Shown here in pieces: positions 1-64,000 of a stretch of DNA of 64,000 bases; position 1 is the stretch's first letter, and the number at the start of each line of letters is the position of its first letter. A program made the translations under genes and the position numbers. The notes beneath the pieces are model-generated. The model did not search any database, had not been told where the DNA came from, and saw nothing but the letters and a program-made list of their open reading frames with translations. Source of the stretch: Macrostomum hystrix (Eukaryota; Animalia; Platyhelminthes); assembly GCA_950097015.1 (NCBI GenBank), contig CATNEN010000024.1, positions 5,704,001 to 5,768,000 of the forward strand, given 5' to 3'.

Positions 1-1452
1 TCCTGATTCTCATTCTCCTGATTCTCATTCTCATGATTCTCATTCTCCTGATTCTCATTCTCCTGATTCTCATTCTCATGAATCTCATTCTCCTGATTCT
101 CATTCTCATGATTCTCATTCTCATGATTCTCATTCTCCTGATTCTCATTCTCATGAATCTCATTCTCCTGATTCTCATTCTCCTGATTCTCATTCTCATG
201 ATTCTCATTCTCCTGATTCTCATTCTCCTGATTCTCATTCTCATGATTCTCATTCTCCTGATTCTTATTCTCCTGATTCTCATTCTCATGAATCTCATTC
301 TCCTGATTCTCATTCTCCTGATTCTCATTCTCATGATTCTCATTCTCCTGATTCTTATTCTCCTGATTATCATTCTTATGATTCTCATTCTCCTGATTGT
401 CATTCTCCTGATTCTCATTCTCATGATTGTCATTCTCCTGATTCTTATTCTCCTGATTATCATTCTTATGATTCTCATTCTCCTGATTCTCATTCTCCTG
501 ATTCTCATTCTCATGATTCTCATTCTCCTGATTCTTATTCTCCTGATTCTCATTCTCATGAATCTCATTCTCCTGATTCTCATTCTCCTGATTCTCATTC
601 TCATGATTCTCATTCTCCTGATTCTTATTCTCCTGATTATCATTCTCATGATTCTCATTCTCCTGATTGTCATTCTCCTGATTGTCATTCTCATGATTGT
701 CATTCTCACAATTGGCATTCTCATGATTGTCATTCTCATGATTCTCATTCTCATGATTCTCATTCTCCTGATTCTTATTCTCCTGATTCTCATTCTCAAG
801 ATTCTCATTCTCATGATTCTCATTCTCATGTTTCTCATTCTCATGATTCTCATTCTCCTGATTCTCATTCTCATGATTCTCATTCTCCTGATTCTTATTC
901 TCCTGATTCTCATTCTCATGAATCTCATTCTCCTGATTCTCATTCTCCTGATTCTCATTCTCATGATTCTCATTCTCCTGATTCTTATTCTCCTGATTCT
1001 CATTCTCATGAATCTCATTCTCCTGATTCTCATTCTCCTGATTCTTATTCTCCTGATTCTTATTCTCCTGATTCTCATTCTTATGATTCTCATTCTCCTG
1101 ATTCTCATTCTCCTGATTGTCATTCTCCTGATTGTCATTCTCATGATTGTCATTCTCACAATTGGCATTCTCATGATTGTCATTCTCATGATTCTCATTC
1201 TCATGATTCTCATTCTCATGATTCTCATTCTCTGATTCTCATTCTCAAGATTCTCATTCTCATGATTCTCATTCTCTGATTCTCATTCTCAAGATTCTCA
1301 TTCTCATGATTCTCATTCTCATGATTCTCATTCTCTGATTCTCATTCTCAAGATTCTCATTCTCATGATTCTCATTCTCTGATTCTCATTCTCATGATTC
1401 TCATTCTCATGAATCTCATTCTCCTGATTCTCATTCTCAAGATTCTCATTCT
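1..1452. repeat. 15-nt minisatellite (TCCTGATTCTCATTC)n, runs off the window start
   Basis: Unit is directly visible, with CCTG/CATG/CAAG variants. It explains the poly-LILIL ORF 33..1235. Confidence 0.97.
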
Positions 1453-1619
1453 AATGAGAATCTGTTAATTTCTGTTCACTTCTGTTCATTTTGGGATTGC
1501 CAAATCCCATTTTGCATTTTTGTTCCCAGATGAAGGAAAGTCGAGAGGAGTCATGATTGCATTCAGTCATGACGCTTCTCTCCATAAAAATGAATGCTGG
1601 AATTCCAGAACATCGCAAG

Positions 1620-2003
1620 CAATGAAGGCAATCGCGAGACAGACACGCAATGATCAGTTTTTCACTTCAGCGCGGGGCAAAAGAAAAAAGTCTGGTTGGA
1701 AGCTGTGCGGCGCCTGGAACCGAAAGACACAACAGCAATTTGCGCAGTGCTGTGAGGGCTAGATGGCAAAGCACTTTGCAGCGCTACTGACATCGCAACT
1801 GTTTTGTCAAGCCTCCGGGTCACTGAAATACTGCGACCTTCCGGCTGCAAGAAGATGCATATTAGCCTTTTTTGCCGAGGTGGAATTTCTCGACGGGGGC
1901 AAAGTCAGGGCTGGCACAGTCTCTGGAATATTCTCGGCGTCAGTCAAAGAAGAGTGCCTGTACGCGCCACAGAGCAATCGGAATATGGACCCGGAAAATA
2001 TGG
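1620..2003 (+). mobile_element. Possible decayed LINE ORF2 fragment (EN-RT linker region)
   Basis: A frame with internal stops reads KKKVWLEAVRRLEPKDTTAICAVL*GLDGKALCSATDIATVL, loosely like the LINE linker pattern (W..V..L...I..L...DG....S..DIA..L). Resemblance is weak. Confidence 0.25.
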
Positions 2004-2014
2004 GTAAATTAGGA

Positions 2015-4845
2015 ACAGATGAGCAAATTCTACTGAGATTAACCCAGGCATTTATCAGACAGATGAGCAAATTCTACTGAGATTAACCCAGGCATTTATC
2101 AGACAGATGAGCAAATTCTACTGAGATTAACCCAGGCATTTATCAGACAGATGAGCAAATTCTACTGAGATTAACCCAGGCATTTATCAGACAGATGAGC
2201 AAATTCTACTGAGATTAACCCAGGCATTTATCAGACAGGTGAGCAAATTCTACTGAGATTAACCCAGGCATGTATCAGACAGGTGGGATAATTCTACTGA
2301 GATTAACCCAGGCATTTATCAGACAGGTGGGATAACTCTACTGAGATTAACCCAGGCATGTATCAGACAGGTGGGATAACTCTACTGAGATTAACCCAGG
2401 CATGTATCAGACAGGTGGGATAACTCTACTGAGATTAACCCAGGCATGTATCAGACAGGTGGGATAACTCTACTGAGATTAACCCAGGCATTTATCAGAC
2501 ACGTGAGATAACTCTACTGAGATTAACCCAGGCATTTATCAGACAGGTGGGATAACTCTACTGAGATTAACCCAGGCATTTATCAGACAGGTGGGATAAC
2601 TCTACTGAGATTAACCCAGGCATTTATCAGACAGGTGGGATAACTCTACTGAGATTAACCCAGGCATATATCAGACAGGTGAGATAACTCTACTGAGATT
2701 AACCCAGGCATGTATCAGACAGGTGGGATAACTCTACTGAGATTAACCCAGGCATTTATCAGACAGGTGGGATAACTCTACTGAGATTAACCCAGGCATA
2801 TATCAGACAGGTGGGATAACTCTACTGAGATTAACCCAGGCATTTATCAGACAGGTGGGATAACTCTACTGAGATTAACCCAGGCATTTATCAGACAGGT
2901 GGGATAACTCTACTGAGATTAACCCAGGCATGTATCAGACAGGTGGGATAACTCTACTGAGATTAACCCAGGCATTTATCAGACACGTGGGATAACTCTA
3001 CTGAGATTAACCCAGGCATTTATCAGACAGGTGGGATAACTCTACTGAGATTAACCCAGGCATTTATCAGACACGTGAGATAACTCTACTGAGATTAACC
3101 CAGGCATTTATCAGACAGGTGGGATAACTCTACTGAGATTAACCCAGGCATTTATCAGACAGGTGGGATAACTCTACTGAGATTAACCCAGGCATTTATC
3201 AGACAGGTGGGATAACTCTACTGAGATTAACCCAGGCATTTATCAGACAGGTGGGATAACTCTACTGAGATTAACCCAGGCATTTATCAGACAGGTGGGA
3301 TAACTCTACTGAGATTAACCCAGGCATTTATCAGACAGGTGAGATAACTCTACTGAGATTAACCCAGGCATTTATCAGACAGGTGGGATAACTCTACTGA
3401 GATTAACCCAGGCATATATCAGACAGGTGAGATAACTCTACTGAGATTAACCCAGGCATTTATCAGACAGGTGGGATAACTCTACTGAGATTAACCCAGG
3501 CATGTATCAGACAGGTGGGATAACTCTACTGAGATTAACCCAGGCATTTATCAGACAGATGAGCAAATTCTACTGAGATTAACCCAGGCATTTATCAGAC
3601 AGGTGAGCAAATTCTACTGAGATTAACCCAGGCATGTATCAGACACGTGAGATAACTCTACTGAGATTAACCCAGGCATTTATCAGACAGGTGGGATAAC
3701 TCTACTGAGATTAACCCAGGCATTTATCAGACAGGTGGGATAACTCTACTGAGATTAACCCAGGCATTTATCAGACAGGTGGGATAACTCTACTGAGATT
3801 AACCCAGGCATGTATCAGACAGGTGGGATAACTCTACTGAGATTAACCCAGGCATGTATCAGACAGGTGGGATAACTCTACTGAGATTAACCCAGGCATT
3901 TATCAGACACGTGAGATAACTCTACTGAGATTAACCCAGGCATTTATCAGACAGGTGGGATAACTCTACTGAGATTAACCCAGGCATTTATCAGACAGGT
4001 GGGATAACTCTACTGAGATTAACCCAGGCATGTATCAGACAGGTGGGATAACTCTACTGAGATTAACCCAGGCATTTATCAGACAGGTGGGATAACTCTA
4101 CTGAGATTAACCCAGGCATGTATCAGACAGGTGGGATAACTCTACTGAGATTAACCCAGGCATGTATCAGACAGGTGGGATAACTCTACTGAGATTAACC
4201 CAGGCATGTATCAGACAGGTGGGATAACTCTACTGAGATTAACCCAGGCATTTATCAGACAGGTGGGATAACTCTACTGAGATTAACCCAGGCATTTATC
4301 AGACAGGTGGGATAACTCTACTGAGATTAACCCAGGCATTTATCAGACAGGTGGGATAACTCTACTGAGATTAACCCAGGCATGTATCAGACAGGTGGGA
4401 TAACTCTACTGAGATTAACCCAGGCATGTATCAGACAGGTGGGATAACTCTACTGAGATTAACCCAGGCATTTATCAGACACGTGAGATAACTCTACTGA
4501 GATTAACCCAGGCATTTATCAGACAGGTGGGATAACTCTACTGAGATTAACCCAGGCATTTATCAGACAGGTGGGATAACTCTACTGAGATTAACCCAGG
4601 CATGTATCAGACAGGTGGGATAACTCTACTGAGATTAACCCAGGCATATATCAGACAGGTGAGATAACTCTACTGAGATTAACCCAGGCATTTGTCAGAC
4701 AGGTGGGATAACTCTACTGAGATTAACCCAGGCATTTATCAGACAGGTGGGATAACTCTACTGAGATTAACCCAGGCATTTGTCAGACAGGTGGGATAAC
4801 TCTACTGAGATTAACCACTCATTTGTCAGACAGGTGAGATAACTA
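2015..4845. repeat. 44-nt minisatellite (CTGAGATTAACCCAGGCATTTATCAGACAGGTGGGATAACTCTA)n, about 64 copies
   Basis: Head-to-tail copies with no spacers. The variant ATGAGCAAATTC occurs at the left end and again near 3558-3615. Confidence 0.97.
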
Positions 4846-5054
4846 CATTCAGAAAATGGTTGCCTAAAGTATACCTTTGTCTAACGAATAGGACAAAAGG
4901 CTGTCATTGTCAGTCACCAGACACCTAATAAAATAGCAGGCTGAAGTCTAGTTGGACACAAATTGGAAAGGACTTAGCGGCTAGTTCTGATTGGTTCCTC
5001 GCAGTTAGCCATTTAAACGCCGCCTCCTGTGCAATGGGCCTCTCTTTGCGGGCA

Positions 5055-5060
5055 TATAAA
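5055..5060 (+). promoter_or_regulatory. TATA-like box upstream of the serotonin receptor ATG
   Basis: TATAAA about 90 nt upstream of ATG 5149; position is the only support. Confidence 0.3.
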
Positions 5061-5148
5061 AATCCTTTAAAAAGTTTATTCCGTGTCTGTTAAAGCACAT
5101 TAGTTTGGCACCCCGTGGCATTGACTTGAAGCAGAGCAGCAGTGCAAA

Positions 5149-8100
5149 ATGTTACTCAACAATAGCTACAATATTTCTGGCTTCATCAACCTGAGTTCAA
5201 TAATTGCCAATTCAAATTTTAGTCTTGGCCAGCTGACTAATGGTAGTCATGACAACGGAACTCAGGCGACGCCAATTCCGACCGTCGGATTTCAGGCTCG
5301 GTTTGGGCCGCTGCAGATTGTAATCACTAGCGTACTGCTTGGCGTCATGATTCTCTGCACCATTGTGGGCAATGTGTTCGTAGTGGCCGCCATCATCCTG
5401 GAGCGAAACCTGCAGGTGGGCACAGCTGGGGTGTCTAGGGCAATAAAATTGGACAGCATGCGGATAGAATGAGATACACTGAGATTGAACTGGATAGAAA
5501 AGCTTTAGAATTAGGTGAGTCAATTAAGTAAGCTGGGAATATAACGAATTTGGAATCGGGGTATAATGAGGATAGAATGGGTGTAGGTTGGGGTTAGAAT
5601 GGGCGTAAAAGGGGGATAAAATAGGGGTAGATTGAGAATAGAATGAGGATAGAATGATTAGAATGAGGATAGAATGGTTAGAATGTGGATAGAATACAGG
5701 TAGATTGAGGATAGAATGAGGATAGGATGATTAGAATGAGGATATAATGAGGACAGAATTATTAGAATGAGAATTGAATGAGGATAGAGTGGTCAGAATG
5801 AGGATAGAATGGTTAGGATGTGGATAGAATAGGTGTAGATTGAGAATAGAATGAAGATAGAATTATTAGAATGAGAATAGAATTATTAGAATAAGAATAT
5901 AATGAGGATCGAATGATTGGAATGAGGATATAATGAGGACAGAATTATTAGAATGAGAATTGAATGAGGATAGAGTGGTCAGAATGAGGATAGAATGGTT
6001 AGGATGTGGATAGAATAGGTGTAGATTGAGAATAGAATGAGGAGAGAACTTTTAAAATCAGAATAGAATGAGGATAGAATGGTTAGAATGAGGATAGAAT
6101 AGGAGTAGATTGCTGATAGAATGGGGGTAGATTGCTGATAGAATAGGAGTAGTTTGATGATAGAATGAGGATATAATGGAGGTAGAATGATAATAGAATG
6201 GGGGTAGAATGATAATAGAATGGGGGTAGATTGATAATAGAATGGGGGTAGAATTGAGGAAGAATGAAGATAGATTGGGAGAATGAGGATATGATTGGGG
6301 TAAAATGGGGGTAGAAGGAGTTGGGATAGGGCAGAAAGAATTATCTCGAGACAGATAGAGTCAAGAGGTTGCGAGAAGTACAAAGGTATCTCAGTCCTTG
6401 CATACCCTCATAATTAGTGCTTGAAATGTAATGTAGCGCAATAATTCGAGTTGGTATAGCAACGTTAGACTCCAGGCTTGAGTCTCTAATTAGGCCAATT
6501 TTTTCACCCAAATTTTCCCGATTTTATTCGGTAAGATCAGCCTATAAAGGGCGACACTGAAGGCAGCAATAGAGAGCGAGAGGTAGGAGACGCAATATTT
6601 TACGGTAGAGTTGGCTTCAAAGGCCACAGGCTGGACAAAGGCCATAGTTGCTACTGAAGCAGAAGGAATGGCGGATGCCGACTCTCTATCTTAGTTTTCA
6701 TTCGGTGGCATCAGTTCGCAGACGTGACCAAATTCCTTCGAGTTGAGCCGCTGCTCAGCAGGTCGAATTTGAGCAGTAGCAGCAGCAGCAGCAGTGGTGG
6801 CAGCTCCCCCTGTTTTTCTATTTGCTCCTGAATCCGAATCGGTTCCACGGTGGAGGCTGCGGCGGCGGTGACTGTCGTGTTTGTTCCTCATCATCAGATC
6901 TCCCCTGGGGATGAGAATCGGGGATTTTAGGGAAGGGAGGTGGTAGGGAGTTTTTCGACGAGAATGAAAAGAAATTGGTCTAGAGAAGCGGTCCTGGGTG
7001 GGAGGTCGCCCTGGTTTTCACTGCTGTCCAGGAAAGAAAAGGACACCCCGAATGGGTAAGTCACAGCTGCTGCTGCTGCTGCTGCTGCTGCTGCTAGTTA
7101 CTAGGGGGCACTTATTTTAGATCTCAAATATGGCCTCCCATTTGTGGCAAAGTAAGCTAGTCAGTAAACTACAAAACGGGTTTGAGAAATAATCTTGTAA
7201 GTCTTGAGCGGGGGGGCCACTGCGGTTAATCCGGATTTAGGCGAGAAGGCGCCCATGAGAGGTGTGGAACGAAAGAGGAGCGAGTGAGGGGGCGAAGGAT
7301 CACATCAACAGCACTTGCGTGTGATTAGGGGATTTATTAACTATTGCCCGCCTGGAGGATTTTTAGCTGCCGATAGAAATACTTTGCTGATTTTTTGCTG
7401 ATCAGGAAGACTGCCAGGATTTTGTTGTATGGAGAAGGGAACAGAACGATCGGGGGCATGGGAATAATGAGTGGCCCACGGCCCGAAAGGGAAGTCAAGG
7501 GTAAAGAAGAACATTATAGAGTTTGAAAAAAGGGAGCAAAAGAGGGTTAGCGAGGCCTGAGAAAATTGGTGAGAGGTGAGAAAGGGTAGGAGGAGAGACA
7601 GGGTAGGAGGAGAGACAGGGTAGGAGGAGAGACAGGGTAGGAGGAGAGACAGGGTAGGAGGAGAGACAGGGTAGGAGGAGAGACAGGGTAGGAGGAGAGA
7701 CAGGGTAGGAGGAGAGACAGGGTAGAAGGAGAGACAGGGTAGGAGGAGAGACAGGGTAAGAGGAGAGACAGGGTAAGAGGAGAGACAGGGTAAGAGGAGA
7801 GACAGTTTAGGAGGAGAGACAGGGTAGGAGGAGAGACAGGGTAGGAGGAGAGACAGGGTAGGAGGAGAGACAGGGTAGGAGGAGAGACAGGGTAGGAGGA
7901 GAGACAGGGTAGGAGGAGAGACAGGGTAGGAGGAGAGACAGGGTAGGAGGAGAGACAGGGTAGGAGGAGAGACAGTTTAGGAGGAGAGACAGGGTAGGAG
8001 GAGAGACAGGGTAGGAGGAGAGACAGGGTAAGAGGAGAGACAGGGTAAGAGGAGAGACAGGGTAAGAGGAGAGACAGTTTAGGAGGAGAGACAGGGTAGG

Positions 8101-11100
8101 AGGAGAGACAGGGTAGGAGGAGAGACAGGGTAAGCGGAGAGACAGGGTAGGAGGAGAGACAGGGTAGGAGGAGAGACAGGGTAGGAGGAGAGACAGTTTA
8201 GGAGGAGAGACAGGGTAGGAGGAGAGACAGGGTAGGAGGAGAGACAGGGTAGGAGGAGAGACAGGGTAAGAGGAGAGACAGGGTAGGAGGAGAGACAGGG
8301 TAGGAGGAGAGACAGGGTAAGAGGAGAGACAGGGTGAGAACTATTCAAAAGGTAGAGAGAGGTGAAAGGGAAGACAGATAAGGGAGAGAGGGTAGAGCGA
8401 AAGAAAAGAGGGGAGAGGAGAGTGAGAGCAGAAGAAGCAGTTGCAAATGTGTTAGCTGTGCAGCTGTGCCACCCGATCAGTACTCAGATGCAGCTCGCTT
8501 GTTGATGAGCAGAGCAGTTGAGAAGTACCAGTTGTTGGAAGAATTTTTTTCGGCCAAAAACGGTTTAATACCCTTGGGGGGGCCGCGAAAGACGAACACT
8601 TCGTAGGTTTTTTGTTAATGCTGGATGATTTCAGCGGATTCTTGAGCGCGAGTTGCCCTTCGGCTCTTTGGGGACAGTCCGGCGCTAGGGGAAAATGAGA
8701 GAGAGATGGGGAGGAAAATCCCAAATGTAGGAATTAAGCGTGGAATCGGACTGACTAGCCAGATGGCACCAGTCAGTGGAGGCGGACCTGCGTGGCGAGG
8801 AACATTTGCCTCGCAGATGCGGAAGCGCCTGGCCCAGCAGGTTTGGTTTGATTGGCGTGGCGCGCGGGGCTCTTGAAGGTCTCGGTGGGGCGGTTGATGG
8901 GTTGGGGGCGGAGTTTCACAGTGAACAGTAAAGTGCCTCGGCATAGGTGCAACACAATTATTAAATTATCATTCCATTTTGCCAGGCTCCACTCCAAGTG
9001 GCCAAATTCTGTCTGGTTTGATCGCTCTAGATTCCCATTGTTCTGCTGTTTGGGTTGGGTGAGATGGGGCTAATTGTGCGTGTGGAAAGCTGCAAAACTC
9101 ACTTTGTTAATCTCTCCGTGTACTCCGTGTCGTTTAAACCGTCCAGACAGACTCGAGTGAGAACGCTGAGTTGAGTGCACTCAGTTTGAACCTGAAGGAC
9201 AATTATGAAAGCCGCCGCTGACTGCAGCTCGGGTGATTCCAATCCAAGAATTAGCCAATAATTGAGAAGGCAGCCGTACTTAAAGCAGATTGGTAGAATA
9301 CAAAAAGTCAAGAACATTGTCCCACAGGAAATTCTCAGAAGCTATGATTAATAAAAATTATTTGTGAAAATGATTATCACATTTTTCACAAAAACCAATT
9401 CATTTTTTGTTAACCTGTTCCGTGTCAAAGCTTTACCTAGTTTTATGTACCCCTTGATGCGCCCTTTTCTGTCTTTACCCACTCCTCATTTACCCAAACA
9501 CATTACGCCTTTTACCACATTTCAACCCAGTCCCCTCATTCCACCCACCTCACGCCTTTTATCACACCTCAACCAAGTCCCCTCATTCAACCCGCCTCAC
9601 GCCTTTTACCACACTTCAACCAAGTCCCCTCATTCCACCCACCTCATGCCTTTTATCACACCTCAACCAAGTCCCCTCATTTCACCCACCTCATGCCTTT
9701 TATCACACCTCAACCAAGTCCCCTCACTCCACCCACCTCATGCCTTTTATCACACCTCAACCAAGTCCCCTCATTCCACCCGCCTCATGCCTTTTATCAC
9801 ACCTAGACCAAGTTCCCTTATTCCGCCCACATTACGCCTTTTACCACACTTCAACCCAGTCACTTCATTCCACCCACCTCACGCCTCCTCTGCTTACAGA
9901 GCGTCTCAAACTACCTGATCCTGAGCCTGGCCGTGGCAGACCTGATGGTTGCCACCCTGGTGATGCCAATCTGCGCCCTGAAGGAGATGTCCAAAGTCTG
10001 GTGGCTCGGTGAGTTGCGCAGTCAGTTGAGCAGTGCTCAGTAAAATTACTCGCAAGGCAATAATTTGCCACGCTTTTGAGTGACAGCAGAACTGGTGCAC
10101 TATTCAAATAAGTCCAATATTATCATGGCCAGTTGGTTTCGCTGTGTCAATCCTGCTAACTTGCCCAACTCCTAGTAACTCCCCGTCTCTTTGGCCAGCA
10201 GATGACCCAGCAGATAAATTTAGTTCGGGCCAGTGTCCTATGCAGCTGCTGTGTCGGCTTCATATGTGCCTTTATCTATTTCCAACTCCGAGTCTAATGG
10301 CTCTATATTGAATGACAGTGTCTCGTTACAAGTGTAAAACTTCTCAAGCTTTGAGCTGTTCTTTGCTAGGCCTACGCAGCAATAAGCCGCAAAGCCAGCC
10401 GCAGAGAGTATTGTGCTGTCGAGTGCGTTTTCTTGTCCGTTAACGCCATCACAGATAGTGCCCGGGGTTCGATATTACAACCCGTCGGGTGGTAACTGAA
10501 GCCTCGATCGGCCTGTCTGACTGTCAGACAGCCTTTCTCTATGCATCTATGCGATAGGAATGCGGGCACAAGCATTTTAAAACACACACAAAACCTCCTG
10601 GATCGCAATGTCCCGCGGCCTCATCAGTCAACTACTTTTTTCTCCTACCTTTCTCTCCGCGTCCTCGTCTCCCTGCGCCATCCCCACACATTTTTTTTCA
10701 AACATCCGGCGCGCTAAAAGACAGACGGCTGCGCACGTGGCCGCTGAACTATTAGGATCTGGCTGGGAGAGACGGAGAGAGACAGGAAGACAGGCCTTTC
10801 CATGCCGCAGCTTGGAGCGGGTGTGAGGGCTTTGGGGAAATAAGCTGGTCAAGGACGGAAGGATGGCGAGCGCAGATGAGGAGGTAGCAACAGTTTCGGA
10901 ACAAAAACCGTGGCTGGGATGGCCAGCTCGAGCCCTCTCCTTTCAAACCTGTCGGATTTACAAAAAAATTAGAAAAAACTCTCATAAGAAGAGGTCTTAG
11001 AGACAGAGAGTGGGAGAAAGGAAGCAGGAATACGGGGAGGCAAGGTGGGAGCAGGGAAGCCGAGAGGCGTTCCCGATCCCCCGGTGGGGAATGGATCGGC

Positions 11101-13280
11101 TTTCGGCTCGGCGTGTCTCCGCGGAGAGCGGCCCGTTTGTCCTGATCGCAATGCTAAGTCTGCTTTAATCTGCCATATATATCCCCGCCGCCTTTCTGCC
11201 GCGCTGTGTCAGCCATTTTGCCGGGCGGAACAAAAAGTTTAGTCAGTAGGGATTTGACAGGGGCAGAGAGGGAGGGAGCCTCACACAGATGGGAGCCTGC
11301 GGCTGTTGAGGCAAAAGGATGTCTGTGGGAAAGATGCCAAGCGGCGATTGCACTGGCTCAGCGGGTCGTGGCTGGCGCCAAGCTGCGCCCTCCAGCTGGG
11401 TAGTTGGGAGTGTGTTCAGTGAACAATGAGACGCTTGTTTAGTTGGCTAGCTAGTTCATTGTGGGGGATTAGGCGGGTGGAGAGAGGCTGCATGTCAACT
11501 GTTGCACCGGAAATCCAATTCACTGCTTGTTATTCCCGCAATGGCTTTGAGATAAACGGCATTGTGTGGCGTTAAAGCTTTTGTTCTGCCATCAATTCAC
11601 TCAGAGAAGTGGTAAAAACATTGTAAGAGTTTTACCATGCAAAGTTGCATAAATAGTCACTAGGAAATTATTTCTAAGGCACTGTGACTAATAGGAAATT
11701 TGTGTCCGCTAGGGCTAGGGTAAGGGCTACAGTTAGGGTTAGGGTTAGGGTTAGGGTTAGGGATGTGTACGGATTCAAGCTTCATCGGTACGTATGCACT
11801 AGGTCACCTCGACAACCCTCCTCGCACCTCAGGGATCCACCTGTGCGACCTGTGGACCTGCCTGGATGTTCTCTGCTGCACAGCTTCAATTCTGCACCTG
11901 GTGGGCATTGCGGTGGATCGCTACTGGGCCGTCACCGACATCAACTACATCAGGGCACGCACCGGCCGTCGCATCGGCCTGATGATCGCCGCCGTCTGGA
12001 TCATCAGCGCTGCCATCAGCGCCCCGGCCAGATTCTGGACCAGATCCCAGACGGACCCGGACGATTGTCGCATCAACGAGTCTGCGGTGTACACCGTGTT
12101 CTCAACCGTAGGAGCCTTCTACCTGCCCATGCTGTTCATGATTGGCATCTACCTGAGAATTTATCACGCGGCCAGGAAACGAATTCGACGGAAGGCGTTC
12201 AAACCGACCGGCCAATCAGCGGCAGCTTCCAGTGCCGCGACAACTGCCACGGCTGCGCAGCAACTGCAGCAGCAGCTGAAGGCAACAAAGAAGTCGCCAT
12301 CGAATTCGGATCACTCAGCGGAGCCGTCATCGAGTGGCGCGGGCGGCGACGGCGGCGGAGCTTGTCAAACAACTTCGTTTGGTGCCACCGACGGAAAGCA
12401 AGACCGGAAGCAGCAGAAGCAGAAAAAGCAGCAGATTTCAAAGGTAAAGCAACTCCTGTCGGCTAAACCCATCTACTAAGTGACTCGCTCTTTGTCTAAT
12501 TTGGATTTCAACTTTGATTACCAGCATAAAATACGAGGCTGAAGATTATTGGTTAGAGCTTCGAATCCCAAGCTAGAAGATCTGGAGTTCGAATCTCAGT
12601 TGAGGGGGAAAAATTTTTGTACAATTATTTTCTCGATCCCTGAGATCGGGCACTCGATTCTGCGGCGAGGCCGCATTTATTTGTGGCGCAGCCGCGTAGA
12701 GAATGCTTGGGGCTTGTCGTGCAATTTACGCCCATGAGGGCCAACCTCCAAGAAAGTCAGGGCAGATGTACACACCCCACTGTGTAAGTGTGTGTGTCCG
12801 TACAGTATCTGTGTGCGTGTGTACTCAGGAGTCACCGAAATGGGCAGAATTGCCTCCTCGCTGGCTGCGAGTCTGTCAGCCATTGTGCCATTGCCACCAC
12901 CATTGTATTACCGCCACCAGCAGCAACAGCAGCAGCAGCAGAATGGTCGCGCGGAGGCCCAGGAGCGCCTGACCATCCAGTCAAAGGCGGCGATGCAGCG
13001 CGAGAGGCTGGAGCAGAAGCGGGAGCGCAAGGCGGCTCGCACCCTAGCAATCATCACCGGCTGCTTCCTGGTTTGCTGGATCCCATTCTTTGTCCGGGCC
13101 ATTGTCTGCCCGTTCTATCCGCCGCTGTGCACCGAGCTAATCTCTGAGATCGGGCACTCGCTAATCCAGTGGCTGGGTTACACTAACAGCCTGCTTAATC
13201 CGGTCATCTATACCATATTCTCGCCGGATTTCCGCAGCGCGTTTAGCAAGATCCTATTTGGCCGGTATCGGCGCAGGTGA
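5149..13280 (+). CDS. 5-HT1-like serotonin receptor (class A GPCR), 4 exons, about 448 aa
   Basis: Exons 5149-5415, 9900-10008, 11833-12443, 12921-13280 are all GT-AG with consistent phases (1347 nt). Motifs: GNVFVVAAIILERNLQ, NYLILSLAVADL, TM3 DVLCCTASILHL, DRY, RERKAARTLAIITG.F..CW.PFF, WLGYTNSLLNPVIY. Confidence 0.93.
5530..6330. repeat. Degenerate purine-rich repeat (GAATGAGGATA-type) in receptor intron 1
   Basis: Recurrent GAATGAGGATAGAAT motifs. Confidence 0.85.
7066..7096. repeat. (CTG)n microsatellite
   Basis: About 10 CTG units. Confidence 0.9.
7580..8340. repeat. 17-nt minisatellite (GGGTAGGAGGAGAGACA)n
   Basis: About 44 direct copies in receptor intron 1. Confidence 0.95.
9510..9890. 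repeat. 47-nt C-rich minisatellite running into the exon 2 polypyrimidine tract
   Basis: CCTCAACCAAG recurs at 9661 and 9708 (period 47); about 8 degenerate copies. Confidence 0.85.
10640..11480 (+). mobile_element. Decayed LINE reverse-transcriptase region in receptor intron 2
   Basis: Broken frames give FFSNIRRAKRQ..W, DGRMASADEEVA and HIYPRRLSAALCQPFCR (similar to NYRPISLTS.LCKLFER), in the expected order. Confidence 0.4.
11709..11762 (+). repeat. Interstitial telomeric repeat: (TTAGGG)5 plus degenerate units
   Basis: TTAGGG x5 at about 11733-11762, preceded by CTAGGG/TAAGGG variants. Confidence 0.9.
12548..12872 (+). mobile_element. Composite SINE: family-B tRNA head followed by family-A body, in receptor intron 3
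   Basis: 12548-12620 (TGGTTAGAGCT...GGAGTTCGAATCTC) resembles the head at 13536. 12637-12872 aligns by eye with the copy at 23340-23598. Confidence 0.75.
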
Positions 13281-13535
13281 CTTGGATTGATTTATTGATT
13301 TGTTCCGCATAGGCTAACATAGGGGCCAAGCATTGTACTCGACAGAAATTCTTATGAATTCATTTGTTCTCATTCAGTGTTTTATGTTGTGTGTGGTGTA
13401 TTTAATAGTAGCAGCTAACAGGCCTGCTATGAAACATCTGGCTATTCTCGTATATTGAACTGCAACATCGATACGTTCAGCGCTATGCAATTCGATTCGT
13501 TGTAGCACCGATTTCATCCAATGCTAGCTTCTAGC

Positions 13536-13700
13536 CCACTGGTTAGAGCTTCAGGATTTCTAACCGAGAGGTCGTGAGTTCGCATCTCGCAACAAGGGCA
13601 AAAAATTTAGTAAATGATCTTTCCAGTACCAGCATCAGTTGGGGTGCCTCCACAGTCCATGGACTGAATGGCAGTACACAGGCTGAACATCCGACCCGAA
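13536..13700 (+). mobile_element. tRNA-derived SINE family B (internally deleted copy)
   Basis: A-box/B-box-like head (TGGTTAGAGC, GAGTTCGCATCTC). Its GGGGTGCCTCCACAGTCCATGGACTGAA tail is shared with the copies at 26716 and 60637. Confidence 0.7.
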
Positions 13701-14822
13701 TAGGTTACGTATAATATCTTTATTCTATCGAATTTAGTTGTTTGTTATTTGTTTCCTTTGTTTTGTGTCTTTCTGCGACAAATTTCACATTCGCTAACCT
13801 GTTCTCAGCCGATTAAAGTCTGTCGAACAGTTTCTAAATGAGATGCAGCGTAGTTTCAGTTTAACTCAAGGGATAAGAACATTTTAGGCTGAAAAAATTG
13901 ATTTTAGATACGAAGGAACGAATAATAGGTTGTTCAAACAGGTGTTTCTTGTGCATGAAGCGACATGAAAAACATTGATACACAAGAAATTCCTTATTGC
14001 GTTTTTTTAATTAAGAGAGTTCTTCCTGTGGACACAATTGTTTCTTTAATATTACATTTGCTGAAGATACTTCGTATTTTGAGTCGATTTTCCCATCGAA
14101 TCATTCCACCGAACCGTATAGTATGCTGTTATAGGCATCTGGAAGTGACACATCTCAGTTTTTTCCCAAGTAAAGGATTTTTAAGTCTCAACAGTAAGTA
14201 GTATGTTCACCTGCAAGATACAAGCTAGAAATAGGTGGTTATATAACATCTGTCGGTTTGATTTTGGAGGAATTTCGTTAATTTCTACTCCCATTTTGAC
14301 CAGACACTGCTGACCTGGATAACGCTATATGAAATATACCCAATAGTCATAACTCAATCATATTTCAATAAGTCTCTATCGCAGTTGTTATCATTTTAAA
14401 CTTCAAATTCAAAACGTGATTTGATGTACTTTTTTCACCACGGAAATCTAGATTCATTCGACGCTCGTAATTATTCTTTTATTTGATTTTGTTGATAATT
14501 TAGCCTAGCTGCTGAATAGTCATATTTACAGCATCCCTGATTTAACCAACTAGTGATGCTATCTGCTGATGGGTCATTCATCAGCCATGAAGGTTCGCTT
14601 AAGCCTCTCAAGATCTGACTGAATCTAGAGAGAGGCTGACTGGAGAGCAGAAACAGCAAGAAGAATACAACAAAAATATAGGGTCCAGAAATGTTGCGAT
14701 CATAGTACGGGTTCCATAAAGCACATTCAGAGTTTGGTACAGATGTAACTTGGCGTTTTACAGGTGAATAATTATCTTGTACAGGTAAATCACGATCTTG
14801 CAGACACATATCAGCACTAAGT

Positions 14823-15305
14823 CCCGACCTGGTACAGCCAAATCAGTACTTAATCACGACCTGGTACAGCCAAATCAGTACTTAATCACGACCTGGTACA
14901 GCCAAATCAGTACTTAATCACGACCTGGTACAGCCAAATCAGTACTTAATCACGACCTGGTACAGCCAAATCAGTACTTAATCACGACCTGGTACAGCCA
15001 AATCAGTACTTAATCACGACCTGGTACAGCCAAATCAGTACTTAATCACGACCTGGTACAGCCAAATCAGTACTTAATCACGACCTGGTACAGCCAAATC
15101 AGTACTTAATCACGACCTGGTACAGCCAAATCAGTACTTAATCACGACCTGGTACAGCCAAATCAGTACTGAATCACGACCTGGTACAGCCAAATCAGTA
15201 CTGAATCACGACCTGGTACAGCCAAATCAGTACTGAATCACGACCTGGTACAGCCAAATCAGTACTGAATCACGACCTGGTACAGCCAAATCAGTACTTA
15301 ATCAG
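14823..15305. repeat. 32-nt minisatellite (CACGACCTGGTACAGCCAAATCAGTACTTAAT)n, about 15 copies
   Basis: Near-perfect direct copies. Confidence 0.96.
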
Positions 15306-15399
15306 TACTTATTAGGTGTATCAGTAATTGGGATCTGTCACTGTTTTTTGACACAATGACGCTCTCATTATCAATTTTTGAATAGTTAGTTTTCATCTC

Positions 15400-17060
15400 C
15401 GACACTCCCCAAGGCGAGACGACTGATAGAAGGGCCAGCATAATGTTCGGTATACTTCATAATTGAAAGCGGATGGTATTGCCCCAGCTTGGCACTGGGG
15501 ACACATCTGATCGCAAACATTGCGCAGAGGATGAGACAGAAATTGGGAGAGATGGGTGCCGTCCTGTCATCGACACGACAAAAGTTCAACTCCTGTACGT
15601 CCAGTGCCCCAGACCGCAGCGGACTGGGGCCAGAGTGAGAGTAATAGAGAGAGACGAAGATCGGTTCGAAATGCGATCTTCTCCTAGAAGAGGAGGTGCG
15701 GGAGGCAAGGCGGAAGGGAGCAATCCGAGTTTTCGAGTCGAGAAGGGAGCCCGAAGCTTCCCTTGAGCCAATTGAGAGCTAATTGATGCTTGGCCAGCCT
15801 GCGACCCCCTGCCCTGAGGCCGCACTTTGCATTGATTCTGATCCGGAGTCATAAAACTAGAGCATGAGAAAGCAGGCAAGACATGTTTTATGACAGAGCT
15901 CCAAGGAGGAAAACACGAGCAGCAAACAGCAGGACACGGAGAGGAGAAACTGAAGAGAACTGAGGATTTCTATCCCTCGATTTTTAATTGCTTTTTTTAT
16001 TTTTTGTTGACTTGATTTTCAGTCGACGTTGTCAGACCGGTTAGCAATCAAAGTCTGCTTCTCTGCCAGGCTTCTCATGCCTCCTTTCGATTTTATCCTT
16101 ATTTTAACGACCTAAGAGCTGAGATGGTGACGGCTGAGCTGCAGGAACTTTGCCCGCTCGCTTCATCGGAGCGCAAAAGCTGTAGTTCGTTAGTCAGTTC
16201 TTGGAGGCCACTTGTTGTCTGTTACCAGTTCCCCGGATCACGCGATTGTGTGTAAGATTCTACAGCTTCCTGCTCCGGTGATAAGACAAGAGTTTGGCCC
16301 GCTGCGGACGCCGGAGCGACGAACTCCGAGAAAGCACTATAACAGCCGGGCTTGCTCACTCAGCATTCTACGGGCCGGTTGGGATCAATGAACTGGGACG
16401 ACTTGCCAGCCAGGGATGGGGGATCCGAAAGCGGAGGCCGAGTTTTAATCACGCCAGACCTCGTGAGTGATTGATCCCGGCCCGCTACCCACTCTGCTTT
16501 AATTGCCCAACCTCATGGGTGCGGGGCGAGGAGGCGAGGCGGCCTGGCAACGGGAGGGGCGCCGCTCATCTCGGGGCGATCGCGGAAACTGTGAGCCGGC
16601 GTTCCTACACATACTGGCGCATATCTACGAGTAGAAGCCATTCCCCTTGCCCACTCCAAGAAAAAGGCCTTGCGAACTTCTATTTTTCTTCCATTCGCTC
16701 TCTCCATCCCCACCTATACTCCAGGGCAACAGCAGCTGGGCTTTCTCACTCTCTCAACCTCTATTCTTTTTTCTCATCTTTCTCGCGCGAGTCTACGAAT
16801 CCCCTTATTCCTGTCCTGCCAACTTTGCTCCTGCAGTTTTGTGTCAGGAATTGGAGAAAATGAAGAGGCCGCCGGCTCTCTGATCTGTCTTCCCCTTCGC
16901 CTCATTCGTATCTCTCTTTCTAAGATACGCAAAAACAGTACGCCAGCCCAGAGGGATGACGGAAGGGCTCAGACTGAGACGGAAAACAATTCTCAAGCGG
17001 CCCGGATGAGGGCAGGAGGGGAGTCCTGAGAACTCAAAGGCCAGACCAAGCTGTTTAGAT
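15400..17060 (-). mobile_element. Decayed LINE reverse transcriptase
   Basis: Minus frames read LRIVFRLSLSPSVIPLGWRTVFAYLRKRD (similar to L..IFN.SL..G..P..WK.A.V..I.KKGD), then IEVRKAF (similar to LDF.KAFD) downstream; many stops. Confidence 0.5.
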
Positions 17061-17217
17061 ACCAACAGTAAGCTTTGGCGTGTCGAAGAGTAGACCTGGC
17101 ATTCCAGGGCCTTTCATTTTCACGCTATAGAACAAATACTCGTAGATCTCCTATTGATCACTGCATCGGCATCAGGCATTTTAAGTAGTAAAACTCTTTG
17201 AAGCTTTATTGAAAAGG

Positions 17218-17720
17218 GGAGACTCAGTGAAACTCAGGGGAGACTCAGGGGAGACTCAGGGGAGACTCAGGGGAGACTCAGGGGAGACTCAGGGGAGACT
17301 CAGGGGAGACTTCTGAAAGTGGTTTTTCAGAAATCGGAGAAGCTTAGATATACCGCGGTCGCAACAACAGAAAGCATTGACGAAAAAGTGGAATATCAGA
17401 TAAATAATCTGAATTTGTCCGGATACAAGATCAGAATCTCAAGGGAGAAAGACTGGAATGTCAGGAATAGGAACTGGAATGTCAGGAATAGGAGCTCGAT
17501 TGTCAGGGATGGGAACTGGAATGTCAGGAATAGGAGCTCGATTGTCAGGGATGGGAACTGGAATGTCAGGGATGGGAACTGGAATGTCAGGAATACGAGC
17601 TCGATTGTCAGGGATGGGAACTGGAATGTCAGGAATAGGAACTGGAATGTTAGGGAAGGGAACTGGAATGTCAGGAATAGGAACTGGGATGTCAGGAATC
17701 GGAACTGGAATGTCAGAGGA
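17218..17720. repeat. Two short arrays: 11-nt (GGGGAGACTCA)n at about 17218-17310 and a GGAACTGGAATGTCAGG composite at about 17450-17720
   Basis: Units are directly visible. Confidence 0.9.
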
Positions 17721-18083
17721 GGATGTGAAATAAAAGAAGTACTTCTTAAAGATTTTTTTGCGTTTTAAAGCGCATAGCTGTGAATAGCTACTAATAAGTA
17801 AACAGTGCGCGTTTTTTTCTAATGTTTTAAATTCCTGTTTCGATTTGCTAAGTTGACAGCTGTCGCTGAGAATCTATGCTCATAGATAAGGCCGGTCGGG
17901 AATTAGGTGTATAGAAACAATATGACGAATTCTCAGGCTAATCAAAATTGACTGCGAAACAATGGCTGCAAAAGCAAGAAACAAGCAAGCTTCTGTGTCA
18001 AAAACTGTAACTCCAAGAGGACAAAAATTCCGAAACGATTTTCCTTATAAATTGACTTCGTTGCCAAGCATCTGCGATCAAAG

Positions 18084-21000
18084 ATGCTGCTGATTATCTG
18101 CCTCGCTGGCATTCTGATGATCGAGACGGCTGGTGGCATGGTGAGCTCAGGCTGCTCAAATTACGATTCGAACACGGGACCTCAAAAGATAGCAAATTAA
18201 CTGAACCATTCACAGCCGGCCAATCCGAGCGACCCAGCGGCGGCTGAGTACGGAGAGTACTTCCAAGGCGACATCATGGAGCCCCGAACCGGAGTGAGTG
18301 CATCCACAGCTACAGAATGTACTTTTGTCTACCTCGTGGAATTTTTCAATTAGAGCAATCTGGTTTTTGATGAAGAAGCTCTAATATATTTGAATTGAAA
18401 TCTTCAAATTTCATTGGCTGAGAATTGTCACGTGCTCGGGGTTGAACTCTAGGGGTTGCCCACGTGACTTTCTAAAAATAGCAACAAACTAGAGCCTGTC
18501 GAATTCCCGGCATTTTAAGAGCCAAAAGTTTTTGGAAGGTCGATTTTCAGTTAAGCTTAAGTGTCTTAATTCCATGACATAAAATGTAGTATTATTGTTT
18601 GATTGCACTTTTAAATTCATCAGCAGAGCACGCTGTGATTCTCTATTCTTAACTTTCTCATTTTTCAACACAATATCACATTCCGCTGTATTTCAGGCAT
18701 TCGCGGGACTCTTAAATCCCGAGAATCGGTGGCCCAACGGTTTGGTTGTGTACAGGTTCGATTCAGCACTGTGTAAGTTTTCAATTAGGAGCTGAGCATG
18801 TAGGCCTCACATCGCAACACTATATTTCGGTTTGCAATTCACTTCGCAGCAAACGGAGTCAGAGAAAAAGTGCGGCAGGCGATGTCGCGAATTTCCAGCG
18901 AGACTAACGGCTGCGTGAAGTTCAGAGAGTGGCGCGACACCGATGGCATGGAGTTTGTGCTCATTCGGAGCGGCAACGGGTGAGACTGCTGCTACTCATT
19001 ATACACCCAATGGAGCCCTGGAACTGCATGCGCTGCTCACTCTCCATGCTTCTTTCCGATTCTAATCTCCCTTCTCTCACCTTCCGACTCCACTATCTCA
19101 CCTCCCGTCTCCATTATCAAACCTAGGAGACATTATGTCTCCTTCCTCCTCAACAACCCCACTGCTACTCAAGACCAGAAGTCTCCCTCCACACCCCCAA
19201 CAGTTGCTCGGCCACTGTGGGCTACTGGTCCGGCAGGTCCACCAGCATGAATCTGGCTGAGCACTGCTCGATTGGAAATATTATGCACGAGCTGCAGCAC
19301 TCCCTGGGTGAGTTCAACCAATACTTGATCCTAAAAATTATTTAAACATACTGGTTTAACAAGCGTTCCATTTTGGAATCAGTTTCTTTGGGATAGACCT
19401 GATACTACTCAAACGAGTAGCTTCAGGCGCTTAAGTTCGTTATTAAAGATGTTATTAAGCAGTATAGCCTGCTTATGCCAATCGAGTCAAATCAACACAC
19501 CGCAGGCGTCGAGCATCAGCAGAGTCGCCCTGACAGAGACAAATACGTCAAGATTCAGTTCGAGAATATTACTCCAGGTAACCTGCTCACCTATAATATG
19601 GGAACCTAAAATCTCTGGGCACTAGGGAATAGATCCATAGACAGACCAGGGAATAGGTGGATAGACAGACTAGGGAATAGATGGACAGACAGACCAGGGA
19701 ATAGATGGATAGACAGACCAGGGAATAGATGGACAGACAGACCAGGGAATAGATGAATAGATAGACCAGGGAATAGATGGACAGACAGACTAGGGAATAG
19801 ATGGACAGACAGACCAGGGAATAGATGAATAGATAGACCAGGGAATAGATGGACAGACAGACCAGGGAATAGATGGACAGACAGACCAGGGAATAGATGG
19901 ACAGACAGACCAGGGAATAGATGGACAGACAGACCAGGGAATAGATGGACAGACAGACCAGGGAATAGATGGACAGACAGACCAGGGAATAGATGGACAG
20001 ACAGACCAGGGAATAGATGGACAGACAGACCAGGGAATAGATGGACAGACAGACCAGGGAATAGATGAATAGACATACCAGGGAATAGATGGACAGACAG
20101 ACCAGGGACTAGATGGACAGACAGACCAGGGAATAGATGGACAGACAGACCAGGGAATAGATGGACAGACAGACCAGGGAATAGATGGACAGACAGACCA
20201 GGGAATAGATAAATAGATAGACCAGGGAATAGATGGACAGACAGACTAGGGAATAGATGGACAGACAGACCAGGGAATAGATGGACAGACAGACTAGGGA
20301 ATAGATGGACAGACAGACCAGGGAATAGATGGACAGACAGACTAGGGAATCGATGGACAGACAGACCAGGGAATAGATGGACAGACAGACCAGGGAATAG
20401 ATGGACAGACAGACCAGGGAATAGATGGACAGACAGACCAGGGAATAGATGGACAGACAGACCAGGGAATAGATGGACAGACAGACCAGGGAATAGATGG
20501 ACAGACAGACCAGGGAATAGATGGACAGACAGACCAGGGAATAGATGGACAGACAGACCAGGGAATAGATGGACAGACAGACCAGGGAATAGATGGACAG
20601 ACAGACCAGGGAATAGATGGACAGACAGACCAGGGACTAGATGGACAGACAGACCAGGGAATAGATGGACAGACAGACCAGGGAATAGATGGACAGACAG
20701 ACCAGGGAATAGATGGACAGACAGACCAGGGAATAGATGGACAGACAGACCAGGGAATAGATGGACAGACAGACCAGGGAATAGATGGACAGACAGACCA
20801 GGGAATAGATGGACAGACAGACCAGGGAATAGATGAATAGATAGACCAGGGAATAGATGGACAGACAGACCAGGGAATAGATGGACAGACAGACCAGGGA
20901 ATAGATGGACAGACAGACCAGGGAATAGATGGACAGACAGACCAGGGAATAGATGGACAGACAGACCAGGGAATAGATGGACAGACAGACCAGGGAATAG

Positions 21001-22290
21001 ATGGACAGACAGACCAGGGAATAGATGGACAGACAGACCAGGGAATAGATGAATAGACATACCAGGGAATAGATGGACAGACAGACCAGGGACTAGATGG
21101 ACAGACAGACCAGGGAATAGATGGACAGACAGACCAGGGAATAGATGAATAGACAGACCAGGGAATAGATGGACAGACAGACCAGGGAATAGATGGACAG
21201 ACAGACCAGGGAATAGATGGACAGACAGACCAGGGAATAGATGGACAGACAGACCAGGGAATAGATGGACAGACAGACCAGGGAATAGATGGACAGACAG
21301 ACCAGGGAATAGATGAATAGACAGACCAGGGAATAGATGGACAGACAGACCAGGGAATAGATGGACAGACAGACCAGGGAATAGATCCATAGACAGACCA
21401 GGGAATAGATGAATAGACAGACCAGGGAATAGATGGACAGACAGACCAGGGAATAGATGGACAGACAGACCAGGGAATAGATGGACAGACAGACCAGGGA
21501 ATAGATGGACAGACAGACCAGGGAATAGATGGACAGACAGACCAGGGAATAGATGGACAGACAGACCAGGGAATAGATGGACAGACAGACCAGGGAATAG
21601 ATGGACAGACAGACCAGGGAATAGATGGACAGACAGACCAGGGAATAGATGGACAGACAGACCAGGGAATAGATGGACAGACAGACCAGGGAATAGATGG
21701 ACAGACAGACCAGGGAATAGATGGACAGACAGACCAGGGAATAGATGGATAGACAGACCAGGGAATAGATGGACAGACAGACCAGGGAATAGATGGACAG
21801 ACAGACCAGGGAATAGATGGATAGACAGACCAGGGAATAGATGGACAGACAGACCAGGGAATAGATGGACAGACAGACCAGGGAATAGATGGACAGACAG
21901 ACCAGGGAATAGATGGACAGACAGACCAGGGAATAGATGGACAGACAGACCAGGGAATAGATGGACAGACAGACCAAGTCGATCCATCCAATCTGACTTG
22001 TTCTAATCCGAACAAGTAAATGAGAAGGAAGTCAAACCGAACCAAAAACTGCAGGCCTGGAGCTGAACTTCATCAAGGAGAGCAGCCGGTACTACGATAG
22101 CTTCGGTCTGGAGTACGACTTCGGATCCCAGATGCACTATTCGTTGAATGCGTTCAGCCGTAACGGGCAAAACACAATCGACCCGCTGCCGGGTCGCCTG
22201 CCCGACGGTGTCCAGGTGGGACAACGCGAGCGAATGAGTCCGGGCGATGTGGCGCTGCTGTGGGCCATGTACAAGTGCTCAGCCGCCTGA
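18084..22290 (+). CDS. Secreted astacin-family (M12A) zinc metalloprotease, 7 exons, about 250 aa
   Basis: Exons 18084-18140, 18216-18293, 18697-18772, 18850-18979, 19204-19307, 19506-19577, 22055-22290 (753 nt, phases consistent). Signal peptide MLLIICLAGILMIETAGG, prodomain FQGDIM, NRWPNG, HELQHSLGVEHQQSRPDRD, Met-turn SQMHY, four Cys. Confidence 0.93.
19620..21977. repeat. 24-nt minisatellite (GACCAGGGAATAGATGGACAGACA)n, about 98 copies, filling astacin intron 6
   Basis: Direct copies; source of the PGLSVHLF / PWSVCPSI ORFs. Confidence 0.97.
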
Positions 22291-22880
22291 GCACCAGCTT
22301 GATGTGACTGGCAAGCTCTGCTTACTATATTAAATATACTGAGAAGATCCACCTTAAAGCACTGATTTACACAGGTAGAATAGTTGCTACAAGGCGGATC
22401 GAATTAGGTGGAAAAAATGGAGAAAACGACAGAATATTAAGCAATATGCTGTGAAGAAAACTCAAGAAAAATAAGCAAGCTTTGAAGTCACAGAACCACT
22501 TAATTAATTTATAGTTGCTAGGCTGACTAACACAAGGCGCGAGCAACTTGAAATGTATGTTGAGCATTGTAAAAGGTTAGAGAATTAATTAAGTAGAAAG
22601 GTAGTTTTCATGTCGATAAAAATATTGATTAGTAGGTAGATAATAGGCCCCTGTAGGTAGGTACTACAGAAAGTTCCTAAATATAATTGCACCTGTAGTC
22701 TATGGCCCAACCTGGCCACCATTATGAAATGCGAGGCTAAAAGAGATCAGCATTAAATAGGAATTAATTGCTCAAAATGCATTTGATTAACTTATGAAAA
22801 TACAATTACATTTGACAAATGCATCATATTGGGACTATAACTATGTTAAGTTTAAAAGAACAAATAGTTAATTACAATAA

Positions 22881-25800
22881 TCACTTTTGCTGCTGCTGCT
22901 GCTGACCGTTACCTAGCAACAGGGCGCGCGACTCCTCATAGTACTGATTGGGATGATTGATGCTAATCTCGTGATCTGCGCCCAGTTTGTGCACCGCCCG
23001 GAAATAGTCTCTGCAGGCGAGCTGGTACTGCGAGTCCCTGGCTCTGCAGGTGTAAGGTTAGGGTCAAAGCGATTGCTAATGCATTGTCTAACTTAGGCCA
23101 CATTTTCAAAGGCGCGTTTGAAGGCTGCGCACAGCTGTTCAGTCCGGGCGATTTCGTAGAAGAACTAAATCAACGCGGAATTCAGCTTTCCGCTAAGAGA
23201 AAAACAAAAAATTTTCCCGGAGCGAAGATTCCAACTCCCGACCTTTCGTTCAAAAGTCTAAAGCTCCCCCACCGGGCTTCTAACATCGAATTTATAGGGG
23301 TCAGTGGCAGAGCGGTTAACGCGTCTGTCTCTCGCGCCAAGGTCCCTGAGCTCGATTCCGCGGCGAGGCCACATTAATTGGGGCGCAGCCGCTGAGAGAA
23401 GGCTTTGGGGGCTTGTCGTGCAATTTACGCCCTTGAGGGCCAACCTCCAAGGCACAGTGGCGTGTACACTGCCTAACGATAAGAGAGTCAGAGCTGATGC
23501 ACACACCTGTGTGAGCGTATGCCCGCGTACAGTATCTGTGTGCGTGTGTGCTCAGGAGTCAGAAATGGGCAGAATTGCCTCGTCGCTGGCTGCGGGATCT
23601 AGTGTCACCAAATGATGTGCCATGGCCAGTAGCTCTCCTGCCATTATCATCATTATCAACATCGAATTCACTCTACCAACAGTAGCATTCACAGAAAATG
23701 AATACTTAAAAAACTGTTACCAAAACGGCCCCATTTAGGGTAACCAGCTCAGAATAGAACCTCAAAATCCTCAAATTAGGCTCCGTGTTCATACCTGGCC
23801 AAAATGGCCTGCGTCTGCTCCTGCCCGATGCCGGCAGCCTGCATTCGCTGGGCCAGCAGGTCGGCGCCGCAGTGCCGGAACGGGCAGCCGTGAAAGTCGC
23901 CTTGGCCAGGCTGGTTTACAGTGATGATGCGCATGCAGGAGTACGGACTGAAATCCGCTCGCTTGCCCTCCTTGCCGTAGTTGTAGCGAATGCCGTAGGC
24001 GTACTCCTTGGCGAATTTGTCGCCGTCGACTTTGCCGGCGAAGGCGCCGCGCCAGAATTTCAGAGCCTCCTCCAGAGGCATGCCGATGCCCTTCAGGAAT
24101 AGGCCGTACTGCAGCCTGCGACAGCAGGTGGTGGCAAGCAGGGGTTAATCAGTGCTATAGAATTTGTTTGTTAATAATCTCCAAACTGGTAGGGATAATC
24201 TCCAAACTGTTAGTGATAATCTCCAAACTGGTAGTGATAATCTCTAAACTGGTAGTGATAATCTCCAAACTGTTAGTGATAATCTCTAAACTGGTAGTGA
24301 TAATCTCCGAACTGGTAGTGATAATCTCTAAACTGGTAGGGATAATCTCCAAACTGGTAGTGATAATCTCAAAACTGGTAGGGATAATCTCCAAACTGGT
24401 AGTGATAATCTCCAAACTGGTAGGGATAATCTCCAAACTGGTAGTGATAATCTTCAAACTGGCAGTGATAATCTCCAAACTGGTAGGGATAATCTCCAAA
24501 CTGGTAGTGATAATCTTCAAACTGGCAGTGATAATCTCCAAACTGGTAGGGATAATCTCCAAACTGGTAGTGATAATCTTCAAACTGGCAGTGATAATCT
24601 CCAAACTGGTAGGGATAATCTCCAAACTGGCAGTGATAATCTCCAAACTGGTAGGGATAATCTCCAAACTGGTAGTGATAATCTCTAAACTGGTAGTGAT
24701 AATCTTCAAACTGGCAGTGATAATCTCCAAACTGGTAGGGATAATCTCCAAACTGGCAGTGATAATCTCCAAACTGGTAGGGATAATCTCCAAACTGGCA
24801 GTGATAATCTCCAAACTGGTAGTGATAATCTCCAAACTGGTAGGGATAATCTCCAAACTGGTAGTGATAATCTCTAAACTGTAGTGATACTCTCCAAACT
24901 GGTAGTGATAATCTCAAAACTGGTAGTGATAATCTTCAAACTGGTAGTGATAATCTCCAGACTGGTAGTGATAATCTCAAAACTGGTAGGGATAATCTCC
25001 AAACTGGTAGTGATAATCTCAAAACTGGTAGGGATAATCTCCAAACTGGTAGTGATAATCTCAAAACTGGTAGTGATAATCTCCAAACTGGTAGTGATAA
25101 TCTCCAAACTGGTAGGGATAATCTCCAAACTGGTAGTGATAATCTTCAAACTGGCAGTGATAATCTCAAAACTGGTAGTGATAATCTTCAAACTGGCAGT
25201 GATAATCTCCAAACTGGTAGGGATAATCTCCAAACTGGTAGTGATAATCTCTAAACTGTAGTGATACTCTCCAAACTGGTAGTGATAATCTCAAAACTGG
25301 TAGTGATAATCTCAAAACTGGTAGGGATAATCTCCAAACTGGTAGTGATAATCTCAAAACTGGTAGGGATAATCTCCAAACTGGCAGTGATAATCTCAAA
25401 ACTGGTAGTGATAATCTTCAAACTGGCAGTGATAATCTCCAAACTGGTAGGGATAATCTCCAAACTGGTAGTGATAATCTCTAAACTGTAGTGATACTCT
25501 CCAAACTGGTAGTGATAATCTCAAAACTGGTAGTGATAATCTTCAAACTGGTAGTGATAATCTCCAGACTGGTAGGGATAATCTCCAAACTGGTAGTGAT
25601 AATCTCCAAACTGGTAGTGATAATCTCTAAACTGGTAGTGATAATCTCTAAACTGGTAGTGATAATCTCCAAACTGGTAGTGATAATCTCAAAACTGGTA
25701 GGGATAATCTCCAAACTGGTAGTGATAATCTCCAAACTGGTAGTGATAATCTCAAAACTGGTAGGGATAATCTCCAAACTGGTAGTGATAATCTCCAAAC

Positions 25801-28532
25801 TGGTAGGGATAATCTCCAAACTGGTAGTGATAATCTCCAAACTGGTAGGGATAATCTCCAAACTGGTAGTGATAATCTCAAAACTGGTAGGGATAATCTC
25901 CAAACTGGTAGTGATAATCTCCAAACTGGTAGTGATAATCTCAAAACTGGTAGGGATAATCTCCAAACTGGTAGTGATAATCTCCAAACTGGTAGGGATA
26001 ATCTCCAAACTGGTAGTGATAATCTCCAAACTGGTAGTGATAATCTCCAAACTGGTAGTGATAATCTCCAAACTGGTAGTGATAATCTTCAAACTGGTAG
26101 TGATAATCTCCAAACTGGTAGGGATAATCTCCAAACTGGTAGGGATAATCTCCAAACTGGTAGTGATAATCTCCAAACTGGTAGTGATAATCTCCAAACT
26201 GGTAGGGATAATCTCCAAACTGGTAGTGATAATCTCCAAACTGGTAGTGATAATCTCCAAACTGGTATTGATAATCTCCAAACTGGTAGTGATAATCTCA
26301 AAACTGGTAGGGATAATCTCCAAACTGGTAGTGATAATCTCCAAACTGGTAGTGATAATCTCCAAACTGGTAGGGATAATCTCCAAACTGGTAGGGATAA
26401 TCTCCAAACTGGCAGTGATAATCTCTAAACTGGTAGTGATAATCTCCAAACTGGTAGTGATAATCTCCAAACTGGTAGTGATAATCTCCAAACTGGTAGG
26501 GATAATCTCCAAACTGGTAGGGATAATCTCCAAACTGGTGGGGGAGTAATTTGTCGACTAAGAGGGATAATTAGAAAAATATAATAGGATGTTTTCAAAC
26601 ACGAAGCGCAAATGAGTTTTAAACATGAGTTAATATATGCAATAAAACTTGCTATTTAATAAAAGGGTACAAGGGAATGTATATACGAGGCTACAGTAAG
26701 CTCAGAGCTCTGTACAGCTGTTCAGTCCATGGACTGGAGATGCCTCTACACGCACCCAATTTTATTCCCTAGCTGATCCTGGCACCCATTCAAAGGATGG
26801 GTAAACGGAAGCACTAGGAAAGGCCTTTTTATTAGTTTTTGCTCAATGAAATTTTTACATTGGGGTGCGACACGAACTCCTGACTTCTCTGGGTTTAAAG
26901 CTCCCTGTACAGCCACAGGCTCATGTAAGGACCTATTAAGCTAACATAATTAGAAAACCACAGAATTCCTCGACAAAGTCTTACCTGGCAAAGTGGCGCA
27001 GGTGGTGGTCCCTGCGCAGCGCCGCATGCAGGTGCTGCATACAAGGTGGAAAGCTGACCTTGGCCAGCTGGTCAACCTGGCCGCTGAGCACCACCCCGCC
27101 GGGACCATCACCCTTAGCCGACCAATCGTCGGTGCCCAAATTCTTGGCAATGGCGCCCAGCAGCGGGACTAGGCGGGCGTCCTCGCCCAGGTAGGGCAAG
27201 GCCCGGCAGGCCACGGCCAATTGGTGCGACAGGTGGGCCCGGAAGCGCGTGGTTGCCATGGAGACAACGCCGGACTCGGGCACGTAGGCGAAGCCGTCGC
27301 GAAGGTAGACTCGCCTAGACCGGACAAGGTCCAGGGCCTCGGTGAAGTGGGCCCGATAGAAAGCGACGGTGGCCAACTCGGCGTCGCTGCTGATGCCGGG
27401 CGTGGCTGCCAGCAGCTCGGAGGCCAGGTCGGAGCGCTCGGCGGATGTCACGGCGTCAAACTGGATGCCGTTAGCTGACAGGAAGGCGGCCACTGCGCTG
27501 AACCGGCCGGATCGGGATCTGCGGAATGGGATTGTTTGCACGTTTCGTGAAAATAATCTACCGAATTGGAGGGCATTTTATAAGAAAATAAAAGTACAAT
27601 TATTGAACACAGATAAATAAGAGTCGCAGCTCACTGAATGGGATAGAGTAGTAGCGGACTTAAGGGGGTAGAGCGGCAACACGCAGGGATATTTTTGGCT
27701 GTCTTTATCGTCGCCATTCGTCGGGTCTGTTTTAGACAAAAAAATTATCGATTAAATAAAAAACGGTTATAAATTGCTCGTAGTCTGATTTTTATCGGTT
27801 TCTGTTACGGTTGCCTGTTGAAGGGAAGAACAGCCTTGTGAAGGGGAAGAACAGCCTGTTGAAGGGGAAGAACAGCCTGGTGAAGGAGAAGAACAGCCTG
27901 GTGAAGGGGAAGAACAGCCTGGTGAAGGGGAAGAACAGCCTGGTGAAAGGGGAAGAACAGCCTGGTGATGGGGAAGAACAGCCTGGTGAAGGGGGAGAAC
28001 AGCCTGGTGAAGGGGGAAGAACAGCCTGGTGAAGGGGGAGAACAGCAGGGGAAGAACAGCCTGGTGAAGGGGTAGAGCGGCAGTCCACAGGAAGGGCAGA
28101 GCGGAAGTCCCCATACCTGTCGGCAGTCTGCTCCAGCTGGAAGCGCAGCCGGAACAGGTCCGTCTCCTGGGAGATGAACCATCGACGCTGATCCTCGCTG
28201 CGACACATTGCCAGCCGCAGCAGGAAGTGGCTCAGGACGTCGCGTCGAATCTCATCGCGAGCTCGAATGCCGTCGACGTGCACGCCGCTGGTAGTCAGCA
28301 GTGAGGGACCAAGCTCCAGCTTCCCGAGCTTCATCTTCAATCGCTCCGTGTACTCCTTGGAGCCCTTGACCATGTCCTGACCGACCTCTTCAACAGCTTT
28401 GAGCAGTCGAAGCCTTGCTACGCATAGATTCTGGACGGTGTCCAACTGCTCACTGCCAGATGGTGGGTCGTTGTAGAACTGGAGACGAATCAATGGCTCA
28501 AGCGTGGAGCCCTTGGACTCAATGATTTCCAT
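22881..28532 (-). CDS. PRIM2: DNA primase large subunit (p58), 4 exons, about 477 aa
   Basis: Exons 28532-28117, 27518-26985, 24115-23795, 23043-22881 (1434 nt). Motifs: [30 protein letters not shown]...[51 protein letters not shown]. All four 4Fe-4S cysteines are present. Confidence 0.96.
23297..23598 (+). mobile_element. tRNA-derived SINE family A, near full length, in PRIM2 intron 3
   Basis: Head GTGGCAGAGCGGTTAA...GAGCTCGATTCC. The body (GTCGTGCAATTTACGCCCTTGAGGGCC...GAAATGGGCAGAATTGCC) matches the copies at 12637, 37698 and 51752. Confidence 0.88.
24168..26540. repeat. 21-nt minisatellite (AAACTGGTAGTGATAATCTCC)n, about 112 copies, in PRIM2 intron 2
   Basis: Direct copies; source of the IISKLVV / EIITTSL ORFs. 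Confidence 0.97.
26716..26915 (-). mobile_element. SINE family B (CORE-type) copy in PRIM2 intron 2
   Basis: Reverse complement has the head GTCAGGAGTTCGTGTCGC, the core TTGAGCAA...GTGCTTCCGTTTACCCATCCTTTGAATGGG, and the CAGTCCATGGACTGAACAG tail. Confidence 0.7.
27820..28075. repeat. About 22-nt repeat (GAAGGGGGAAGAACAGCCTGGT)n in PRIM2 intron 1
   Basis: About 11 copies. Confidence 0.9.
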
Positions 28533-31500
28533 GGAGGCTGTAACTAGACAGATTTGATCAATTTCTTGCAAGAATGTCGTTTTGAATGGATTAAAAAATA
28601 GTTCCTACGAATAAAATATTGGACAAATGAACATAAAACTGCATGTGTAGTTTAAAAAAGTTCTAAAAATTGTCATTATCATACCATTTTGAATTATGCA
28701 TGCAATTTTTTTAACTAAATAAAATTGCATTACTAAAGTTTCTTAGGACAAGCTTGGGAATCACACAGCCATTTTTGATTAGCCTAATTCTATAGATTAA
28801 AAATATAGATTGGTATGCCACTTTAGCCATTTTGACTAATAGACAGGCTTAAAGTCTTCATGTAGTTACGATTTCATCCAACAGCAACCCTTTGGGAACA
28901 GCCAGGTCAATCTATGAATTATGTAACTGATTTTCTGCTTCACATTTTTATATGAAACTTAAAGGATAAGCTTGTTGCTAAGTTTAGGATAGCTAATTTC
29001 AAAAAGTTAAATCAAATTATTCACCCCTAATTGATCAATAAAAATAGATATTGACAAAACTGATGTTAAAGTGTATATCATACATTCCATAGGGGCCTAT
29101 CTGATTGCATATCACTAGGTAGTATACACTAACAGGAATAAGACAATATAGGCTAGTTGCGAAGGTATGTACCTATAAACAGTCAAGTATAGATAATAAA
29201 AAGTTTAAAAACAACAGAGCTAGGCAAGTGTGATGGAGGCAAAGGACAAAAACTAGAAGGTGGAGAGAGAAAAGTTGTAAAATAATTTACAAAGAGAAGT
29301 GTTTTTAAAAATAATTTTAGACAAGGCTTAGCATTCACTGTCACTTTGTAGCAAGCATGCAGTCCCATAGTGTGGATCATGTAAAGTGCATGCGAGAAAC
29401 AACCCAAAACTAATCCCCAAAAGCACACTGACAGCAAGCAAATGCACGCCGATGCATGCCAACTATGGAAAACAAACCAGGACTAGGACTACTAACCACA
29501 GGTAACTTGTCTTAATGTCACTTATGCCTAAATACAGTTTATGTCCTGGGAGTTTGATTATCTATGTGGCTACAGAAGAATTAGCAAGTAGCAGGGTCCA
29601 GCCACTTGCAGTAATTCCTACATACAAAGTTTGATTCTCTTGTGTGTTTAAAAATTTACTTGGGTTCATCTTAGATTTGTCAGTGTAAAGTCCTTGCATG
29701 ATGTACAAATACTTTTTGAGGTTGTGTATTTATAAATTACATTATGAAAAATTAAAAAATATGAAAAATTAAAAAATATGAAAAAGCACAGTTTAGCAAT
29801 TTTTGTTTCTTTGAGCAGGTGATAATCACTGAAAAAAATGTGGTCATAAGGATTGCCAATTAAAAGGAAGGAGAAAAATGAGCAAAAATAAGATAAACTG
29901 ACAGGGAATGCTAAAATTAAAATATTAAAAATGAAAGTTTATTATTCAAAGTTGAATTTTTTATGTCCCAAATTTGAGATTTATATTTCTAAATTCACTA
30001 GGGCAAAGGCCATAGAAATTTAGCTAAGCATACTAGGCCCTAATTTAAAACTGAAAATAAGAATGGGTAAAATAATTTCTACAGACTGATAGGCCTAATT
30101 TAATTAGGAATAGGGTAGAGTGGCTTAATGAACAAGAACACAAAAGTAGTGTTTCTTCTTTTAAAGTTAAAGTTTAAAGTAAAGTTATTGCTAGATAACT
30201 TTAGGTTTCTAAAGCATAGGCCCTATGCAAAATATTTTGCTGTCAAGTTGTTAAAAATATTTTTAAGGACCCACTGAAAAGCATGCACTATTTGATTAAT
30301 TAATAAATTTTGTTTAACAAAGCTTAAAAAGACATATATAGTTCAATCTTTTTGGTAAGTTCCAAACTCTAAGGTATAGCCATAGGGTCTACGAGTTAGC
30401 AGCAGGAGTAGGACAGGAGTGTACACTGCCTGAAAATGAGAAAGTCAGGGCAGATAGGCCTTACACACTTCTGTTACAGCATATGTGTTATAGATTAGCT
30501 ATGTGTTTGCGTGTATGTGAACATGTTTAGGAGTTATTAGTCTTAGGACAGAATTACCTAAGACTTAAATTTACTACGATTTAGCGCAAAGAAGAAACTT
30601 ATATGCTTTGGAGTTCATGTTCACGTGCTTCTTGCGTAGTGTTGATGTTTGATGTTTTAAAAGGTAAAATATTAAAAACATTTTCTTTCTTTCCTGCTTA
30701 ACAATATCCATATTATGTAACATAAGAATGCTAAAATGAAAAATATTTACGGTTTTTATAACATTATTATCCAATTTTGTTATACTTTTATTAGCTTCCG
30801 ATAAAAATATAGCATACAATTTTGCGATACAATCATTTGTCACCAGGTTTTGAAGCCTTAAGAACTGGAGTGAAGTTTTAATTACTTAAATCAAGAAGCC
30901 TCTTTGCTCAGCACAACTGGTTCCGCCGTTCACCAACAGTTAAACCATCCAGTATCTTAAAGTCATTCAGCACATGGCCTAATGCTAATTACATGTGGCC
31001 AACAGCTGTTTTTATCAAGCCAATTCCTCCCCTCAGGACTGCGTAAAAAATTCGACGAAGTATGCGATGCATGGAGTTTTTACATATTTCTGCATCGATT
31101 TTACGCAATAAACGGCATTTAAACACGAAGTTTTGGAGCAAGATAATGCCGATTTGTTTCCAGTCAAATTAGATTTTTACATATCCAGATGCAACTCACA
31201 TGGCCCATCTCAAGCGCATAAAAATCGAGGTGCTAGCCATCGCCAAAATCGTCGATGGACTCAGCAGCTAGCTGTACAAATTTTTGAAAGCTTGACATGC
31301 AATGGCTGCGGCTGTGCTACTGGCTGTACGTTTGACCCAATTGGGTAAAAAGCATAAATCTATTTAGTCTACTTCTAATATATTTTGGAGCCACATTGAA
31401 GAAAATCAAGATGAATTACTCCAACATGAGACTGCAGTGACTACAAAAATCGCCCGAGACAAGTAGGGCAATCGTTAGACAGCACAAGGCTTTAAATGGT

Positions 31501-31737
31501 CTATTCGAAATTGCTTCCTTGTATTTAAGAAAATGCGCTTAAAATAAAATTATCGTCACACAACTGACTGAATATTACACAAGAATATTACCATGGCACA
31601 TGAGATTTCTGACTTTTAAATATGTAAACATGCTCGAAAAAACGCGCCCTTACATGATCCCGCACAGGAAATCTATAAAAAAGGTCCGAAACTTCAGGCA
31701 CCCGAGTCTTCGTAATCGCATTCTACAGCGACTCTTA

Positions 31738-32260
31738 AAATCACACCCTGCAGTGATCAGATTCATCAAAATCACACCCTGCAGTGATCAGATTCATCAA
31801 AATCACACCCTGCAGTGATCAGATTCATCAAAATCACACCCTGCAGTGATCAGATTCATCAAAATCACACCCTGCAGTGATCAGATTCATCAAAATCACA
31901 CCCTGCAGTGATCAGATTCATCAAAATCACATCCTGCAGTGATCAGATTCATCAAAATCACACCCTGCAGTGATCAGATTCATCAAAATCACACCCTGCA
32001 GTGATCAGATTCATCAAAATCACACCCTGCAGTGATCAGATTCATTAAAATCACACCCTGCAGTGATCAGATTCATCAAAATCTCATCCTTCAGTGACCT
32101 CATTTTCATCAAAATCTCATCCTACACTTATCTGATTCATCAAATTCCCATCCTTCAGTGATCTGATTTTTCAAAATCTCAGCCTTTAGTGACCAGATTT
32201 TTTCTAAATCTCATTCTTCAGTGACCTTATTCTTCAAAATCTCATCTTACAGCGACCTGG
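31738..32260. repeat. 31-nt minisatellite (AAAATCACACCCTGCAGTGATCAGATTCATC)n, perfect on the left and decaying to the right
   Basis: Period 31 (TCACACCCT at 31741 and 31772). Confidence 0.93.
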
Positions 32261-33576
32261 CTGCTGGAGTTAGGGTGAAAAATCGAACTCAAAATGTGCG
32301 TAGAGCTGATTCAAACTCGATAAAAAACTAGACAGCAAGCACAGATGCATGCCAAATAAAATTAGAGACGATAAAAGTCTATTGCTAACGCGAAGACAAC
32401 ATGCCAAAGAGACAGACATGGACACAAATGACAACTTTAAGCCTAGCGCTACTCACAATAACTGACGATGCGGGAAGTTAACATGCACCCAGATCAGAGT
32501 TGCTTCACAAAGACTGCAATATTATATTAGTATTATAAAAGATACTTGTCATAAACGACAACAGAAGATAAGTAAAAGTTTTTTCTGCGAACACGGCACA
32601 ATTGTTTGCCACCAGAGCAGATAAAATGCTAAACAAAAAAATTATTAGAAATGACAGACTGGCCCTATTAAAGCGCTTACTTGAAGACTTGTAGCCTAAG
32701 AAACAGCGATAACTATGAATAAAAAGATTACTTAGGAACCTACTGACATTGTCATAATCATTTAACTCGCGACTAAAATATATTTAATTTTGCATAAAAC
32801 TACAGCAATCAAAACAAAACGATAGGAAATTGATGGCCAAGGGAGCAAACAAGAAAGTATGAGAGGGAGATTGGAGGCTGAGAAAGTGTGAGATTAGGAA
32901 CAATCGTGAGTGTAAGAAGGAGAAGAGAGTGGGGATTTGTTGATAGAAAGCACGGAATAATAGAACCTGGTAAGCAGGTAATCGACTCATAAGTTGGAAA
33001 CAGGCTAAAATGCAAACGGTTGATAACAGCAAATAGGCTATAAGCAAAGAGTATTGAGGTCGCCTAGTATATCTAGAGTGCCAATAAGGACGAAAATCTG
33101 AAGCCGATTTTTAGAATCCACCCACCCCCTCCGGTCACCAAGCTTTTTAGTCTATGGCAAAGCTGTGGCTAGAATGGTGTACAAAGCACAGCCATGCCAC
33201 TTCCTGCTTATTTGCTCATAGTACTGTTTTCTTTCGCTTTGCCTGTTTATCACTTATGTTTTTGTCTTTTCGACTCTGCTGCAAGAATCCTGCTCAACTT
33301 CTTTTCTCCTTACATAATGCAATCAATGTACGTACGGTTGCAGAATAGATACAGAAATAAAGTCTTGAGGACGTTTTAAGCATACATGGTATTCGTCCAG
33401 CTACATTAGCTACTTGTATTTTTCCACGTATACTCGTATTTTTGAGCATTGGCTTTGTACACTATTCTAGCCACAACTTGTACCAGATTTTTGTCATTTT
33501 GGCACTCTATACTAGGCGACCTCAGTACTCTTTGGCTAGAAGTGGTTTGCTGAATGCTTAAAGTTATCAAGAAATT

Positions 33577-35322
33577 TTAACATCCAGCAGCGCTTTCGCA
33601 TCCATCTGGAAGTAGGCGACAGACATAGAACACAAGATAGTCGGCCTCATCGTCTGTGATGGCGCAGTCCTCTCCGGCGATGATTTGATTGTCGGTCATG
33701 ACTGGCAGATACAGTGCCGTTGGCCACCCGGGTTGTATAGCGAATATGTCGGCCCAGTCGCACTCAGCGCGGGCTACCAAAGCAGATGAGATGATTTGGG
33801 GAGAATGCCATGAGCCGCCTAGTGCGGCTGCTACAGTGCGCCAGGCTAATTTGCGGCAGGCGCCGCGTGGCCGGGTGCGCAGAAACGCGGCCAGCAAGGC
33901 GCGCCAAACACTGTCGGGCAGATCGACTCGCTGCGGCTTCTGCGGAATCGAAACATTTTCCTGTTTCAAATTATTCATTAGCCCTGGCGGTGTTTTCTGT
34001 TCGGACTGTCGTTGTTGTTGTTGTTGCTGCTGCTGCTGCTGCTGCGGTGGCTGCTTCTGTTGCGACTGTCTCTCAATGAAGCAGTCCTGCGTAGCTTTGT
34101 TCAAAGCCGAGCTCAGGTTTCGTGCTCGAGCTGAAGCGATGCGTGAAGAAACAAATTATATGAGTCGAAGGTCCCTGTCTAGTAACGGTTCGATAACGGA
34201 GAGATAGCGCACGGCTTTTGAGTGCAGCAACGCTTAGGAGACGAGTGCGTGAAGCGCACTTGCACACTGTCTATGGTAAATCTTGGCACTATTTTGTCTC
34301 AGCTAGTGTCCAAACCATTCTTCAGTGCTTTTTCACTCCATCTCTCGAAAATTAATCATCGTATCGCATTGACATAATCCACCTCACCGACGTCTAGACT
34401 TCGCGATAAAAGGCACTACTGGCACATCATCTGGTGACACAAGACCCGCACCGAGCGAGAAGCAATTCTGGCCATTCCGCTGACTCCTGACCACATAGGC
34501 ACACATACTTACGAAGGCATACACTCACACAGGTGTGGACATCTGCCCTGACTTTCTAATTGTACACTCACTGTTCCTTAGGCAGCTAAAGTTGCACCAT
34601 TAAGCCCGAATGAAAGTGGCTTCGTCGCGGATTCGAGCTCCGCAGTGCGAAAGATCGTCAACTCATGCTACTCAACCCCAGAAGAATTTTAGTTACCTAA
34701 TTAAAACGAATAAACAGACTAAGTCGACATGGAACTTACCAACACCTTCAATAGCAGTCTCCCTCTTCTGGGTAGTAGAGCTAGAGCTATTATGATAGCT
34801 GCTAACTTGACCACCAGACAATCTCGGAGGCCTAGCTGCTGGGGTGAACCTACTACTAGTACTAGTACTAACAGCAGTATTAGACAGACTTCTTTGGTTT
34901 TTACGAATTGGTGGTCCCCTGTAGCCAGTGCCGCTGCCGATGGCTCGGTGATCATTATAAGCGCCAATTGGAACAGCGTCCATTAGCACGTGCGATCGCC
35001 TGTTGGCACGGCTGACGTAGGCTATGCTACGACTATTATTCAAATCGCCGCTGCTTAGCCTCTGATTCTTGATTAGGCTCTCAATGTGGCTGGTATTGGC
35101 GTTCGACAGGCCGTGAACTAGGCATCCGCCGGCCGATAGGCGCACAGTGTCCCGCATGTCGTTGAGCATATCCGACAGGCTGGCATAGCCGTAAAGCTCA
35201 TAGTCTAGCGGCTTGCCAGACAATTTTTTAAACTCATTGGGCAGCTGGTGCAATGGAATAGTGCCGCTCTTCGTTGATAAGAGGGTTGCTCGCAGGTTAA
35301 TTTTTAAATCTTCGAACTCCAT
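33577..35322 (-). CDS. LOTUS (OST-HTH) domain protein, TDRD5/TDRD7-like N-terminus, 2 exons, about 378 aa
   Basis: Exons 35322-34740 and 34130-33577 (1137 nt, phase-1 intron). The N-terminus LRATLLSTKSGTIPLHQLPNEFKKLSGKPLDYELYGYASLSDML...NTSHIESLIKNQR matches the extended LOTUS pattern. A poly-Q linker and a second degenerate LOTUS-like segment follow. Confidence 0.85.
34491..34680 (-). mobile_element. Diverged SINE family A-related copy in the LOTUS-gene intron
   Basis: CACAGGTGTGGACATCTGCCCTGACTTTCT and TCGCGGATTCGAGCTC match the reverse complement of family A. Confidence 0.65.
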
Positions 35323-35444
35323 TTTGCCTGAAGTGCAGACGTAGATTATTTAGTGTCTTCATTAACGACTGACTGTACCGACTAGGCTAGACTAAAAATA
35401 TACTACACTTTTGGGTGGCAGAGTCGCATTAGATGGAATGTGGA

Positions 35445-37045
35445 AGACGCGGAGATCCACCAAAGACACAGGAAACATAAAGAGGCGGTGATTCGCCAGA
35501 GACACGGGAACGGGGAAACATAAAGAGGCGGTGATTCGCCAGAGACACAGGAAACATAAAGAGGCGGTGATTCGCCAGAGACACGGGAAACATAAAGAGG
35601 CGGTGATTCGCCAGAGACACAGGAAACATAAAGAGGCGGTGATTCGCCAGAGACACGGGAAACATAAAGAGGCGGTGATTCGCCAAAGATACAGGAAACA
35701 TAAAGAGGCGGTGATTCGTCAAAGACACGGGAAACATAAAGAGGCGGTGATTCGCCAAAGACACGGGAACGGGGAAACATAAAGAGGCGGTGATTCGCCA
35801 GAGACACGGGAAACATAAAGAGGCGGTGATTCGTCAAAGACACGGGAAACATAAAGAGGCGGTGATTCGCCAAAGACACGGGAAACATAAAGAGGCGGTG
35901 ATTCGCCAAAGACACGGGAAACATAAAGAGGCGGTGATTCGCCAGAGACACGGGAAACATAAAGAGGCGGTGATTCGCCAGAGACACGGGAAACATAAAG
36001 AGGCGGTGATTCGCCAGAGACACGGGAAACATAAAGAGGCGGTGATTCGCCAGAGACACGGGAAACATAAAGAGGTGGTGATTCGCCAGAAACACGGGAA
36101 ACATAAAGAGGCGGTGATTCGCCAGAGACACGGGAAACATAAAGAGGCGGTGATTCGTCAAAGACACGGGAAACATAAAGAGGCGGTGATTCGTCAAAGA
36201 CACGGGAAACATAAAGAGGCGGTGATTCGCCAAAGACACGGGAAACATAAAGAGGCGGTGATTCGCCAAAGACACAGGAAACATAAAGAGGCGGTGATTC
36301 GCCAAAGATACAGGAAACATAAAGAGGCGGTGATTCGTCAAAGACACGGGAAACAGAAAGAGGCGGTGATTCGCCAAAGACACGGGAAACATAAAGAGGC
36401 GGTGATTCGCCAAAGACACGGGAAACATAAAGAGGCGGTGATTCGCCAAAGACACGGGAAACATAAAGAGGCGGTGATTCGCCAAAGACACGGGAAACAT
36501 AAAGAGGCGGTGATTCGCCAGAGACACGGGAAACATAAAGAGGCGGTGATTCGCCAGAGACACGGGAAACATAAAGAGGCGGTGATTCGCCAGAGACACG
36601 GGAAACATAAAGAGGCGGTGATTCGCCAGAGACACGGGAAACATAAAGAGGCGGTGATTCGCCAGAGACACGGGAAACATAAAGAGGCGGTGATTCGTCA
36701 AAGACACGGGAAACATAAAGAGGCGGTGATTCGCCAAAGACACGGGAAACATAAAGAGGCGGTGATTCGCCAAAGACACGGGAAACATAAAGAGGCGGTG
36801 ATTCGCCAGAGACACGGGAAACATAAAGAGGCGGTGATTCGTCAAAGACACAGGAAACAGAGGCGGCGATTCGCCAAAGACACAGGAAACAGAGGCGGCG
36901 ATTCACCAAAGACACAGGAAACAGAGGCGGCGATTCGCCAAAGACACAGGAAACAGAGGCGGCGATTCACCAAAGACACAGGAAACAGAGGCGGCGATTC
37001 ACCAAAGACACAGGAAACAGAGGCGGCGATTCACCAAAGACAGGA
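35445..37045. repeat. 36-nt minisatellite (GACACGGGAAACATAAAGAGGCGGTGATTCGCCAGA)n, with a shorter ~32-nt variant at the right end
   Basis: Direct copies; source of the IRQRHGKHKEAV ORFs. Confidence 0.97.
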
Positions 37046-37697
37046 TAATAAGAAACGATCTAAAGGAGGAAGCAAAGGAGATAGTTTTTCTATCAAATTT
37101 TCTATTCCTATTTAATAGTCCAATTGCTTAATGTAAATAGTTTATATTCGAGGATAAACTATAGTTAATTTCGTTAAAACTCGAAGTCGAGTCTCAAGAT
37201 ATTTGGAGACAAATTTCTCAGAACATTCATTTGACAAACAATAGTATATTTGTCAATCTATGCAAAATACATCATGATCAGGAGCTAAATTGTGTTTATT
37301 TAAAATAAAGCATTAGCTGCAGAAAACATAAAAAGATATAAAAGAAACCTTGTCACTTTGATTAAACGCTTCTGCTGCTGCTGCACTAAGCCACAAGTTT
37401 TATCTTGAATTATATACAGCTGTTTTGAAAGTTATTTTTAACTGTATTCAACCTACACCTGAAAACGTTCCAATAGGTACGTGTAAGTGGTTTAGAGAAA
37501 ACGTTTATCCATATTTTGTACGTTTAATGGGTTTCTTTCAAGTATGGAATCTGTTGTCTATGGTTCAAACAGTCTGCATAACGAGCCCATTAAATAATAT
37601 ATATATAATATTTGTATATAATATATAGCTCGTATTATAATAAAATATATATTTAATACATTTATTAATAAAAGAAAATTATTTTTTAATATTATTT

Positions 37698-37888
37698 CAC
37701 ACACGCTTACACAGTGTGCACTTTCACTGTGCCTTGGAGGTTGGCCCTCATGGGCGTAAATTGCACGAAAAGCCCACAAGCCTTGTCTTCGCGACTGAAC
37801 CCCAAATAAATGGGGCCTCGTCGTGGAATCGAGCTCAGGCATCTTGGTGCGAGAGGCAAACGCGTTAGCCGCTCTGCCAGTCACCTCT
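37698..37888 (-). mobile_element. SINE family A, 3'-truncated copy
   Basis: Reverse complement aligns by eye with 23297-23510. Confidence 0.85.
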
Positions 37889-38361
37889 AATGTCCCTAAT
37901 TAATTAAAAACTATTATTAAAGTAGCGCAGAAGCATATTAGGACTAGAGCATCACTTCATTAGAGAATGGAGACATATTTCAAAACAGAAACCACGACTT
38001 ACATATAACTATACAAACACTTACATTAGATATACCAATTTTTTAGAAAACCGACATAACAGTAATTTGCGTCAACTATAGACTATAAATCTCAGCCTTA
38101 TCAGTAACAACCTGATAAAATTGGGAATGTGCATGTAGGCTGATTGGTCAGTTGTGCAATCACATCTGCTAATACCCTTGAATTCGAGGTGTCCCAAATC
38201 TTTAAAAACACCCTCACACAATTGATTAATAGTGCCTTTCGTTGCTTCACTTAATCTAAACAATTATTTTAACTTGTCAGTGCCCTTATTTTTTAGTTTA
38301 ACGAGCATACTATTGCTTTAGATTAACATACTATATTACATATTACATACTATTACTGTCT

Positions 38362-38482
38362 TCAGACTTCAACCCCGTGGAGAACGTCTGTGGTGCGATG
38401 GCAAAGAAGCTCTATGCTGGCAACAAGCAGAACCAATCACTGGCAGAGCTGGAAGCTGTCGTTGTTGCATACCAATTGTGGC
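38362..38482 (+). mobile_element. Tc1/mariner transposase C-terminal fragment
   Basis: DFNPVENVCGAMAKKLYAGNKQNQSLAELEAVV resembles the Tc1 motif PDLNPIEN.W..L.R.VY....Q..S..EL. Confidence 0.7.
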
Positions 38483-38710
38483 ATATTTTAAAGTGAACAT
38501 TTTTTCCTTACATTCTTAGCATAAAAAGTGATCTAGTAAGGCTATGCGTCTAAGAGATACAATTAATTTGTTCCTAACTTTTTCCAAGGAGACTGGCATT
38601 ACATTTGGGACAAAGTGTATATTCAAGAGAGTAAGGCTGTTCTTATAAAAACAATGGCGTCAATAAATGATACTCTTACTAGACGGAGCATAACACTATA
38701 AATTGGATTT

Positions 38711-41700
38711 TTAATTGCATAGATCCTCCAGTATCTCGGCAGCCAACTCATCGCTGTCGTCTGTCGGCAGGGGGCGCTCTTGTCTGGCTCTCTTGGCAGG
38801 CGGCTGACCAGCTGTGAGTGGCCTGGGAGCAACCACCAGCAAGAGGTTGCACTCTTTGCTCGATAGAATCATTGCTTGATCATCCGGCATGTGTTCGTCT
38901 TCATCGATGTCGGCATCGCTTAAGCCGACTGCGGCGGTAGCGGCGGCTACATTAGCGGCATCTCGGCGATTAAAATGTTTTTGGACAATGAAGAAGGCGG
39001 CAATGCGCTCGTCGCGACAGATTCTTTGCACATCTTCGAGGCAAGGCGGCTTGAATTTGATCAGCTTCTGCGTTGGTTTGGTTTTGTTAGATTTTGTTAG
39101 ATTTTATTAATATCTACGAGGGGTGTTTAACAAGTCTTTGGACTTTTCATTCAACATTTTTTAACAGCCAGCAATAGTAACAGCAACTTTTTTATTTTAT
39201 AGCGGCTTACTTACAAATTACTGTGTAATTATTTTTCAAAATATCACCGACAGTGGGGTACAGCATCTCAATAGATGATTGAAGCAGGAAGTAAACAACA
39301 ATTTTGAAAAATCTTGGAAATCTGCCAATTTAAACTTGTGTGAAAAATCAATAATCAAGGACAACTAGAAAAAGAAGGACAGGACACTTCGACACTTCGT
39401 GAAAAGTTCCTATCTCACTAGTAGTGCATTTTTGCGTGAAAATCGGCCTTTAATAAATTTCCCAAGAACCGAAGTGTCCTGTCCTTCTTTTTCTAGTGGT
39501 CCTTGGTGATAATGTGTGCCAAGTCATAACTCATATCTATGGTACTAATGTACGAGTTTGCTCCTGCTTGTGGGGCACTCTGAAAAAGCCACAGAAAGAG
39601 ACTCATTTTGAGACGCATAGCAAGCCGAATCCTTTGTTGCCAAGTGTTGGTCAGAATTTCTTCCTAATCTGTGGATTTTAATGGCCGTAAACTAAAATAC
39701 AGCACAGCATTGCTCGGCCTGTACCCTCTGGCATTAGGTTGAATGGTGCTGAAATTTCGACACAGCTGAGCACAATTCATGGGCCTGAAGCAGTATCTAG
39801 AATTCATGCCAACCGTGAGCGATAGGTTCTTGTGCACGAAATGCCAAGGCAGGCATATGCAGATGCCATTAACAACATGCCTACCTGGTGGAAAGAATGC
39901 ATTAAACTGACTTTGTTGAGAAGGTCTCAGTTGCCATTTGAACTATTTTGAAAGACAACTGACCTACTGTTTCCTGGTACTCTATATGCAGCCTCCAATT
40001 TCCTGTTCGTGTATTGAGATGCTGTACTAATATAAGAATTACCATGGAAAGAATCCAATTTAACTTACAGAGACTGCAGACTTCACCTGGCACTTGATAT
40101 CGACATCGCTAATTCTTATAAGCACATTGACTGATTCGTTTTTTTCTGAAATAGAAGATCAAATAATTATTTTCGTTTGTGCGTTGTTTCATTGTATTGT
40201 TAAGTCTTTAACACCCTCTCTGCCTGCAGACACCGAGTCACAAAACAATATTCCGATCGATATGGCAGTCAATCAATATAATAAGCCAGACTCACTGACA
40301 GGATCATTGAGCTCAACCCAAACGGACTCCGTACTCAAGCCGGAATCGTCTGACCAAAGAATCGTGCGCGGGTTGAACTCGACAATTTTAAGGCTGCTCT
40401 GAGATGAGCTCACTGCGGCTGCAAACGGAAACAGTGCAAAGCAATTCAAATTATACATTTTATTAATTCCTACGTAATTCCTTCACCCCACCAAGTTTTC
40501 TGTTCGAATTATTTTTCTAGCAGCTACAATAAATGATTCTGATGATTGCTGACACGTAACTCACAAGCGATAGAATCGGTATCTCTGTGCACAGTCGCAG
40601 CATTGTCAAGCAATGGCAGCGGAGGGCCCTCCGGTGGTTCTTGTTTCAATAGGCACAGCTTGAATCTGATGCGAACTGAGCTGTCAATCTTCTTCATGTC
40701 AGACTGGGACAGTTCCGTCAGCAGACGGTCTTGGTGAGTTAGGACAGTTTGATTCTTGTTTTATTAAATATGAACTGAGCTTATTATAAACGACAGGATG
40801 AGAAAGGGTGTGAGACAGGGCGAGTAGGGTGCCAGACACGGAGAATTAGGGTGTGAGACAGGGCGAGAAGGGTGCCAGACAAGGAGAGAAGGGTGTGAGA
40901 CAGGGCGAGAAGGGTGCCAGACAGGGAGAGAAGGGTGTGAGACAGGGCGAGAAGGGTGCCAGACAGGGAGAGAAGGGTGTGAGACAGGGCGAGAAGGGTG
41001 CCAGACAGGGAGAATAAGGCTGTGAGACAGGGCGAGAAGGGTGCCAGACACGGAGAATTAGGGTGTGAGACAGGGCGAGAAGGGTGCCAGACAAGGAGAG
41101 AAGGGTGTGAGAAAGGGAGAATAAGGCTGTGAGACAGGGCGAGAAGGGTGTCAGACAGGGAGAGAAGGGTGCCAGACAAGGAGAGAAGGGTGTGAGAAAG
41201 GGAGAATAAGGCTGTGAGACAGGGCGAGAAGGGTGCCAGACAGGGAGGGAAGTGTGTGAGACAGAGAGAGAAGGGTACCAGACGGGGAGAGAAATGTGTG
41301 TGTGACACGGACAAGGATGCTGGGTTGAGACAGAGTCATGCCCAAGAAGTTTTGAGATTTGAGCACTACACAGATTGAGACTTCAACACTGACTCAGATA
41401 AATCAACACGATGGCTATACCGATATGTGTATATTCGATAGGTAACCACAAAGTTAGATAATTTAGATGAGCTTATAAGTATATTAAAGCTATATGATGC
41501 AGGATTGTTAGAAAGGCATGTCTGTTGTCAGACTGCGCCAAAAGCTTTTTAACACTCTTAAATTATTTGTGGAAAACGTCTCTAAGAATTGCCAAATACT
41601 CGTAGTTATCGCCAAATATAAGGAATAAGTTAAAGCTTACCAAAGTATGACTGATGCCAATGCATTCTGCGTGAGCTGTCTAATCGATTTCGAATGGCCT

Positions 41701-44700
41701 CCTTAATATCGTCCTTCTTGTATTTCATTATACAGTGCTTGTCCAGCCTGAATAGTGTAAATATGAAAATCAGAAAATTGGTAATTGCTTTGAGGCAGCT
41801 GCAGTTTGACTGACATCCCATGTCAACGGAAAATAGGGTAATCACGCTCACTTAAGTGGAATCAATTAAGTAGAAAAGACAAGTAGGAAAATATATATTG
41901 GCTGGGATACTCGATTGACAGGCTACCAAAAGAAATTAAAGACAATTTCTGAGGTTCAGTTATAAACTCCGTTAAAAGATTTTGATTAAGTAATTCATCT
42001 CTTTTGACTTCACACTTTTGATTTATTCAGTCCAGAATTGGACCAACTGACAACCACTAGGCCTTTTCGATCTACAGGTAACTCATACGACTTAAGACTA
42101 AAATAAAAATATATTTTTTCGTGCACATAGCGAATACGAGTGGAAATACGACATGAGAGAATACGGTGGAATGATCAAAGCACTCAGAAAATGCTTTGTA
42201 CAGTAAACACTATATAAAGATTCTAAAAAAGTGTCATCTCAACTCCTATTGGCTGATAAAAGCTTAACAACCAAGAGACGGAGAGCGGTAGCCAGCAATT
42301 TCCCTAGCAATTATAAACACCAGTATTGTCAGCTGCCACAATCATCCAGTTCTATTCCAGCATTGCAAGCAATGCTACACAGGTTCATACTGCTGCCCAT
42401 TGTGGCACTGCTAGCTAGCGCTAGTCGCATTGTATTCAACCGTCTGCCAGACGGATTCTGCGCCACCGTGGCTCCGGGCTCCCAGCCAAACGCTACTTAT
42501 CGCAGCGTGACGCCGATTGCGTCGCAGGAAGCGTGCGCAGTCGAGTGCGCCAGCTCGGAGGCGTGCGCCGCCTACCAGCTGAGCAATGGCGGCCAGTGCC
42601 TGCTAGGCTCGGCCTGCGATCTGCGCCAGCGCTGGCAGCAGCTGACGCCTGGTGGCACAGCCTGCATAGCAACGTACTTCAACAAGGACCGAAACAGTAG
42701 CTGGGCCGGCTGCCAGAGCCTACTGGAGGCTGTCTATGAGAACGGTAAGCGAATTTTACTCTGTTCTTGCGCATGCGCAAGCGCATCCTAGTTGTCTTAT
42801 ACGTTGTTTCTACGGCAGGTATAAAATAGGTAGCAGCATTAGCTGAGGTAGCAGAAGTTAACGTTGGTCTGGCGGCCCTGTCTCACTCCGAGTCTTTATA
42901 CTTGGACTACAATTGTAAAACTAGGACGCATTTCCATTATGCGTCCTTAGGACTCTAATACTTGGCACTTCTTTGAAGACATGTCACTGTACTAGCAATC
43001 CAACTTATCACGCAATTTTTCTCTTCACGACTTTCACAGACGGGACGCCGAGCAATACGGATACGCCGAAGTACTACAAGCCAGTGATTGGCTCAGGCTG
43101 TTACCGCATCCGGGCCTGGGGAGCGCAGGGCGGCAACCAGCTCACGTCAGCTGGGGGCAGCGTTCTAACACGAGGCGGCCTTGGCGCTTACAAAGAGGCC
43201 GCATTCATCCTTAACGAGGCCGATAATCTCACGATCATTGTTGGCCGGCGCGGAAACGACAGTATCACGACTAGCCAGGGCGGAGGCGGCGGCGGAGGCA
43301 GCTTTGTGTACAAGTTCAACCCAGGTGGTGCGAGAATTCTTCTGCTAGCGGCTGGTGGAGGCGGAGGTGCGGCTCAACTAACTAACGGCGGCAATGGAAC
43401 TGACATCGAGAACGGCGGCCAATCCATGCTGGATACCAGCGGTGGCATTGTTGGCTACGGCGGCGTTGCCGGCAACGGGGCGCCGGCGCCTACAATCGTG
43501 ACAAATCAGCGAGGACTGGGCGGTGGCGGAGCCGGCTGGCTCACGGACGGCTGGAGTTGTCCCGACAATGACGGAGGCAAAGGCGGAGACTCGACAACGT
43601 GGCTTGGCGGCGTCGGAAAAAATTGCAACGGCGGCTACGGCGGAGGCGGCGGCGGAGGCAACGTGCACGGAAGCGGCATCAATACCGGGGGAGGCGGCGG
43701 CGGCGGCGGCTACAGCGGCGGCGGAGTGGACGGCGACAGGTCACGCGGCGGAGGCGGCGGCGGCAGCTACGCGGAGCCAAGCCTGTCTAGGGGAGCGCGT
43801 GGCGGCGTCGGTGGAGCGCCGGGACCGGGAGGGCTCGTGAAAATCGAAGTCATTGGAACGGTGAATCACACCGCCTGCACTGGATGGTGAGCAGTCTTTG
43901 AGTCCGACGAACAAGCAGAAGTAACTAAGTACCCAAAAGATACTTTTGAATTGTCACAATTGAACGACTAGTGAACGCCATCAATAGCAATATATTTTTG
44001 CAGTAGGAGCAGCAGCAGCAGTAGTAACAGATAAATAACTGATTCAACACGGATTTGATAATAAACAACAAAGAACTATACAAGTAGCCAAGTTTTGCAT
44101 ATACATTCTTTGTCACTAATTTTCAAATGTTATGCCGCGAAAAATGATTTTTACTACTCGACCTATTTTATCTCTTTCGTCAAGGGCTGCCAACTCGTAG
44201 ACACACGTAACAAATTCAATCTCGCAACCTAAAAATGCAAATTATGATGTCCAAATATGTCTATTAATCAGGTTTGTATTATAATACTAACTATTTGAGG
44301 TTGTAATCCATTAATTAGACCTTCAGACTTTCTCTCAGCCCAAGGAAAACAATTTGTGCAATTAAGCAAGACACTTAATTAACCATTGCTCAGTTCACTA
44401 AAATTTGAATAGGTGTGGCGGCCACCAGTCCACGGACTGAACACAAGTCTTTAGAAGCTCAACGCAATAGCTCCGGCTTTATCACTTATCATTAAAAAAA
44501 TTACCAAACAGCGCCCCTGACGAAATGAGTTTCTGTTGGATATCCGTTGCCATAAACGTGCGAGTACTAACTAAATGTTTACGAGTATGTTTGCAGCCAT
44601 TTTTAGATATGCAATAAATTTTACCAGCGTAGACAATTTTAAATCCTTTGTTGATACACACCACATAGCGATACTACAATAATGACACAAGTCTATTTTC

Positions 44701-47700
44701 TATTGAAACTTTCAATGCTATTCAATATGAGACACTGTTATGCTCTTATTCTACAACATTATTTCAACCTTGGATATACACTAGAAGCGGTGAAATGGAC
44801 GCATGTTATAATAAAGCGTCCACAAAAAAGAGAAATTTTATTGCCGCGTCTAGCAAACGCTATAATCAGATTGTTGCTTTGAATTATTTTGTAAAACGGT
44901 CTCAGAGAGAAAGTCTGGTCTGATCCGCATTTTGGCTTGGTCATAACTAGCGCTTTCCAGTTGCCATGCGGAAGACAATGAAATAAATATAAAAATTTCT
45001 ACATTTTATTCCGCAGAGCGGTGTGCCTGTAGGCAGGAAGGAATGAAAAACTGGCACCCAAAAGAACTGGCCAAATCCGCCTTTTCTTGGCATACGCAAA
45101 GTCCTATAGCAAGGATTTATGAATTATTGATTTGGAGATGAGGAGACAGGTGGCACAATAGCCGCATTAAAAGCATAGAGGACAGCAATTAAAATTTTTT
45201 GCTGGAATGGACTTGATTCAGGCAGTGGAAATTTTCTTCAGGTCGATTCTATTCTCTCAAGGTCACTGAGGTACACCGCCTCAAGACAGCATCCAATGGC
45301 ATGTTGAATCAAGTTTAACACTAAGTTGAAGTCTTATGTCGACTTTCATGGTCACGGCGGAAGTAGATTTTTACATGATTACTGTGAAAGTAGATTTTCT
45401 CATCGTCACAGTGAATGTAAATTATCTCATGGTCACTGTAAATCTAAAGTCCCTTAATGTCACTCTGAATGTTGATTCTCCTATGGTCACTGCGAATGTA
45501 AATTCTCTCAAAGTCAATGAGGATAGTGATTCACTCAAGGTCAATGAGGATAGTGATTCATCAATGTGGATAGTGATTCACACAAACTCAATGTGGATAG
45601 TGATTCACTCAAGCTCAATGAGGATAGTGATTCATCAATGTGGATAGTGATTCACTCAAGCTCAATGTGGATAGTGATTCACTCAAGGTCAATGTGGATA
45701 GTGATTCATCAATGTGGATAGTGATTCACTCAAGCTCAATGGGGATAGTGATTCATCAATGTGGATAGTGATTCACTCAAGCTCAATGAGGATAGTGATT
45801 CATCAATGTGGATAGTGATTCACTCAAGCTCAATGAGGATAGTGATTCACTCAAGCTCAATGAGGATAGTGATTCACTCAAGCTCAATGAGGATAGTGAT
45901 TCATCAATGTGGATAGTGATTCACTCAAGCTCAATGTGGATAGTGATTCACTCAAGCTCAATGAGGATAGTGATTCTTCAATGTGGATAGTGATTCACTC
46001 AAGCTCAATGTGGATAGTGATTCACTCAAGCTCAATGAGGATAGTGATTCATCAATGTGGATAGTGATTCACTCAAGCTCAATGAGGATAGTGATTCACT
46101 CAAGCTCAATGAGGATAGTGATTCACTCAAGCTCAATGAGGATAGTGATTCACTCAAGCTCAATGAGGATAGTGATTCACTCAAGCTCAATGAGGATAGT
46201 GATTCACTCAAGCTCAATGAGGATAGTGATTCATCAATGTGGATAGTGATTCACTCAAGCTCAATGAGGATAGTGATTCATCAATGAGGATAGTGATTCA
46301 CTCAAGCTCAATGTGGATAGTGATTCACTCAAGCTCAATGAGGATAGTGATTCATCAATGTGGATAGTGATTCACTCAAGCTCAATGAGGATAGTGATTC
46401 ACTCAAGCTCAATGAGGATAGTGATTCATCAATGTGGATAGTGATTCACTCAAGCTCAATGAGGATAGTGATTCACTCAAGCTCAATGAGGATAGTGATT
46501 CACTCAAGCTCAATGAGGATAGTGATTCATCAATGAGGATAGTGATTCACTCAAGCTCAATGGGGATAGTGATTCATCAATGTGGATAGTGATTCACTCA
46601 AGCTCAATGAGGATAGTGATTCATCAATGAGGATAGTGATTCACTCAAGCTCAATGTGGATAGTGATTCATCAATGTGGATAGTGATTCACTCAAGCTCA
46701 ATGAGGATAGTGATTCATCAATGTGGATAGTGATTCACTCAAGCTCAATGAGGATAGTGATTCACTCAAGCTCAATGAGGATAGTGATTCACTCAAGCTC
46801 AATGTGGATAGTGATTCACTCAAGCTCAATGAGGATAGTGATTCACTCAAGCTCAATGAGGATAGTGATTCACTCAAGCTCAATGAGGATAGTGATTCAC
46901 TCAAGCTCAATGAGGATAGTGATTCACTCAAGCTCAATGAGGATAGTGATTCACTCAAGCTCAATGAGGATAGTGATTCACTCAAGGTCAATGTGGATAG
47001 TGATTCACTCAAGCTCAATGAGGATAGTGATTCACTCAAGCTCAATGAGGATAGTGATTCATCAATGTGGATAGTGATTTATCAATGTGGAAAGTGCTTC
47101 ATCAATGTGGATAGTGATTCATCAATGTGGATAGTGATTCATCAATGTGGATAGTGATTCACTCAAGGTCAATGTGGATAGTGATTCACTCAAGGTCACT
47201 GTCGATAGTGATTCCCTCAAGGTCAATGTGGATAGTGATTCACTCAAGGTCAATGAGGATAGTGATTCACTCAAGGTCAAAATGGACAGTGATTCACTCA
47301 AGGTCAATGTGGATAGTGATTCCCTCAAGGTCACTGTGGATAGTGATTCCCTCAAGGTCACTGTGGATAGTGATTCATTAATGTATATAGTGATTCACTC
47401 AAGGTCACTGTGGATAGTGATTCATCAATGTATATAGTGATTCCCTCAAGGTCACTGTGGATAGTGATTCATCAATGTATATAGTGATTCCCTCAAGGTC
47501 ACTGTGGATAGTGATTCATCAATGTATATAGTGATTCACTCAAGGTCACTGAGGCGAATTCTCAATTTGAAGGTCGCAGTACAAAGGAAGCTCGCTGAGC
47601 TCACTGGCTTGTAAATGCAGTATCACTAGGGTACGCTTTCTTCGCAGTAAGTATTGATGCTGGCTTAAAATTGCTCATTGATTTCTATTATTTTTGTGAA

Positions 47701-48788
47701 TGTATTTCGAAGAAAATATACCAGATAGTCAAAACAAACAGGAAGCAGAAAATTTAAATGAAAATGAAGCAGAAAAAATTGCACTCACAAAAGCCAATTA
47801 GTGAAGAAAGAATCTAGAAATCATCAAAAATTCATAGACAGCTGAATGGGCCCCTAGCAAAAGCGAGTAAGAAAAGGCGTAGGCACTCATACTTGTCAGG
47901 CTCCTCCATAGCAACCAATACTCTAGTAATTTATAGATCCACAATATTTGAATGTTTTTATAGCATGAAAATTAGGCGACACATAAGCATACTCACTACA
48001 AAAAACAATCGTTTATTAGCCCAAAAATTCTCTGAAGAGAATGGCTGAGATCAGCTGACTGATGAGAATGGCTGAGATCAGCTGACTGATGAGAATGGCT
48101 GAGATCAGCTGACTGATGAGAATGGCTGAGATCAGCTGACTGATGAGAATGGCTGAGATCAGCTGACTGATGAGAATGGCTGAGATCAGCTGACTGATGA
48201 GAATGGCTGAGATCAGCTGACTGATGAGAATGGCTGAGATCAGCTGACTGATGAGAATGGCTGAGATCAGCTGACTGATGAGAATGGCTGAGATCAGCTG
48301 ACTGATGAGAATGGCTGAGATCAGCTGACTCAAGAGAGGCTCAGCCACCTCGGGAGTCGTGTTAAGTGTACGAGAACAGCTATACCCGTTAGCTAGCTGT
48401 ATGAATTTGCGCATAAAATGATCCCCAATAAGACTCACTTGAACACCAACGGCTCAGGGCTTAACTGGCAGGGATGGTACAGGAAGCCGGCATGGCATCC
48501 TTCGCCAATAAGTTCGAACGCGTGCAGTTGCTCAGGCTGGCCAACTCGCACCAGATAGGCAAAGAGAGCGGCCTGCACGGGTTGGCTGGCAGTGAGTTGC
48601 AGTGTGACCCGACTGTTCTTATCAGCCGGCCGGCCGTACAACTGGCTGCCGATAGCTTTGGGCCCAATTGAGGCTCGGAAGGTGGTCACTTCGCGATGGT
48701 AGCGAAAGCGACTACTGGTTGCCGGCTGGCAGGTAATGCGCAGGCTGAGCCGCGGCTCCGCTGCGTCATCCCCTGCTGCTGCCGCGGC
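38711..48788 (-). CDS. Divergent Rel-homology (NF-kB-like) transcription factor: RHD + IPT + NLS-like tail, 9 exons, about 503-504 aa
   Basis: Exons 48788-48439, 41747-41641, 40729-40565, 40418-40296, 40145-40069, 40021-39964, 39884-39725, 39668-39554, 39067-38711; all GT-AG, phases consistent, 1512 nt. Motifs: LRITCQPATSSRFRYHRE, LHAFELIGEGC, KKDDIKEAIRNRL, IDSSVRIRFKL, SSLKIVEFNP, ELNDPVKKNESVNV, GRHVVNGICICLP, PPAKRARQE. The start and the boundaries of exons 7-8 are less certain. Confidence 0.8.
39356..39505. mobile_element. 150-bp MITE with about 36-bp terminal inverted repeats in the last intron of the Rel-like gene
   Basis: CAAGGACAACTAGAAAAAGAAGGACAGGACACTTCG versus the right-end reverse complement CAAGGACCACTAGAAAAAGAAGGACAGGACACTTCG: 1 mismatch. 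Confidence 0.85.
40800..41320. repeat. Degenerate 21/42-nt repeat (GTGTGAGACAGGGCGAGAAGG / GTGCCAGACAGGGAGAGAAGG)
   Basis: Alternating units, in intron 2 of the Rel-like gene. Confidence 0.88.
42211..42218 (+). promoter_or_regulatory. TATA box of the nested glycine-rich gene
   Basis: TATATAAA about 160 nt upstream of ATG 42372. Confidence 0.45.
42372..43890 (+). CDS. Secreted PAN/apple-like + ALK/LTK-type glycine-rich domain protein, 2 exons, about 407 aa; nested antisense in intron 1 of the Rel-like gene
   Basis: Exons 42372-42744 and 43040-43890 (1224 nt, phase 1). Signal peptide MLHRFILLPIVALLASAS, then C..EC....C.AY......C (PAN/apple-like), then YRIRAWGAQGG...GGLGAY...F.L...LTIIVG...GGGGGGSFV...LLLAAGGGGG. 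Confidence 0.85.
45500..47550. repeat. 27-nt minisatellite (GATAGTGATTCACTCAAGCTCAATGAG)n interspersed with a 20-nt deletion variant
   Basis: Direct copies; degenerate precursor-like copies at about 45330-45500. Confidence 0.96.
48035..48330. repeat. 27-nt minisatellite (GAGAATGGCTGAGATCAGCTGACTGAT)n, about 11 copies
   Basis: Perfect direct copies. Confidence 0.96.
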
Positions 48789-48909
48789 CTACCAAGTGGC
48801 GGAGGAATGACGGTGTGATCTGGCTTGCGGCGAAGCGAAATATACTCATCCTAACATTAACAGATATGAGATCTCAGTCTAATTCTGATCCGAAATTTCC
48901 CTCATTTCA

Positions 48910-49865
48910 GATCCCTAACTTAAACATCCTGATCCTGAACTCAAAGGTCCTGATCTCTAACTCAAACATCCTGATCCCTAACTTAAACATCTTGATCCCT
49001 AACTGAGACATCCTGATCCTAAACTCAAACATCCTGATCCTAAACTCAAACATCCTGATCCTGAACTCAAACATCCTGATCCCAACCTGAGACATCCAGA
49101 TCCTGAACTCCAACATCCTGATCTCAAACTGAGACATCCTGATCCTGAACTCAAACATCCTGATCCCTAACTCAAACATCCTGATCCTTATCTCAAACAT
49201 CCGGATCCCTAACTTAAACATCCTGATCCCTAACTTAAACATCCTGATCCTGAACTCAAACATCCTGATCCCTATCTCAAACATCCTGATCCCTAGCTCA
49301 AACATGCTGATCCCTAGATCAAACATCCTGATACCGAACTCAAACATCCTGATCCCGAACTCAAACATCCGGATCCCTAACTTAAACATCCTGATCCCTA
49401 ACTTAAACATCCTGATCCCTAACTTAAACATCCTGATCCCGAACTCAAACATCCTGATCCTGAACTCAAACATCCTGATACCTAGCTCAAACATCCTGAT
49501 CCCTAGTTCAAACATCCTGATACTGAACTCAAACATCCTGATCCCGAACTCAAACATCCTGATACCTAGCTCAAACATGCTGATCCCTAGCTCAAACATC
49601 CTGATCCCGAACTCAAACATCCTGATACCTAGCTCAAACATGCTGATCCCTAGCTCAAACATCCTGATCCCTATCTCAAACATCCTGATACCTAGCTCAA
49701 ACATGCTGATCCCTAGCTCAAACATCCTGATCCTGAACTCAAACGTCCTGATCCTTAGCTCAAACATCCTGATCCCGAACTCAAACATCCTGATACCTAG
49801 CTCAAACATCCTGATTCCGAACTCAAACATCCTAAACCCGAACTCAAACATCCTGATCCTGAACA
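48910..49865. repeat. 21-nt minisatellite (CTCAAACATCCTGATCCCGAA)n
   Basis: About 45 variant copies between VPS36 and the Rel-like gene. Confidence 0.95.
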
Positions 49866-50539
49866 AGAAATAGTAATTCGATATATATTCTTACATATTC
49901 TCACGCGTATCTTCCTATTATTAGTAGGTAGTCACACATATCTCATGTGTGTGCGTGTTAAGAGTTGTTTAGAATCGAAAACAAACAAAAAATTCCAATA
50001 TTAACAATAAATTAAACGCATTGAAGCAAGTTTCTAAGCTAAAAAGTTCAAGCTTTCATCTCACTCGAACGACACTCTGCCTCAGTAGTAGCACATTCAA
50101 ATGATGTTTACGAGACATCACTCGTACACTTTGCTCTCGAAGACTATAGTCGGGAATAGAGACTTGCACTAAAGAGGCCTAAAAAACCACCTATGTTAGA
50201 TTAAAAACACAAATAACACACTCGACAAATATGCACGGATATTTATATTACAAACAAAGTCCACAAAAGGATTTTATTATATTTTCCTATGCACAAACGT
50301 CTATTGGTTTCTTTCGCATGAAGAGACATAATCACTAGAATCAAAAACTGACACGATGAACAGAGCGCTATCACAATTAAATAAAAATATTGTACGGGGG
50401 TTGCATTTGAGACCAACCAATCCTCAATTCAGATATTCTGGTCACTTTAGCACCAGAACAAGAACGAACAAAGTAACTCAGATCTTGAACTGAAATATCT
50501 GACAGATCCGATTTTAGATATTCCGTACCCAAGTTAAAA

Positions 50540-50770
50540 ATTCTGATTCCAAGCCCAAAAATCCTGATCCACAGCTAGAAACTCCTGATTCCAAGCCCAA
50601 AAATCCTGATCCACAGCTAGAAACTCCTGATTCCAAGCCCAAAAATCCTGATCCGCAGCTAGAAACTCCTGATTCCAAGCCCAAAAATCCTGAACCGCAG
50701 CCCGCGACTCCTGACTCTAAGCCAAAAAATCCTGATCCACAGCTCGAAACTCCTGATTCCCAGCTCGAAC
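50540..50770. repeat. Short ~42-nt repeat (CTCCTGATTCCAAGCCCAAAAATCCTGATCCACAGCTAGAAA)
   Basis: About 5 copies just downstream of VPS36. Confidence 0.85.
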
Positions 50771-50884
50771 TTCGGATCCATTAAACTTAATTATCTAATA
50801 TCGGTCCCGAAACGGTTTATTATGATCATAAATCCTAACAATTATTTTCGCATTATTTCCTAACAGCAGGAAAGCTAAAACAAC

Positions 50885-51797
50885 TCATTTTGCAATCTCC
50901 TCGATGGGAAAAGTGTCAAACAAGTTGGGATAAAAGGCCAGGCCCTCGACGGCATCGTCGCGGCAGGTGAGGCCGGCTGCTTCGGTCAGGAGCAGGCGCT
51001 CCCTGGCCAGAGTGACGGACAGGCCGGCAGCTCTCGACAGCTCCTGGGCGGTTAGGTGGCCGCGCTGTCTGACAGCTTCGGCTGCCGATTCCAGCGCCGC
51101 CTGCTGGTTGTGACTGGCCAGCTGCAGCACCATCACGCCGCTATCGAAGGTGTGCAACCTGACGGCCAAGTTTAATTGTTGCATAGCGCCGGCCGCGGCA
51201 ACCAGATCCTCCGGAGAGATTAGGTCGAGGCCGCGGGCTCGATTGTACAGGCAGTAGGCGTCGGTTAGGGTCATCACCCCGCCGCGCTCACGCAGCGGTT
51301 GTTCCAGGAAGTCGCTCAACTAGCAGAATGGAGATTTCGGGGATACAGTAATCTATTGCAGGCATGAATAAGAGTAATCTATAACAGAAAAGAGACTGGA
51401 GAGAGAGTAATACATAAAACAGAGTGAGGAGTAATCTTCTATAGTAGACAGGATTGAGAGTAAACGATTGAACAGGGTGAGACAGTAAGAGTTTACAGAT
51501 CTGTCTTCAAAGACACGGTGGGACAGCAATATAATAGGGACAGGGGTATATATGAGAGTATAGATTACGGGCAGTGGTATAGATGAGAGTAATAGATTAC
51601 GGACAGGGATATATGAGAGTATAGATTACGGGCAGTGGTATAGATGAGAGTAATATATTACCGACAGGGGTACAATAATAATAATTGCAGGAGGGCTGCG
51701 GGCAGTGGCACATCATTTTAGTGACACTAGACCCGTTACTTCGGTCTAGTTACATAAGCCAGCGAGCAGGCAATTCTGCCCATTTCGCTGACACCTG

Positions 51798-51849
<52 letters not shown>

Positions 51850-53478
51850 TACTGTACGCAGGCATACGCTCACACGTGTGTACATCTGCACTGACTTTCT
51901 CATCGTCAGGCAGTGTACATTTTACTGTGCCTTGGAGACTGGCCCTCAAGGGCGTAAATTGCACGACAAGCCCTCAAGCCTTCTCTCCGCGGCTGCGCCC
52001 CAAATAAATGTGGCCTCGCCGTGGAATCGAACTTAGGGACCGTGGTGCGAGAGGCTAACGCGATAACCGCTCTGCCACCGAACCCCTACGGACAGGAGTA
52101 TGAGAGTAATCAATTGGTAGAAGCGGAGGCAGTGGTAAAAATTCATTTCAGAATCCACGATATCAAACCTGTTTAGCTAGACTATTGAAATAGTGCGAGC
52201 CGCCGCCGTATTGCTCTCTAGTGATGGGATCACTGACACCCATGGCCAGCAGGTGCTGCTTAAGTTGGGCGGCTTCGTCCTCAGGCGGCGCCTTGTCGCG
52301 CATTCGTTGGGCCACGCCGCGAGTCATAGCGACCATGGGTTCGGCTAGGCGCATTAGAGCATCGAGATCGTCGAACGCCTCGGCGATGTTCCGGTCGGCT
52401 GAGCGACGCTGCTCCGCCATGCGCCGCTCAATGCCGCCGATGCCGAAGTGGCGCTGAGAGGCGGCGGCCGGGGCCTGCTTAACCCACGCCCGACTGCGCA
52501 GCGCCTCCTCCATAGCGGCCAGGAATTCAATGTCACCCGCCTGACGGAAGGCTAGCCGTATGTTGTCCAGCTCGGATTTCATCATCGGGCCGCCCTGTAC
52601 GTCAGAAATCAAGTTAAACTTTTACTGGCTGTAGGGAGACCTGAAGAACCCTGAGGAATTCAGTGACAAACAACAAAAGGAAACCCTGAGGAAGAGGATA
52701 CCAGGGACTCAGATTCCCTAAAGAAGATGGTATCAGGGGAAACCGGGGGTCGGTAAAATTTTTAGCTAGCGGGCCAAAGAGAGAACCTAAAAGACGACAG
52801 CGGGTCGCATTAACTATAGAAATATGAGATAGTGGAGAGATGAGACACAAAAGAGATGAGACACGGGAGATACGAGACACTGGATAGATAATCAATTTGA
52901 TACGGGAGACACTGGAGAGACGAGACAGCGGAGAGATGAGAACGGGAAAGATGAGACTGTAGGTGTTGGAAGGGGCAACAGGCCGGATTTGGGAACTTCG
53001 AGGGTCGCAACTGGCCCGCGGGCCGGAGTTTGCCAACCCCTGCTCTAGAGGGAACCCTGAGGAAGAGGGTATGAGGGGAAACTTTATAAAGATATGCTCG
53101 TACACTGCTAGAAATAAACTGAGGTGCGGTTATCTGTTGCTTTTTAATCTTGGAATCTTGCAACTCAGATAAAACATATCAGACACACACCTGGCGCCAG
53201 CACTGATCGGATGGATCCTTGGTGTGAAAATGCACAGCCAACTTTGCCGATTTAAACAATCCACCAGACTCCGAGCGCACCCGTTTTACGTCCTTCAAAT
53301 TGAAGGCGATGACGTCCGCCTTGTCGCGCCAAAGCACCCGGTGGGTGGTGAGTATCAGGCGGCCGGAATCGAATGCCGACAACCGTGTCTCGCCATCGTA
53401 CAATCCAACGCCGTCCTGCTGCAGAATGAGCGACTCGGATTCGCCAAGATCCGAGCTGGACCAATAGAATCTGTTCAT
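50885..53478 (-). CDS. VPS36: ESCRT-II subunit VPS36 (GLUE domain + winged helices), 3 exons, about 382 aa
   Basis: Exons 53478-53191, 52594-52169, 51319-50885 (1149 nt, phase 0/0). Motifs: MNRFYW, GVGLYDG...FDSGRLILTTHRVLW, GIGGIERR, AFDDLDALM..AEPMV, LTDAYCLYNRARGLDLISPEDL, CRDDAVEGLAFYPNLF. Confidence 0.96.
51752..52088 (-). mobile_element. SINE family A, full-length copy with an expanded internal (TG)n, in VPS36 intron 2
   Basis: Reverse complement GGTGGCAGAGCGGTTATCG...AAGTTCGATTCC head plus family-A body; (CA)n at about 51800-51846. Confidence 0.88.
52744..53042. mobile_element. hAT/Charlie-like non-autonomous element in VPS36 intron 1
   Basis: Ends are CGGGGGTCGGTAAA and (reverse complement) CAGGGGTTGGCAAACTCCGGCCCGCGGGCC. 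The right flank CTCTAGAG fits the NTCTAGAN target; the left TSD is not recognisable. Confidence 0.65.
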
Positions 53479-56050
53479 ACTGGAGATTATAAGTCAAGGC
53501 TGTTGAATTGTACCGGGAGGTCTAAGTAGAATTTTGCCTGGAATAGTTTTAGTTAATACATTCAGATTGAAGTACAATGAAGTGTTAAAAGTTTTCAATA
53601 AGTTAGAATATATAAGACAAAAAACTCTATCCTTGTCCTATCCTATCCTATCCTAACCCTATCCTATAAATTTCGTTACAATATTCACGAATCGTTTTAT
53701 AATAATTAAATCAGTAAAAGTATCTAATAACAGATACTGGAGATCCTACAGGACCCATAGACAATAATCAAACACTGTACCTAAAATTAAAAAACTACTG
53801 TAGGGTTAGTAGAAATAGATATTTTCTAAACTTCTGGAAAAAATAAACTTACTTATAAAACCATATATTATCACATAATAACTTCTCAGTTCTCAGTTCT
53901 GGCCCAAAAATATGGAATTTTGAATTGTCTCCCAACCTGAGTTTGCTGGCTCTAATTGCGTCTGGAAACTATGCATGGTGTGTGACTGTCATGACTTTGT
54001 GACTTCATATCTTCCAGGCCAAGGATCCTTTTACCTAAGTAAAGTCAGAAGTCCTAATGCCTTGGTGGCAGCACTGTACAATGCTATATACTACTTCTAG
54101 ACTTCACATTGGAGTCTATAAGATCCTGTAGTGTTCAGCAAGACAGCTGGTACAATAATAGTAGCAGGTGCACAAATAGATATATATGTTAAATCAGTCT
54201 AGAGATTAGCTATCAAAACTACTCTGGAGACAAGGTTGAAGTGATAATGCAGGTTATACAATTTCTATTTTAAATTGAGCCAATTTCTAAGGCTAATTTT
54301 GCCATTACTTTTACTACAAATTTGTTGTGGACCATCACCAGAGAAAATAAAAATAAAGGCAGTTTAAAAGCATAAAGCAAACTTAGACTCATAGACGGTA
54401 GCTTAGTAGTGAAGCATAGTAGCGAGCCCCTGAATATGAAAAATTTTTAGTAAACCTTGTGTAAAAACAGACACCTCCCCTAAGAATATTTGTATGTAGG
54501 TGCCTATCTCAAACAAGTCACAACTTGCTTGACATAAGTATGGTTTCATTTATTAAACTCAAATTTGAGCAGAAAACAAAACCTGGTAAAACAAGGATAA
54601 TAAGGGGTTATTAAAAGGTCAGAACTAAAAGACATAGAAATATATCCAGGTAGGCCCAACTGCTGCAAACTCTTGCAATTTTTTTTTCAAAATTATTGAG
54701 AAATTAGGTATGAAGCTTAAGTTGGCATAAGTTTATTTCTACTCAAATTTAGTGCCATGTTGTGACATAACAATGTCAGTGCCATTGCCAGTGTCCATTG
54801 GTATATTTTAGCCATAGACAATGCCATAATTAATCAGGTAGTTATGTCTGAAAATTTTGGCATGCATTGGTGTTGCCTACCCAAATTGGCATTCATGGTT
54901 GGCATACACTTGCCTCTAATTGAATTCTTGGCATGCACACTTTAGTGCTCAGGGTTGGCATAGGGCCTAATACATGTGTGTAGCACTTATAAAAAATAAT
55001 AGGCCCTAACAAAAAGGCTAGGCCCCCCTAACAACAAAAGAAAATTGAAAATTTTCCATAGGGCTATGGGCTATGAAAAATTTTCCATAGCCCATAGCTA
55101 CCTGCTTATCACATTTTTTGTTTTCTAACTTTCGTGCATGCGAAATGGACATTTTTAGTGTGCACTTATATTCCAGAATTTTTGCATTGATCAGACACTT
55201 TGACTTGCGATGTTCCTACATTCCTTTGCTCAATGCTAAATTGTGTTTGAGTTGGCCTAGATTTCTGCATGTGCACCATCATGATCGCATCATTGGAGTT
55301 TGTGCTTGTGGGCCTAATGCTAAAATAAATTCAAATGAAAGACAAAGGCAAAGCCAAAGGAACAAAATGAATTTTAAATGCACATTTTTATAGCTATAGG
55401 CATATATTAGTTGTTAGATGTTTAAATTTGGGCTTAGTCTAAACTTATTTTAAAGTAAAGATAGCATCAGACGAATTTCATACATGTCCTAGGTAGATAG
55501 GTTCACCAGATACGGCTACAACTGCTTGACGCATTTCCATGTTACAAAATGACACCCAAGACACACAAAATAGTCAAGTTAAGGGTACCTTTTTAGATAG
55601 GCCCTAGTCTCATTTAAAGTGTGCTTTCTCTGCTTCTTTGCGGCTTTCGTCATACCATTGACATTAAACAAATGAGTGCTGTGACGGAATACTTGATCTA
55701 TATGACATGAAATTTTATACACATCTTAACGCATGTGTGCCCGCTGCCCGCTGCGCAGCGCTCGAATAAATCTTTCTTAATTTTAAACCTGCAGACTTCG
55801 GAATTAAAAAAAGTAAAACAAAACATACAGTTTCACACGAGTGTCACCTGCTCGCCGTGACTATTTGACTGATTTTGCAGTGTGTAGTGTGTAGCAGTCG
55901 CGGGGCGAGCTCTTCGAATATGCGTTAGGAGTCTAGGACACTAGCCTTGACAGGAAGGTACGCTGGCTAATTGGCCGACATCGCCACAATCAAAGAGCTG
56001 CGGTGGAGAAAACCATATCACCATCCAGTTCAGTTAAGGCGTCCATCCGG

Positions 56051-56174
56051 CAGTGGCGGTGCAGGGGGGGGCGGGGGGGGGGGCGGGCTGCCCCCGGGTG
56101 ACCACCCCTCACCACCCTCAGGGGGTGACCACCCAACCACCGCCCCCCCAGCTGGAGGTCCTGCGCCGCCACTG
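56051..56174. mobile_element. 124-bp GC-rich MITE with 15-bp TIRs and a perfect 9-bp target-site duplication
   Basis: TIRs CAGTGGCGGTGCAGG / CCTGCGCCGCCACTG; TCCATCCGG at both 56042-56050 and 56175-56183. Confidence 0.88.
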
Positions 56175-57469
56175 TCCATCCGGTCCAGTTAAGGACGCAC
56201 GGGATTAGCCGCGGCACAAAAACATGGTATGCGGGATAAAAATGATCGATCTGTGCTATTTAATAGACAATAATATACCATGCGCTACTGAGACTAGAAA
56301 TGAAGAAAGCCAATGAAGAAAGATATGAAATTCAATTCTTTTCGACAGCCTAAAACGCAAAGCTTACTGTATAAAGTTACACGAGTCAAATGACTAGATA
56401 GTCAGGTAATTAGTATGCAACATTTTCTAATCATATTTGAAAATTAGATTATGCAACTACGATTTTTCATATTGCATTTTAAAAGCAGTTAAAAATTAAG
56501 TAATTAAATGCTTGCTTTACATTTCTTTAAATTAAATTGTTTCAAAGTATTTTAAAACGTATGCTTATCCATATACAAGTATTTGTAATTTTCTGCAATT
56601 TATGTACGTATATTGCCATGTGTACATCGTTACGCGTTTGCAAAATAACTTGAAATCTCATGACTTGTGCAAAAGAGAATGTGAATAAGGTAATATGGTG
56701 GTTGATTTGTTTGCGCACATGGAAAATAAGAAACAAATTGTTTAAAATTCATGCAGAGAACGAAGCCAAAAAGTGCGCTTTAGTTCGTTTTAATTTCTAT
56801 TGGATTGGATAAAAAATAGCAATCTTCTTGCTTGAATAGCACGTAGTCTATATTTCGCATGAGACCGAAAGCATGCAGTTGAGAAAATAAAAGGAAAGTG
56901 GACCGCACAAAATGCAACAGAGTTTGACTACGCCGGTCTCCACGCGAAAATGCAGCAGAGCTACTCGTAGCCTACTCCCTTATTTTTCAAGGGTTGCCCC
57001 AAAAGAAAGATGTCTATAGTGACACGCAAGCACTGAAAGAACAATGCATGCCGATGCCAAAGCCGCTGGGCTTCGGGCATGCGACAAAATTAAGCAATAA
57101 AAATTAGGCAGAGGGACAGAAGGCTTGCGTGCTGCTTGCCAAAGCAGCAGATAAATACTGCAGAGTATATAGTGAGGCAGTGCAGCTGAGCCAGATGCAG
57201 GGACCAGCTCGGGCACCGGGTAATGATAATATTTCGTAAAACACCACCCTCTCGCGTCCATTCCTCCTACGCTATTTAGCTGAAGGAGGGCAGGAGGAGG
57301 AGGGCTATTTAAGAGTGGAACAAAAAGAAGTTTAGAGTGTCAGACGGAGGGCTACAAACTCGCACACGCCGAGCAACTAGGTTTATGCGAGTACAATCGA
57401 CGCAAGGCAGGTAGGTTGAAAACGAAACGCAGAGCAGGCGAACAGACTGCAGGGCAGCAATAGTGCAAT

Positions 57470-59242
57470 ATGGGCAATGACCAGAGCTTCCCAGAAGGTG
57501 TTGCCAATTCGAATGGTGCAACCGGAGCCACGGACGCTACGCCGAGCGCGCCGAGTACGCCTCGACCGATACTGCGAAATCCAGCCGGCGGCAGTCAACT
57601 GAGCGATGAGAAGAATCGGCGCAGCGTGGTATTTCGTGACCAGACAGAGGACGCGCTGCGCTCAAACCGTTCCATTGTGCGCAGCAGTGGCGGTGGCGAG
57701 TCACGCGCCCAGTTCGCAGCGGGCGGCAGCGGCTTGACTCGCCTGTCGGAGCAGGTGAACGATCTGAACGGCGGAATGAGGCGACAGGCGTTCGTTGAGG
57801 CACATCAGGCGAACGGTCACGTGAGGCGTCCTGCTCGGGTGCAGAAACCCCCAGCGCCAGCCCCGCCACCTGCAACAGTGATGCAGAAGCAGCAGACAAG
57901 CGACAGACCGGATGATTCAGCGCCGCCAGTAGACGATAGCAGAGTGTCTCGAATGCGAGAATACGTCTTCGCATTGGCAGAGAAGAGGGGGAAGAGAGGC
58001 AAAGATGATTCAGAGTCTAGCGGGGGTCGGCTATATGATCCCAGCCAGGAGCTGCCGACTGTCACCGAAGAGAAAGAAGAGCGAGACGACTCAGCGCGGA
58101 GTGGCCTATTAAAAGCGGACTCAAACGAAGCTCTCAGGGAAGAAGTTAAGCAGGAAATCATTCGAGACTTGTTGAGCAATCCGTCCTCGCCATCGGAACG
58201 GCCACAGGAGCAGCAGCAAGCGAATCATACGGAGGTAGACTCGTCAAGCAGTTCGAAAAAGATGAGCGATGCTGAGAAAAATCTGCTTATCTCCGAGATT
58301 CGGCAACAGCTACTGGGCCAGCAGCCGGCTCCAGCCCAAAGAGACTACTCAGACGGGAGTATACCTGAGCCAGACTACTCCGAGGATGAGCTCTCATCAG
58401 GACCCGAGGCGACGCGTCCTCTGCCAAGATTCGCTTCTCAGCTGGAGATGCAGACAGTCGGGTTGGGCAACGGGCACTACCGAAGTCCGCTGCAGCCCAG
58501 GCGCTTCAAGGGTCCCGCACCAGCGCCGCCGAACGCACGGTACAGGCGAAGCGGTGGGCCACCTGTTGTTCGCGAACCCTACCAGGCCCAGTGGGAGGAG
58601 CCGATCTACGCCTACGACGGGCCGCAGAGCGCTGAGCAGAAGCTGCAGGAGCAGATGGAGAAGGCGTACGATGATCGCTACAGGCAGAAGAGTAGGTCGA
58701 AGAGTAGGTTCGGCGACAGTTGGAAGCGCATGACAGCCAGTCTGAGCAAGGCGTTCGGCCTCGGCAGCAGCGGCGCCGGAGGAGCCGCAGCCGGCGGCGG
58801 CGGCGCGAAGTCAGGTGTGGTGCGCCGCTCCTCTGTCCGCGATAGCACATTTGAGCGACCAACCGACCAGAGAAGTCTTCAGCAATCGCAGCTCAGCTTC
58901 AACGGCAGTCGGTCAGGCAGCGTCTACAGTCTGGCCAGCGCGGAGATGCCCCCGACTGAATCACAACACCAACTTCCTCAGCAGCATCATCGAGCCGCAC
59001 TACCAGTTAACATCTGGCGCGACGTGGCGCAGGCGAATCACGACCAGATGCTGCACACAAGCAACCCCGTGTTCGGCTATAGCCAGGCTCCCTACGAGAC
59101 TGCGCCTATCGATCGAACTATCGACAACGGGAGCGGCAACTCAGAGTCGACCTGGGCGTCCAGGTCGCCAATAGCCCGAATCACAGTGCCGCCATCGAAT
59201 GCGAACCGGGTGAACTCAAAGGGCGAACAAACTTACCTGTAG
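57470..59242 (+). CDS. 590-aa largely disordered protein, putative membrane-anchored signalling adaptor; apparently intronless
   Basis: Uninterrupted non-repetitive ORF with exon-like GC content. Motifs: MGNDQS (myristoylation consensus), Pro-rich PAPAPPP, IPEPDY, EPIYA, C-terminal QTYL. Confidence 0.8.
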   Translation: MGNDQSFPEGVANSNGATGATDATPSAPSTPRPILRNPAGGSQLSDEKNRRSVVFRDQTEDALRSNRSIVRSSGGGESRAQFAAGGSGLTRLSEQVNDLNGGMRRQAFVEAHQANGHVRRPARVQKPPAPAPPPATVMQKQQTSDRPDDSAPPVDDSRVSRMREYVFALAEKRGKRGKDDSESSGGRLYDPSQELPTVTEEKEERDDSARSGLLKADSNEALREEVKQEIIRDLLSNPSSPSERPQEQQQANHTEVDSSSSSKKMSDAEKNLLISEIRQQLLGQQPAPAQRDYSDGSIPEPDYSEDELSSGPEATRPLPRFASQLEMQTVGLGNGHYRSPLQPRRFKGPAPAPPNARYRRSGGPPVVREPYQAQWEEPIYAYDGPQSAEQKLQEQMEKAYDDRYRQKSRSKSRFGDSWKRMTASLSKAFGLGSSGAGGAAAGGGGAKSGVVRRSSVRDSTFERPTDQRSLQQSQLSFNGSRSGSVYSLASAEMPPTESQHQLPQQHHRAALPVNIWRDVAQANHDQMLHTSNPVFGYSQAPYETAPIDRTIDNGSGNSESTWASRSPIARITVPPSNANRVNSKGEQTYL

Positions 59243-60636
59243 CCCTTTCTGCTCTTTGGGAAGTTTCCATGTCTAGCAGAGCTCTAACCTGAAGTGCAAC
59301 ACAGGTCTTTCATGGCTTTCACTTTCGTGTATTTGAACAGTATAGAAAGCCCATGGGGGTATTTTAAATACCAACCTTTTGTATTTCCCAATATATTTAA
59401 TCAATCGCCATGAAAATCCAGAATACGGGCTATCCGATGAAACAACTTTCAGAATCCCAAAACACCGCGGCATCGTAGAGATATTCAACGATTTTCGTCG
59501 GGGTGTTTTGTGGCAAAAACCACCAATATAGGCAATTTTTCTGCTTACGAAATTTTATCATGTAACCATGTCGGCTATCATTGTTGACTATATTGAAACT
59601 ATCATATTGTTAATTATTACAATATTGACCCAATATGGATATGCCATCGAGGTTTACACAGAGCAATCTTAGCTGTCCTTGTTACCAGGGTCTTCAACAT
59701 GAATCGCTGATTATCTCGACGATGCTGACGTCGAACGGCTTTGAAAGTTAGTTCATCGTAAAGGGCGGAAAATGTAGATCACGAAAATCAGTCATTCGGT
59801 TTGGGTGAATTGTTTGCAGTGATTAGTACGTTGAAATACCCCGTTGTCCTTTCCTGGGGTGTAATATAGTGTGGTCTTTCTGCTGTTAGGTGTAGTCTTA
59901 TTGGTCTACTTTCTGTTGAATGATACAATTAAGAAAAAATAACATTAATAATATTTTCTATTTTAAACACAAGGAACTGGTTGCTTAGCTTCTGAAATTC
60001 CTGACTATTTGCTCAGATTTTTGTCGCTTTTTCGCAATTACTTACGGATTGGTAAGGACAAAGCGGATCAACAATGAGTCTCTGAAAATGAGTCTCTGAT
60101 TAGCATGGTGCCGGGGCGATTGTGAGTGTGCGAGCCTGCAGAAAAAAATGTGAAACAAATACAATCGTCACACCCAGCCTGCCTTGCCACAAAGTCATAA
60201 CATTACTCAGCTATATTGTTTGATACAGATTGCTTCTAATTTGAAGTATGCTCTCATGGCCAAGCTGAGAGATGTAGCTGTCTTAACTCACCCTGGGAAA
60301 AGCTTTTGTCCGTACAGTGTCAGTGACGTACAGTTGCTTTTCTGCTCAGCTTTTCTATCGCGTTGATCAAATATGCATTGAAGCCAGCCTATACTTGTAT
60401 ATTTATAATTCACGCATGCATGTGTATAGAAATACCAAAGGCAGAAACCACGAGAACTTTAAGAAAATATATTATTACCTATACAAAGGCGTAATTTATT
60501 AAGCAAAAAAATTTGAAAATTATTTCTTTTTTAAATCCTTTCTTTAAGTTTAAAATAATATTAAAAAAATGATAATTTATTATTCTTGCCCCAATTGGGC
60601 CAGATGGGCAGCCGATAGAACAGCCGAAGGCTGCGT

Positions 60637-60830
60637 TCTGCTGTTCAGTCCATGGACTGGGGGGCGCCTCAAATACCCCAGCTAATGCTGTTACCCATTT
60701 AACAGCTGGGTGAACTGAAGCAATGCAGAGTTAAGTTTCTTGCTAAATTGATATTAATTGTTCCATTGGAGTCGGGATTCGAACCCCCGACCTTTAAGTC
60801 GTGAGTCCGACGCTCTAATTACTATAGGCT
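60637..60830 (-). mobile_element. SINE family B with a MIR-like CORE domain
   Basis: Reverse complement: tRNA head (GGTCGGGGGTTCGAATCCCGAC), then GCAAGAAACTTAACTCTGCATTGCTTCAGTTCACCCAGCTGTTAAATGGG, then the CAGTCCATGGACTGAACAGCAG tail. Confidence 0.8.
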
Positions 60831-61216
60831 CCAACCCGCTAGAAACAAGACTGTAGACCGCTAGGCTTAAGAGTTTATGATTAAGAGTAATACGAGTAGT
60901 AGAAGATAAGAGTTAGAAAAAATTGCAAAATTCCATTCTGAAAATGTTTGAGTTTTTAGATTCTTTGAAAATGATAGAAAAATCGAATGCAACAATCAAA
61001 TCCGCATCAATTAGTAAAAAACAATTCCGACTTGTTTCCAGCCGACGACGAATGATAGAATTTTTATTTACCTTCGAGCAAAGATACGATTAAACGTATA
61101 TTCTATGGTCAAAAAAATACATTAAACAATAAACTACGCTGCGCTCCCTTGACCCTGCTGTAAACAGTTTAGTAGTGCGATCTCGTCAGCCGGGCCAAGC
61201 TTTGGGATTAAATACT

Positions 61217-61361
61217 ATAATATCCCCCTGAAATCGTTGTCTATGGCCAAGGAACGGCTTCGGACTGCGCTTCTGGGCCACGGCTTCGTCTCGGTCAAAA
61301 AACGCGTCCTCAAGAAACTTCGTTCCTAGGCCAAAGAAACGAAATCGGGGGGGGGTATTAT
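61217..61361. mobile_element. MITE-like element with about 40-bp imperfect inverted repeats
   Basis: ATAATATCCCCCTGAAATCGTTGTCTATGGCCAAGGAACG versus the right-end reverse complement ATAATACCCCCCCCGATTTCGTTTCTTTGGCCTAGGAACG. Confidence 0.6.
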
Positions 61362-61509
61362 TCGATACTTCAGGGCCATAGAACCTATCAAACTTTTCGT
61401 ATGTTTTTATTTAACAATCAGCACCGAATTCAGTTAGAAATCCTATAGTGCGTCATTGACATTCTCTCGGTATGGAACGATAACTCTGTGTTTTAATCTG
61501 TCAAACAAC

Positions 61510-62246
61510 ATGTCGAAAAACAGAACATGGATCAACATGGATCAGCAGTTCCTACTAGAGTATGAGAACGACATGGTCATCCAGCTGCTCCACAGTACTA
61601 TCAGCTGCATGGCACTTCTATTCATTCCCACACTGGTCATGCTCATGCACGTCTATGAAGTCAGGTAATATTTAGCATATCTGGGAGCTGCATATGTACA
61701 CTCACTTTTCAAACGTGAACTTCCAAAACCCAAAGGTAGAAAGGACTCTGTTATATATAGTCCTTTCTTAGATTGAGTACAACTGCTTGTACATCTGGGC
61801 CGACCAAACTTAGCAGACGAAAACATTTCATGAAAATGTACATGACGAATAGCAGCTGATCATACGGATATCGATATAATCGAAAACAGTTGTCAACAGT
61901 AGGACTTCCGACAGAGAGGTCGGGAGTTCAAAGCTCCGACCAGGGGAAAAATTCGTGCTCTTGAGCGAGGCTTAGCTGCAATTTCTATCTAAATATCTAC
62001 TGCAGGTACAAAATGCTGTCAATTAGTGTTCTACCGGTAATCCAAGCCCTAGTGTTTCACATAGATCTGCTATTGTCCTTCAACTTGGCGGCCCTCAGCG
62101 ACTCGCTGAAGCGCGACGAATATGCGCACCAGCGGTTGAAGGACAATCTGCGCTGGCGCAGGAAGTTCGAGATTGGCAGCATGGTCAGGCAGGCGGTCGA
62201 GGAACTGCAGCTGCCGGAGATAGTCGCCAATGCAGCGTCCAAGTGA
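61510..62246 (+). CDS. Small protein with two predicted hydrophobic helices, 2 exons, about 131 aa; unknown family, may have upstream exons
   Basis: Exons 61510-61664 and 62006-62246 join in phase 2 (AG|GTAATA ... CTGCAG|G) to give 396 nt. Hydrophobic segments MVIQLLHSTISCMALLFIPTLVML and MLSISVLPVIQALVFHIDLLLSF, then a charged tail. Confidence 0.65.
61890..61985 (+). mobile_element. SINE family B head fragment in the intron of the small membrane-protein gene
   Basis: GAGAGGTCGGGAGTTCAAAGCTCCGAC...GCTCTTGAGCGAGGC resembles the tRNA head and the start of the core. Confidence 0.5.
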
Positions 62247-62769
62247 CTGGACCCGTCATCGACATTCACCTAATCATCTATCACTGTTTCGTTGTAGCTC
62301 GTTCTCAAATATAATCAATCAGTAAGCATGACAATGCGCACACTCTTAAATCCTAAAATTATCAGCTAACTTCAAACTTTCATGCATTATTTGACGTATT
62401 TATTTGTTAAATATTGCTCGATATACTTTGATTGCACGTTGACTGTAACGACTTAGCTACTTATAGCATTGAAGTATTGAAGCTTATAGATTTTCTGATG
62501 TTTTTTTACAGCAGTGGCTACATCCGATTGACGAGTAAGCATAGTCCAAAAGCTCATTTTACATCGTCTGTGGTTCGTACTATTATACTTACAACCTTAA
62601 TTCCACGAGTAAGTCATATTCAAATAGTCATATTTTTTCCTGTATCTCCCAAAATATTCAACGATATTCAATTTAAGTTTAAATATTCAATACCCGACTT
62701 TACCTCTATCAATCTACCAGTGACACCCCGACTCTACCACTGCCAATCTACCAGTGACACCCCGACTCT

Positions 62770-63450
62770 TCCTCAGGTTGGGGGGTGGATGTGGCAGACT
62801 AACCTGAGGAACTGGGGCTGGGGCGGCAGACCAACCTGAGGAACTGGGGCTTGGGCGGCAGACCAACCTGAGGAACTGGAGGTGGGGCGGCAGACTAACC
62901 TGAGGAACTGGAGGTGGGGCGGCAGACCAACCTGAGGAACTGGGGGTGGAGGTGGCAGACCAACCTGAGGAACTGGGGGTGGAGGTGGCAGACCAGCTTA
63001 GGAACTGGGAGTGGGGTGGCAGACCAGCTTAGGAACTGGGAGTGGGGTGGCAGACCAGCTTAGGAACTGGGGGTGGAGGTGACAGACCAACCTGAGGAAC
63101 TGGGGGTGGAGGTGGCAGACCAACCTGAGGAACTGGGGGTGGGGTGGCAGACCAGCTTAGGAACTGGGAGTGGGGTGGCAGACCAGCTTAGGAACTGGGG
63201 GTGGAGGTGGCAGACCAACCTGAGGAACTGGGGGTGGAGGTGGCAGACCAACCTGAGGAACTGGGGGTGGGGTGGCAGACCAGCTTAGGAACTGGGAGTG
63301 GGGTGGCAGACCAGCTTAGGAACTGGGGGTGGAGGTGGCAGACCAACCTGAGGAACTGGGAGTGGGGTGGCAGACCAGCTTAGGAACTGGGGGTGGAGGT
63401 GGCAGACCAACCTGAGGAACTGGGAGTGGGGTGGCAGACCAGCTTAGTAT
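62770..63450. repeat. G-rich 32/33-nt minisatellite (GGAACTGGGGGTGGAGGTGGCAGACCAACCTGA and variant)
   Basis: About 20 copies of two alternating variants. Confidence 0.93.
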
Positions 63451-64000
63451 TCTAGGGTAAGAACAATATTTTATAAAATAACAAAACTGCCAACTGCTAC
63501 AGCATTTGGTTTGGCGATGCAATTAGCAAAGTAAGCTAGCAATCTCAGGCAAAGAATCCAAAAGGAAACAGTTTACAATTTTTTTTTCAAAACAGAAAAG
63601 TAAAAAAACTAAATAAACTGAAGAGGGAGATGAAGCAGAGGGGAGAACGCCAATAAACGAGAAAACACATGAAATTATTTCGCACATTGTGAACTTTATA
63701 AGGCCGAATGGGGGCGAGAGTTGCATCAGGAGACAGTTACAATCTATTCACAATCTTCAAACAGACAGTTTAATGTACTCTGCAGGCACAGCCAAACATA
63801 ATTTAGTATAACTTGACAATAATAAAATGAAATATGAAAATCTGAAATTCGCCTGAACTGACCGGCAGTGTTTTAATTAACGAGCAATGATTATTTTGTC
63901 TCTTAAACAGTCTCCTAAAAAGATTACTAAAAATTTCTTAGTTGAACTTTTAGTAAATCTAATTTTAGTTTGTTATATAAAATTTCCTCAAAGGGCGTGT

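Follow-up and report, generated by a model that had tools for sequence, protein, structure and literature searches.

The base contacts made by the recognition loop R-x-R-Y-x-x-E are known from the structures of p65 and p50, and the residues which fill this loop differ between the families, R-F-R-Y being the Rel/NF-kB form and RAHY or RARY the form of NFAT and NFAT5. In NFAT, 4 residues separate the conserved Pro from the first Arg of the loop.

Surveys of the Platyhelminthes list no NF-kB family proteins (PMC11432056). Nevertheless, seven highly divergent RHD transcription factors and a conserved NFAT5 were reported from Schmidtea in 2026 (PMC13563047), which shows that flatworms retain RHD proteins despite the surveys without NF-kB (PMC13563047, PMC11432056). 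These planarian genes combine low NF-kB similarity with long branches, and knockdown of the best NF-kB-like RHD gene was rapidly lethal and left transgene expression unaltered (PMC13563047).

Here, we describe a minus-strand gene with six exons from a Macrostomum-type flatworm, located in a window of 64 kb (the whole stretch of DNA that was analysed), whose recognition loop is probably of the Rel/NF-kB type, a reading to which we assign a probability of roughly 0.7. The gene is real, transcribed, spliced, conserved and under purifying selection. Judged from its sequence, the encoded protein resembles a Rel/NF-kB-type DNA-binding factor that has diverged strongly. The exon structure was taken from spliced RNA contigs, which in all four runs resolve six exons on the minus strand separated by GT..AG introns, and all splice acceptors and donors of the six-exon ORF are canonical. 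The features are the following:

48789..48790, minus strand: AG acceptor directly before exon A, probable spliced-leader trans-splice site
48439..48788, minus strand: exon A, 350 nt, aa 1-116 plus 2 nt; the putative RHD DNA-binding domain begins here
48690..48710, minus strand: recognition-loop codons R27-F-R-Y-H-R-E33 (RFRYHRE), from the translation
41748..48438, minus strand: intron 1, 6.7 kb, GTGAGT...CAG
41641..41747, minus strand: exon B, 107 nt, LDKHCIMKYKKDDIKEAIRNRL..., counterpart of a 20-residue stretch of c-Rel; RNA joint 40729/41641 in four runs
40565..40729, minus strand: exon C, 165 nt, SSVRIRFKL motif and Pro-rich linker; joints 40729/41641 and 40418/40565 in four runs
40296..40418, minus strand: exon D, 123 nt, Ser-rich linker, then SLKIVEFNP...WVELNDPV (start of the putative IPT/dimerisation domain); RNA joints
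40069..40145, minus strand: exon E, 77 nt, KKNESVNVLIRISDVDIKCQVKSAVS; joints 40145/40296 and 39067/40069 in four runs
38711..39067, minus strand: coding part of the last exon, aa 275-392 plus stop, KLIKFKPP...DERIAAFFIVQK
38783..38794, minus strand: codons of the NLS-like basic motif K366-R-A-R369, from the translation

The four contig joints (41641/40729, 40565/40418, 40296/40145 and 40069/39067) are present in four runs at a depth of 15-24. Every sampled word of exon A occurs in 4/4 RNA runs, and the direct junction of exon A to exon B was deduced from the length of the RNA contig and a 5-nt overhang match. The spliced ORF comprises 392 codons without an internal stop, encodes 392 aa and closes with a stop codon at 38713-38711; the 3' UTR runs past 38650 to roughly 38374, one contig (run X2) spanning 38650-39067 and 276 nt more. 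Within intron 1 lie long tandem repeats and another gene, nested on the plus strand. Checking the exon junctions against RNA, as proposed in the first-pass annotation, thus established a spliced and expressed gene with a different number of junctions: the nine-exon model suggested there had to be given up in favor of six exons, the end of exon E at 40069 joining 39067 directly. Further exon candidates in the segment 39.5-39.95 kb (among them FKWQ...FFPP) were rejected together with that model, because the main transcript skips 39068-40068, a segment represented only by low-depth unspliced RNA pieces (depth 2-5 vs 15-24).

The start of the gene is unusual in that the frame of exon A is already open at the first base and includes no ATG, while an in-frame TAG at 48791-48789 shuts the reading frame upstream. 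The first exon of the M. lignano ortholog likewise begins at an acceptor (ttgcag, followed by exonic GCG) and is devoid of an in-frame ATG. RNA contigs of all four runs extend ~24 nt past the acceptor of exon A and then end, which we infer to match the expectation, in a k=31 assembly graph, for a leader that numerous mRNAs have in common. The spliced leader of M. lignano has the 3' end ...TTGCATG (PMC8629364), and donation of the AUG by the leader has been described for the genus Macrostomum (PMC10468722); the 35-nt leader of M. lignano is absent from the 64-kb window at up to 3 mismatches. Since exon A follows an AG acceptor and holds no in-frame ATG, a Macrostomum spliced leader with ATG at its end probably supplies the start codon. 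The mRNA would accordingly be trans-spliced, the terminal AUG of the leader serving as initiator Met in phase 0.

The positional orthologue in M. lignano, BOX15_Mlig030977g2 (P0001; UniProt model P0003, in which it is fused with the downstream LOTUS gene), is annotated as 'hypothetical protein, partial' and carries no annotated Pfam domain. In either species the gene is flanked by Vps36 on the upstream side and by a LOTUS-domain gene on the downstream side, which together with the ortholog identifies the host as a Macrostomum-like flatworm. The ortholog has six exons in the same phases as the window gene, 4/6 exons being identical in size (107, 165, 77 nt and equivalent phases), and differs in its length of 371 aa vs 392 aa and in a shorter spacer ahead of the conserved ECNLLLV. 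The window protein is 52% identical to P0001 over 363 aa, as compared with 91% for the neighboring Vps36 exon, and exon A shares 63% identity with exon 1 of M. lignano; dN/dS between the two species is 0.28, with synonymous change saturated. Residues invariant in both species include R-F-R-Y-x-x-E, KYKK and VRIRF.

In about 1.8 and 5.8 billion proteins, no relative other than this M. lignano gene was found, the queries being the orthologue P0001 and single exons, which stood in for the spliced window protein. With exon A, phmmer against 1.84 billion representatives returned only the M. lignano orthologue and one repeat protein and zero canonical RHD proteins, and word-indexed searches, run with P0001 as well as the family profile, returned two M. 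lignano models only; none of these searches reached a planarian protein. The idea that the gene had been missed in flatworms is weakened by the divergent RHD genes already reported from Schmidtea (PMC13563047). Its M. lignano ortholog is indeed annotated as 'hypothetical' only, without a Pfam domain. Since seven such genes were described in 2026, the Macrostomum gene joins an already known kind.

The resemblance to Rel proteins is most evident in the N-terminal domain. The sole Pfam family to match is RHD_DNA_bind (PF00554), with E 1e-3 on exon A (residues 16-112 vs profile 1-87/169), E 7e-4 on P0001 (residues 14-138 vs profile 1-114) and E 1e-3 on P0003, such that the M. lignano ortholog carries the weak match as well. 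The first 140 residues align in the correct register, and the score of 19.5-20.1 bits in both species lies below the curated cut-off of 27. The RHD-like N-terminal domain proposed from the letters alone was thereby recovered at a sub-threshold level. When the family profile was compared with 177,635 PDB sequences, ranks 1-11 were all c-Rel or p65, with individual E of 0.1-1.5 and collinear alignments (query 78-143 vs chain 56-119) that include the exon B stretch, and no NFAT chain was among the matches; exon A alone gave chance-level matches in PDB, with no RHD. In ESM-Atlas, the language-model features of the whole protein, for which P0001 was used as a stand-in, scored up to 0.92 (197 shared features), and the ten best family-bearing matches were all RHD. 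The nearest clusters are unnamed rotifer and mollusc proteins, 14-30% of whose members carry RHD_DNA_bind, and an NFAT5-like cluster (0.88) ranks above RelB (0.86); exon A alone gave no useful match there (top score 0.46). Taken together, the resemblance to Rel exceeds chance, yet stays under curated thresholds.

All motifs listed in the first-pass annotation were found on the minus strand within RNA-supported exons. Exon A encodes CQPATSSRFRYHRE and LHAFELIGEGC, exon B encodes KKDDIKEAIRNRL and exon C encodes VRIRFKL; LKIV...ELNDPVKK straddles the junction of exons D and E, which falls between ELNDPV and KK, and the last exon also encodes ECNLLLV, the basic PPAKRARQ and the acidic tail. The NLS-like motif is partly conserved in M. 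lignano (PPKQARLRR). Within the loop, R, R, Y and E are retained in both species, in keeping with the base-contacting pattern R-x-R-Y-x-x-E. The redox-sensitive Cys position of RxRYxCEG is filled by Arg in the window protein (RFRYHRE) and by Gly in M. lignano (RFRYVGE), which bears out the reported replacement of this Cys, and the Gly of the same motif is absent, the residue after Glu being Val in both. The spacing of 4 residues from Pro to the first loop Arg and the lack of ankyrin repeats also held, Pfam detecting no ankyrin in the protein and no domain other than RHD_DNA_bind in exon A and P0001.

The closest described proteins by PDB sequence matching are the vertebrate class II Rel factors c-Rel and RelA/p65 (PDB 1GJI, 1NFI, 1VKX). 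The window protein shares with them the collinear stretch LV..(x)..H.hELvGkDC..G..(26-28 aa)..KK.DlkeaI..R and the R-F-R-Y-x-x-E loop; like them, it is free of an ankyrin domain and combines a basic motif with an acidic C-terminus. However, the identity does not suffice for ordinary significance, the loop lacks its Cys and the next Gly and is followed by ~10 additional residues, the basic motif is placed ~60 aa past the putative IPT domain instead of at its end, and the protein measures merely 392 aa in total. NFAT and NFAT5 belong to the same superfamily, and the NFAT5-like cluster is close in feature score (0.88); in contrast to NFAT, the window protein has no N-terminal regulatory (calcineurin-docking) region, its RHD match starting at residue 14-16, and its loop reads RFRY and not RAHY or RARY.

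For the C-terminal half, the evidence is of two kinds. No Pfam match to RHD_dimer/TIG (PF16179, PF01833) was obtained in the protein, and the C-terminal profile met no RHD or IPT chain in PDB, only chance-level matches. Language-model features of residues 200-371 alone, on the other hand, placed RHD_dimer clusters on top (0.90, 185 shared features). The dimerisation half that had been proposed is thus supported by these features only, and not by HMM or PDB sequence matches. AlphaFold2 gave an unusable model for P0001 (pLDDT 32, 6-row alignment) and a pLDDT of 42 for the C-terminal domain, for which Foldseek returned PilZ, resolvases and other chance-level matches. As both models failed, the RHD fold is a putative one; this output is uninformative and does not count against an RHD fold.

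Several other explanations have to be weighed against this background. The missing in-frame ATG in exon A and the TAG directly upstream might suggest a decaying pseudogene or a non-coding transcript, a reading that becomes practically negligible in view of the stop-free spliced ORF of 392 codons, the dN/dS of 0.28 at saturated synonymous change, the identical ATG-less, acceptor-first layout in M. lignano and the leader-donated AUG known in the genus (PMC10468722). It is also very improbable, though less so, that the RHD resemblance is coincidental and that the gene encodes a Macrostomum-specific protein of some other, unknown fold. Such a coincidence would agree with HMM evidence wholly below curated thresholds, with structure predictions that gave no confirmation and with two very large searches that returned no homologue outside Macrostomum. 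Nevertheless, the Pfam HMM, the family profile against PDB and the language-model features converge on one family in the correct N-to-C register, the C-terminal half independently points to RHD_dimer by its features, and the residues invariant between species include the RFRY..E loop, KYKK and VRIRF.

More weight, while still unlikely, is given to a protein of the RHD superfamily that is no NF-kB/Rel orthologue and belongs to a lineage-specific, fast-evolving class, akin to the long-branch planarian RHD genes or to the unnamed rotifer and mollusc clusters, with a specificity and biology unrelated to kB sites or immunity. The nearest language-model clusters, with their 14-30% RHD_DNA_bind and the NFAT5-like score of 0.88 above the 0.86 of RelB, fit such a class, as do the fast evolution (52% identity vs 91% for the Vps36 exon), the Cys and Gly missing from the loop and the seven long-branch RHD factors of Schmidtea (PMC13563047). 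Against it stand the PDB sequence matches, all c-Rel or p65 and zero NFAT, and the lack of a long NFAT-like N-terminal regulatory region, the RHD beginning at about residue 14. Moreover, the R-F-R-Y loop has the Rel/NF-kB form and not RAHY or RARY.

Under the preferred reading of a divergent factor with a Rel/NF-kB-type loop, the protein would enter the nucleus via its basic PPAKRAR motif, dimerise through an Ig-like IPT domain at about aa 215-305 and read kB-like DNA by R27, R29, Y30 and E33 together with K127/K128 and the VRIRF arginine, and its acidic, hydrophobic C-terminal tail may activate transcription. As the loop Cys is absent, such a factor would not be subject to the redox control that acts on NF-kB, and as there is no ankyrin domain, inhibition, if any, would have to come from a separate protein. 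A stronger claim, that macrostomid flatworms keep a true Rel/NF-kB orthologue which is ankyrin-less and Cys-less, takes its AUG from the leader, binds kB-like sites and serves in immunity, stress or regeneration, is tentative and open to considerable doubt. If it were true, the reported absence of NF-kB from the Platyhelminthes would reflect extreme divergence and not loss.

The gene also illustrates how a start codon that is probably donated by the leader, together with fast evolution, can leave a putative transcription factor under the label 'hypothetical, partial'. The planarian background consists only of long-branch RHD genes whose role is unclear (PMC13563047), and in Macrostomum the gene described here provides a concrete RHD candidate that is both expressed and conserved. 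It could serve to test the binding of kB sites by flatworm RHD proteins and their roles in immunity or regeneration, and it could show how RHD regulation proceeds without the loop Cys or an ankyrin domain.

The putative Rel-homology (RHD) gene, which lies on the minus strand of a eukaryotic region, was reconstructed from four publicly available runs of the source organism, whose run type is unrecorded and which were taken as RNA since their contigs are spliced. Its first exon, exon A, is fully present in all four. When run contigs were aligned to window positions 38650-44649 (6 kb), each run yielded one contig (1177-1540 nt, depth 15-24), and these carry four identical minus-strand joints, all GT..AG. 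A further 374 nt of contig are left 5' of the true exon B start, equal to exon A (350 nt) plus ~24 nt, and the exon A-B junction and the 5' end of the transcript are based on this contig arithmetic; at 41748-41752, five more bases align by chance, prolonging the end of exon A with one mismatch. From the joints and this arithmetic, the transcript therefore has six exons, with canonical splice sites throughout and a spliced ORF of 392 codons ending in a stop at 38713-38711.

Features of the locus and its surroundings
48788-48439, 41747-41641, 40729-40565, 40418-40296, 40145-40069 and 39067 downwards, minus strand: RHD gene exons, from RNA contigs
41641 / 40729, minus strand: RNA joint, 911 nt skipped, four runs
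40565 / 40418, minus strand: RNA joint, 146 nt skipped, four runs
40296 / 40145, minus strand: RNA joint, 150 nt skipped, four runs
40069 / 39067, minus strand: RNA joint, 1001 nt skipped, four runs
50867-53478 and 35017-35322, minus strand: flanking Vps36/EAP30 (ESCRT-II) and LOTUS/OST-HTH genes, kept at the M. lignano locus
42231-43890, plus strand: nested opposite-strand gene inside intron 1
45300-47600, 48020-48340, 40780-41340 and 48900-49870: four long arrays of tandem repeats, lying within introns 1 and 2 or immediately 5' of exon A
57470-59242, plus strand: uninterrupted Ser/Pro/Gln-rich ORF of 590 aa

The first-pass annotation had proposed nine exons, a count that the RNA junctions reduce to six: 39068-40068 (1 kb) is an intron with low-depth unspliced coverage only. 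The landmark motifs it had named were nevertheless all recovered by three-frame translation, and all lie within real exons. Unspliced RNA pieces at 39565-39876 in this last intron (depth 2-5, no joints reported) may come from intron retention or from a weak transcript that is unrelated. At 40635, three of the four runs carry C for T, a synonymous polymorphism (coding strand CCA to CCG, Pro184, exon C). The nested gene contains a 186-aa ORF with a weak PAN-like Cys-rich domain (E ~0.01-0.03) and a 305-aa Gly-rich ORF matching the Pfam ALK/LTK glycine-rich domain (E 1.4e-6, 28.9 bits vs threshold 24.5), its RNA contig coverage coming chiefly from run X4; many loose-ended contigs at 43.3-43.8 kb suggest that the Gly-rich family exists in multiple copies. 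The repeat arrays give rise to spurious long ORFs on both strands (such as DSDSLKLNE, SQLISAILI and IRMFE(F/L)G units).

Exon A directly follows an AG (48790-48789) that is part of an in-frame TAG, no in-frame ATG occurs within exon A, and the sole nearby ATG opens an out-of-frame ORF of 29 codons. In M. lignano, the first exon likewise begins with GCG after ttgcag, with the ORF open from base one. Trans-splicing affects 30% of genes in M. lignano, where the spliced leader ends in ...TTGCATG (PMC8629364), and 10-20% in M. cliftonense and M. hystrix; the final ATG of the Macrostomum leader likely serves as translation start (PMC10468722). In both species, a leader AUG is in phase with GCC GCG GCA. 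The RNA contigs of the four runs all end at one shared point ~24 nt upstream of the acceptor, which fits a leader common to thousands of mRNAs breaking the k=31 graph. The leader would thus be joined at the exon A acceptor, and its AUG is the probable start codon.

When 1.84 billion cluster representatives were searched exhaustively by phmmer with exon A, a single true relative was returned, P0001 (E 2.7e-33). This Macrostomum lignano entry, recorded as 'hypothetical protein BOX15_Mlig030977g2, partial', lacks a precomputed Pfam domain and is encoded on NIVC01001699.1. The M. lignano exons, rebuilt to translate exactly into P0001, measure 347/107/165/126/77/294 nt vs 350/107/165/123/77/357 in the window, with identical phases. 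Across 363 aligned residues the proteins share 52% identity, and dN/dS is 0.28 at a dS of ~1.5 (Nei-Gojobori). In both species, Vps36/EAP30 is the same-strand upstream neighbour (last exon 91% identical) and the LOTUS/OST-HTH gene lies downstream (67% identical). These comparisons place the window in a macrostomid flatworm that is a relative of M. lignano yet distinct from it. The two genes are positional orthologues under purifying selection, and the RHD gene evolves much faster than its neighbours. Vps36/EAP30 lies ~2.1 kb upstream of the RHD trans-splice acceptor, and an operon of the two is a possibility; P0003, the UniProt model of the M. lignano gene, fuses it to the LOTUS gene.

Searches used single exons of the window gene and P0001 as queries, and the whole spliced window protein was analysed in scripts. 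RHD_DNA_bind was the sole Pfam family reported, for exon A (E 1e-3, 19.5 bits; residues 16-112, profile 1-87), P0001 (E 7e-4, 20.1 bits; residues 14-138, profile 1-114) and P0003 (E 1e-3), with all scores obtained lower than the gathering score of 27. A family profile run against 177,635 PDB sequences filled ranks 1-11 with c-Rel (1GJI, at E 0.097) and ten entries for p65, with family LV..H.FELIG.DC..GF...KK.DIK.A..NR collinear with c-Rel/p65 LVTK..H.H.LVGKDCRDGY...[13 protein letters not shown]. In the ESM-Atlas feature search, P0001 matched RHD-bearing clusters (best score 0.92, 197/256 features in common), RHD being common to all ten best family-carrying matches. Residues 200-371 alone, without the Pfam-matched part, ranked RHD_dimer clusters first (0.90, 185 features in common). 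P0001 gave no Pfam RHD_dimer or TIG match, RHD was absent among the PDB matches of the C-terminal profile and of exon A alone, and phmmer with exon A reached no canonical RHD protein among the 1.84 billion representatives. Two AlphaFold2 models had a pLDDT of only 32 and 42 because only two species were available for the alignment, and Foldseek with the latter gave noise-level matches. We put genuine RHD homology at roughly 90%, and the two-domain architecture somewhat lower.

Both species share S-R-F-R-Y, a Glu three residues on, GPKAIGS, DKNSRVTLQL, LDKHCIMKYKK, SVRIRF, KDERIAA and ECNLLLV. By the p65, p50 and c-Rel structures, several of these motifs would correspond to DNA contacts: R-x-R-Y-x-x-E to residues that read bases, the KK pair to a backbone contact and the VR(L/I) Arg to a further contact with DNA. 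Such a pattern suggests that sequence-specific DNA binding is retained. The Cys of RxRYxCE, already noted as replaced, is Arg in the window gene and Gly in M. lignano, the next Gly being Val in both, and the redox switch is therefore absent; the protein also lacks ankyrin repeats, as had been noted. A basic motif (PPAKRARQ, in M. lignano PPKQARLRR) could act as a nuclear-localisation signal, and the acidic, hydrophobic C-terminal tail as an activation domain.

The protein may belong to either of two classes. A Rel/NF-kB orthologue is favoured by the RFRY loop and by PDB matches to c-Rel/p65 only; a lineage-specific RHD class is favoured by fast evolution and by proximity in the ESM-Atlas to unnamed rotifer and mollusc clusters, which precede NFAT5-like (0.88) and RelB (0.86) ones. 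For Platyhelminthes and Nematoda alike, a 2024 survey found no member of the NF-kB family (PMC11432056). In Schmidtea, seven RHD transcription factors are reported by a planarian study of 2026, in which knocking down the best NF-kB-like gene killed rapidly and left transgene expression unaffected (PMC13563047); flatworms are thus already known to carry divergent RHD genes. The proposal of a Rel-family regulator missed in flatworms is weakened by this record, which does not include the Macrostomum gene, annotated only as 'hypothetical', without a domain.
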